This document shows positions 1-64,000 of a stretch of DNA of 64,000 bases, piece after piece (the stretch's first letter is position 1; each line of letters begins with the position of its first letter). The DNA comes from Octopus bimaculoides (taxonomy: Eukaryota): assembly GCF_001194135.2 (NCBI RefSeq), contig NC_068992.1, positions 31,697,545 to 31,761,544 of the forward strand. The letters run 5' to 3'. The position numbers and the translations under genes were made by a program. The notes below the pieces were generated by a model. It saw nothing but the letters and a program-made list of their open reading frames with translations. It had not been told where the DNA came from and did not search any database.

Positions 1-50
<50 letters not shown>

Positions 51-599
51 CACAATTTAACACATTCAGTATATTGTCATTATAATACTCGGAGCTTCGA
101 ATGACGGAGCGGAGAGCTACGATGCATTTTCATCGGCTATTAATGACAACAGACAGTAGTAAAAACCATTGAATAAAAGGGAAGTTACTTTAACAGGTAA
201 AAGAAAAGAATAAAGAAAAAAAGATAAAATATGATATATTTACGCAACCAAATTCTCACAATATATAGACATAAAACCTCCTGCGTTCATAATGTCTACA
301 TACGAACACACTCACAGAAACATGTATATGTACATGCACATACACACACGAACATATATGCGCATGCACGTACTCATACATATACAATAAATATGTGATT
401 GTGTGTGTGTGTGTGCGTGTGTGTGAGTGTGTATGCATTTGTGCACACAACTTCCTCTTCATATATACGTTGGTGTATTAATAGTTGTCCTTAAATTACA
501 TGCATATAAACAGGTTGTAATAACATGAAACATATTGACACTGCATACAATATCGGTTAAGAAAACCGTTATATAGTAAAGTTAGTAAGTAAGTAAGTA

Positions 600-1903
600 G
601 TGTTGTTAACTTAGTATATTAACCTAGGATGTAAAGTAGCGACTAGCAATCGACGCTGTAATTTCAATAAAAACCGTTGGGCTTTTGAAAGTAAATAAAG
701 CAAACAAAGAAAATAATCTGTTATATATTATAATAAAAAATTATAAATTAATGGTGAAAGACAGGTAAATTTTTGAAAAATAATATTTCTGAATTATATA
801 ATCGACTCAAATGTGCATAATCATATCAAATAATTATATTTCATTTTAAGTTTAGAACACTAATGAGACGTGTTTTAAGGTTATGTAAACAAGATAAATT
901 AGAAAATATAAATTATAAATAATAATAAATAAATTAGGTTACATTCAGATTGCAGCTATCAAAGTTTTAGAAAAAAAAATTATTAATTTAGCTTTGTAAT
1001 GGGATTCAAATACAATATTAGAAATAATATCAAAAGAAGGAATGGATTTAATTGATAAAGTAAAAAGTAAACAATTATTACGATGTAAATCGTTACTATC
1101 TCACATATAAATATAAATAAAACGTGAAGTAACTTTTATCAAAACTCATGATTGCATGTATAGAAACAGATTCTATAAAAATAAGCGTAAACCTTGTTAA
1201 AATAGTATCATTATATGGATTTAACTAATCCCTTCAGGCATGTTATTAAGTAAAATAACCTAGGATATTAATCAAGGAAATTAAATGGCTACATGCATAT
1301 AACGATATTACATCAGCTAAATTATTACGATGCAATCGGTATAAACTTAGATGAAATTATAACTGATAAATCAAGTAAACTAGAATCAAAATTCAAGAAT
1401 GTAATATAGAAAATGTTTCCATGAAATTAAAGGTAATTCATGTTACATTAAAATCACTGTATGGATTTAACTAATCACGCCAGGTAGGTTACTAAGTAAA
1501 ATAACCTGGGATATTAAGCTAGCATGTGAAGTAAGTAGATGTATACGACGCTATTATATCAAATAATTCATTAGATACTTGGGAAAAAAGGGAAAAACCT
1601 ATCTGTAATAGATCATACAGAAATAAAATTAACATAAAAAAGTCATGGTCAAAGAGAGGTAAATCTAGCAAAATAATATATATTTTTTTAGAATCTAAAT
1701 AACTCACTCAATGTGATTAATCCTATCAAATCATTATATTGATTTTTAACTTCAAATATTTTTGAGACAATTAAAGGATATGTAATCAAGATAATTAAGA
1801 AATTATAAATTATAAATTATAAAATAAAAATTAAAATAAATTAGGTTACAAATAAATAGCAACCATCAAAACCTTAAATATACATTACGTTAACTTAGTA
1901 GTG
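600..1903. repeat. Diverged AT-rich internal duplications of unknown origin
   Basis: 751-960 aligns to 1645-1875; 1213-1272 aligns to 1459-1518 (offset 246); GTTAACTTAGTA occurs at 605-616 and 1889-1900. Confidence 0.7.
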
Positions 1904-2454
1904 NNNNNNNNNNNNNNNNNNNNNNNNNNNNNNNNNNNNNNNNNNNNNNNNNNNNNNNNNNNNNNNNNNNNNNNNNNNNNNNNNNNNNNNNNNNNNNNNN
2001 NNNNNNNNNNNNNNNNNNNNNNNNNNNNNNNNNNNNNNNNNNNNNNNNNNNNNNNNNNNNNNNNNNNNNNNNNNNNNNNNNNNNNNNNNNNNNNNNNNNN
2101 NNNNNNNNNNNNNNNNNNNNNNNNNNNNNNNNNNNNNNNNNNNNNNNNNNNNNNNNNNNNNNNNNNNNNNNNNNNNNNNNNNNNNNNNNNNNNNNNNNNN
2201 NNNNNNNNNNNNNNNNNNNNNNNNNNNNNNNNNNNNNNNNNNNNNNNNNNNNNNNNNNNNNNNATATATATATATATATACGCACACACATATACATATA
2301 AAAGCTATATATATTATTATACATATACTCATAAACGTACACATTCACGCATTGGAAAATAAAAGATGGAAAAAATAGATATATATAGAAAACATTTTAA
2401 AATTAAGACATATGGAACATATGGTAAGACATATGTTGTTCTCGAACATAGTAA

Positions 2455-2700
2455 AAACCGTAACATGTATTTTGTCGAATGCTGACATGATCCAAAATGT
2501 CAGTTCTTGAATTCAGACATGTAACGAGCTCCAATGAACTTTCCAGATGAGCCATCTTTCCACATTACAGAGACCGCACTTGCTACTGCCGTTCCGATAA
2601 GGTTTACACTTGGCCAAGATCCTTCATTGAATCCTATAGCTGACACCTTGTTCTTTCACTGGATAATTTGGTCGATTTTCGTTTATCCCACTTGCTGCAC
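2455..2700 (-). mobile_element. Penelope-like element, C-terminal tail of the GIY-YIG region (frameshifted relic)
   Basis: Minus-strand translation YRIQ*RILAKCKPYRNGSSKCGLCNVERWLI...LNSRTDI/GSCQHSTKY fits the PLE C-terminal pattern W.IL.KC.PY...S.RC.LC..EK...LN.R.E...C.H..K. Confidence 0.75.
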
Positions 2701-3067
2701 AAGCTTTCCATATGCTTTAATACTTTATATATTTTTGCATATATTTTCATTTTTTTGCATATATATTTTCATTTTTTTTTGTGTGTGAATGTGTACGTGT
2801 ATAAGTATATGTATATGTATGTATATATTTTTATATGTATTTGTGTTAGTGTGTATATATATGCATGCATATATTTATGTATATGAGTGTAAGACTGTCC
2901 GGTGCATTAGTGTGACTTTCATGCACACATCGCAATGCACATATTCGTATATGTACGCGTGTAGGTGTGTGTTAGGAAGGTGTATATGTATACATGTACA
3001 CATAGATATGTATCTGTATATATATATGTATATATATATACGTATATACGGGTGTGTTGATATGTGC

Positions 3068-3131
<64 letters not shown>

Positions 3132-4599
3132 GTATATTTATATAAGCGTCTAAATATATATGTATGCATGCAGACACCTATGTGTATGAGGATGACGTTG
3201 TGTGCGCATATACACACACACACACACACACACATATATACATATACACACATAAGTATATATATATTCTTTTATTCGTTTCAGCCATACAGCTGCGCTC
3301 ATGCTGGAGCACCACCATGGGTGTATCAACATTTTCCCGGACTAGGTAGGTGTAATGAAGTATAATTTATTCATTCAAGTTTTAACATCATTTTTCATCG
3401 AAACAGTCACCTTACACAGCAATACACCGATCTAACCTTCCTGCTGCTCTGAAGGAATTATTTCCTTCACAGTAACTGAAGTAAATGTGGCTTTAGATTT
3501 TGAAATATATCATAAAAAATGCATTAATATTTTAACAAACCAATTGTAATTAAATGTCTCCTTTCTGCCTTTTCGTCCACCAAATCCACTCATGCATCAA
3601 AATACCACAAGGGAATGCACGGAAAGGATCATCATCAAGATGTGTATTTCGCAATTTGTCATACATTATCCGCGAAAAATGATACGTCATTATCGATAAG
3701 ACTCTTCAGTATGATGGTTTCAATAGGAAATGCTGGTGAGATAATTGAGCAAAGTAAAGAACAGTCAATACGGCAAGATAAGGATGGAAACGTCACAGGT
3801 ATATGACATGTGTAGAAACATAGATTCATACAAAAGCCACGAGTGTGAGACAGCATAATGAAATAGATGAAAGTGAAAAAAGAAAGGTAGAAAAATAACA
3901 CGGAGCTGAAAGTAAATACTAAGTTGAAGAGCGCATGACTGAAGAAGTCAATGGTGAAGCAGGAAAAGGAACGGTGAAAAGAGATATGGGATTGTCACGT
4001 GGTGTCAGAAATGGGGGGTAGAAACGAGAGGTGTGGCGAAAGTAAGGGCGGAACAGAAGCGAAGAAGGAGTGAGGGAAAAGGGAGGAGACTTTAAATCGT
4101 GGATCGAGGTGGTCGGAAGGACAAATGGAAGCAATTTGATGGGAGAAATTGGGCAGAAATTAAAAGAAGGCACATAAAGATAGAAGTGATTGTAGAAAGA
4201 CTAGAAGAGTATGAAGCAGAAGAACAAAGAAGAATGGAGGATGCTAAAATGAATATGACAGACCGGAAAAAGCAACAAAGAATTAAGGTGTCTAGAGAGG
4301 AAAGATAGACAGAAAGGACAGAGAAAAACAGAGGCCGAGGGAGAGTGACAGAAAGAGGGACCTCACACAAAATATTATCGTTTGCATGGGGTACTATTGA
4401 GTGACGACATAGAAAGGAAGGCGTATGAACTGATGATAACTAATAGGAGTGAACAAAGCAAGACGGGACAACGAAGGAGCTCTCGCCAACAATCGCACAG
4501 GAGACGTTGTCATGCTATTCACTCGTCAAAAGTCTTCACTGGTCCACCCCAACATATGTATATGTGCATGTGTGTGTGTGTGTATGTGTGTGTGTATGT

Positions 4600-4770
4600 G
4601 TGTAAACTCGAGTGTATCGTTGGCGATTTTTTATTCCTCCGTCTTCCCTTCCTTGGACTTTTCTATATTTCCGACGAAGAGCTTCGCTCGAAACGTCGAA
4701 TTCTCCTTCTTTCCTTTCCTGAGCGTCCAGTAACACAATATAAGTATCACGTCCTCGCGTTGTTGTTTTT
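4600..4770 (+). mobile_element. Penelope-type terminal repeat fragment with a degenerate hammerhead-like motif
   Basis: CCGACGA-A-GAGC-TTC-GCTC-GAAAC-GTC at 4671-4697; a related relic lies at about 6696-6722. Confidence 0.5.
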
Positions 4771-6560
4771 TGTTGTTTTCTTTTTTGTCGTTTTTCTGGT
4801 TTGAACTCACTTATATGTTTATATATACATGTATATATATGTGTGTGTATGTAGGGATATATGTATGTATATATATGTATATATATATATATATATNNNN
4901 NNNNNNNNNNNNNNNNNNNNNNNNNNNNNNNNNNNNNNNNNNNNNNNNNNNNNNNNNNNNNNNNNNNNNNNNNNNNNNNNNNNNNNNNNNNNNNNNNNNN
5001 NNNNNNNNNNNNNNNNNNNNNNNNNNNNNNNNNNNNNNNNNNNNNNNNNNNNNNNNNNNNNNNNNNNNNNNNNNNNNNNNNNNNNNNNNNNNNNNNNNNN
5101 NNNNNNNNNNNNNNNNNNNNNNNNNNNNNNNNNNNNNNNNNNNNNNNNNNNNNNNNNNNNNNNNNNNNNNNNNNNNNNNNNNNNNNNNNNNNNNNNNNNN
5201 NNNNNNNNNNNNNNNNNNNNNNNNNNNNNNNNNNNNNNNNNNNNNNNNNTATATATATACACAGCAAAGTAAAGTTGTAAGATACCGCACGAGTGAAAAT
5301 ATATATGAAAGAACGCTTGAAAATGCAATTTTAAAGATGTTTATTCACTTGACCAGCTTCACTTGTTTGGAAAACGATTGTCAAAAGTAAAATGTAAATC
5401 TTTGTATAGGCTTTGTTGTGTTAAGTACTGCTTGTCACAAAAGTATTAAAATAAATATATACATTCTTTGACAATAATAACAAAATGTCAAAAACAGTTT
5501 AAGTATTAAAATACATATATACATACTTTGATATGAATAAGAAAATGTTTAAAGCAGTTTATAAGAGAGTATTCAACAAAAAGTGTTTGGTGGTATATAT
5601 ATAAAGACAGAAGGAGATATATTTAAGAATTTACACAAAATTGAAGAGGGACCGACCTGTCTTTTTACAATGTTTTCTCTCTTGTGTGTAGCTAGGGAAT
5701 GTTTGCTAATTTAAGGGACAATATGGGAGCCTGGTTGGGGTGGGGGAAGGAAGCGCAAAGTAGAATTAAATGGATTTTTTTTGTTTCTGGGCTCGTCTGT
5801 CATGGTGCAGTGGATTTGGGACTGGTCTTAGAGGTCAGAATGGTGTGAGTGTAAGTGTCTCTCTGCACGTCTGTATGTGTGTATGTATATGCATGTGTTT
5901 GTGTGTGTGGGCCGCTTTTGATTGGTTCCAGAGTTTTTTGTGGTCTGTATATAAGAGTTTGTGTGCGTTTTATATTTGGTAGGATGGTGTGTGTATATGT
6001 GTACACTATTTTGTGTGTGTGCGTATGTGTGTGATTAATATTCGTTAGGGTGTGCGTGTGCGCATGTGTGTGTATGTGTTTGTATGTGTGCGACTGTGGT
6101 TCCGTGTGTATGTATGTTTGTGTGTTTTGTGTTGGTGGGGATTTTATATGTATGTACGTGTGTGTGTGTATGTGAGAGTGTGTTTGTGTCTCTGTTTGAG
6201 TATGCATGTTTTTTTAATCGTCCTTGTGGTGTGTATGCGTGTGAGCAACCGTATGTGTGTGAGGGTGCATATGTATGTGTGCGTCTGTGTGTGTGCGTGT
6301 GTATGTTTCTGTGTTTTGTGTTGGTGGAGATGTTATGTATGAGTACGTGAGTGGGTGTGTGTGAGCAACCGTATGAGTGCGTGAGAGTGCATATGTATCT
6401 GTGTATGGATATTTGTGACTGTGTATGTGTGTGTTGTATTTATCAGGAGTCCTGTGTCTGTAGGTACTGAGTATCCGTTTGTGTGTCTCTGTGTGTAGGT
6501 ATGGTTTATGTAGTTTCCGGGTGTGTGTTTGAACATGTATGTATGCGCGCTGTGATTGTG

Positions 6561-6612
<52 letters not shown>

Positions 6613-7143
6613 GAAACAGAAAGGAAAAATCGCAAAGAATCAGTACTGTTGGTGAATTTCTATAATGTTTCCATCATTTTTGAAATCTCCTCTTTACGAC
6701 GAAGCGCTATGCTCAAAACGTTAACAAGTAAGCGTCAAATTAATATATTATGCACGTCTTCACGTTCGTATATGGACTATATATTGTTTGTTCTTAATTT
6801 ATTCCTAGCATATTTATATATTTATACCTATATATATTTAACGTATTTTAAATATATTTTTAAGTGTATCTATATATTTATATAGATATATATTTTTGTA
6901 TATAGTCTTGTGCACATAATAATTTTACAACAATATATTTTAGTAACCTGTCTTTTGTTTCTCATCATTATTTCTTCTATTTCCCTATTTCTCAAATATA
7001 CTGGGAAGTTCCATGTGTCATATATATAGATATTTTATCTGTTGAAAATAAATTTCCCGGTCCTTCTAATTGTTGATTTTCCTGTCGCCTTTGTGTCGTC
7101 TATCTGTCGAAATGTTTTATTGCCCTCTATTGAGTTGTTGTTC

Positions 7144-7216
<73 letters not shown>

Positions 7217-7739
7217 CAGCGTTCAATACATACACACTTCACGTCTGGCTGTACAGCCTTTTTGCTTGTTTGTTTATTCACCGTTTCGTATTCCTGTTGT
7301 GTTTTCCGTCCGCCACTACCCTCCACGAAAATAATATAATTTGTGTTCGTGGGAAGAACCATTTCAACGATGCGTACTGCCTTAATTCTTCGAAACGCCG
7401 GTGTTTTAATGGTGGCANNNNNNNNNNNNNNNNNNNNNNNNNNNNNNNNNNNNNNNNNNNNNNNNNNNNNNNNNNNNNNNNNNNNNNNNNNNNNNNNNNN
7501 NNNNNNNNNNNNNNNNNNNNNNNNNNNNNNNNNNNNNNNNNNNNNNNNNNNNNNNNNNNNNNNNNNNNNNNNNNNNNNNNNNNNNNNNNNNNNNNNNNNN
7601 NNNNNNNNNNNNNNNNNNNNNNNNNNNNNNNNNNNNNNNNNNNNNNNNNNNNNNNNNNNNNNNNNNNNNNNNNNNNNNNNNNNNNNNNNNNNNNNNNNNN
7701 NNNNNNNNNNNNNNNNNNNNNNNNATATATATATATATA

Positions 7740-8251
7740 TAGGATCATCCAATAAATAATGCGGTCCTTTTATACTTCTTTTATTTTTCAAAATTAACAT
7801 AAGCAAATTCTTTTTAAAATCTAAAATATACGCTCTTTCATTTTCTACAATGCACTTCCACCTATCTGGTTGACTTGCAAGATCCTTCCAAGAAAATTCA
7901 ATTCACTGTGATGTAAGGTACTCATACAGTATTCTACTGACCTCGTGTAAAGAATTCATAATTTTTCCGTCCAAATGATTTTGAAGACAGCGGAATAAAT
8001 GATAATCAGATGGTGCAATGTCCAGCGGTGGGGCATCATTTCCTATCCTAACTGTTCCAGCCTTTGGAATGTCATCCTCGCCGTATGTGTCTGAGCAATA
8101 TCCTGATAGATGTACACATTTCGATTTGAAACCAAAGATGATCATTTTTCTCCTAGCGCTGACTTAAGCCGCTCAAGTTGCTCGCAGTAGATCTTTGTTG
8201 TAGTTTGGTTTGGGTTTAAAATTTCAAAGTGGATTAAACTTTTCTTATCCC
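7740..8251 (-). mobile_element. mariner transposon, 3' part and one TIR; the 5' part falls in an N-gap
   Basis: Translation IHFEILNPNQTTTKIYCEQLERLKSAL...PLDIAPSDYHLFRCLQNHLDGK (SPDLAPSDYHLF motif); TIR-like TAGGATCATCCAAATAAATAATGCGG at about 7740-7765 next to (TA)n. Confidence 0.9.
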
Positions 8252-10341
8252 NNNNNNNNNNNNNNNNNNNNNNNNNNNNNNNNNNNNNNNNNNNNNNNNN
8301 NNNNNNNNNNNNNNNNNNNNNNNNNNNNNNNNNNNNNNNNNNNNNNNNNNNNNNNNNNNNNNNNNNNNNNNNNNNNNNNNNNNNNNNNNNNNNNNNNNNN
8401 NNNNNNNNNNNNNNNNNNNNNNNNNNNNNNNNNNNNNNNNNNNNNNNNNNNNNNNNNNNNNNNNNNNNNNNNNNNNNNNNNNNNNNNNNNNNNNNNNNNN
8501 NNNNNNNNNNNNNNNNNNNNNNNNNNNNNNNNNNNNNNNNNNNNNNNNNNNNNNNNNNNNNNNNNNNNNNNNNNNNNNNNNNNNNNNNNNNNNNNNNNNN
8601 NNNNNNNNNNNNNNNNNNNNNNNNNNNNNNNNNNNNNNNNNNNNNNNNNNNNNNNNNNNNNNNNNNNNNNNNNNNNNNNNNNNNNNNNNNNNNNNNNNNN
8701 NNNNNNNNNNNNNNNNNNNNNNNNNNNNNNNNNNNNNNNNNNNNNNNNNNNNNNNNNNNNNNNNNNNNNNNNNNNNNNNNNNNNNNNNNNNNNNNNNNNN
8801 NNNNNNNNNNNNNNNNNNNNNNNNNNNNNNNNNNNNNNNNNNNNNNNNNNNNNNNNNNNNNNNNNNNNNNNNNNNNNNNNNNNNNNNNNNNNNNNNNNNN
8901 NNNNNNNNNNNNNNNNNNNNNNNNNNNNNNNNNNNNNNNNNNNNNNNNNNNNNNNNNNNNNNNNNNNNNNNNNNNNNNNNNNNNNNNNNNNNNNNNNNNN
9001 NNNNNNNNNNNNNNNNNNNNNNNNNNNNTATATATATATATATATATATATATATTGAGCATTTAAGTTGACAATGCTAGATCTTGAGCTAAGAACGTAA
9101 AGAAAAATATGAAGTTCCGCTAACTACGGTTCCAACCTAACCATTTTGTACAACGAGCTAACAGTTTTGCCAACTTTAAGACATAGTCAAAACACTAATT
9201 ACAACTGAAATACTCGGTGATAAAAACATTTCCTGAAAATTCTGTTTGAAGCGTTTATTGTTCAATAGGATTCATCATAAAAATGTTTTAAATTAAATAT
9301 CAGTTTATGCATGAAAATGCATGAAATTGAAATGCTGCTTATTCATAATATAATATAATTTTATAGATCGCTTATCCTTTGTCGAAGCACCACCATGATT
9401 TTTCATGTAAAATTTATTTAGAAATAAAACATTATGCCTAACACCATTTAAATATGCGGAATCATGTTTTAAAGATACAGGTGAGACAGTCTGTAAACAT
9501 AAAAAATAGTAATAAAACATAGCAGAAATGTTTATTGAGAATTTCATTTTTGTCAATTAATTGATTTGTAAATACCAATCAAATTAATCATTGCAATGCC
9601 AAATATTTTCATGTTGATTTTAATTATATCTGTAAATTTATTTGAAAAACTAAAGATTATGAAATATGAGCAGATAACATATCTTTCAAAAAAGATGTTT
9701 AACACTAAGAAAATATTTGATCGAGAAATAAGATGGAGAACTTCAATGGGAAGCCAATAAAACAATGACATATGTCTATATTACATTTCCAAATATGCAC
9801 TCAATCGTGGAATCAATTAACATCCTTATGGGCAAATCTTTCAAATATATATGATGGGGATTAAACCATATTCATTCAAGTTAACTGTTCATTAATAAAG
9901 CTATCTATATATCCATCTATACATCCATCTATTTACGTACCCACTTACAGTTATCATTTAAGTGCGTATAGTATTATACTTTCTGATTTTGATTTAAATC
10001 GAAATATATGAAGTGTATTTGGAGCGCTATTTGCACTCCTGGATATCTACAAAGAAACTGCGAAGGTTACTACTACCATCGACCTGGGTACCTCTGCATT
10101 GGATCTAGAGTATTAAGGGAAATAAACAAATGAAGAGAGTCTCTTTATATATTCAGTAATGAAATATTATTCTTTACAAGTCTTCACGCTGTAGTTTTAA
10201 TTATGTATAATTGTTTGTATTTTGAAGCTTATATCTACAGATCTATAGAGTTCAGAACAAGCTCTAGGCATTAAAATTTACGAGGTTTTTTGTAAGAATG
10301 TGTCCATGTAGTCAATGCAGTCGAGGACAGCAAAAATAAGT

Positions 10342-10424
10342 GGGTATGGAGTGTGGCCCGTACTTCTGTGAAGGTATAATCCTTACCTATACCTTCATGG
10401 AAGTACGGGCCAATTTCCATACCC
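10342..10424 (+). ncRNA. Candidate pri-miRNA hairpin (no known family recognised)
   Basis: 24-bp stem 10355-10378/10388-10411 (22 Watson-Crick and 2 G.U pairs), 9-nt loop, small internal loop, and 9-bp basal stem 10342-10350/10416-10424. Confidence 0.5.
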
Positions 10425-10936
10425 TCTGCGAACATTATTCTCTTGACTCTATTCTTCTGTCTACTGTTTAATCTATCTTTATTTTTCTATCTACTATATT
10501 ATTCCTTTATAAACAGTGAATTCTCTGTCTAGAACATTCATACTTACCTTGTCTCTGATGACGGTATACTCAGTGTTTGGAGATGCTAGCCTATTACTTG
10601 GGATACCGCAAAAATAGACATACAATAATTAAGTATTTAAATTATTAACTAATTAATTCATTAATTATATCAAATTCACCTTACTCTGATTAAATATTTT
10701 TAATGATATGAGATACTCGCGTCCTGCCTTGTTTTTTGTGGTCCTTTTGCCTCTAATATATGCTTGCTAACTCGGAAGCTTACTACGGATACCTAGCTCC
10801 AAGCTAACCTGTGAAATAGGAGACTAACGGATGACCAATTATAGAAATTAAACAGGGTACCTTTTCGTTTAGATCCCCAAGTGAACTATACCCCCTCATG
10901 TTCTATGTATGTGCATGTGTGTGTGCGCGTGTGTGC

Positions 10937-10976
<40 letters not shown>

Positions 10977-12504
10977 NNNNNNNNNNNNNNNNNNNNNNNN
11001 NNNNNNNNNNNNNNNNNNNNNNNNNNNNNNNNNNNNNNNNNNNNNNNNNNNNNNNNNNNNNNNNNNNNNNNNNNNNNNNNNNNNNNNNNNNNNNNNNNNN
11101 NNNNNNNNNNNNNNNNNNNNNNNNNNNNNNNNNNNNNNNNNNNNNNNNNNNNNNNNNNNNNNNNNNNNNNNNNNNNNNNNNNNNNNNNNNNNNNNNNNNN
11201 NNNNNNNNNNNNNNNNNNNNNNNNNNNNNNNNNNNNNNNNNNNNNNNNNNNNNNNNNNNNNNNNNNNNNNNNNNNNNNNNNNNNNNNNNNNNNNNNNNNN
11301 NNNNNNNNNNNNNNNNNNNNNNNNNNNNNNNNNNNNNNNNNNNNNNNNNNNNNNNNNNNNNNNNNNNNNNNNNNNNNNNNNNNNNNNNNNNNNNNNNNNN
11401 NNNNNNNNNNNNNNNNNNNNNNNNNNNNNNNNNNNNNNNNNNNNNNNNNNNNNNNNNNNNNNNNNNNNNNNNNNNNNNNNNNNNNNNNNATATATATATA
11501 TATATATATATAATTAAATCATCTCACGGGGTTGCATATATACGACGTAGTCTACCGTCGAAGACAACGTCTAAGTGCTCAAAGAGAACACAGAACAGTA
11601 ATTCCAATTAAAAATACGGAGAAAAACACATTCACATTGATGTCACAACTATTCACCAACTCTTTATTTCACCTGTTGATTCCTCATGTGAGTTCTCATG
11701 TCATGAAAAACTATATGGATACGAATATATCAAACCAGCACCTGACCTAGCTGAGAAATGATCACATGGTCATTGGTGGCTTGTCAGAATACTTTTTTTT
11801 TCTGTTGGCTTATTTTCTCATTTTCCCGCTACTAATTTCATGAAGTACCATTTGAGTTACAAAATTTGGAAGCTGGAAACGTACTTTCTCCTCCATTTTG
11901 AATATATTATCGCAGAATTATCAAAGTTTTCTATTCTAATATTTAGGCGAATTAAATAATCTTTGAATTTGTCCTAATACAGTAGATGTATCCCGCCTAT
12001 ATTGTGTGAATTTCTATATAGATCAAATATGTATGCATGTATGTATATAAATATACATAAGTTAGGATATTATAACACATATATGCATATGCATACACCC
12101 ACACACACACATCTGATGGATTAAAATTAATCAAAGGACATACTATGTATGTCTACTTGCTGGAAATAGTAGTCAAAACTCTTATGTAAATCAACAAAAT
12201 ACACTGAGAGTAACTGCATAAATCAACCGTCCGAAGGGAAAAGGACTATGACAATGTCCCAGCATACATTCAAATTTTGGGACTCACGTGTTACAATCAT
12301 AGAGAGCCTGGGGAACTGCAATCGCCTATATTATTGATTCTAATATCTATTAAATAAAAACAGAGTTAATGATTCCTTTCCAATTTATTTTTTCGTGAAA
12401 TATTTTCTCAGTATTGAAATTTATATATATATATATATATTTGCGTGTGTGTATGTGTGTGTGTGTGTAAGTGTGTGTGTGTGTGTGTGTGTGTATGTTT
12501 GTGT

Positions 12505-12700
12505 GTCTTTGCTTGCCCCCCAATATCGCTTGACAACCGATGGTGGTGTGCTTACGTCCCCGTTACTTAGCGATTCGGCAAAAGAGACCGATAGAATAAG
12601 TACAAGGCTTCCAAAGAATAAGTCCTGGGGTCGATTTGTTCGACTAAATGTGGTGCTCTAGCATGGCCGCAGTCAAATGAAAAAAACAAGTAAAAGAAAC
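12505..12700 (+). mobile_element. Octopus-type SINE body and 3' part
   Basis: CGTCCCCGTTACTTAGCGATTCGGCAAAAGAGACCGATAGAATAAGTAC...GCATGGCCGCAGTCAAATGA; a related copy lies at 60770-60945. Confidence 0.7.
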
Positions 12701-13050
12701 TTACAATGTATATATATATATATNNNNNNNNNNNNNNNNNNNNNNNNNNNNNNNNNNNNNNNNNNNNNNNNNNNNNNNNNNNNNNNNNNNNNNNNNNNNN
12801 NNNNNNNNNNNNNNNNNNNNNNNNNNNNNNNNNNNNNNNNNNNNNNNNNNNNNNNNNNNNNNNNNNNNNNNNNNNNNNNNNNNNNNNNNNNNNNNNNNNN
12901 NNNNNNNNNNNNNNNNNNNNNNNNNNNNNNNNNNNNNNNNNNNNNNNNNNNNNNNNNNNNNNNNNNNNNNNNNNNNNNNNNNNNNNNNNNNNNNNNNNNN
13001 NNNNNNNNNNNNNNNNNATATATATATATATATAAATATAAATAATATGA

Positions 13051-13265
13051 CGGCGACCTGGCAGAAACGTTAGCACGCCGGGCGAAATGCTTAGCGATAT
13101 TTCGTTTGCCGCTACGTTCTGAGTTCAAATTCCGCCGAGGTCGACTTTGCTTTTCATCCTTTCGGGGTCGATTAAATAAGTACCAGTTACGCACTGGGGT
13201 CGATATAATCGACTTAATCCGTTTGACTGTCCTTGTGTGTCCTCTCTATGGGTAGTAAAGAAATA
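13051..13265 (+). mobile_element. tRNA-derived octopus-type SINE
   Basis: GGCGACCTGGCAGAAACGTTAGCACGCCGGGCG head, B-box-like GAGTTCAAATTCC and core GGGGTCGATTAAATAAGTACCAG; homologs at 32395-32696, 41035-41220 and 45485-45630. Confidence 0.85.
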
Positions 13266-13309
13266 ACACATGTATATATCATATATATATAGGGAAAATT
13301 CACAAAAAA

Positions 13310-14463
13310 AAACAAAGATGGAGACAGGTGGTGTAGAAAACAAACAGATGTATTAGTATATCACTCGGGAATTGAAAAATCTTTAACTTTTCAGCCTACG
13401 CTCTTCCACAGAAAGGAATACAGAAAGAAACAAGGAGAGACAAAAAGTTTGGGTAGTGGTTAGTGATCTATCATGACGAATGCTGGACAGAAGGGTCACG
13501 CAGGGGAGCTAAGAAAAAGGGGAGATAACAAAGTAGTAGCGATCCAAAAATGAATGTGCGCGACTATGTAAGACAGTATGTATGTACTTGTGAAAGAGGG
13601 CTGTTGATGTTGACGTGTGCGTGTGTGTATGTGCAGGTGTGTAAATGTGGGGATGGGAATTGTTCAGTGCTGGAATGTGCGTGGTTGTGTGTTGTGATGT
13701 GATGTTTTGTGTGGTATGGTGTAGAGTGGTGTGGTGTGATTGCGTTGGGAGGTGGGGATTTGAGAGTAGGGAAAGCACGTGTGGGGTGTGGGTTAGGCTG
13801 AGGGTGGGGGAAGATGTGGGGTATGTAGGAGAGGGTGTAAGGGATTGGATGGGGAGGGATGGGAAGGATAAGGAAGGTGGGGTAGGTATGTGTAGCGGTG
13901 AGGTGGGCTTATGAGGGAGGGTTGACGATGAAGGGGAAGGGGAAGGTGGGTATGAGAGAAAAGAATGTAAGAGAGAAGAGAGAAAGAGACTAGGGGTGAA
14001 GAGAAGTAGGAGTGAAGAGATGTAGGAGTCGGAGCAAGAGAAGACAGGCTGGAGGGAGGGGGAGAGATACAAGCGGAGGAGGTTAGATGAAGAGGGGAGG
14101 AGAATTGAGAACAAGTGGCGCAAAAGAGCAAAGAGAGAAGATTAATTCCTGTTCACGGCGCAAACGGGAGACCGGACGGCCCCTGTGCAAGGACAATCCG
14201 AACACGGACAGTTGTTGCAAAGAGTGGCCGTAAGAGCGGAAATGGCGTGAGACTGGGGTATCATTGCCGAGGCGGATGTCTCGGAGGTGTTCTGCGAACC
14301 GGTCAGCTAAGCGGCGTCCTGTTTGTCCGATATACAGAGAATGGCGGACAGAGCAGGAGTGCAATAGATGATATTGGTAGAAGTGCAGGTGAAGGAGTCG
14401 TGATGTGATAGGGTCGTTGGTGGGTGCCGGTGAGGAGAGTGGTGTTGGAGAGGTTAGAGCAAG
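13310..14463 (-). mobile_element. Penelope-like element: GIY-YIG endonuclease end and 3' region
   Basis: ORF segment HSLYIGQTGRRLADRFAEHLRDIRLGNDTPVSRHF...RLRREQELIFSL, followed by a purine/pyrimidine-skewed UTR and the PLE-type end motif CTGTGGAAGAGCGTAGGCTGAAAAGTT. Confidence 0.9.
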
Positions 14464-14920
14464 NNNNNNNNNNNNNNNNNNNNNNNNNNNNNNNNNNNNN
14501 NNNNNNNNNNNNNNNNNNNNNNNNNNNNNNNNNNNNNNNNNNNNNNNNNNNNNNNNNNNNNNNNNNNNNNNNNNNNNNNNNNNNNNNNNNNNNNNNNNNN
14601 NNNNNNNNNNNNNNNNNNNNNNNNNNNNNNNNNNNNNNNNNNNNNNNNNNNNNNNNNNNNNNNNNNNNNNNNNNNNNNNNNNNNNNNNNNNNNNNNNNNN
14701 NNNNNNNNNNNNNNNNNNNNNNNNNNNNNNNNNNNNNNNNNNNNNNNNNNNNNNNNNNNNNNNNNNNNNNNNNNNNNNNNNNNNNNNNNNNNNNNNNNNN
14801 NNNNNNNNNNNNNNNNNNNNNNNNNNNNNNNNNNNNNNNNNNNNNNNNNNNNNNNNNNNNNNNNNNNNNNNNNNNNNNNNNNNNNNNNNNNNNNNNNNNN
14901 NNNNNNNNNNNNNNNNNNNN

Positions 14921-14970
<50 letters not shown>

Positions 14971-15364
14971 AATTCGACTGAAGAGGTTTAATATGTCTGT
15001 GTGTGCTTTTGTATGTACGTGCCTGTCCGCGCACATGTATATATGACTTTGTGCGCTGCTTCTTCGCTTGCGCTTGAGTAAAGTTAATCAAGTTATTTGT
15101 TGAATATCTCCCATTCTTTGATTTGTTCCCTGTGTGTCTTACTTCCACACATTGTCAACACTTTGATGCAGAAGACTTGTTAAAATTCGTTCGAAAGACA
15201 CTTGAACATTGTTTCAAATTATGGCAGTTAATTCAATGTGATTACAAAAATCTCACGCACAAGAGGTACTATATTATGTATATAACGACCGATTTATAGG
15301 TATACATCTTTATGAATGATCAGCCAGTAACATCTTTTTGCCTATATAACAGTTCTGTATGTTG

Positions 15365-15561
15365 ATCTATATTTAAGAGAGATGAAGAATTATGTGCATT
15401 ATTTACATTATTTACATTACTTACATTTGACGGATATTTGTCCTCATCTTGTTTGATGTTAACACAACGTTTCGGCTGATAAACCCTCCAGATTTCTTTA
15501 GGTGTTTTCGGGAATTTTCAAACGTGGGTTCTCATTCCTAAGGTATTTTTCGATGTTGTTG

Positions 15562-15613
<52 letters not shown>

Positions 15614-16018
15614 CATCATTATCATTATCATTATCATTATTGTTGTTGTTGTTGTTGTTGTTGCTGTTGTTGTTATTGTTCAGGTTACTGCTTGGAATCG
15701 AACTCGGAAACTTGGGGTTAGTAGCCCGCGCTCTTAATCACTACACCATATGCCCACGGACCTATGGTGTAGTGGTTTATAGCGCGGGCTACTAACCCCA
15801 AGATTCCGAGTTCGATTTTAAGCAGTGACCTGAAGAGTAACAATAATACTAATAATAATAACATCGAAAAATACCTTAGGAATGAGAACCTAGGTTCGAA
15901 ATATCCCCAAGACACCTGAAGAAGGCTAGAGGATATATCAGCCGAAACGTTGTGTTAACATCAAAGAAGATGAGGACAAATATCCGTTGAATATAAATAA
16001 TGTAAATAATGTAAATAA
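15365..16018. mobile_element. Palindromic element: two head-to-head tRNA-derived units with Penelope-like tails
   Basis: The arms are reverse complements about a centre near 15757; each has A-box TGGTGTAGTGG, B-box GAGTTCGAT, an (AAT)n tract and the tail CAGCCGAAACGTTGTGTTAACATC. Confidence 0.9.
15911..15956 (+). ncRNA. Minimal type-I hammerhead ribozyme-like motif
   Basis: GACAC-CTGAAGA-A-GGCT...AGCC-GAAAC-GTT-GTGTT: stem I GACAC/GTGTT, core CUGANGA plus an extra A, stem II GGCT/AGCC, GAAA, palindromic AC/GT stem III and a GUU cleavage triplet. Confidence 0.6.
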
Positions 16019-17501
16019 AGTTCATTATGTTGTTATATATTATTCATATTATGGGTATCATTACAGTTTCATGCAAAGCATTGACCATTTCTGTTATTAC
16101 TTTTGATATGTTGTATTATTTTGGTTTGGAATGTCAGATGCATATTTCCATAACTTATTTCTTTCTAAGTTTTTATGTGCTGATCAACTTTAACTTCATT
16201 TATCCACTAGTTCGGAATTCATATTTTCAAAAAATGTCTTCGCAACTAAAATTACATTGCATAATCTGTATTACTATCTACTTCTGGCTGTTCATTTTCA
16301 TTGCTTTTCATCAGCACTACAACGCTTCTGGTATTATTAAATACCATATGTTGCAAAGTAAGGACATAATATTATTGGTGGGTCTCGGAATATTTCGTAG
16401 TTGAGAAGTGTTTTTCACTTAGGAGAGAATAGCCATGACCATTTACATATTATCAGTGACTGGTTTGAATGAGGGAAAGATGTGTTCTTATACCGGATAT
16501 CAAACTTGAATATTTGAAACAGAATGAACTCCTTTAATATCATTCAAATTCTAACTTGCGCTGTTCAGCTTGACAAGAATTTATTCATATGTCATCAGTA
16601 GTGGAATTTAAGATCGTTCTAAATTAACCTTGAATGAATAATAGAAGTATTCCCTTGTTAGATAATTATATCATTTGACGCATTCAGATTCATGAAACTG
16701 GTATGTACCATGGTGCGGTGTGAAATCAGAACTCAAGATGTCCGTAGGAAACCCGAAAGATACTTTATCAGATGCTTGAATGATTTTGTAAATATTTGTT
16801 ATTCGTCCAAACAATAAATAAATAAATAAATAAATAGATAAATAAATAACAGAAAGACGCGATCGATATTTATTTTACAAACGCATGTTTAACCGGTTAC
16901 AATATGAATGTTTTCTCTTAGGATATTTGCGTTGCAATGTTACGATACCATTCTAGTTTCTCTAACTGTTATTTTCTGGTTTATTCTTTATAATTGGTTG
17001 ATAAAATTCCTATAACATCCTCATATTGATAATGAACGGATTCACTTGCCAAGACATATTTCAAAAGCATTAGTTATTCCGATATTGTAAACAATATGTG
17101 ATTGTGTCGTTTATATATTGTATCACATTTTATGTTCACCGCCTCCGAGCATGTTAAATTTCTTAGTTACCGCATGCTTTCTGCATTCAATGTATATGGT
17201 GAGGACAAATATCTATTCTTCTCAGGAGAATTATTAGAAATTGAAACAACAGTTTAGACAAAACACAGAGGGTAAATATTTTCTGTATAACATTTTCCAT
17301 ATCCTATGAAATTGCATATATTATCTAATTTATTTGTCCGCTAATTATGAAAGGGGAAAATGGTAGCAACATAGTAATAGTTGGTACTTAAGTTATCAGA
17401 GCTGTTTATGACTAAATCCAGAAACAGGTTGCTTTATATCGGAGAAAATTCTGTATTTGCATTGATTATTGTTCTTGAGGTATGAGTCAAGGAGCCTTGG
17501 G

Positions 17502-17561
17502 AAAAGAATAAAATGCAGATGAGACGGTGTAGATACCATCTCATCCGGATTTTATTCTTTT
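17502..17561 (-). other. 27-bp inverted repeat (hairpin)
   Basis: AAAAGAATAAAAT-GCA-GATGAGACGGT, loop GTAGAT, ACCATCTCATC-CGG-ATTTTATTCTTTT; two plus-strand mismatches become G.U pairs on the minus strand. Confidence 0.6.
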
Positions 17562-19030
17562 GGGTGGTAGTGTGCCATAGCTTATTAAAAACTGTGTGCG
17601 ACCAATTAGTTTGAATAAGAAGCAATTTTGATGAGGACAGAAATGAGTCTCTTGATTCGTCTTTTTGAAGGAAAGTTTCTACATTAGGAAACTGAGGATC
17701 TGGTATTGTATATTAAGACAATATATCAATAATTCCTTAATAAATATATTCCAACAATCAAATATTTCAGTAATGCATATACTAATTTACGTAGTTTTGT
17801 AAATGATGGTTATTGATTATTATTTATGATCAGGATTCATATTAAACTGCCATTTTTTTTTTTAAGATTATTTATCAAATGTTGTGCTTAGTGGCTATCA
17901 GAAGAAGGATATGCTGCAACCATTTACTAACCGAGTGTATAGATGTATACTGACAGATATATAAATTGCACGGAGATGAATCCCTATGTATCATTTTAAT
18001 GAAGAATTACGTTTGACATATCCTAAGCTTTGTTGTACACAACATTGGAAAATTTACATTTCCTACGAATGACTTAACTAACAATAAACGAACATTTAAT
18101 CAAAGGAATCTACGGACGATGGATTCGGTACCGGAGACACTGCAATTAAAATATCTGATAGGTAAAACAAGATCAACTGATCAATCTCAAAATATTCGCT
18201 TATATATTAATATTCATATTATTATGAAGGATATGGTCAAAGCAGATGTATGAATACTTCTGAATGTGTGTGCATATGTGTGTGTGTGTGTGTGTGTGTG
18301 CGTGCGTGTGTGAGTGTGCGTGTGTGCGTGCGATCGTTTGAGTCGTTTAAACATTGCAATGCTTAAATGTAAAGCGGCAGTAGAACCTTAAAGGTATCAT
18401 ATTAATAGATTAAAACATAGCCAAAATAATTATTAGAAGGTCTAAATGTTCGTTGCAAGCAGAGCCATGATTAATGCGTCAAATAGATAAGTGGCTGCAA
18501 TGAACAAAGATTTTCTGACCAACTAATATGTTAAAGATTTGAATGTATTTATTTATTAAAGATATAAGTTGAACAACAAGTAGCATTCCTTGAAACACTA
18601 GACAACTCAGTTTACGGGTAAACGTTGGTAGATTAAGGGAGTTGTATTGAGGAAAAGAACATATGGATGTAGATATGTTTGCTTGAGAGAGGGGAAGTAG
18701 TGGAGGTTCTGCGGATGTCCTTGTGGCAATTATTTAGCCCTATTTAAGATATAGAGGTGGGGTGTGAGTCTTGATGGTTTTAAGATGAAGTGTAAGCGTA
18801 GGATGAGGGTGAGCGTGTGTGTGGCTTGTATTATTAACATCTTTTACAATATGCGTAATTGATAATAACTATTTCCTCCTTATACGTATCTCTTTATGAC
18901 TCCCTTAAATAACAGATCTTGACAAAAACTAATACATATAACATTAATTTATCTGAAATGAGACGAAAAGTAACGTAGAACTAATTAGAATATAAATAAT
19001 ATAAAAGAAAACAGCAGCAAACACCATATA

Positions 19031-19063
<33 letters not shown>

Positions 19064-19588
19064 NNNNNNNNNNNNNNNNNNNNNNNNNNNNNNNNNNNNN
19101 NNNNNNNNNNNNNNNNNNNNNNNNNNNNNNNNNNNNNNNNNNNNNNNNNNNNNNNNNNNNNNNNNNNNNNNNNNNNNNNNNNNNNNNNNNNNNNNNNNNN
19201 NNNNNNNNNNNNNNNNNNNNNNNNNNNNNNNNNNNNNNNNNNNNNNNNNNNNNNNNNNNNNNNNNNNNNNNNNNNNNNNNNNNNNNNNNNNNNNNNNNNN
19301 NNNNNNNNNNNNNNNNNNNNNNNNNNNNNNNNNNNNNNNNNNNNNNNNNNNNNNNNNNNNNNNNNNNNNNNNNNNNNNNNNNNNNNNNNNNNNNNNNNNN
19401 NNNNNNNNNNNNNNNNNNNNNNNNNNNNNNNNNNNNNNNNNNNNNNNNNNNNNNNNNNNNNNNNNNNNNNNNNNNNNNNNNNNNNNNNNNNNNNNNNNNN
19501 NNNNNNNNNNNNNNNNNNNNNNNNNNNNNNNNNNNNNNNNNNNNNNNNNNNNNNNNNNNNNNNNNNNNNNNNNNNNNNNNNNNNNNNN

Positions 19589-19632
<44 letters not shown>

Positions 19633-19635
<3 letters not shown>

Positions 19636-20889
19636 AAGCTGTGGTATTAAAAACTTCCCGTACTAATTCTGTAGCATGCCAACAGATGACAACATACGGC
19701 TACGAGTGCAGTGACAGCTAGCAGTGACAATCATGAGTGATGTTAGGGTGTTTACTTCGCAGTTGTGAAATTTGCGTTTTTGTGATCCCGTGTATGCTGC
19801 AGTCTGCGATATTGCCATGGACAGGAACAAAGAGACGACTAGAAATTTGGGTAGTTTACTACAGAGACGTTGAGAATACGTCGGCAAGTTTACGGTGACG
19901 AGGCAATAGGCTGTGCGCAATATTTCGAGTGACACGGGCGCTTAAAAGCGAAAGAACTTCCCTGGAATACGATGAGTGATCTGAAAGAGCTGTCATGGAC
20001 GTCATCCTCGGGAATGTGTGGAAAATTCATTAGCTTGTGCATGAGGATCATCGGAGGACCAATTGTCGACATTGCTGATGTTATTGCTCAGTCATATGGG
20101 AAAGTGCAGACAATCCCAACGTTTGAATTGAACATTCGGCCTGTCTCTATAGAATTTGTCACCCGCTTGCTGACCACTGAGCAGAAAGAAATCGCGTCAA
20201 GACCTCACTCAGCTTATGACCCATCCTTCATGGCGACCACCATCACTGGTGAGGAGAGTTGGGTCTACGGGTACGATGAAACGAATCAGCAATAGTCACA
20301 ATGGAAAAAAACCTTCATCTTTACGACCGAAGAAGAAACGACAACGCCGCAGCTCAATGAAGAGTATGCTCATCATTTTGATTTGACATCTGCAGTATTT
20401 TGCATCGAGAATTCGTCCTCCAGTGTCAGACGCTAGTCGAGAGTGCTACTGTGACATTTTGAAGCGTTTGAGGGAGGATATTCTGCGTTGGTGACCGAAT
20501 CTGTTGAACGTGAAGGATTGGATGCTTCACGACGTCACTGAACCTTGACACCGAGCCGTCATCACTTTTGAGTTTTCACCAACAACATCATGATATTACT
20601 TCTACACCACCACTATTTGCTAGATTTAGCACCTGTGGACTTCCATGTCTTCTTCGAGATGAAGATGTAGAAAATGTCACCGTTGCCGAGATTCAGAGAA
20701 CATCGGAGGAGGTCATCGACTCGCGTACGAAAAAGCACTACCAGATTCCAAAATTGGTAGCAACGCTGGAGCCGGTCTCTTGCTACGTAAGATGACTATT
20801 GTGAAAGAGAGTTTGTTAAAACTTATCTAAATATGTTATTTTTATTAAACATAACTCGTTCGGGGAAATTTTTGATACCTTTCTGTGTA
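19633..20889 (+). mobile_element. Full-length decayed mariner element (about 1.26 kb) with both TIRs
   Basis: Left end TACAAGCTGTGGTATTAAAAACTTCCCGTAC; right end reverse complement TACACAGAAAGGTATCAAAAATTTCCCCGAAC; interrupted transposase with ITGEESWVYGYD, SQWK, WMLHD and DLAPVDF motifs. Confidence 0.9.
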
Positions 20890-21400
20890 TTTTAATGTGT
20901 GTGTGCGCGTATGAGCTTGCCTGTGTGTGTGTGGGNNNNNNNNNNGGGCATATATAATGCATTAAACATATCATATGGAAAACATAGCTTTGATGTGTTG
21001 GTCATTCTCCATGTGACTGTCACACCTAAAACGGTGCATTCCTTGGCGAAAATAACACAAATGGTAAGCAATGCTCACATATCAAGGAGATTTTGGCTGA
21101 TAAAAACAGGCTTATTAGCTACAAATATATACAAATTTTAAAGAAATAACATGACCAAAACTGTACGGTAAACTATGAGAAGTTATGACCTATTTATTAT
21201 ACCCTCTATAATGCAATTTGCCTTTCATTGGAGACAATTTGCCTTTGAAGAAATATATCTTGCGTGACACATTCTCAAAGACTCATACAAAGATATATGT
21301 ATATATATATATAGATATATGTATATATATATATATATATATANNNNNNNNNNTATATATATGTATACACATACACCCCCACACACAAATATATATATAA

Positions 21401-21552
21401 CACGGCCGTTTTAGCTTTCCATTTACTAGATCAACTCACAAAGTTTTAGTCATCCGGGGATATCCTAGAAGATACTTGACCGAGATGCCACGCTGGGGAA
21501 CTGAACCCGAAGCAACCATGTGCTTAGGAAACACACGTCTTCCTACACAGCC
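21401..21552 (-). mobile_element. tRNA-derived SINE (second octopus-type family)
   Basis: Reverse complement GGCTGTGTAGGAAG...CACATGGTTGCTTCGGGTTCAGTTCCCCAGCGTGGCATCTCGGTCAAGTATCTTC with a B-box-like GGGTTCAGTTCC. Confidence 0.7.
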
Positions 21553-23764
21553 GGCTTTCACAGTACAGTGTAAAAAATGGGAGCTATGCATTAGATTCTA
21601 TGTCTACACTTATTTTCATTCTTATTTCGTCTATGGTTTGATCTCTAAATTTGATGAACATTGCCTAACACAATACATATAATTTTCTTAGGATTTTTTA
21701 AAAATTTCTATTTACATTTTTCCTATGAGTAAAATATTTGGGATATTTCCCTGTGGAATCTATTTTGGCAATTCTGATGAAATATATTTCAAAATTATAT
21801 CGTTGTGCAATTCATAAGCAACTACGCATTCACTACTAGGGAAAATTAATACTGTAAAAAACTCAAATCATTGCCCCTCTCTATAATCAAATTGAAAGTC
21901 TGATATAAGCTGGTCAATCTAGAGTTCAGGCATCTCGTTTAGATGTACATCTGTTGAAGGAGACATGTATATTTATATGGTCAATAAAAGAAAACTCTGT
22001 TGTATATTTTGTCTCCTATACCTCTCTCTCTCCTTTTTTTCACTCTTCCTGTCTCTCTCTTTCTATCTCACTCTCACTCTATCTCTGTATCTCCCATCTC
22101 CCTCCCTCTTTCTCTCTCATTCAATCTCTCATGATCGCATTACATTAAAATTTGTACTATTAGCCACCAGGTCAAAAAATAGTTAAAAGGAAGTGAATTG
22201 CTATGAAGCTATATCGAGAAATGTAGGATGCTATTAGTTTGCAGTAACATTGCAGATCTTTTAAGCAGAGCTATTGACATACACATTATAACCGTACTAT
22301 CCAATATGTGATGTATTTGCAAAGACACTGCAGCTTAATTCATGATAAAAAAAATTGTGTATTTGTACGATAGATCTCGTGGTAACATACAGACTGTAGT
22401 TGAATCGAAGTAGTGATTATCATTCTTGTTTTTTTTGTTTTTTTTTTGCTATTTAGAATACTTTCTTTTAATAAAATCAAGAACTTGCTAATGCTGAATA
22501 AGAAAGCACACGTAAAATTGTTCGTATATTTATTTTAACTGTGAACAGCAAACAAATCACAGTCAGAAGAATTCTTTTCCTCGAATCAAAGACGATATTT
22601 TGTTAAATGTAATCTTAAAATTTCACACTTGATGTAAAATTCTGTAAAATCGTTTGAATTATTTGTTTCAAAAATACGGAAGCGAATAAGAAACGTTCAT
22701 ATACTAGAACTTCTTTGGAAACTGATGTAAGAAAATTGTTCTAATAAGGCTTGATTGTGATGGCGTTTAATAGGGGAGCGTTATATTTTGTGAAATTCAT
22801 CTAATTCTTAATCTAGACCAGTACATCCATAATTCTTAAGCCGAAAGAAACGTAGGAAGTACCAACTATATGCAATATTTTATCATTTTTATTGATAACT
22901 ATGAATTTCAGTCAACTCAGTATTTTTTAAAATTCCAATTATTAATTGATTACTGTCAAATTGTTTAATCATATTGTAATTTCAGAAATATCAGACTTTT
23001 CATATGGAACAAAGAGACTATTGTTTTGAAATATTTCGCATTGTTTCGGAACTTGTCGTGTATGTTATCCTATGTTTTTTTCCTTTGCCTCTTTTAATTT
23101 TTGTTTTTCATTTGTATAGGAAAATAATTCAAAGTTAATTACATCTATTTTTTTCTTTTGTACAAATTTCTTACTGTTTTTCACGTTTAATGTTTGTGGA
23201 TAACTTTGAAGTTAGTCTTTTGTATATTGAAATAAATTTTCGTTTCCATTTCTGGATATATTTGCCGAAATAGATTTAGAAATATATTTTGTGAAGGTAT
23301 TGTTAAACAGAATTACAGTTAAGCATAAATGACTTAGTGAGACTCGGACACAAACTAAGTTAATTGGAATATATTGAATAGTATAACATTAATTTTCCTG
23401 AAATATTTACGTAAATATAATTCATGAAATATTCTAATAAATACATTACTTAATTATTTGACGTTTGTTACCACTTTATATGTCGTAATTGATCAGTTTA
23501 TAAATGGCCTGAAATACTGTTTACTTTTTCATACGTCTATGTAAACAATGTGATCGAAGGTAATGCGGTTACGTACATATATCAGGAGATGCTAGTATAC
23601 TATAGTTGCACAACGAAGTACAATGTCTCTACTGGCAATTAATATACACATACAAGCTATAAGACATTTGTTTATTAATGTGAAACTGTCATATCCATTT
23701 CTGGTACACTGCTAATTGTTGACAAGTCGGATGTGATTCTAAAAATGGAGCAAGAAATCGTAGA

Positions 23765-23799
<35 letters not shown>

Positions 23800-24636
23800 N
23801 NNNNNNNNNNNNNNNNNNNNNNNNNNNNNNNNNNNNNNNNNNNNNNNNNNNNNNNNNNNNNNNNNNNNNNNNNNNNNNNNNNNNNNNNNNNNNNNNNNNN
23901 NNNNNNNNNNGGATAAGAACGCAAAACATCAAGAAAGTTAGGTTATAGAAGAAGGGGACACAACATCCAGATAGACAATACAAAGGAAACACAGACAGGT
24001 CATTCAGAGTTTTCTCTCTTCAGTCGAGATCCAGATTATCTTTGCAATTTCGGCTGGTTATTCTCGATATTGCTCCAATCTGGCCAGCCCCAAGGAAAAG
24101 CTAAACTAAAAGCATTAGATTCCTTGGAAGAAAGCAGCCAAGTATACAAAAACAAGGACGAAAAAAAAACGAACAATAATACAGTAGGAATAATAAGACA
24201 GGACATAACAACAAATGTCTTTCGATTAAGGACGAATGAAATAAGCTGGCGTATATGGAAATAAGGCCTTACAGCCGGGATACAAGATTTCACAGGCACG
24301 GGGAAGAATAACGATGTTGCATGCTCAACGGCCGCCCAAGGAAGAAAGGTCAGACTTGGCCGAACACCGGTCACGTGGAAAGAGAAGAGAAAGAGAGAGG
24401 TAACGGCAGAGGGACAAAAGAATTAAGGAAGGTTGACAAAAAATGACAGAGGCACAGTGAAGTGAAAAGTGGAGAAAGAATAGAAGGCAGGGAAATGTGA
24501 CCGAGGGGGAACGAAAGAACAAACAGTGGAATGAACGAATAAGAGTGAAGGTGCTGATAGACAGAAATAGAGCCATACAAGATTTAGAAAAAATGTATAC
24601 TTACATATAAGAGACAAGTGTTCGTACGCCGCTATA

Positions 24637-24671
<35 letters not shown>

Positions 24672-25321
24672 NNNNNNNNNNNNNNNNNNNNNNNNNNNNN
24701 NNNNNNNNNNNNNNNNNNNNNNNNNNNNNNNNNNNNNNNNNNNNNNNNNNNNNNNNNNNNNNNNNNNNNNNNNNNNNNNNNNNNNNNAGCTCCACCTGAC
24801 CGATAATAAAGCCCCGGCTGGAGCACGCAACGAAGAACAACACAGGCAAAAGGAGGGGAGGAAGGAACAACACGAAGACCATGCGTTGGGTAACCTTTTC
24901 TTTTTCTTTACATAACATCAAAAACATGAGAATAAGGCATTACATAAACATGAGAATACATTTCAAAACATTACATAACAGTTCAATAGCATATAATGGT
25001 GTGACATTGCGTGAACATAATCAAGGGTTCACAATCATTAAGTCCATCAAAAGTTCTTTCTTTTCTTTCTTTTCTCTTTTCGGTTACACATGTGAAAGTT
25101 CTTTCTCTTTCAAGTTAAAGTAACGGTTAACAGTCTGTTTCTTTAAACATCAAACAAATACATTTCTTGGAAGAATATTTGTAACAAATCTTTGCTGTAC
25201 TCAATTCGTTTCTTTCACAAAACTATAATCCAAGAGGCAAACAACTGACTACTGCCATCGCATTTGGCTGCCAATATCCCATCTCTCTGTCCCTCTCTCT
25301 CTCTCTCTGGGACTCTATGCG

Positions 25322-25960
25322 TTTCTGCTGACCATATCTTTCTCTGTCAGACTTATTCTTCAACTTCTTTCTGCTGACCATAGCTTTCTCTGTCAGACTT
25401 ATTCTTCATCTTCTTTCTGCTGACCATAGCTTTCTCTGTCAGACTTATTCTTCATCTTCTTTCTGCTNNNNNNNNNNGTCAGACTTATTCTTCATCTTCT
25501 TTCTGCTGACCATAGCTTTCTCTGTCAGACTTATTCTTCATCTTCTTTCTGCTGACCATAGCTTTCTCTGTCAGACTTATTCTTCAACTTCTTTCTGCTG
25601 ACCATAGCTTTCTCTGTCAGACTTATTCTTCAACTTCTTTCTGCTGACCATAGCTTTCTCTGTCACACTTATTCTTCAACTTCATTCTGCTGACCATAGC
25701 TTTCTCTGTCAGACTTATTCTTCATCTTCTTTCTGCTGACCATAGCTTTCTCTGTCAGACTTATTCTTCATCTTCTTTCTGCTGACCATAGCTTTCTCTG
25801 TCAGACTTATTCTTCCTGTTCTTTCTGCTGACCATAGCTTTCTCTGTCAGACTTATTCTTCATCTTCTTTCTGCTGACCATAGCTTTCTCTGTCAGACTT
25901 CTTCTTCATCTTCTTTCTGCTGACCATAGCTTTCTCTGTCAGACTTATTCTTCATCTTCA
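25322..25960. repeat. 46-bp minisatellite, about 14 copies
   Basis: Unit CTGCTGACCATAGCTTTCTCTGTCAGACTTATTCTTCATCTTCTTT starts at 25325, 25371, 25417 and so on; one small N-gap; no spacers. Confidence 0.97.
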
Positions 25961-26559
25961 CTTAATCTCCTCGACTGGCCCCATCTCCACGGGCAAACTG
26001 CTATCTCCCAACTGCTCCGGCTGGCTGCTACAGTTCGACTGCCTCTGCCGGCTACCAGAACTCCACTGCCCAAAATTCTCTGCTAACTGCTTTTGCCGCC
26101 AATTTCTGTTCTCTTATTCATCCCAAATACCATAGCTCATTGTGCTCCTTTACCCCCTGCCAAGATGGGTCGGTCAGTACACGATTCCTATGCTGCCTTT
26201 TTTGAACTTTCGCTGACCGGAAAGGGGCAGCTACGCTAAAAATAGATGTGGTTGCCGACGAGACAAAGGAAATACCATTCTCCCCAACTGACTAGAGTAC
26301 GAGTTCAAAACCCAGCCCGGGAGATAGGGATATAATGCTAACTGTATATTCGGTGGNNNNNNNNNNATATATATATATATATATATAAAATACAGAATGG
26401 GGCAAGAACGCAAGATATCAAGACAGTTAGGTGATACAAGAAAGGGACAACAAGCATTACCTATTCTTTTTTATCTTCGATCGCATTGTTTGCACAGATG
26501 TGAGACGTCGTATTTCTGAATGTTGTCTATAATTTCTATAGAAAATTCAATCTCAATGC

Positions 26560-27590
26560 TAACATAGATGGGGCACAATTTTCAGACTTTTTCTTTTGCT
26601 TTGTCTTAATGACTCTTTCCAAACTGATGATCATTCTGGGCCAAGTAGTGCTGATAACGTGAATCAGTGGAGTTGCCAACATCAAGAATCGTTTTGTATA
26701 ATACTTTTGAACATTTGAGCTCTTCAGTTGAAAATGATTTTGAATCCTTAAATCGTTTATCTCCATGAAAAAGGTCAAGGGGTGTGAAGTATGGTGAACG
26801 TGGAAGTTGTTCTACTTAACAAGTCAATCGAATCCACTTGTATGGTAAAATAACATCATTGTATTCTGGTTGTACTGAGGTGTCTCATCCTGCTAGAAAT
26901 AATACTCCACATCTTCAGAATCATCTTCAATGCTTGGCACTTTATTGTTGCAGCAATGTTAAACAAGTAGAACCAGTAAGAGGATGTTGCATGGCTCAGT
27001 TAAAATATTTGATGAACAGTGAATCCTTGCTGAAAACCTTTATTAGTCAAGGCAATGTCTCTTCATAATATAGTTTCTCAGATACTTCGTAGGTGGTCCC
27101 GTGGCCGATAATTCAGCTATTTGATTTGAATGCAGCCTCAATGCATTCACCTCTGTTGGACACAACATTTTTCTACGCATCTTTCCTGTATCAAACGCAA
27201 AATTCTACTTTTCGGTTTAAGTCATCTAAACTGAGAAATGGTACAATACTTGGAATATAGCTTTTCCAATGCATTGTCAGGCTGATCGATGCCCGCAGTC
27301 TGCCGGAGGGTTTTACATGATCGTTCAGAACAGTTCCAGCTGCTTCATAATTACCTTTAGTGCGATTGAGGATGTTTCGGGTAGTAGATCTGTTTGGAAA
27401 TCCCTCTCAAATTGTTCTCAGACTTCTACTACGTTTTCAGAATGCTGGAAGAACTTAAGGACAAATTTCTTTTGTATAAAGCATAATCTGTCAACATTCA
27501 TTTATGAACAGCTAAACACGTAAAAGCCACTGGACATTAAATATAATTAACTGTTAAAGTAAGTATGCATTTTTGGGACATCCTATATAA
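26560..27590 (-). mobile_element. Decayed Tc1/mariner-superfamily transposon
   Basis: TIR-like TATAGGATGTCCCAAAAATGCATAC at the 5' end (about 27565-27587); frameshifted motifs YF*QDETP, PRSPYFTPLDLF (PRSPDLTPLDF-like) and LAQNDHQF. Confidence 0.75.
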
Positions 27591-28055
27591 GTGTATATAC
27601 TTACCTACATGCATACCTACCAATNNNNNNNNNNNNNNNNNNNNNNNNNNNNNNNNNNNNNNNNNNNNNNNNNNNNNNNNNNNNNNNNNNNNNNNNNNNN
27701 NNNNNNNNNNNNNNNNNNNNNNNNNNNNNNNNNNNNNNNNNNNNNNNNNNNNNNNNNNNNNNNNNNNNNNNNNNNNNNNNNNNNNNNNNNNNNNNNNNNN
27801 NNNNNNNNNNNNNNNNNNNNNNNNNNNNNNNNNNNNNNNNNNNNNNNNNNNNNNNNNNNNNNNNNNNNNNNNNNNNNNNNNNNNNNNNNNNNNNNNNNNN
27901 NNNNNNNNNNNNNNNNNNNNNNNNNNNNNNNNNNNNNNNNNNNNNNNNNNNNNNNNNNNNNNNNNNNNNNNNNNNNNNNNNNNNNNNNNNNNNNNNNNNN
28001 NNNNNNNNNNNNNNNNNNNNNNNNNNNNNNNNNNNNNNNNNNNNNNNNNNNNNNN

Positions 28056-28087
<32 letters not shown>

Positions 28088-29321
28088 ATATATATATATA
28101 CATATATATATATACACATATACAGACAGACATGTACATGAATTCAGACATATGTATATATATACATATATATGTTTGTATGTGTGTGTGGGTTTGTACG
28201 TGTTTCTGTATGTATGTTTTATGTATGCATTTAGAATGTGTCCGGGCTACATTCGACGATTTATGGCACATAAGCTTGAAGTATGTGTGTACGCATTCGA
28301 CTGAGTATGTTTCTAGCTTTGATGGCGCTAGTGTGTAATTGCATGTATTTCACTCTAAGCTCAAACCTGATCTACTTAATGGAATATAATTATGAATCTT
28401 AAACACCAGGTATGGATAAAACAGAGACACAGACATTTATATTGGAAATTAATTTACTTCAAACTAATCCTTGAAATGATTTCTTTTATTCAATCATAAA
28501 TTTGTGGAGAAATGTGATATGTGTAGATACAGGTAAAATAGAACAAAAGATTATCTGTTCTACTAATTTACGAACGTGTTAAAGATAATTGTTTCCTCTA
28601 CTAAAATGAAAGATTATCGATAAAAATTCTATTAACGCGGGCTCAGTATGTATAATATATACATATAAAAGAAATTTACATATACAGAAGAGAAGACATT
28701 AAAGCGATTATATATATACACATCTTACACATCTGGCCGGACATCACTTTTACTGTACGCTATTTTTTATTTAAAAAAATTTTGAAAGTTATTAACTACT
28801 CCACACATATTATTCTCTCAGTTTAATACACAGACATTCCGAATATTAAGCCACAATGCATTAGCAGAACAATGCATACATGCATATATACATATATACA
28901 TAATACATACATATATACATACGTACATGCATGCCAGCTACCAAACGAATGTTGATATGAAGCCAAAAATCAGCGATATAGAAATCACATATATTGAACT
29001 ATTGCCATTAGTGTGAAATGGGCAGTTACTCTACACCCATTACAAGTTAAGGTTATACCTGTAATTATTTGAGATTTATCACAAACTGCCTATTCCACAA
29101 TGTTGAGAAATTAGGTTTCCGAAAACCAGAAAGTAGAAAAATCATTCGTAGACTAGAGATCCAAGATATCACTGGAACAAGAGTGTACACAGAAGTACGC
29201 ATTTCGATCGTTCGACATTTACATTTACACACACACATACACACACACATATATACATACATGTATATATGCATATACACATGTAAATATATATACACAT
29301 GCATGCATCCATGCACATGTG

Positions 29322-29374
<53 letters not shown>

Positions 29375-30394
29375 CCAAATATATAACCTAATATCTATAA
29401 CTAAACATTGCAAAATGAAAGGTATGTACAATTCAGTAAGAGAAACTCGTTCTGAAAGTTTGATTATTTACAATATTCTACAATGATTATTATTTCCAAT
29501 ATGATTTAATTTCTGTTAGTCATTTTTGAAGGACATTTATTTGCAAAACTCCTAGAGAGATGAGATTAATGTAGTTCATCTTTTCCATTGCGCAGGTACG
29601 CTGAAATGACGTTAGGAAAAGATGAATAAATTGGAAATAATTGAAATCTAAGTTTTTCGAGTGGTACTGAATTAGTAATTGAAAAATTTGATGTCACGTA
29701 AACTTTGTTTACATTACGTCCTCTCTCATAATCTTTTGCATCAGAAATGCAGAATGTATATATCATAGTGATACATACAGTGTATGGCGAATACCAGATT
29801 TTCAATAATATAAAGCTTTCGCTGACTTATTGAGTTGATGAAGGCTGGCACTTATCTAAATTTTAACACATATTATGGAATATAGAAACAGAATGATTCC
29901 ATTTTTTGGTATATGTCTACTTCACCGAAGTAGACAACTCCTAAACAATCCTCACGGTTAGTACACAATTTGTTCTGAGAAATTAACATTGGGGAGATAA
30001 AATTTATTTATGTTAGCTCGTATAAAATCAGCAGTAGACACGAGTTGAGGCTGGAAAAGTAATAGAAACAAAACATAATTTCAAATGAAAAATATACTTT
30101 GAAAATATACATGCGAGTAGGGTACTTGGCAGAGAGAGTGGATACTTCGCAAGCTTCAGAACGTCTTTTCTGAATTGATACTCGTAGCCTAAAGTATACT
30201 ATGCGAGCAATAGCTAGTTGGTGGTAGAGAAAAGGAAAGTAAATAGTGCCGTGTTGTTTAATAATATATGTTTGTTGAAATGTTGTATGCGGAATCCACA
30301 GTGTAGAGACTTTTAATGAAAAATACCAATGTGATTAATATTTGTATTTTCTTCACTTTTAAATGGTCTGTATTTAATACTTTGCTCGTCTTAG

Positions 30395-30478
30395 AGATAA
30401 AGAATGATTCAACATTTATGCAAGACATGGCAGTTGGTGCACTATGTAGGGAATGTGCACGTTTAACATGGATGCATG
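30395..30478 (+). CDS. Candidate internal coding exon (phase 1-1) of an unidentified host gene
   Basis: Acceptor TTTGCTCGTCTTAG, donor CATG/GTAATA, 84 nt, open frame (E)IKNDSTFMQDMAVGALCRECARLTWMH(G), GC higher than the flanks. No family recognised. Confidence 0.35.
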
Positions 30479-31465
30479 GTAATATTCAGATCACTGCGTA
30501 GTTTTCAAGATAATGAACAACGAGATAACATAGAGAAATGGAACAAGGTGATATAAATTACCTAATTATATCTTTTTATGCTCTTAAATATATTCAAGAA
30601 CTATTCCTTTTACTTGTAATAATTACGAATGATATTATTTTATAGTAATATTTTAATATATTTGGTGAAATATGTAATATTTCTAGCACATTTAATCTAT
30701 AATGAATTTGGAAATTAGTTGTAGTAGATGCAAATGACGCCCTTTTATAGTAATATTACACGCATACATTTGCTGAAACGCGTATTATTTGTAACATATC
30801 TCTAAAATATTTTGAAATTATTTCAAATCTAAATGAAAGCTATTATACTATGTTCATTTTTAATCTATTCTTACACCTTTCCGCACAATATTTTTTTCAC
30901 TTTTGCATAACAGCACTAAAACAATATGCCTGCTCAATTTGTTGATATGTCATATTCCTATGCAACTGGGTTTCCATAAATGCGGATCATGTTTTCTATT
31001 TGTATTTTTACACTTTCCAAATTTTTACTTAGTGTAATATATATTAACAATTACGATAATATATATACTTCCATTTTCCCCCATTTGCTTAAATATATTC
31101 CTTTCCATAAAATACATAAATGCATGTAGTCCTTTTATGTTGTTTATAAATAAATACTTCTGTCATATTATAGCACTGTTATAAAGAAGGTAAACGTGTT
31201 ACAAATGGATAACAAACATAGCAGCATCTTTCGAATTTAACTTTTGAAAATGTGCATTCATAACACGTTTTATTAATCTGCAACTTTAAATATATTTTTG
31301 TATATTCATGAACATTGATGATAGCTTTTTAACACCTAAGCTATTCTATGTGGAACAATTAGCATTTATTATCTTTTCTCCACAAGTCTGTTTGCTTTGG
31401 CATGGCCTACCTAAAAATGACTTCCACTAGCGACAAGGCAATTTTATTTTCATTGACATTTTATA

Positions 31466-32323
31466 TACAGAGTGGATTCAGACTAAATATAATGATATTT
31501 TATCTCTATATTTTTCAGAAACCACGTTGGAGAGCATAGACATTAAAGTTGTAGTTGAGAAAAAGGTCGCTGGCATTGTGTACCGGACACCATTTGAATA
31601 TTGGAAGAGAATTGTATCTATCATGTGGATTCACACTGGGTATAAAAAACCGGCATTATCAGTGTTGCCCAATGCTCTGTGAACATTGTAAAGCTGTCAG
31701 AAGTGACATGGACAGCTGCATCGGAGACAACGAAGCTGTGGAGAACAGGAAGGTACACAGGAAGCAGTCTCACGGCGTCTTCCCACTGGAATTCGTCAAC
31801 AGGACGAGTACATCCGTTCAGTTTAGACAGCTATGTGAAGCTGCTGGTTACTGTAGGCAATACCTGGCTAGAAGGAATTACAGTTGGAAGGTCATACTTG
31901 AGGTAGAAGGATTCGACACATTTCCATATCTCCAGAAGTGTTTGTCGGAGAATTTTTCCTGCTCCACCAGACAAAATTTTGAGACCACTTATGTCTCCTG
32001 ATTGTAATCACATAGATTACTCTGTGGTGCGCATTTGAGAAAGATACCAACAGCTCTGCCTGCTACACGAAAGCCGAACTAGAGCCCAAAATCAAGGAGG
32101 TGTTCGGTGATCTTCTCAAACACACTGTTATGAGCGCTTGTGCGAGGTTTCTGATCTGTCTATTACTCGTAATAGAAACTGAGTGCAGGTACATAGAGTA
32201 AACGCTTATCTCCCACTCATAATCTGGTTGTAATAATTGATTCTTTTAAATATTTCTTTTGGGCACATGATATTATGTATTCTCTTAACGCAAACTGTCA
32301 AAAGTTCGCTCCACCATTTTGTA
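31466..32323 (+). mobile_element. Internally deleted maT/DD37D-like mariner relic
   Basis: N-terminal KAVRSDMDSCIGDNEAVENRKVHRK joined to C-terminal LDSYVKLL..., MSPDCNHIDYSV and FEKDTNSSACYTKAELEPKIKEVF...SACARF...IE*. Confidence 0.75.
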
Positions 32324-32394
32324 ATTTTATTGCAGTATCATATGCATACATTTTGTTACAAGATTAGTGTGTAAAATATTCTTTACTTCTCTTG

Positions 32395-32696
32395 GCACTA
32401 GGGCCGAATTTTGAGGAAGGTAGGCCGTCGATTAGATCGACACCAGTACGCAACTGGTACTTAATTTATCGACCCACGTGCTAAGGTTTCGCCCAGTGTG
32501 CTAACGTTCCTTATTTCTTTATTGCCCACAAGGGGCTAAACATAGAGGGGACTAACAACGACAGACAAAAGGATTAAGTCGATTACATCGTCCCCAGTGC
32601 GTGACTGGTACTTAATTTATCGACACCGAAAGGATGAAAGGCAAAGTCGACCTCGGCGGAATTTGAACTCAGAACGTAACGGCAGACGAAATACCA
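32395..32696 (-). mobile_element. Two nested or abutting SINE fragments
   Basis: SINE body TATTTCGTCTGCCG...tail GTGGGCAATAAAGAAATAAG (ending at 32511), directly followed by a second SINE starting at AACGTTAGCAC. Confidence 0.85.
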
Positions 32697-34720
32697 ATTT
32701 CTTTATTGCCCACCGGGGGCTAAACATAAAAATAAACAGAACAACTGATGGGATCAGTAATGCGGTATGATTTTACATTAAATGTGACTTTTAAAAATTA
32801 ACTAAAATATAAAAAATCGAATGAAATTAACAATACAGTGACATTACAAATGAAGCGATCATCAGGCCACACTCCGAACCTACAAGGCCCGATCTATCGC
32901 TGGTACCTTTTTTTTTGTCCTTTTTTGTTTCGTCTATTCATACAGTCCCTTGCACGCACAGCACTCGTGCAACATGCTTCCATCTCTTTTGGAACATTCT
33001 CTCCGACAGACACCTCTTCTCCAGCCACACCTTCCTATTCAAATGAGAAGTAAAAACTGATCGTAAATTGTGGCCAGAGATAAAGTTACCTGTCTTAATT
33101 CTTTTTATTCTAGTCTTCCATACTGCCTCTTTCGCTATTGCCACAACCATGAGAAAACAAATATTACCTTCGTTTGTTAAAATTCCCGGTGGGTCAATTT
33201 TTATAATTGACTCAGTCGACAGGTGCACTCTTCCTTCGCCGGACAACAGGTGTTCAGCATAAGCCCACATTTCAGATACATCCGAAAACTGAACAATAGC
33301 GTGGGGGACGGGTTCCCTGTCTCCCCCGAATCTTGGACAGGTCGGCAACTGACNNNNNNNNNNNNNNNNNNNNNNNNNNNNNNNNNNNNNNNNNNNNNNN
33401 NNNNNNNNNNNNNNNNNNNNNNNNNNNNNNNNNNNNNNNNNNNNNNNNNNNNNNNNNNNNNNNNNNNNNNNNNNNNNNNNNNNNNNNNNNNNNNNNNNNN
33501 NNNNNNNNNNNNNNNNNNNNNNNNNNNNNNNNNNNNNNNNNNNNNNNNNNNNNNNNNNNNNNNNNNNNNNNNNNNNNNNNNNNNNNNNNNNNNNNNNNNN
33601 NNNNNNNNNNNNNNNNNNNNNNNNNNNNNNNNNNNNNNNNNNNNNNNNNNNNNNNNNNNNNNNNNNNNNNNNNNNNNNNNNNNNNNNNNNNNNNNNNNNN
33701 NNNNNNNNNNNNNNNNNNNNNNNNNNNNNNNNNNNNNNNNNNNNNNNNNNNNNNNNNNNNNNNNNNNNNNNNNNNGTTCGGAAAAACCTCTGAACTCGTG
33801 GAACATTTGTCTGGCCAGCGGAGGCCACACCCGTTCACTATCCAGGAGAATTCAGAGCCACCTCAACCTCAACGCATGCCGGCGCATCATTAACCAAGGC
33901 ATCCCTAAACCTCCCTTTAAAGGCTTTTGACAGCAGACAGAGCGTTTCACAAGTGGCGACCTGCCCTTCCAAAAAAAGCGAAAGAGCTGTCTCTCCAACA
34001 TGATCAACCACGAATCCGGACAAGGCACGACGGTCAGGTGGTATGTAATGCCCGATGCGATAAACACATTGGCCACCTCCACCCTCCCTTTCAGGGATAG
34101 CCATCGCCAAGACCAGGTCTTGACTACTGCAGCCACCCTGCTCAATACCTCCGTCCGATTCCTCTCGATCTAGAGGCCTGGTCCGAACCAAACTCCCAGC
34201 ATTGACTTACCAACCCAGGTGCCGATCTGCAAGCCGACCGACTTTTCCTGGTTAATCTTTGCTCCTGCCACATCCTCGTAAACCACAATAGTCTTACCCA
34301 CTTCACGTAGGCGTGCTACTGAGGTTACGCTGATAGTGATATCATCCGCGTAAGCCGTAACAAACCCCTCTAGACCTGGTTCTCTCGGGATGCCACTCAA
34401 CCTTCGCAGCAGGTGCTCGAGAGCCACCGTATACAAAAGTGGTGAGAGCGAACATCCTTGACGAACCGAGCGTCTGATGCAGAACGGATTCGAAAGGAAA
34501 CCGTTCACCAGAACTATCGAGTCAATGTTGAGGTACAAAGCGATAAACCACTTGAGGAAGCCAAGGCCCAGGCCGAAGCGCGCAAGCACAGTCACCAGGT
34601 ATCGATGGCCAACACTATTAAAAGCTTTAGACTGGTCCAAATGTACCAATGCCCCACCTTTGCCAGACTGGCGGAGATTTCCACACGTGGAATTTGCTTC
34701 ATTCTCAGGCGATAACATGA
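32697..34720 (-). mobile_element. 5'-truncated Tx1-clade LINE (ORF2 RT, C-terminal zinc finger, 3' UTR)
   Basis: RT motifs LDQSKAFNSV, VRQGCSLSPLLY and AYADDIT; RWLSLKGRVEVAN, KGGLGMP and TCPR..GDREPVPHAIVQ; polyA signal at about 32702-32707. Confidence 0.93.
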
Positions 34721-35299
34721 CAGAGTATGCAACTCTCTGAAAGTAACGTACGATAGAAAATTAGCATGTAGTAAATATAGAAACTGAAGTCCAGTAACAT
34801 ATACAGAAGAGGATGATGCAAATATGGACAACATTATAATCGATAGGTAGGATGATGGTGTTATTTGCTCATAGGAAGTATTGTAACCATGAAATAGTGC
34901 GAGAAAATGAAATGAATATATATTTTACACTTCAGAAATACATAGATATTTAAGAAAACTAGATAAGTAACAGAAAAAATTACGGGGACATTTTATTGTC
35001 TAAAATAGTATTCAGGAGCAAAACTGCCAATGGTAATATGGCAGTAAAACATATTGCTCTGTTTAATATGTCAGATGTATATATTCTGATATACATTGCC
35101 AGATATTTTGTAATAATGAGCCTTCAAGTGAAGTGCGTTTGGGAAAACGTCGATACCGGCTAAATTCTTGTTGATAAGAATGCAAGGCTCTTTGCAAACG
35201 AATGCACAAGAACTTCGTCGTTATAAAACGCGGAGCACTAAGATCGTTGAAGCGTTCAGATATAGAAAGGGATTTTAGAAAGGTTTTGTGCTTGAAACA

Positions 35300-37559
35300 A
35301 TAATGAATTCAAAATGCTGGTTCAGGAAATAACGCACCATATTACACTCTGTGCACTCCAGTTTCGAGATAAGTTATAATGTGGATCTTCGTCCACTTCT
35401 ATGTTACTGTCCGCATGGTAATATTCTTGTCACCACTATTATGTTGTGGCAGTATTCTACACAGGTTAGTATTTTTTACTTTATATATACTGTCGGAGCT
35501 GCCCAGTGTGAATGTTCGACTTTTTCAATTATAGCTAGAGTTCCAAATCATTCCAGCACTTTATTAACGTGGTCTAAGTCCGCGAACGGCACGTTCCTTT
35601 GGAGCCTAAAGACGGGTCTCTTATCTTTTACCTCGAACTTCGCTTTTGTCTAAGTGTAACATGATAATCCTTCCAAAAACACATTTGGAAACATTTTTAA
35701 AGAATGTTTTATCTCAGTTGTTCGACTTTATTCGCGACTTTTAACCGTGCCGGCAACATTTTCACAGAGGACGCTAATGGGGTTATCCCATATTTTAAAT
35801 AACTCCATACATTCTGTGCCAAATAGATTTTGTGATTTTTTCAACATAAATAATTGTTCTTTTCGTTTCACCTCGAAAAGTTACATTGCAAATACTGTCA
35901 CCGATGAAATATAATTTCTTTCCTGGAACCATATGCTACTTTATTTGTTTTAAATAATTTCGGCTTACCGATTTGTCACTATGTTTCTTCATTTATGATA
36001 GTGATGTCACTACCTGTGTCTCATTGCATTTTGACACTAGTTATTTCGTTTCTCACCTTGATGAATTCTCTGTTCACTGTGCAATCTTTCTTTTCTGATG
36101 AAAAACTATTTATTATTTCTCTTTTGTTTCAATTTTTGGTCATCTTAGTCCTGCAGTGCGATTTAATGTGTCTTGTGTTCCCACTACAAAAGCACTTTGC
36201 TTTTTTGAACGAACACTCTTTTCTCAGGCACCTATCACTGCATACCATATGTAGGTATCTACTGTTATATATCGTGATTTTAGTGGAACACTTTATTCGT
36301 CATCCGACTTTTCCATACTGGTTTTATCTGTAAAGAATCTCTGCTTCGATTTCTTCTTCGTTGTACCTTACTTTTGATATATCGCACTCTTCTAACAGTT
36401 TCTGGAAAGTTATATCCTTGTTCATTTCCAGCTCTGCGAGAAATTTCGTTCTGATTTCTGCGTTCTCTTTAGCAGTAAGACCCTGAACAAAACTAAGGTA
36501 CTTGAACGAGTCTGGATGTAGTTTATCCAATTTAAATCTCTTACACTCGCTGTTCACTGTACCCGAATATATGGTAAATTCTTCATGATCGCCTTTCTCA
36601 ATATTCAAACACATCCAATGTGTTGAACAACGATGTTTTCTCACTAAACATCCTACATAAATTGTCAGTAGTGTCCGGGAAATTTATGTCAGAAATTTGT
36701 TTAGGTAATATAAAGTCACATTATTTTTCATGCTCTTTTATTGCCAGTTTCCTCATAATTAGATACGTTTGCATTTCGTCGGTCTGGTCTTCGCATTATT
36801 TTTCCAAAATTAGTTCAAATCTTCGGTAATATGCCTCAAACGTGATACCTTCTTCCGGGTCATATTTAAACTCATTTATCCAATTTGTTACGCGGGCTGG
36901 CGAAAATGTATTTTCTGTTTTTTTTTTTTTTGGTTTTTTGTTTTTTTAAACGAACTTCATTATTTGTAGCATCTGTTGATGAAACATTTGTTGATATTGC
37001 TGTTTTTGCAACACAGCTAGAGCCTCAAATAAGTTTTCCATAATTTTCCGGACTTTTCGTAAAATAAGTACAACAAAAATGTTTGTTACTACTCTGTCGA
37101 GTTTTTAATTTCTGCACTTGAAAATTTTTTCAACGTCGTCCCCGCGAATTTTTTTATTTTCTCATGAAAAATAAATTGTTTTCAACGCTGTCCGCATGAA
37201 TTGTTTATAACCCCGTGGCCATTGTTATAGCGTGGATCGTCGTTCACTTGTTTATTATTGTCGGCACTGTAATATTTTTTCACCACTATTACGTTGTAGC
37301 GGTATTACGTTGTAGCGGTATTACGTTGTAGCGGTATTACGTTGTAGCGGTATTACGTTGTAGCGGTATTACGTTGTAGCGGTATTACGTTGTAGCGGTA
37401 TTCCGCGTATTATTGTTTTTGACTCGTCTGATAATTCCACAAGACGATGACTTTGAAACGTCTGCCTTGACGATAGATCGAATTCGTATATATCATGTAA
37501 CTAACACTGACTCCAGCTGAGAACTCGTACAACGACTCTACTACTACTGATTTCCTACA
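35300..37559 (-). mobile_element. Gypsy LTR retrotransposon relic (5' LTR, PBS, gag, start of pol)
   Basis: gag-like ECKRFKLDKLHPDSFKYLSFVQGLTAKENAEIRTKFLAELE (36324-36644); pre-RT RPVFRLQRNVPFA...EKVEHSHWAAPTVYIK (about 35480-35650); LTR-like block starting TGTAGG at 37559; TGG PBS at 37285-37283. Confidence 0.85.
37288..37399. repeat. Seven perfect copies of the 16-bp unit ATTACGTTGTAGCGGT
   Basis: Units start at 37288, 37304, 37320, 37336, 37352, 37368 and 37384. Confidence 0.98.
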
Positions 37560-39469
37560 ACAGCTGACTCTCTACAACTTTGTCATTTGGGAAGAGTTTA
37601 CCATTTCCAATACAACATTATCAAAAAAGTGTATAAGAAAATCCTGGCAGGTTAAAACTAACCGAACATAAAATGATAGAAAATTCATTGGAGAAATTAG
37701 GGCCATATTATCGTTAGGAGTAATCGGTACTTGAAAGTTTTGGACAGATATTTGATGGGTCTCTGTCAAATATTGATATTTCGATCTAAGAAAGAAAATG
37801 AAAGAAAAATCTAAAAGTAATAAATTTAAGAAAATGAAAGTAGTAAGGCAGACACCCGATTCTATAGCTTATAATTCGGAACGGATGTTATGAATAATAT
37901 GACGTCTCGCATGTCACGTTGAAGAACAAGGCTTCAAAGAAATTATCTGCAATTTTTCTCCATTAAACGTGTACGTTCTTGTCACCGTTATATTCAGTGT
38001 TTATCATTTTTAGAACACAAAGCGTTTTATAGGGAAAAGATTTTGAATATAAATTGGATAGTAGTCACAGTTTATAATCCCCGTTCATTTATTGATGACA
38101 AAAATCTATTCTGTAATATGGAGTAAAACCCATATGTAATAAGTAAGAGGACACTCAAAATGGCTACGCCATCTAAACAAACGCTGTTAATTTGAACGAC
38201 GGGTATATACTAAAGTATGTAGCTATTGTATATAAAGAGCATTGTGTTCCTGAAAGTGATTGCCATACATATCAAGGCACACAAGAATTAAATAAACTTT
38301 CCTGCCATTGTAGTTACACTGACTTGAAGAAAGGATGGAAACACGTTTCCATGGCATCCTTTTAAACTAACATCTGTTTACCGACTGATATGCTGTTACA
38401 ATCGTGTTAATTTTTGAGAAAATGCGTTACGAAATCTAGTGCATCAAGTAAATTTTGATTGGTCATGAAAAACACATAAACAATTTCCCCATTTCTCTGG
38501 ATGAATAAGAAGCGAAATCTGTACAATACACTTTTTTCAACTGCTGCTGTTAGGTTAGATGTTGGATGTCATAAAATCTAGAAGCTGAAAAGAAAAAAAA
38601 AATCCGATATTTTATACACTGCCCGTCACTATTTTCTATAATCAATATGCGGAGAAATATTATAGTTATCTTTACAGAATTTTCACTCGTCACCGCTTCA
38701 AAGACTATATATACATGTGTACACACATACACGTGTGTGCGTGTATACCTACGCACATACGGACACAAACAAACACACACAGATATATATATATACTCAT
38801 ACAACTTATGATGTATCACAGCATGTATCAAACGCTTCATTGTCTATTTTCTATTGAATTTTACTACACTTATAGGAAAGTATGCCTAAGCAATGTATTA
38901 TTTCATCCCCAACCCCATTCATTGTTGAATGATTCGTAGTTGTCCCAAATATCAGCTGCTTAAATATATATTATAATTTTGTTTTCAAAATTCATGCATT
39001 GATTCGGTAGTTATTTAGGATAATCTATTCGTATACAGTAATAACTCACATTGATGTTTCATAGTTTAGAGCAACCACTTCCCTTCACAACTATCTCTAT
39101 TAAGACATTTTGTAACTGATTTTCATAAATGTCAGACAATAAATTTTGCAACAGCTTGCAGCAACATAAAGAAGACTTTAAAACTCTGCAGCAAAATTTG
39201 AAAGTTGTCAAAACCGCTCACCTAAGAGTATAAATATTTATATGAAAGCATGAAAGACAATAAAGAAACATACCTGTTACACTTTTCCCTCGCAAGCACA
39301 TTAAAGTGAGTGACAGCTTTCATGCTAAATATGGATTTTCGCACCAAGAATATATTTTACATACTCTGTGAAATGATATTATTATATTTATTGTCACTTT
39401 TGGTAATTCCAGTGCAAGGCCTTGTTAAGGACTAAATTCTCGTTAATTTTATATGAACTATTTCTTCTA

Positions 39470-39790
39470 CTTCTCTTGTACGTGTTATTCGGTAAATACC
39501 CAACGGCAAACGACATCGAAGAGCCCCGAAAATCAGATGTAAAAGCCAATATAAATTTTTCCTACTTGAAGCTGGAATCGATCCTAAACACATGGGAAAA
39601 GAAGCTGCCGACCATCCATCTTGTCCAAGAATATTTCATTTCGGTTGTTCCACATTCGCGGAAAGGAGAAAGACTGGAGAAGAAGCAAAAACAAAGCAAT
39701 GCTGCATACCTGCTATACGATCAATACTCGAGACGGTTCTCTTATGACCTGACCTTCTGAGCTATGTCAGGTTTCAGCATCATGTACGTA
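39470..39790 (+). mobile_element. RTE-clade LINE 3' fragment
   Basis: PNGKRHRRAPKIRCKSQYK...AGIDPK/TWEK/EAADHPS...STFAERR resembles the RTE ORF C-terminus (GKR.RG.PK.RYKD...GID...WE..A.DR..W). Confidence 0.7.
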
Positions 39791-39968
39791 CGGAATGAAC
39801 TAAACTCGGACACGAGTGATGTTGGTGACATTATATATGTGTGTGTGTAAATATATACATATATGTATNNNNNNNNNNNNNNNNNNNNNNNNNNNNNNNN
39901 NNNNNNNNNNNNNNNNNNNNNNNNNNNNNNNNNNNNNNNNNNNNNNNNNNNNNNNNNNNNNNNNNNNN

Positions 39969-40000
<32 letters not shown>

Positions 40001-41034
40001 CTCTAATTTTTTGTATAATTACATATTGTTAATATGACAATACATAAAAACGGGCTAGAGTTGAAGTGCTCACCTTGAACTAGAATTTACATTATAGTAA
40101 TTCTCCAATCGAGGTAAAAAGAACCATGTATTAGATCCATTTGTTTTTAGATGCATGTTGACATATTGTATTATGTCACTGTAACCTTTCATATTTTTGT
40201 TTTTCCTCTCTTTCTGTACAATGGACATCCTGATGTAGGGAGTGTCTAATTTCTTATACGAGTACTACACCATATTAATATACACATCTCAGAAATGGTC
40301 CATAGATGAATATTTCTAATATAACCTATGTATTTTACGGTTTGTTGATATAGTACATATACATATCCTTTTCTAACGTACATGTTTTTAATATAATACA
40401 TGTAAATATATAACATAATATCAAATTGTATCATATCGTATATATATTTACCCATTATATGTTGAATCATACTGTACGTTTATATATCGTAATGTATTAT
40501 CTTAAATTGTCAAATATTTTTATACAACTTGGAAACTATGCATTTTTATAAACATTTTTATATAAATATTTTAAACATTCATGATATTTCTGAAGTTTAT
40601 ATCGTTGTATGTGCCTGTATACTTTACTTTACCTTACCTTTTAGATATTTTAGAGACTTAAAACTATATATTTATTGATTCTAGAATGAATTGAACACAC
40701 ACACACAGATATTAAATCTTGCGTTGGATATACGGTATTGTTCCTGTGGTCTTCCACCCTTATGTATCCATTCTTACTATAATATATATATATATACATA
40801 AATATACGTACATACATATATATGTTTGTATGCATTTCACCCAATGTACATATCCTTACTTTACTTCATTGATTTATAAAACGTTTACTGAGTGAATATG
40901 ACACTTAATTCTAAACACCTATTCTTAAATTTAACCATGATTCTATCCGGATGTAGATGAAGAAACCGGATGCAAAGAAGAAGTGCATTAGAGCAAAAAC
41001 ATATATTAGACAGATATATGAACTTAATATACTG

Positions 41035-41220
41035 TGGGCACAAGGCCTGAAATGTGGGTGGAAAAGACTAATCAGTTACATCGTGCCCAGTGCTTCACTA
41101 GTACTTAATTTATCGATCCCAAAAGGATGAAAGGCAAAGAAAGTCGACCTGGATGGAATTTGAAATCAGAACTTAAGGACGGACGAAATTCCGCTTAGCA
41201 TTTTGTCCGGCACGCTAAAA
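41035..41220 (-). mobile_element. tRNA-derived SINE
   Basis: Reverse complement of the 13051 family (TTAGCGTGCCGGACAAAATGCTAAGCGG...GTCGAC...TTTCATCCTTTTGGGATCGATAAATTAAGTAC). Confidence 0.8.
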
Positions 41221-44200
41221 ATTTTGTAAGAAAAAGCTTTGTAGTTGAACCATTTTCCTTATTTATTTGAATTGCATATATATGCACGCGCACGCGCACA
41301 TACAATCATGTATGTATATGTGATATCATTCTGTAACTTTCCCACAACATGTTTTCTTCAATCTGGTAGCTTGCTGTTGCCTAACAATTATTTAATTATT
41401 TCACATATATTTATTTGAAATTCGCATGATTCAAATGCATAATGTACCAACGCGGATTAGAATAAACGGAATGTAATAGAAAACAATAAGCATTGATTTA
41501 CTCTCCTGCTCTAAATAACCATGCACTTTATTCTACGAGTGTAGAATATAGGGCGTATTAGATTTTCCGATTGATATGTGACAGGCATAATTCAACGAGT
41601 GAAAATATAGTTATAAAGAACACTGTTTCAATTCATTCACAAGGTTACGATATGATAGAGGAATTTGCATAACGCATTTTACACAGCTGTGACGAAATAA
41701 TGATTATCATGTTTTTCGTATAAATGTTTTGTTTCTTTTCGTAGAACAGTAACGGATATTTTCAGTTGAACTTCCTAATGAACTATGGTAGTGATCTCGT
41801 GTCGGCCTAATAGTTTACTTGCATGTTACTACGTATTATCATTCTAGACATAACATGTTTTTATTCAAGTATTTTCTTAATGGATACAGATTGGCTGCGT
41901 GCTGCATATATTATGTAGCCAGTGCAATTTTGCTTAAATAAGAAAACAATTTCATATAATTCACTTGTCATATGTCCTAGCATGATATGCATATAATAAA
42001 ATGCATGTATACAAATTTGAACATATCAACTTCCATTACAGCTCCCTGCTAAAGAAGTGCCTAAATTATTGAAGAAAAATCGCATTTAAAGTTAAGAAAT
42101 GCAAACGTAATATATTTTAACTTCTTAAGAAACACTTATTGTTGTGACTTACGAAGGGGACAAACTTATCATCTCATCCGGTGTATTAATTTAAATATGA
42201 TATGGACTGCATTGCCTTAGTTTCGCCATGCTAACGTGATTGATACTGATTATATTTTACTTTAATTTTGAGGAGCAACTTGATATGTTAATACACATCA
42301 ACACTTCATTTATGTATATTACGGTAATAAAGAATAAAATAGAAACTCGAAATGTGAAATAGAAATGTATTGAATAATTTGATATTTTCTTACAATCTAG
42401 CGTTTCTATACATATAGTTTTATATCAGTCAGAATATCTTGAATATCCAATAGAATTTTTTATCATTGTCTGCATTTAAAAGAATGCTTCATGACTCTAA
42501 TCCTCCTAGTAGTTTCCAGCTGAATTATATTTATTTGTAAATTAACATAATGACAATAATATTTTCTACGTATTTTAGAGACTATTCCCAGTATGTTGTG
42601 TAACAATACAAATACTCTCTTCAACGTAAGCTATCGGACTACTTGATATCAGTTTGAGTTTCTCATTACAGAAAAGGCTATACAGCGTAAAAACGGTCAT
42701 ATTTTATTTAAAATTATATATTTGAAAATGTGTTTAATATTTTCAAAATGATACCAATGGTCCTTATTAATATGGAGATATTAGGTTTTTCTATATATGC
42801 CATTATTTAAGATATTTCGTTTCTTATATGTATGTATCACAAGCTTTATGTAACACAATATTATCTGTGTGTTTCATAGATTATTAATTCCCATGCAGTG
42901 TGAGAGAATTTTCTTTATATTAAACATGTACAATAGATGTCATTAACAATTACATATACTCGTTTCTTTTCATGGTTGAAAAGGGGCCACATGAGACGTA
43001 AACAGTAATTTTATTTTTATATTGCCCTTTTGTAATATATTCACTAATAATTAAGCAATAATATTCTTAAATATATTTTCCGTAGTATGGAATTAGTCTT
43101 TTTTTTTAACTCCTTGAGAAATGTTGGTCCGTATTTATTTTGCGTTCAAAGGTCAATTATTCTACATGCGTTTTCTATTTCGCTGCCTAACGGATATACT
43201 ATCACGAGATTTTAGTTTTAGAATTTCTTTACAGGTTGGTGGACTTTGGAAGTCCACCAAGTGGTGGATACATGCATTTGGCAGTGGATGGCGGACATAA
43301 TATCTGATAATCAATTATAAAGGCAAGAAACCGGCAGAGCAGTACGGTAGAGGATATAGTGCCTTAAGAAATTTACGGAGTGCGGATAGGAGACTGATAT
43401 CTACAAGGGCACTAACAATACTTGGAATTACATCATTAATGGAAATTGAGTAACGTGAAAAAAAAAAAACTGAATTCAAGATAAGTTTTCTGATCTGTTG
43501 AGACAATGTGTCATATGAAGCCAGTTGTCGATAGCTGTACCTGTTAAGTGCTTCGGAATGCCTTTATCTATTTAAAGTCTGACTCAGGTTTAAGAGTCCT
43601 GGTTTCGAATTAAACGCAAGCCTGCTATCGAATTAAATGCAACATAATAGAAGACAAAAAGCTCTTAATCTTAACACTTCCTATATATTTCAACAATGAA
43701 TGTGTAGAACATTGAAAAAAATTTAACTAGAAAACACATAATCAGATACAGAGATGAAATACATTATGCCACATGTATGAAGAAGTATATCAAGCTTCTA
43801 TTACATTAACTATGAGAAAATGAAGTAAAAGACTTTGAAACTGTGATGTCCATTTAATGAATACTTTTGAGGAGAGGACTTCCTTCTCCTCCTCATCTTC
43901 ATTTACCTGCTGTTAAATATGTAACGTTATATTTAAGAAAAAGAAAATCACTACGATTATTTTGAGGCTAAACTAATGGAAGTATATGATATGCTGACCA
44001 ACGCAATTAAGATTCTCCTGAGATAATAAGGCGTATATGACAGGTTTTATCAAACAATATAAGTTGATGTGCATTCAAAATGTCACACTTTTAGAATCCA
44101 TAACATAATACACAGTATAATGACGAAACATCTGCACTTATGTATGCCTATGTGTATAATAGCATATGTTTGCATGAGTGTTTGTATGTGCGCCAGATGT

Positions 44201-45484
44201 CATCCAATTCGTCTGTTTTAAGGGATTAATGAGTATATATTCGGTGATGTCACGGCTGCGTCACTAGTAGTTTTCCTTGTTTAGTGTTGGCTTTCCGCAG
44301 TCATAGATTTGGTAAAAGATAGCTCACACGTAGCACTGAAAACATAAACTATAGAATATAAACGAATAATAAACAAACGAGTGTGCATTTCACAGTTAAG
44401 CATTTCATATGTAGAGGAGGGTTTGTTCAGTACTGCTTCATAGCTAACATATAAATTATGCACTGCGAAATCACTGATGAGTAAATAATTCATTCTTAAT
44501 AATTTCCTGGAATTCATGGATTTTAACAATAGAAAAATATATATATTCAAGTTGTAAAATATATGTTTAGCACCAAGCGAAGTCATCGTAGCTTGCATTA
44601 ATGTTACACGATTGGAAAGTGTAACCGCTCATCATTCGGCAATTGTCTGAAATACAGCTATGGAAAATAGATATAGAATAAACATGATTATATAATTTTC
44701 ATGGAAAGCTATTTCAAAAATAAAGGAGTATAAATATCCAGGGTGTGGAGGAGTAGCGTTCACATACTGGATAATAACAGAAATATATGACATTTAATAG
44801 TAATAACGTATTGATCAAAACATAGATTATCAGAGTAAGTGTGTGGTTAACGTCTTTTGAAACAGAGAGGTTACGAATAAGAGCAAATGGCGAATGGATA
44901 GCGTAGAGGATTGGTAGAATAAAATATCGAATAAAAAAGATGAAATGTCTGAGCAAACTAGGTTGACATAGAATTTGAAAATTTGAAACTAGAAAATACT
45001 AAGCATTTGATGGAATAACATACTGTTCGTTTAACTATGGACAAACCAGTAAGTCGTTAATATTGCAAAGACGAAAACCGATATATTTATTTTGATGGGA
45101 TTAAATAAAATACGTTATAATAAAGAAACGAAATAAATACATCACACTTTCTGGGTTGTTTGGACCGCAAGAACTAATGTTACATTATATAACAAAATTG
45201 ATGAATATATATTGTTAATATGTATTTCTTCTGGACTTAATTTCAGATACAGAAGCAGACCTGTTATGCATTCTGTTAACTGTACTACTACCGTTCACAG
45301 TGAAGCATTCATATACCATTGGCGAACCTTTTACTCTTCTGACTAACCTGTAGAGTTTCATGAATAATTTATTACTCTAAATCTATCTCCCGGGAGGTGT
45401 CACGGATAAAATACCGTCTCAAATATTGGCGTCTACTGAATATACGCATTTAATTTATAAATCTAACATTATTGAATATTTTCT

Positions 45485-45630
45485 GGGCTCAATTTTCGCC
45501 GAGATCGACAGTTGTTTTCATTCTTTTGCGGTCGATGAAATAATAACCAGTTGAACAAAGGTATGGATGTATTCGACTTAACCGATCCACCGAAGTTGCT
45601 GCAGGTCTACCAAAATTTGAAAGCAATATA
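45485..45630 (+). mobile_element. Older SINE relic
   Basis: TTTCGCCGAGATCGAC...TTTCATTCTTTTGCGGTCGATGAAATAATAACCAG aligns to the SINE core at 13130-13190. Confidence 0.6.
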
Positions 45631-47345
45631 TAAAGTTTCAGATTATCAAATACACTGGTAGTCACAAACCTGTTGTTTGAAAGGTCGTATATTGTTTTTA
45701 GTATACTTGGATTGGAATTTTCATTTGTATTCTTTTTACATTAGAACAATAGTACGCATGTGGATTAAACTAATAAGGAAAACTGAAAGTTAGACTTAAA
45801 AAAAAAACACGTCTTCCCATTGAATGATGTGAACAAAATATTGAGGCATTTATTCAAAACTGTTTACTCTTTGATGTACAGTCGAAACTCTCGAATCTTA
45901 CCTAACTTAAATAATTCTAGAAAGGATTGTCATCTATAAGAAACTTGAGCACAAGGGATAAGATCATATGTTCGAACTGCTCTAGTTGCGTTTTTTTTTA
46001 ATATCCACTAAACATGGGCAACATTACTCGCGTTGAAATAGAATTTTAAAAAAATATCTATTGTAACTCATCTCTCCGGATACAACAATATGAAATACCA
46101 GTTCACTACTTCTATCTGCAGTCATAAGAGTATACAAAACCGGCTTGTAAATTTTTTCGTAGAGATCATTGTAATTGAATCTATATAATGAGAGCTTTTG
46201 AAAGACTTGATCTTAAATTATTAGCCTGCTGTTAATAAACTCTATCCGTTCTCTCTCTGGCTCTCACTCTCCATCAGGCTATCTATCTGTCTATGTATCT
46301 CTGCCTCTCTCATTCTTTCTTTCTTTCTTATTGGTGAACAATTGACGATCTGACACGAAAAAACTGAAAATCGGGAACGCCTTTCAAATAAACACTTTTC
46401 TATTTATATGGCATGTCTAATATCATAAGATACAGAAGTTTGCGAAGTTTAGCTTGCCTCAAATTAATAAGTGCGGGTGATTCTAGAAAGGGATGAAATA
46501 GCTGTAAACATAGCTATCAACAAGAAACTACAATCTTATAGATTGTAGTAAAAAATATAAATGCTATCACTCCATAAAACATCCTTGCTCTTTGATGAAC
46601 ATTCCAGTCATTTTAGTTCATATCACATCGATTTAACTTAAGATAGGAATTGCGTGCACTATGATACTTGATCACCAGGATTATACCATATGATTATACT
46701 AATACCAAAGTTTTGGTAAAAGGAAAATATATTTCAAATATAAAGTAGCAAGAAGATGTGAGCACTTACTGATTTTCTTATCTATGAATCTTCCCAATTC
46801 AAAATTCTTAATTATTGCTTCAATAAAAGCGATCCATATGTGCACTGAAGACCATAGAGAGAAAACAGCATAAAATCTATTCCTAAATCGGTTCAGAGAC
46901 CATTAATAAAATAACATACTGTTACGTATGGAATTGTAAGTACCTGATGCTTATATAAATGGACTTGTTTGAAAACTATTTATAAACTGCCTACAGGTTC
47001 CTATCGAGACATAGGTACAGAAGAGAGACGAATGTTTATTTTTTTCATTCAACACATTATTTGTGTACCTAATACACGCACATTAGATATAAAGAATATA
47101 TTTTAAATGCAAAACGCTTTGAAAAAAGAAGCATCTTTGAATTTGCATAAATCTAAAAATGAATTGTACGAGAAATAAATGCAAAAAAGACAAGTAAAAT
47201 AAATGAATTTGTTTCTGAAGTAAATCATTATATATACATGTGTGTAATATAGGATGTCCGTGCAACATGCCAGGTCCTCCAAAAGAATCAAATTTAAATG
47301 AATAATAAAGATAATAATTCAAAAATTGAACGATGTGAACATCAG

Positions 47346-47388
<43 letters not shown>

Positions 47389-47410
47389 CAGTAGCAGCTC
47401 GGTTTTCGAA

Positions 47411-49164
47411 AAGCTTGTTTATTTATTGCCCACACTGGGCCAACGTAGAGGCGACACTACAGCCTGATTTGGGGTCAGACACAAAATGACGTTTAAAAAA
47501 TTACAATATCGAATGGAAAATCGGATAGAAACACAAATTACAAAACAAATTGACAAACATAAAAACGAGGCAAGACAACAGGTTTTAGCTCCGACCCCAC
47601 GAGCCCTGTTCCACTACCGACACCTTTTGGTAATCCTTATGACATGTTTACGCAGTGTCTTTCACACATAACATTCGTGCTACACGTGTCCATCTGTCTT
47701 TGTACGTTCTCGCTGACAGGCATCCCCTCTCTAGCCCCCTTTCATTTTCAGGTGAAAAATCTCACCAAAGTGAGGCCAGAGATGAAGCTGCTTGTCACCA
47801 ATCCTTTCATTCTCGACCTCTATATCACCTCTTTCGTGATTGTTACGACGACGAGAAACCAATTCTTACCTTCTTTCATAAGGAAATCCGTGACTCAGAC
47901 GACAGCTGTACTACTCTTGCATCTAACAGAGGTGTTCTGCAAAAACCTACACTTCTCACACTTCCGGACACTGAAAAATCGCGTCCAGAATGTTTTCGCT
48001 GTCCTGCTTGCATCTTGCACAGGCCGATGAGCCGGGATGGCTTTGTCTAGTGGGCTTATTCCGAACGGCTAAGGCTCCTTGGTAGCACAGCTAGGCCAGA
48101 GACTTTTGGAAGTTATCCAGTGTCTTCTGCCCGAATGTCCTTTGAAACAGACTATCTAACTGATTATTATCGAGACCCAGGGTCTGCCCAAGGGTGTTGT
48201 CACATCCAGCCTCTACCGACCTGCTATAAAAAATGAGGTTGTACCATAACTGCTGGCATTGCCCGTGTAATGGCACACCATATACCAAGTACCAAACCTC
48301 GAACTTCGACGAAACTAGCTTTTACGTCCACCAAAACTAATGAACCTGGGAAACAACCGTTTCACGAGCGGAGACCACACCTGTTCACCATCAAGTTAAA
48401 GCCATAGTTACCTCAACCTCAACACCTGTTTGCGCATCAACAGCCACAGCATCCTTAGTCCACCCTTTAACGGTTTTTGACAGCAGGTAGAACATCTCAC
48501 AAGTGGAGTCAAGCCCTTCCACAAGAAGTAGATCTATCTCTCCAAATTGCTCAATCACGAATCTGGACTAGGAACGACGGTTACGCAGTAAATGATGACA
48601 GATACGGTGAACACATTGGCCACCTCCACCCTCCCATTCAATGATAGCCATTATTTTATGGTCTTCCTGCATTTCTGTTAATTTTTTTTTTAACCTTTCC
48701 TCCCGCTGCTGCTGCGAAATCTACCTTTCTTGAGGTCTCTTCATTGCCAGGATTGCTACCCCAATATTTCTTATACTGTGCAGTTTTTCTAGTGAGTTTT
48801 CTCTTTTGTTTCCTTACAACTAGTGTACGTCTTTCTTGTGAGTCGTCTTCCGACAGACACAACTCTGGAGTATTTAGGTTTTCCATTTTCAAAAAATGGC
48901 GCAAACAATATTTTTCAAAGCAGTTTTTTGGCTTACGCCGCACAAAAATATTCTGCTTCCACAGAAAAAGAATACTTATTTCCCCGCGCGGGGTAATTTC
49001 CAATAACTTACTTTTAAACAAAGCAACAACCAGTCTGTTTTTTTTCTTTGTTTTTTTTTACAATTCAACAATTCTCCTAACAATGAACAACAAACTTCCT
49101 CCTTGCACAACTCAACAGCCATACAGTAAATAATTCACATAGAAGGACGAGACAAACTAGTAAC
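47411..49164 (-). mobile_element. Internally deleted Tx1-clade LINE (element B): 5' UTR and ORF1-like start fused to the post-RT part of ORF2 and the 3' UTR
   Basis: WLSLNGRVEVANVF...KPLKGGL...ACARCKQDSENILDAIFQC is homologous to 33200-34150; no endonuclease or RT; bounded by GGTTTTCGAA on both sides. Confidence 0.85.
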
Positions 49165-49174
49165 GGTTTTCGAA

Positions 49175-50677
49175 CAACTCATTCTTTTTTATTCTCCAGA
49201 GTGGGCTATATAAAGACTTGTTTTACAGCACAAATATAAAATCGGGGAATTAAATACACAAGTAGGAAATCGAGTAAAGAAGATAAAATAAAAGAAACGA
49301 ATGAAAGTATGAAAAGTGATATAATGAAACGCAATTCTCACTTTACCTCCCATGTCGAGTGGTTACATCTACAGACGTTCACATTTTTTCCATTTTTTTA
49401 AAAGAAAATGTTCAAATTTTTATCATCTTTTTTTAAAATTGTTCATGTTATATTTAATATTCCATGTCTGAAGTTTTAAAACTTTGAAAGTGCCAGCACA
49501 GGCGGCATTGCATTAAACAACACCGGCCCGATAGTCATCGTAACCAATCTACGATAAGAACTTTAAAACAATGTCGTACCTTTCGTCGTTTAACAGCACA
49601 CATCTCTCATTTTCCCCGAACTTCTCTTTGGGCAGTTTCACCCTTATAAAATCCTTCCACTTAGATATATGTTTCTCCACCACTACACACTTCTTGTAAT
49701 AAATCATGAATCCCTTATTCTTGTAATCCTCCTCCTCTTCCGGTTACTTCTCTACTTCCCGCGCAAGCTTAGACGGCTCTTCATTTCTTTTGGTACTCTT
49801 CTCAACTTCTACTGCCGATCCTTGTGAGTGTTCTCTAGATCTTCCTATTTTTTCTTCTTTTGGGGCTGACAAACTCGTTACTTCCCCTCCTTTGCCGCTT
49901 TTTTTCTACCTTCCTTCTCTTTTGTTTTACTTCGTTTCAGTTTCTTCCTCCATCTTCATTTTTCGTTCTTTATCTTCTACCTTATCACCCTCCTTCGTAT
50001 GCTCACTCTGCGTATACTCGTACATGGAGCATTTTGTCTTCATATGATCCCTCACACCACAAATGTAGCAATCGGGTCTATGTCCTTCCACAATCACCTA
50101 CAGAGAACTCTCCCCAACAAACTCAATCTGGTAGGTAACCCTTTCTGTATCTTCAAATGTGGCAAAAAGCCGCATCCTCATCAGTTCAGCATATTTGACC
50201 TTCCTACAGGTCTAAGTTCCAGCTTGTCCTCAGTGGAAGCCAGAAGAGCTGACACCAGCAACTCTGTTTTAATTTCGGGTGGCACTCTCACTACCCTGAT
50301 CCAAACACTGCGCCTTCCCCTATACGTGGGTAGCAGCGTCACCTTGTCCGACCACAGGATGGTGGTGGAGCGTGAGGCCGCCTCCTCGTTGGTGGCAAAT
50401 CTCACCTCTACAGTGTCATACCTCCTCCCTCTGCTAACAAATGTCGCATTCTTCATTCTGTCTCGTACATATTCCTCAACATCTTCGCCAGACAGCTTCT
50501 CCATTTTGTTTGTGGAGATCGCTTGTGTGGAGAAAAGAGTACTTAACAATAACAGCAGCAAATAACAATACGCACAAGTCAATTCGACAGTAACAATAAC
50601 AGTAATAGCAACAGCAAGTCGCAAAGACACAACGTTCCTTTATCGCACCATGGTCAAAAATTACTAACTCCTCACTT
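49175..50677 (-). mobile_element. ORF1-only non-autonomous Tx1-like retroelement (element A, about 1.5 kb)
   Basis: 5' UTR, interrupted ORF1, about 340-nt 3' UTR, and tail AGCCCACTCTGGAGAATAAAAAGAAT ending near 49180; bounded by GGTTTTCGAA. Confidence 0.75.
49520..50504 (-). pseudogene. Tx1/L1-type ORF1 with a CCHC zinc knuckle (stops and frameshifts)
   Basis: MEKLSGEDVEEYVRDRMKNATFVSRGRRYDTVEVRF...PTYRGRRSVWIRVVRVPPEI; CYICGVRDHMKTKC (CX2CX4HX4C) at 50070-50029. Confidence 0.85.
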
Positions 50678-50845
50678 GGTTTTCGAACGCCTCTAATCAC
50701 GAGTAAATCGTGCTTTTCACACACACCATATATGTGTGTGGTATATATATATATACATAAATAAAGCACGATTTATTCGTGATCAGAGGCGTCGGAAGCC
50801 GAGGTGCTACTGTATTAAATGAATATTGAGAAAGACAGGGGGATA

Positions 50846-50893
50846 AAGTACGATTAATTCGTGATGAGAGTTGTTCGAAAACCGAGATTCTAC
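50846..50893 (+). repeat. Third, orphan copy of the MITE terminal repeat
   Basis: GTACGATTAATTCGTGATGAGAGTTGTTCGAAAACCGAGATTCTACT aligns to 50766-50811. Confidence 0.75.
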
Positions 50894-50915
50894 TCTCTCT
50901 CTCTCTCTCTCTCTC

Positions 50916-50961
<46 letters not shown>

Positions 50962-51314
50962 GTTTTCTATCAGTAATTAGAAATAGGACAAGGTGAATTG
51001 GTTCTTTTCATGGCCAAGGTCAGCGCACTCATTGATCGCTAGTAGTAGTAAACACATTTGACCTCTGCTGACTCCAATGGTGTGAGGCGGCTTTTGTTTC
51101 TTCTGCCACATTATCGCACAGGAATAACCATTTCTGATCGCTTCACCATCTGCCGAATATATCTACAGAGCTGTTGAATTTAATCTCGTCACCAAGTTGT
51201 ATCGCTTGCTAATACTATTCCCTTAAACACTCACATATTTATGATCATCTCAAGCACATGTGAAAAGTTGAAACTAAACAACAATCAATAATGCTTTTTA
51301 ATAATAAATGGAAA

Positions 51315-51625
51315 TAATAATAATAATAATAAATTCGTTTTATTGGCCACAAGGGCTAATATCAATTAAAAACATATAAGGACAAAGACAGGACGAAGGT
51401 TACAAAAGGTTTTGTCCGAAAAGGTAGGAAAGTTCGTCTAAACAGAGGAAGAAAACGGAGAAAGATATAATGAATAAATAGATAAATAAATAGATAAATA
51501 AATAAGTAGAAATCCCCGAAGGGGGAGGCGCTTCGAAAAAGTAAAGGTTACACGTGGAAAAACCCATAAAACCACGGGTGCCTGGTCAGAAAAAAAAATA
51601 AGAAAGGGGTATAGAGCCCTTTCTC
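51315..51625 (-). mobile_element. LINE-type 3' UTR fragment with a (TTA)n tail
   Basis: Ends AGCCCTTGTGGCCAATAAAACGAAT-(TTA)n; a near-identical 90-bp copy lies at 55715-55804. Confidence 0.65.
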
Positions 51626-51849
51626 CTTTTACATTACCTTCTTTTTTTTTCAATAATGATGGTAATAATGATAATAGCAATAATTTAACCAAACTCATGT
51701 CGGATCAGAGAAAATATTAACGATGACAAATGGTAGTAAATAAATGAAAATAATAATATCGGTGATGATGATGACGATGATGATGATGTGGATAATGATT
51801 GGAAACGGTTTGAATCACCCTATGCTATTATTGATAATATATCTAGTGA

Positions 51850-54401
51850 TGGTGTCACAATAAGAACACTGGTAATTGCGCAACATGACAATTGCTACCT
51901 CATATGGCTGACAATGAAAAAAACAAAATATTGTGAATAAAGGTGGTAATGAAACTGAAGCACTTGATGGTGACAATGTTACACCCGGCAGTCTGAGAGA
52001 TACTGGTCCAACTCCAGTCTGTCATTATCCAAAAAGGGTCCAGCACACATGACATGGATGGCACAAACGAATCAATTCTGTGTTCATGAAGTGTTACTAC
52101 TTGCGCAATCCTGTAGACGAAAATGGTGTTCATCTTAGGGGATACCCGTAACGTATGTATGATCAATAGAGAAAAAAAGGATTGTTTCGACTCGCGGAAC
52201 AGAGATTATGTGATCAAGTAGGAGCAATAAAAAAAAATATCGTTGTTTCACGGATGTAGAGCTCCAAGCTATCAAAAGACGGGTATTTGACAACAGCACC
52301 GGGGGAAACGATGAAAATACAGTTCCTACTGATAAAAGTAATCTCATCTCAGAAAGCAGAGGTAAAATCTTTAATAAATCACATGAAAGAAACGGTGAAA
52401 GCTCGCTCGATGGGAGACATAGAGATGGTTTGGAAGAAGACAGTAAAACTAATGGCGACATGACACATGGGCAAAAATCGATCTACGACAAAATAAAGAC
52501 AAGGCTACAGGAGAACGATAGCGACATTATTTGAAAACTTAAAGAAGTCAATCGGTGGAAATTGAACTAAGAAACGGAAAATGTCAATGAAATTCTGAAA
52601 TACATCAGAACAAAAAACATCACAGGTACAATTAATTTGTCAAGGCAGCAAGTATTGTCGTAACAGAAAGTGTGAGTGTTGATATCAAGAAAAAGAAATC
52701 AACTGGATGAAAAAAATTGGTAAATGTCATGCATGGATAGGTGCAAAGCACAACACCCTGTTAAATGCCGACCAAGTAATACCAGAGCAGTTGACAAGGA
52801 GCAGGACAATGCTGTGATTGGAAAACATCGGAAAATGCAAAACGGTATCCTGCTTGAAAATATTTTGGAAATTATTGACTGGAATAGTCGCAGAGTCAAT
52901 TTACGAACATCTGGAAAAAAATGGAGTCCTGCCACATGAGCAGAAAGATTGCATGTGTAAGTCCAAAAGTACCAACGATCAACTCTTGGTAGACGATAGG
53001 GATTTAGAGTTTGCAAGTGGAGGAAAACTAACTTAGCCATGTCATGGACAGATTATCGTAAGGCGTACGATATAATCCCACGTTCTTGGATTATGGAATG
53101 TATGAACCTGTTTGGTATTGCATCGAATGTTGAGCGATTGCTTGGAAAATGCATGGCGAAGTGGACGAGGGAACTTACAGCATATGGAAGAAGTTTATGG
53201 AAAATAGAATCCAAGAGATGCATCTTCCAAGGAGATTGTTTGTCCCCACTATTCTTTGTACTGTGTATGATACAACTGACAAAAACCTGAGGATATCGAA
53301 GACTGGGCATCTATTCAAGAGTCGTCAACAAAAAGTCAATCACTTCTTATTCATAGATGACCTCAACCGTTATGGTAAAAATGAATTCAAAGTCAATTGC
53401 CTCGTTGATACGGTGTATACTTCAATGGTGATATCAGAATGCATTTCGGATTGAAAATGTGTGATGTGTTAGTCTTGAAGTGAGGCAAAACCAAACGTAG
53501 AAACGGGTTAGCGATCCCGTCAGTGGGGATGATGTACAAGATAGAAGAAACGGACTGTAAGTACTTGAAAATATTTGGAAATGATAAATTGATGGAGAAA
53601 GAAATGGCATAAAAAGTTAAGGTAGTTTACTTGCGCAAACGGTCAATGTACTTAAATCGAAATTAAACGGACGGAATACGATTGAAGCTATCAACACCTG
53701 GGCGGTTTCATGCTTTAGATATGTAGCAAGAGTAACTGTATGGACAGCAGAGGAACGTAACAGCTTAGACAAAAAGACAAGAAAGTTTCTGACTAGATTA
53801 CTCAAGCCAAGAGTGATACAGACAGATTGCATGTACAAGAAAAAGATGGGCAGAGGATTGATTCGATGCGAACACATGATTAGAGCAAAGAAAACAACAT
53901 AGCATGGTATGTAAAAAATGTCACAGAACCACTATTGTTGCAAGCAAAAATGTCTGGCGTGTGTAGGATGGAAGATTGCACAGATAATGCCCTGTAAAAG
54001 CACTTGGGAATGACTGACACTGAAAATAGGTGGGTAAAGAAAAGAATGCATGGACTATTGAAAAAGAAAGCATACGATGCGGGATTATAGATATAGCATG
54101 CCCAGCTGGAGGAAAGAAAGTCGAACAATATGATAGGTTAGCGAGAGAGATGAAGCAGTTGTGTTCAATGAAAAGGTGGTAGAAGTAGCAATAATTGTCG
54201 GGGCCCTGGGAAAAATGAGTACAAATCTTGAGAAGCACATGGAACAAAAAGGGGCTGCAATATGGGTGGAGCACTTGCAGAAAACAGCACTCCTTAGAAC
54301 TGCTCGCATACTCCGGATGGTGCTCGAAAAATAAGAGGTGTTTCCTTAGTTCACTGGTAGTAGACAGCTTGCACCGTAGTACATCTCCAGCGTGAACAGA
54401 C

Positions 54402-54405
<4 letters not shown>
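51850..54405 (+). mobile_element. R4/Dong-clade non-LTR retrotransposon, decayed and internally deleted
   Basis: N-terminal MKCYYLRNP...RLAEQRLCDQ; RT WTDYRKAYDII, IFQGDCLSPLFFVLCM and VNHFLFIDDL; C-terminal IIVGALGK...LQKTALLRTARILRMVLEK*; (AAT)n tail from about 54405. Confidence 0.9.
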
Positions 54406-54471
<66 letters not shown>

Positions 54472-54509
54472 GGAGGAGGAGGAGGAAGAGCAGTAGTAGT
54501 AGTAGTAAT

Positions 54510-54790
54510 ACAGTTCTATATTTAAGAGATGAGGAATTATGTACATTATTTACCTTATTTACAATTGACGGATACTTGTCCTCATCTTGTTTATTCTTAA
54601 CACAACGTTTCGGCTGATATATCCTCCAGCCTTCACCAGGAGTATTGGGGGAAGTTTCGAGGTATTTTTTATGTTGTTGTTGTTGTTATCATTATTATTA
54701 TTATTATTATTCAGGTCACTGCCTGGAATCGAACTCGGAATCTTGGGGCTAGTAGCCCACGCTCTTAACCACTACGCCATATGCCCGTGG

Positions 54791-54791
<1 letters not shown>
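54510..54791 (-). mobile_element. One arm of the palindromic tRNA/Penelope-tail element
   Basis: Aligns to 15365-15760 and ends in CCATATGCCCGTGGG, which includes the palindrome centre. Confidence 0.85.
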
Positions 54792-54824
<33 letters not shown>

Positions 54825-54835
54825 ACTAATAATAA

Positions 54836-55672
54836 TAAAACGGAAAACAAAGGAGGAAGTAGAAAATGGATATAAAGAAGAATTACGCAAGAAGGGACTA
54901 CACAATCAATTTTATGTAGCAGCAACAGAAGTTGCTGGAAAAAATAGGCGGGGTTGACTGATGAGAAGGACCCTAAAAAGAAGACCGAAAGCACTATACT
55001 AGCAGCGCAGAACCAAGTTTGGCCACGAACTGGAGGTTCAGCCTTAGGAATGAGCTAGTGTCTCTGCTGTGTCGCATCTGCAAGGGACTGGGTGAAATCA
55101 TTGCACATATCACAAACAAATGCCCTAGTCTTGCCCAAAACAATTACAAGTTGCAGCGACACGACCAGGTAGCGAAAGTGTTATATTGGGGGCTAGAGAG
55201 AAGCAAGTCGTGGTATGAACACAGACCGCAGACAGTGGCAGAGTCGGAGAGTAGGAAAATCCTGTGGAATTTCCCAATCCAAACAGATCCGGTGCTAGTC
55301 CGGACCTAGTGGTACCCCACTTATGCTATATGTTGATGCTGCAGGCCCGTTTGACCCACGAATAGTCCGGGAGGAAGACGAAAAGATAGATAGACACAAC
55401 CCCCTTAAGTACGAAATAGCCAGGCTATGGAAAATGAAGTAGGTGAAGATAGCGCTGATTATTGGGTCATTGAAAACTGTATCAGAAGTAATGAAGAAGA
55501 ATGTAAAGGGAATAGGAATAGAGTGCCCAGTAGAACTGTTACAAAACGTTTGCCTCCTTGGAACGGCTAGAATAATCAGGAATGTATTAGAGAGCTGAAA
55601 AAACGGATACCATGGTACCGTAAACTGCATGTAATAAGTCCGTTAAGCATGTACGACTCCAGATAGAGAGAT

Positions 55673-55680
<8 letters not shown>
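54836..55680 (+). mobile_element. 5'-truncated R4/Dong LINE (zinc finger and restriction-like endonuclease region)
   Basis: KKKTESTILAAQNQ, CRICKGLGEIIAHITNKC, RHDQVAKVLYW, KILWNFPIQTD, YVDAAGPFD-like motif and CLLGTARIIRNVLES*; flanked by (AAT)n on both sides. Confidence 0.9.
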
Positions 55681-55714
<34 letters not shown>

Positions 55715-55717
<3 letters not shown>

Positions 55718-55804
55718 TAATTCGTTTTATTGGCTACAAGGGCTAATATCAATTAAAAACATATAAGGACAAAGACAGGACGAAGGTTACAAAAGGTTTT
55801 GTCC
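55715..55804 (-). mobile_element. Short 3'-end copy of the LINE-type UTR at 51330-51418
   Basis: Identical except GGCTAC versus GGCCAC; embedded in (AAT)n. Confidence 0.75.
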
Positions 55805-55843
<39 letters not shown>

Positions 55844-56757
55844 NNNNNNNNNNNNNNNNNNNNNNNNNNNNNNNNNNNNNNNNNNNNNNNNNNNNNNNNN
55901 NNNNNNNNNNNNNNNNNNNNNNNNNNNNNNNNNNNNNNNNNNNNNNNNNNNNNNNNNNNNNNNNNNNNNNNNNNNNNNNNNNNNNNNNNNNNNNNNNNNN
56001 NNNNNNNNNNNNNNNNNNNNNNNNNNNNNNNNNNNNNNNNNNNNNNNNNNNNNNNNNNNNNNNNNNNNNNNNNNNNNNNNNNNNNNNNNNNNNNNNNNNN
56101 NNNNNNNNNNNNNNNNNNNNNNNNNNNNNNNNNNNNNNNNNNNNNNNNNNNNNNNNNNNNNNNNNNNNNNNNNNNNNNNNNNNNNNNNNNNNNNNNNNNN
56201 NNNNNNNNNNNNNNNNNNNNNNNNNNNNNNNNNNNNNNNNNNNNNNNNNNNNNNNNNNNNNNNNNNNNNNNNNNNNNNNNNNNNNNNNNNNNNNNNNNNN
56301 NNNNNNNNNNNNNNNNNNNNNNNNNNNNNNNNNNNNNNNNNNNNNNNNNNNNNNNNNNNNNNNNNNNNNNNNNNNNNNNNNNNNNNNNNNNNNNNNNNNN
56401 NNNNNNNNNNNNNNNNNNNNNNNNNNNNNNNNNNNNNNNNNNNNNNNNNNNNNNNNNNNNNNNNNNNNNNNNNNNNNNNNNNNNNNNNNNNNNNNNNNNN
56501 NNNNNNNNNNNNNNNNNNNNNNNNNNNNNNNNNNNNNNNNNNNNNNNNNNNNNNNNNNNNNNNNNNNNNNNNNNNNNNNNNNNNNNNNNNNNNNNNNNNN
56601 NNNNNNNNNNNNNNNNNNNNNNNNNNNNNNNNNNNNNNNNNNNNNNNNNNNNNNNNNNNNNNNNNNNNNNNNNNNNNNNNNNNNNNNNNNNNNNNNNNNN
56701 NNNNNNNNNNNNNNNNNNNNNNNNNNNNNNNNNNNNNNNNNNNNNNNNNNNNNNNNC

Positions 56758-56795
<38 letters not shown>

Positions 56796-57149
56796 AAATA
56801 TATTTATATGTGTGGGGTGGGGTGTCTGCAGTAGTGGTTTTGCGAATGAATGTATAGTCGTATTTTAACTGATATACAATTCTCGTTTTTCAGAAAAACA
56901 GGAACACACAAGCAACATGAATATAACCTTTTTGGCAGATAATAACATCATAAATGAATTTATGTGTCTATTCATTATTTCTGCCTCCAATAAAATAATC
57001 ATTCTTTCACACGCAATCTATTTGATAACATTTAATATCTCCAAATATTTGAATTTAGACATGTTACGCGTTTTTCTCCTCATTTTCTCTTCATGATTTT
57101 TTCTAGACACCTGTCACTAATCAGTAATTCCATCACATTAACTTCATTA

Positions 57150-57420
57150 GCCACCTTCTTCTTCATCTTCTTCTTCTTCTTCTTCTTCTTCTTCTTCTTC
57201 TTCTTCTTCTTCTTCTTCTTCTGCTTCCTTTTCTCAATCTTCCTCCTCCACCTCCTCTTCCTTCTTCTTCTCTTCCTTCATTTTCTCCCTTCTCCTCCAC
57301 CTCCTCTTCCTTCTTCTACTCCTTCCTTTTCTCTCTTCTCCTCCTCCCCATCTTCCTTCTTCTCCTTCCTTTTCTTCCTTTCTTTTTCCGATACTTTTCT
57401 TCCCCTCACCACTTCCTCTT
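57150..57420. repeat. (TTC)n and CT-rich low-complexity tract
   Basis: Direct reading; it produces the spurious poly-F ORF 57093-57569. Confidence 0.95.
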
Positions 57421-59239
57421 TTTCTACTGACTCCCGTAATTTTTCTTATATCGTATATTCCCTCTTAACCTTGTTTTTCATCGTCTTGATTTTCAATTCT
57501 GCAATCAATATTATCAACATCATGACGTATCTATCACAACATTGCAAATATTACGAATATAGGTACTGACTTTATTTACAGGAATTCATGGAACATATAA
57601 GTTTTTCGAAGTGTTGTAAATCGTAGGTCATATCTGGGTGTAATTACGTTACAAAAACAGTGTATTAATGACCTAAATATAAAGGAATGTACATCAATTT
57701 CGAATGTTCCCGTTGAAATATTTATAACAACAGAAAATATCCTTACAGGTAAAAATGTGTAGATTCTGGAATATGTCATGGATTCGTTCGTTGCTAGAAA
57801 TAAATGGTGGATATACTTGTTTTCAGTTGTCGACACTTCAATGTGCATGGCTGGAGAATGGAATAGAATTCCTTTTTCTAATCATGTGGCATATTCTTAA
57901 GCATTCTGTGGTGGTTACTTTCTCAAGACAACACCTCTCTTGTTTACCAGAATCTTCCCCATAATTCCACTTATAATTTGTCAGTGAACACAACGTTACA
58001 TCAGCTGCTCTTTATTGTACAGCATGAACACCGCGTGGCTTGAACTATCAACATCTACACAGCATCTTGGGTGTATTCAATTATCTCACTCTTTCTCTTA
58101 GAGCTGTTCAGATCGACGCTTCCCAATCATTGCACCATCACGTAACTCTGGTTCATGTATGCCCGTGAGACAAACATATCGATATAGATGTTTGAAAGTC
58201 TATGAGGATTACTTAATGCAACTGTAAAATGTGATTTCTTAAATTATTGTTTTTTTTTAAATGCTATGAAATCTTTTATGGGGAGGTTACTAAACATTTT
58301 GGGGGAAGAAGAGTTTTTCACGTATGTGAGCGCTTTCGTTACGTCTTTTTAAACATACGTGCTCTTAATTATTTTCGTGTTAGTGGTAGAATTATTTCTA
58401 GTTTATTTTTGAACTTTTGTTTTGGTCATAAATATACTTTCACCATTGTTTATTATATGGAGTGGTGACTTTAGAATTCTTATAAAGTGGTGACTTAGAA
58501 TTAATATAAAGTATTCATCTCTTGCCTTTTGTAGTTGGACATATTTATCGTTTAATTTGTAAAATGAGAATACTTTAAATTTCCATTTGCACAAATATAT
58601 AGATATTCACTGCGTGGGACATTCCTAAGAGATGAAACCCTAAATTGTTGTTTATACACATTTACACGGTTAGTCAGTTTCCGTCATGTCCCCTCCATGT
58701 AGATTTCATTACATTGTGGGCATGTGATGCAGTTGATGAGGGTTTTTTTTTTTTTTGAAATTCGTGTTTCCATTCACTTTTCATTCCTTCCCAATCTTGG
58801 GTCTTTGGTTTTCCCTTGCTTAATAAAGTTGCGTTTCCCACAACGGGGATCTCCACAGTTGGTTCCTAGCATCGTTTCTTTTCCAAATGTGAATCACTTG
58901 AGGTTAGGTGTTTGTCTTCGACTGTTTATAATTCGTGATCTTTTAACTATTCGTTGGAGACCTGGTGATAGACATATAATTGGGATGTATCGTTTGGCTG
59001 AGTGGAGAATGTTGTTTCTAGGATTGTGGGTGACTACAAAAGAAATATGTTTTTCTTATTTTCATTTTCACACCTAGCTAAAATATACACCCAGCTAAAT
59101 TAAACACCCTACTTACATTCTTTTGTAAACCCTTACAAAATTCCATTGCACAATTTTGACGCACGGAATTGCTAAGATTTGAACTAGTGGACTAAACATT
59201 GAACCTTTGACATTTACATTGTTATAGCAAATGACTAAA

Positions 59240-59500
59240 TCCATTAAAGTGAAAAAGAACTATAACTACTCGCCATCCTAGATATACCTACATCCTTTCC
59301 GTGAACAGCTAAAAGCAATGGGATGATCTGAAATATACACACCGACTTGCAAATTTCTACATACGTGAATAAATTCAAAACCATGATATAACCCCAAATT
59401 ACATCAAAAAATATTTCCCCAAAACTCAACTCTGTCATAACCGAGACTACGAACTAATTATCATTCCACACAAGCCACTGTACTAAAGGAAGGTTTTAAC
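59240..59500 (+). mobile_element. Possible CR1/L2-type LINE C-terminal relic
   Basis: Frameshifted HPFREQLK...LANFY...ITPNYIKKYF...CHNRDY loosely resembles the L2/CR1 ORF2 end. Confidence 0.35.
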
Positions 59501-59609
59501 TCAACAGACTATACAGGCAAGATGAACTTTAGTGTCTCGCAGTCCGACGATACCTTAGCTGGTTCAAACTTCAAAATCACTGTCAATAATATTCTTGTTT
59601 ATATATATC

Positions 59610-59678
<69 letters not shown>

Positions 59679-60442
59679 NNNNNNNNNNNNNNNNNNNNNN
59701 NNNNNNNNNNNNNNNNNNNNNNNNNNNNNNNNNNNNNNNNNNNNNNNNNNNNNNNNNNNNNNNNNNNNNNNNNNNNNNNNNNNNNNNNNNNNNNNNNNNN
59801 NNNNNNNNNNNNNNNNNNNNNNNNNNNNNNNNNNNNNNNNNNNNNNNNNNNNNNNNNNNNNNNNNNNNNNNNNNNNNNNNNNNNNNNNNNNNNNNNNNNN
59901 NNNNNNNNNNNNNNNNNNNNNNNNNNNNNNNNNNNNNNNNNNNNNNNNNNNNNNNNNNNNNNNNNNNNNNNNNNNNNNNNNNNNNNNNNNNNNNNNNNNN
60001 NNNNNNNNNNNNNNNNNNNNNNNNNNNNNNNNNNNNNNNNNNNNNNNNNNNNNNNNNNNNNNNNNNNNNNNNNNNNNNNNNNNNNNNNNNNNNNNNNNNN
60101 NNNNNNNNNNNNNNNNNNNNNNNNNNNNNNNNNNNNNNNNNNNNNNNNNNNNNNNNNNNNNNNNNNNNNNNNNNNNNNNNNNNNNNNNNNNNNNNNNNNN
60201 NNNNNNNNNNNNNNNNNNNNNNNNNNNNNNNNNNNNNNNNNNNNNNNNNNNNNNNNNNNNNNNNNNNNNNNNNNNNNNNNNNNNNNNNNNNNNNNNNNNN
60301 NNNNNNNNNNNNNNNNNNNNNNNNNNNNNNNNNNNNNNNNNNNNNNNNNNNNNNNNNNNNNNNNNNNNNNNNNNNNNNNNNNNNNNNNNNNNNNNNNNNN
60401 NNNNNNNNNNNNNNNNNNNNNNNNNNNNNNNNNNNNNNNNNN

Positions 60443-60476
<34 letters not shown>

Positions 60477-60769
60477 GTATTATAATGCAGTTGTTGTTAG
60501 TAACATGTAAATCTCAGATTGTAAAATACTTATCCATAAAAAATCGCTAAGGAATGGCCATGAGACACGATCCGACAATTTCTGATAAAGAATGGTCTGT
60601 GTTTTTCTGTTCAAAAGCGTTTTGTAAACAATTTTTATTCGCTATCATCTATAGCAAAAGAAAAAAAGTTTTCACGTTCTCTCACCACTTTGTAAATATG
60701 TATGACGTCTAGAATATGTATTGTTGTGTGTTTTCTTGCGTGTCGTTGTGTAATACTATCTCGCCCTAA

Positions 60770-60945
60770 CCGCTTGACATCCGGTATTTGTTCTTATATC
60801 ACCATAAGTTACAGGTTCGGCAAAAGTGACCAATAAAATAGTTACCAGGCTTCACAAATCTGTGTACTAGGCGTCGATTTCTTTGATTAAACACTTCAAA
60901 GCAGAACACCTCAACGCGTTTCCGCAGTCTAATGACTGAAATACG
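60770..60945 (+). mobile_element. Older SINE copy (12505 family)
   Basis: CCGCTTGACATCCGG...GGTTCGGCAAAAGTGACC...CCGCAGTCTAATGACTGAAA. Confidence 0.65.
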
Positions 60946-62679
60946 TAGATGTATATATGTATGTATATGTGTTCATATATATATATATATATANNNNNNN
61001 NNNNNNNNNNNNNNNTATATGTTTATACATGCATGCATGAATATAGTCATATAGATAAATGTGTCCTGTATTAATATACATACAAACACGCACACACACC
61101 CACAGAAACAGGCATGCAAACACACATATACTTCATTGTTGTATAGTGAAGGCTAAACTGTTGTCGGTACCGCAGCCGGCGCTGCAATGCTCACTAACAA
61201 GCTTGCATGTGTTACATAGTTTTCTACCAACATCCTAAGCAACGACCGATTTGTCTTACTTTTGGAATCAGTCTTGATTTGGAGATTCTGGATAGAATTT
61301 TACCTACTGCCTAGCCTTTTCTCCACAATTTCCTTATTTAATAGTCGTTATTGTGTTCAAAATTCTTAGATTTACACGAGTACACTCATGAAATATGAAA
61401 GTTTTCACGCATGGCGTAGTTGAACCATTTACGTTCACGTGTACTTCTGGATTTCCGAACCACGGGTAAATAAGTGCTACTCACTGACATTCATTTTTAC
61501 TTGATGTGTGTAGCTTTATAGAAGCGTAATTCAGGCGTCTCCTTCCACAGATGTCCGTTCTCCGGAGTTCTTTATGCACCAAAGGATTTTCTGGAAGTGG
61601 CATGTGATTCTGATATATATTGCAATGTTCTTCTTAAGATGCATTACAATTTGAAGTGGGAATTCTGACAAATATCGGATGATTTTTCGAAATATTCTAA
61701 TGTAAAATTACTGTTAATATGTCGAGAATTCCTCCGTGTAGCATGATAAGCTATATTAGCTCCTAGTCATATTATGGGATCAGAAGCTATTTTGAAGATA
61801 TGCATGCGATATCCTCGTAACAGAACATTTTTTATAATTACAGCCTTTTCCATGGTACGTGAGTATTTAATAATATGCGGGGTAAGCCTTGTTAGCCCAG
61901 ATTAGCGAGCTACTTAAACTATTTATCAATGGCAAACATCTCGTTAAATAGTAAAATCAAGACAGAATCTAAGAAATAGAGTAGATGCTATTAGATAAGG
62001 GAAATATATTGTAATTTGACAGAAGATAGAATACTAGATAAACAAGTGGTTGAACATTGTATGATGCATTCTACTTGAATAATTATTCGATTTATAGTGT
62101 GAAGTTTCAGATGTCTTACATGAATCCTTCATTTGAAAAGGAAGAAACTATAGATATTCAATGTATGATAAAGATAGGCAAAGTTGTTATAGTTTTGGTC
62201 ATTGACTCGTATCAGAAGTCGGAATATAGTCCTTCTTTCCAAGGGTAACGAATAGAGTAATATATACTTTTAGAAAACTTTTATTCATAAAACTGTTGGA
62301 AACCATGGATTGTGATTCTAACTGCACCTTCGAAAACAATTGTCCCCGAGAGACTAAAAACTTCGTAAAGCGTTAATTTTGCAACTAAAATATGTGATGG
62401 GTAACCAGACATAAACTTTAAACTCTGCGCTTCACAACTCATTCTTTAATATCTGTAAAACGAAAAGGTTATAATATCTATGAGATCAAAAATATTAAAA
62501 AGACTGAGTAAACGGACACAACAGTTTAGTCCTATGGAAGACATTAGAGCAAAAATGATATTAGGCAATTCAGAGATCGTGAGTAACTATAATGCTTATG
62601 AAAGAAGGTCTGAACATAGGGGATTGGCCAACAATAGGTGATGCATGCCAATGCAGAGGTCGATGTATACACCCCCCTG

Positions 62680-62711
<32 letters not shown>

Positions 62712-62945
62712 TGTATGTATGTATGTATGTGTATATATATATANNNNNNNNNNNNNNNNNNNNNNNNNNNNNNNNNNNNNNNNNNNNNNNNNNNNNNNNN
62801 NNNNNNNNNNNNNNNNNNNNNNNNNNNNNNNNNNNNNNNNNNNNNNNNNNNNNNNNNNNNNNNNNNNNNNNNNNNNNNNNNNNNNNNNNNNNNNNNNNNN
62901 NNNNNNNNNNNNNNNNNNNNNNNNNNNNNNNNNNNNNNNNNNNNN

Positions 62946-62980
<35 letters not shown>

Positions 62981-63059
62981 TAGATAGATAGATAGATAGA
63001 TACACGCATGTGTGGGTAAAGCAGATATAATATAAGAAAGATTCAAAACAGATTGTGTG

Positions 63060-64000
63060 ACTATAGGAGATCACCTTTAAACTTGGTGCTAAAAATATTT
63101 ACAACTAATGGACACAGCTACGGGATGACATTTGCACTCTCATACGCTATTTTCATATGGCTTTTTTAGAAGAAAAACTGTAGACGGAGTATAGAAAATT
63201 TCTGACCAAAATTTTAACAAACGTATCATTAAACAGTTAAAATGCTTTAATCAAAAAATGATCTACAAGTATTCAATGAAATTTTGAACACCCTTCACAC
63301 GTTTATCAAATTCACGACAGAAACCAGTTATAATGATATAATATTCTTAGTTGTTCACGTAAACATACGGGATACCTCAGTAACAGTGGATGTATTTTAC
63401 AAAATGGGACGCATCCATTTTTTAAAATTCTACGCTTGTCATCCCTCACACATTAAATGGAACACTCCATACAGTATGGCAAGGTGTATCAATGGAATTG
63501 CAGTAGATCCGAAAAGATATCAAATTCGACTCAGATGCTTCCTAAATAAACAATAGCAAACGTTAAAATGAGTTAAGTAATAGATTTATAAAGACTATAG
63601 CTCTGAACACCATGTACCTGAAGACATCTAAGAAGCATATTAGAGAAAATACTATTTCACCTATCAATACACATATTCCAGGAGTGATCTATACATTTTT
63701 CACACTATAAAAATACCCTAAAAAACACTTACAAAGCCCCAAAATCAAAACAAATATGTTTGATGAAAGCCTTGTAGGAAACAGTAAACGTCAGGCAAAA
63801 AAATATATAAACATCACAAGAGAACAAAATTGAACACCAGAGGATAATTCAATATTCTCTTTGAAGGACTACGGAGATAACAGATGTGGAATATGTAACA
63901 ACAACAATTATGGAACACTGGTTCCCATTCCAAGCTTAGAAGTGGATTTTCGTTCCAGGTAAATGCAAATGTGAACTGAAAGACACAGAATATCATACAC
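63060..64000 (+). mobile_element. Penelope-like element: RT and thumb relic running off the window end
   Basis: LNTLHTFIKFTTE...IIFLVV...VDVFYK...FYACHPSHIKWNTPYSMAR (PLE thumb), upstream DTATG.TFA.SYA and downstream RCGIC linker. Confidence 0.85.

What the first reader, a model, noticed from the sequence alone, without database searches (positions are those of the whole stretch)
10342..10424. pri-miRNA-shaped hairpin in otherwise unique sequence
Seen: GGCCCGTACTTCTGTGAAGGTATA pairs with TATACCTTCATGGAAGTACGGGCC through a 9-nt loop. Below a small internal loop is a 9-bp basal stem (GGGTATGGA/TCCATACCC). The deviations TG/TG are G.U pairs only on the + strand. A 5' cut at 10355 gives a 59-nt precursor (10355-10413) and puts UG (10341-10342) at the canonical -14/-13 position. 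CNNC (10426-10429) is about 3 nt closer than canonical. Known: coleoid cephalopods have a large lineage-specific miRNA expansion. I do not recognise this as a conserved family. Inference: a young miRNA or hairpin RNA born from an inverted duplication.
Basis: partly seen in the sequence, partly recalled or inferred. Interest (0 to 1): 0.7.

Follow-up and report, generated by a model that had tools for sequence, protein, structure and literature searches.

The report
Transposon-junction hairpin, not a microRNA gene
The hairpin is real, but it is the fold-back junction at the cut-off front end of one copy of a very common mobile-DNA repeat, an ordinary by-product of how that repeat inserts, and nothing shows it to be a microRNA gene.

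Summary
The hairpin at 10342-10424 exists as described (RNAfold -70.9 kcal/mol, z = -12.5). It is not in unique sequence. Its 3' arm is the first part of a 5'-truncated copy (10386-10902) of a non-coding interspersed repeat with at least about 1000 candidate copies in this 2.34-Gb genome. That copy ends in a (TG)n(TA)n tail and an assembly gap. The 5' arm (10339-10384) is a 46-nt inverted duplicate of the copy's own first bases; the sequence to its left is unique.

Across 51 family loci the 3' ends are fixed and the 5' ends scattered. The flanks are often microsatellites. Twenty-two copies have an inverted partner joined head-to-head, against one tail-to-tail. At least six other junctions form comparable hairpins, at several element positions.

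This is the insertion signature published for Penelope-like retroelements, where junction palindromes are read as self-priming. The '+ strand-only G.U pairs' are two independent CpG-to-TpG decays. The arms show no significant constraint.

No Rfam family matches. Small-RNA expression and conservation in other octopods could not be tested. Verdict: an ordinary transposon junction palindrome. The 'inverted duplication' part is right, 'unique sequence' is wrong, and 'microRNA' is unsupported.

The parts
10342..10424 (+). The reported hairpin: 24-25 bp upper stem, 9-nt loop, 2x2 internal loop, 9-10 bp basal stem
   Evidence: Sequence. RNAfold -70.9 kcal/mol, z = -12.5 on +; -61.8, z = -9.2 on -.
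10339..10384 (-). Short inverted arm: 46 nt matching family reference positions R1569-1614 in reverse orientation. It is the 5' arm of the hairpin.
   Evidence: BLAST against the family reference R: 84.8%. 35/40 identical to the family consensus. No family similarity left of 10339: local alignment score 21 against a shuffle mean of 20.4.
10376..10387 (.). Junction / loop zone. These bases can be aligned to either orientation of the element (ATTATACC, CCTATACC, palindromic TATA and GGCC in the consensus). This is the probable site of microhomology.
   Evidence: Alignment of 10376-10905 to the consensus starts at ATTATACTTAAGGGCCTATACC with a 4-nt deletion. This is my reading of the sequence.
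10386..10902 (+). 5'-truncated copy of the repeat family (R1573-2043, long-form 3' end). Its first 40 nt are the 3' arm of the hairpin. It carries a copy-specific insertion of about 53 nt near 10618-10675 and a 15-nt deletion just after the arm.
   Evidence: 85.1% identity to the family consensus over 469 aligned positions.
10903..10976 (+). (TG)n(TA)n microsatellite directly after the element's 3' end. The sub-threshold Rfam mir-297/mir-466 hits here are artefacts.
10977..11489 (.). Assembly gap (513 N) inside the microsatellite. It hides the 3' flank, so any target-site duplication cannot be recovered.

Best explanation
The hairpin is a junction palindrome made when one copy of a high-copy, non-coding, non-autonomous retroposon-like element was inserted.

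Shown:
- The element copy (10386-10902) has the family's fixed 3' end followed by a microsatellite, and it is cut off at its 5' end.
- Immediately upstream lies a 46-nt inverted duplicate of the copy's own first bases, then unique DNA.
- The family as a whole has fixed 3' ends and scattered 5' ends.
- The family very often carries an inverted 5'-truncated partner joined head-to-head. This produces hairpins at many different element positions.

Inferred mechanism:
- During target-primed reverse transcription the 3' end of the growing cDNA reached about element position R1560-1573. That stretch has small self-complementary motifs (TATA, GGCC).
- The end folded back on itself or switched template and was extended for about 46 nt.
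- It was then joined to the upstream target DNA.
- After second-strand synthesis the locus reads: inverted arm, short spacer, direct copy.

This combination (5' truncation, inverted 5'-truncated copy at the 5' end, palindromes at the inverted junction, microsatellite targets) is what the literature describes for Penelope-like elements. I therefore think a Penelope-like machinery mobilised this family; my confidence in that sub-claim is about 0.55.

Since insertion the hairpin has decayed neutrally. It most likely has no function of its own. If it lies in a transcript it would simply be a double-stranded RNA segment.
For: Copy number and extent:
- about 1000 first-look candidates for each of two 3' segments.
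- The left flank is unique.

Family anatomy:
- No open frame: 39-75 stops per frame, 12% G.
- Length about 2.5 kb.
- Fixed 3' ends (short form ...CCTCTAATATA, long form ...CCCCTCATATTCT) followed by (TA)n, (TG)n, (CT)n or (CA)n.
- Several 5' flanks are also microsatellites.
- 5' ends scattered from R807 to R1672.

Orientation bias:
- 22 head-to-head against 1 tail-to-tail and 1 tandem in 51 loci, p = 5.7e-6.
- 10 against 1 in the sample retrieved with the right flank only, p = 0.012.

Sibling hairpins:
- L002: same axis, -75.4 kcal/mol.
- L043: -53.7. L052: -59.6. L059: -54.7. L010 and L005 as well.
- Short inverted arms like the window's recur: L043 44 nt, L032 33 nt, L021 95 nt.

Same template for both arms: shared GGGCC where the consensus has GGACC.

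Neutral decay:
- 7 post-duplication changes in 80 arm positions = 8.8% (95% CI 3.6-17.2%).
- This is not different from the copy's 14.9% divergence (p = 0.16).
- The TG/TG positions are CpG in the consensus.

Literature:
- PMC8557442 describes high 5' truncation, an inverted 5'-truncated copy adjacent at the 5' end, microsatellite insertion bias and undiscernible target-site duplications.
- PMC13282606 places the Penelope-like and LINE expansions in Octopus at Jukes-Cantor distance about 0.2. This copy is at 0.166.
Against: - No autonomous partner was found. The family encodes no reverse transcriptase or GIY-YIG endonuclease.
- It has no hammerhead ribozyme.
- Only one partial tandem (pseudo-LTR-like) arrangement was seen in 51 loci.
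- A LINE that targets microsatellites could therefore be the mobiliser instead; Dong/R4-type LINEs are annotated in Octopus (PMC13282606).
- The target-site duplication of this copy cannot be read because of the gap at 10977-11489.
- The loci examined are a small sample of the family (51 of at least 1000). The first 30 were retrieved with the hairpin itself.
- The per-arm divergence (8.8%) is nominally lower than that of the rest of the copy. A later origin or weak constraint cannot be strictly excluded.
- Transcription and small-RNA processing were not testable.
Confidence: 0.78

Rival explanations
1. It is a functioning young miRNA or hairpin-RNA (endo-siRNA) gene. The transposon junction palindrome has been exapted, is transcribed, and is cut by Drosha/Dicer into about 22-nt RNAs.
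For: The geometry fits a pri-miRNA: about 37 positions from basal junction to a 9-nt loop, and at least 16 paired bases in the putative duplex. Transposon-derived miRNA hairpins are known in other animals (from memory: mir-548 from Made1 MITEs). Coleoids have many lineage-specific miRNAs (PMC9699675).
Against: - The locus is repeat-derived and has sibling hairpins of different sequence and axis.
- There is no Rfam match at E <= 10.
- The arms show no excess conservation.
- The G.U pattern is CpG decay.
- A 25-bp uninterrupted duplex is atypical for conserved animal miRNAs.
- The hypothetical seed matches are absent from the 8-mer tables of PMC9699675 that are held. This is weak evidence, because those files are cut and hold no mature sequences.
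Confidence: 0.05
2. It is a miniature inverted-repeat DNA transposon (MITE), or an internally deleted long-TIR / foldback element. On this reading the two arms are the terminal inverted repeats.
For: Some family loci are long palindromes with arms up to about 1.2-1.3 kb (L069, L015). A symmetric central deletion of such a palindrome would leave a short hairpin.
Against: - The arms are internal element positions (R1569-1614), not termini.
- The right side continues for about 470 nt of element, whereas the left arm stops after 46 nt.
- Most copies run through the palindrome centres in a single orientation. Full-length copies are not palindromic.
- More than half of the loci are solo copies with scattered 5' ends.
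Confidence: 0.03
3. The inverted duplication arose after insertion by a host process: fold-back repair of a double-strand break, or a replication template switch at the small palindrome. It would then be unrelated to the element's integration.
For: The per-arm divergence (8.8%) is nominally lower than the copy's 14.9%, which a later event would explain. The junction lies at self-complementary motifs that also favour host fold-back events.
Against: The same head-to-head architecture recurs at 22 of 51 family loci, always at the truncated 5' end and almost never at the 3' end. This points to the integration step. The difference in divergence is not significant (p = 0.16).
Confidence: 0.07
4. The origin is the same (a retroposon junction palindrome), but the family is mobilised by a microsatellite-specific or other LINE (Dong/R4, CR1, RTE type) with cDNA snap-back, not by a Penelope-like element.
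For: 5' truncation and microsatellite 3' tails are also LINE/SINE traits. Dong-R4, CR1 and RTE LINEs are annotated in Octopus (PMC13282606). No hammerhead was found and only one partial tandem. A short inverted segment taken from just upstream of the truncation point (L032) resembles L1-type twin priming.
Against: Frequent head-to-head inverted copies with palindromic junctions are described as distinguishing Penelope-like elements from LINE integration (PMC8557442, PMC3846280).
Confidence: 0.25

Closest known systems
Inverted-junction palindromes of Penelope-like elements (PLEs)
   Same: The shared features are: high 5' truncation; an inverted 5'-truncated copy immediately at the 5' end; palindromes at the inverted junction (18 bp and 38 bp reported); AT-rich or microsatellite targets; and target-site duplications that are hard to see (PMC8557442, PMC3846280). 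All of these are seen in this family.
   Different: This family is non-coding, so at best it is a non-autonomous passenger. It has no hammerhead ribozyme, and pseudo-LTR partial tandems are almost absent (1 of 51 loci). Its link to an autonomous PLE is untested.
L1-type 5' inversions by twin priming (Ostertag and Kazazian 2001, cited from memory)
   Same: An inverted segment sits at the 5' end of a 5'-truncated retrotransposed copy and is created during integration. Locus L032 has exactly that layout.
   Different: Twin priming inverts the region upstream of the direct part, so the two parts do not overlap and no hairpin results. Here the inverted arm duplicates the same positions as the direct copy.
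Transposon-derived miRNA hairpins such as mir-548 from Made1 MITEs (from memory)
   Same: A transposable element supplies two complementary arms that fold into a pre-miRNA-sized hairpin.
   Different: Those loci have sequenced mature products, and the arms are the element's terminal inverted repeats. Here no product is known and the arms are a junction duplication inside a retroposon-like copy.
MITEs
   Same: Short, high-copy and hairpin-forming.
   Different: There are no terminal inverted repeats and no symmetric termini. The arms are unequal (46 nt against about 517 nt of element), and the family is truncated at the 5' end.

Membership tests
Animal miRNA gene (MirGeneDB-type criteria) | Imperfect hairpin with about 35 bp of stem and at least 16 paired bases in the mature duplex | tested here: met
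   RNAfold structure.
Animal miRNA gene (MirGeneDB-type criteria) | Reads of 20-26 nt from both arms, homogeneous 5' ends, 2-nt 3' overhangs | not testable with these tools
   No small-RNA data are available. The data sets are named in PMC9699675 (GSE192550, PRJNA791920).
Animal miRNA gene (MirGeneDB-type criteria) | Presence in a second species (the criterion used for novel octopus families in PMC9699675) | not testable with these tools
   No other cephalopod genome can be reached ('It has no relatives here').
Animal miRNA gene (MirGeneDB-type criteria) | Similarity to a described miRNA family | tested here: not met
   Rfam 15 at E <= 10 over 9000-12000: nothing on the hairpin.
Animal miRNA gene (MirGeneDB-type criteria) | Locus-specific, not part of an interspersed repeat | tested here: not met
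Penelope-like element insertion | ORF with PLE reverse transcriptase and GIY-YIG endonuclease | tested here: not met
   39-75 stops in every frame of the 2.5-kb composite. The family could only be a non-autonomous passenger.
Penelope-like element insertion | Fixed 3' end with a high degree of 5' truncation | tested here: met
Penelope-like element insertion | Inverted 5'-truncated copy adjacent to the 5' end; palindrome at the inverted junction | tested here: met
   22 head-to-head against 1 tail-to-tail. Junction hairpins.
Penelope-like element insertion | Insertion bias for microsatellites / simple AT-rich DNA | tested here: met
   Variable microsatellites follow nearly all 3' ends and precede several 5' ends. 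This is descriptive; no genome-wide control was run.
Penelope-like element insertion | Partial tandems forming pseudo-LTRs | tested here: inconclusive
   One same-orientation partial tandem (L010) in 51 loci.
Penelope-like element insertion | Hammerhead ribozyme in the pseudo-LTR (canonical clades; absent in Naiads) | tested here: not met
   Rfam at E <= 1 on L069, L073, L009 and L015: only microsatellite artefacts.
Penelope-like element insertion | Termini shared with an autonomous PLE of the same genome | not tested
The PLE-like remnant in the window shows no significant similarity.
MITE / TIR DNA transposon | Terminal inverted repeats at both element ends, flanked by a target-site duplication | tested here: not met
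   The arms are internal positions R1569-1614. The left arm ends after 46 nt while the right side continues for about 470 nt. Full-length copies are not palindromic.
Helitron | 5' TC, 3' CTRR preceded by a hairpin, insertion between A and T | tested here: inconclusive
   The short-form end ...CCTCTAA|TATA fits CTRR|T. The long-form end ...CATATTCT does not. The 5' terminus is seen in only two copies. Pervasive 5' truncation and head-to-head pairs are not Helitron traits.

The most novel reading that the evidence does not exclude
Self-primed junction palindromes of this retroposon family, of which the window's hairpin is one of probably dozens to hundreds, are transcribed and feed small-RNA or RNA-editing pathways in octopus. 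This would make Penelope-type integration a recurrent birth mechanism for hairpin-RNA or young miRNA loci and ADAR substrates in coleoids.
Probability: 0.06. Interest if true: 0.55.

Novelty: new member of a known kind. Interest (0 to 1): 0.17.

Why it matters
Mainly as a caution. In repeat-rich cephalopod genomes a thermodynamically excellent, pri-miRNA-shaped hairpin can be a routine by-product of retroelement integration, and strand-specific G.U pairs can come from CpG decay alone. Covariation between sibling hairpins would also mislead, because each palindrome copies its own template.

Secondarily, it documents a non-coding family of about 2.5 kb, with at least about 1000 candidate copies, in an octopus genome. 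The family carries the tandem/inverted, microsatellite-targeting insertion signature described for Penelope-like elements. Such junction palindromes are a plausible source of double-stranded RNA in a lineage known for heavy A-to-I editing.

Tried and rejected
- **Rfam on the hairpin region and on four family copies.** Only microsatellite artefacts (mir-297, mir-466 and similar, all below gathering scores) and no hammerhead.
- **Supplements of PMC9699675, searched for the arm sequences and for hypothetical seed matches.** Nothing was found. The files hold no mature sequences at all (let-7 is absent), so this negative is uninformative.
- **Extending the left arm beyond 10339.** The apparent pairing of 10320-10327 with 10439-10447 and a loose alignment to the family are not above shuffled controls. 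I dropped my early idea that both arms carry a shared deletion.
- **Long-TIR / foldback DNA transposon.** Considered after seeing arms of about 1.2-1.3 kb in L069. Rejected because other copies run through its centre in one orientation.
- **Walking 5' in search of an ORF.** Three rounds ended at a non-coding 5' boundary about 2.5 kb from the 3' end.
- **Target-site duplications.** Not discernible. The flanks are microsatellites, or the window's 3' flank is an N gap.
- **Similarity between the family and the PLE-like remnant at 14083-14400.** Not significant: score 40 against a shuffle maximum of 38.
- **Exact-pattern census of same-axis hairpins.** 4 loci against 2 for the control pattern, which is too insensitive at 80-85% identity to be useful.
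- **Gene context.** Whether the hairpin lies in an intron was not determined. ORFs in the window look transposon-derived.

Full report
**1. Is the hairpin there?**

Yes.
- Folding 10320-10450 as RNA gives a 25-bp upper stem with two adjacent G.U pairs, a 9-nt loop (ATCCTTACC, 10379-10387), a 2x2 internal loop and a 10-bp lower stem.
- The + strand folds at -70.9 kcal/mol, against -30.3 +/- 3.3 for dinucleotide shuffles (z = -12.5).
- The - strand folds at -61.8 kcal/mol (z = -9.2).
- The repeat finder gives the arms as 10339-10378 / 10388-10427, 40 nt and 85% complementary.
- The arms differ at 6 of 40 positions, so the palindrome is old and not an assembly or library artefact.
- TG at 10341-10342 and CTGC at 10426-10429 are present, but such short motifs are expected by chance.

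**2. Is it in unique sequence?**

No. The window is C12:31697545-31761544 of a 2.34-Gb, 145,327-contig genome. I could not verify the species.
- The 131-nt hairpin region matched 46 places. Most match one arm only, at 83-93% identity.
- The right flank 10425-11000 had 1059 first-look candidates, of which 40 were scored at 73-82% identity over up to 490 nt.
- The left flank 9800-10341 had essentially only itself.
- Coverage of the window by the fetched loci is 0-1 up to 10338, 15-19 over the 5' arm and 50-78 from 10388 to about 10760. It stays at 30-44 to about 10902, after which only microsatellite matches remain.
- So the 3' arm is the beginning of a repeat copy that runs to 10902. The copy is followed by (TG)n(TA)n (10903-10976) and a 513-N gap (10977-11489).

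**3. What is the repeat?**

I built a reference (R, 2063 nt, later extended 5') from real copies and mapped all loci to it.
- The family has two alternative, sharply defined 3' ends. The short form ends ...TTTTTCCTCTAATATA. The long form is about 140 nt longer and ends ...GAACTAAACCCCTCATATTCT.
- In nearly every copy the 3' end is followed directly by a microsatellite whose motif varies: TA, TG, CT or CA.
- Several 5' flanks are microsatellites too, sometimes the same motif as at the 3' side.
- The 5' ends are scattered, from R807 to R1672 in the sample retrieved with the right flank.
- Coverage along long copies falls off gradually towards the 5' side.
- Three rounds of walking upstream ended at a boundary shared by two copies. 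That gives a full length of about 2.5 kb, with an internal (TAA/CTA)n tract.
- The composite has 39-75 stop codons in every frame and only 12% G. It is therefore non-coding, and the family must be non-autonomous.
- No hammerhead ribozyme or any other Rfam family is present in four copies.

**4. Head-to-head pairs.**

After merging colinear matches, the 51 independent loci hold 76 copies.
- Twenty-two adjacent pairs (gap up to 300 nt, 21 of them up to 60 nt) are head-to-head, that is [inverted copy][direct copy] with the truncated 5' ends facing each other. There is 1 tail-to-tail pair and 1 tandem pair. The binomial p is 5.7e-6.
- In the sub-sample retrieved with the right flank alone, which is not biased by the hairpin, the count is 10 against 1 (p = 0.012).
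- Two further examples turned up by accident during the 5' walk (L076; L083).
- The inner ends of the two copies coincide within 5 nt in six cases: the window and L002 at R1569-1573, L043 and L052 at R1660-1667, L059 at about R1603, and L011 at R1436.
- In the other cases the inner ends are offset by 27 to more than 1000 nt. The longest arms are about 1.2-1.3 kb (L069).
- The inverted partner may reach its own 3' end or be short: 46 nt in the window, 44 nt in L043, 33 nt in L032 and 95 nt in L021.
- These junctions fold as well as the reported hairpin: L002 -75.4, L052 -59.6, L059 -54.7 and L043 -53.7 kcal/mol.
- The window's hairpin is thus one of a class, not a singular object.

**5. The window's locus in detail.**

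- The left arm 10339-10384 equals R1569-1614 inverted (84.8% to R, 35/40 to the consensus).
- Nothing left of 10339 resembles the family: score 21 against a shuffle mean of 20.4.
- The right copy is 85.1% identical to the consensus over 469 aligned positions, a Jukes-Cantor distance of 0.166.
- Both arms carry GGGCC where the consensus has GGACC, so they come from one template.
- The junction zone 10376-10387 can be aligned to either orientation. The element here contains ATTATACC / CCTATACC and the self-complementary TATA and GGCC. That is the kind of microhomology a fold-back needs, and it may explain why L002 has the same axis independently; its inverted arm is 234 nt, not 46.

**6. Mechanism.**

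The steps shown are the anatomy above. The rest is inferred.
- Reverse transcription primed at a nick in a microsatellite copied the element RNA from its 3' end.
- At about R1560-1573 the cDNA 3' end folded back on itself or switched template and was extended for 46 nt. It was then ligated or annealed to upstream DNA.
- Written out, this order of events gives exactly [rc R1614-1573][spacer][R1573-2043][tail], as observed.
- A dual-insertion model, with two independent copies primed from both strands of a staggered break, fits the loci whose two arms both reach a 3' end. It does not fit the short arms.
- Arkhipova et al. [quoted passage not shown] They left open which template is used.

**7. 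The G.U argument and selection.**

- The two 'TG/TG' deviations lie at a CpG of the family consensus (CCTTCACGGAAG and its complement CTTCCGTGAAGG). Many copies still have CG, and others have TG or CA.
- Each arm has independently gone CG to TG on the + strand. For a palindromic CpG this yields two adjacent G.U pairs on + and C.A on -. Given one decay in each arm, the chance that both fall on the same strand is one half.
- Counting changes since the duplication gives 3 in the right arm and 4 in the left, that is 7/80 = 8.8% (95% CI 3.6-17.2%).
- That rate is not significantly below the 14.9% divergence of the whole copy from the consensus (p = 0.16).
- Differences are not significantly rarer in the upper stem than in the lower stem (2/25 against 4/15, Fisher p = 0.17).
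- So there is no sign of purifying selection on the pairing.

**8. Could it still be a miRNA?**

The structural criterion is met, and everything else is either negative or untestable here.
- No Rfam family matches.
- The locus is repeat-derived.
- The 25-bp uninterrupted duplex is more like a young inverted repeat than a conserved animal pre-miRNA.
- The octopus miRNA study required presence in two species and found 164 genes (PMC9699675). Its held supplements contain no mature sequences, so my failure to find the arms or seeds there carries no weight.
- Small-RNA mapping and cross-species comparison remain the decisive tests.

**9. Comparison with known systems.**

- The family shows the insertion signature listed for Penelope-like elements by Craig et al. 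[quoted passage not shown] - Membership is not established. There is no ORF and no hammerhead (also absent in Naiads), almost no partial tandems, and no known autonomous partner.
- Penelope-like elements and LINEs expanded in Octopus at a Jukes-Cantor distance of about 0.2 (PMC13282606), close to this copy's 0.166. Microsatellite-specific Dong/R4 LINEs are also annotated there, so a LINE mobiliser remains a serious alternative.
- MITE and long-TIR readings fail on anatomy. A Helitron reading is inconclusive and unattractive.

**10. Verdict.**

- The 'inverted duplication' origin is right.
- The feature is an ordinary junction palindrome of a high-copy retroposon-like element. It is of low interest in itself. 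It has some value as a warning for hairpin-based miRNA prediction and as a pointer to a family with Penelope-like behaviour in octopus.

Noticed in passing
window 15643-15870: A second, larger palindrome: arms of 113 nt, 81% complementary, with a spacer of 2-12 nt. It is made of two tRNA-derived SINE heads (...ATGGTGTAGTGGTTTATAGCGCGGGCTACTAACCCCAAGATTCCGAGTTCGA...) joined head-to-head, each followed outward by a trinucleotide microsatellite. This is a different repeat family with the same head-to-head architecture.
   Followed up: partly
window 14083-14400 (- strand), interrupted by gap 14464-14920: An ORF remnant with the motif LYIGQTGRRLADRFAEHLRDI...SRHF. Its only Pfam hit is GIY-YIG, at a sub-threshold E = 0.015 (16 bits against a cut-off of 22.6). 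It looks like the endonuclease of a Penelope-like element. It has no significant DNA similarity to the hairpin's family.
   Followed up: partly
window 34170-34760 (- strand): An ORF with a reverse-transcriptase domain (Pfam RVT_1, E = 2.6e-19), a LINE-type remnant. Other ORFs at 8142-8250, 19933-20295 and 54977-55309 also look transposon-derived by eye.
   Followed up: partly
whole window: There are 21 assembly gaps totalling 6707 N. About 15 of them border (TA)n, (TG)n or other simple repeats. No obvious host exon was seen among the ORFs of at least 110 aa.
   Followed up: no
window 50673-50716 / 50763-50806: A 44-nt inverted repeat of complex sequence, 82% complementary, with a 46-nt spacer (I11).
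   Followed up: no
window 10905-10975: Rfam mir-297, mir-466, mir-1277 and similar hits, all below gathering scores. They are caused by the (TG)n(TA)n tail of the repeat and are not miRNA genes.
   Followed up: yes
L010 1560-1700 (G000:C1, around 100170074-100170214): A complex 5' junction. A fragment of the element's 3' region (R1808-1855) in direct orientation is followed by a 19-bp snap-back hairpin and then a 5'-truncated copy. This is the only pseudo-LTR-like partial tandem in the sample.
   Followed up: partly
family 3' ends, e.g. L009 1835-1985: The roughly 140-nt module that distinguishes the long-form 3' end has about 1009 first-look candidates. Its top hits are 88-93% identical, clearly better conserved than the element body (70-85%). 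It may be a separately mobile or younger unit, or the part recognised by the mobilising enzyme.
   Followed up: no
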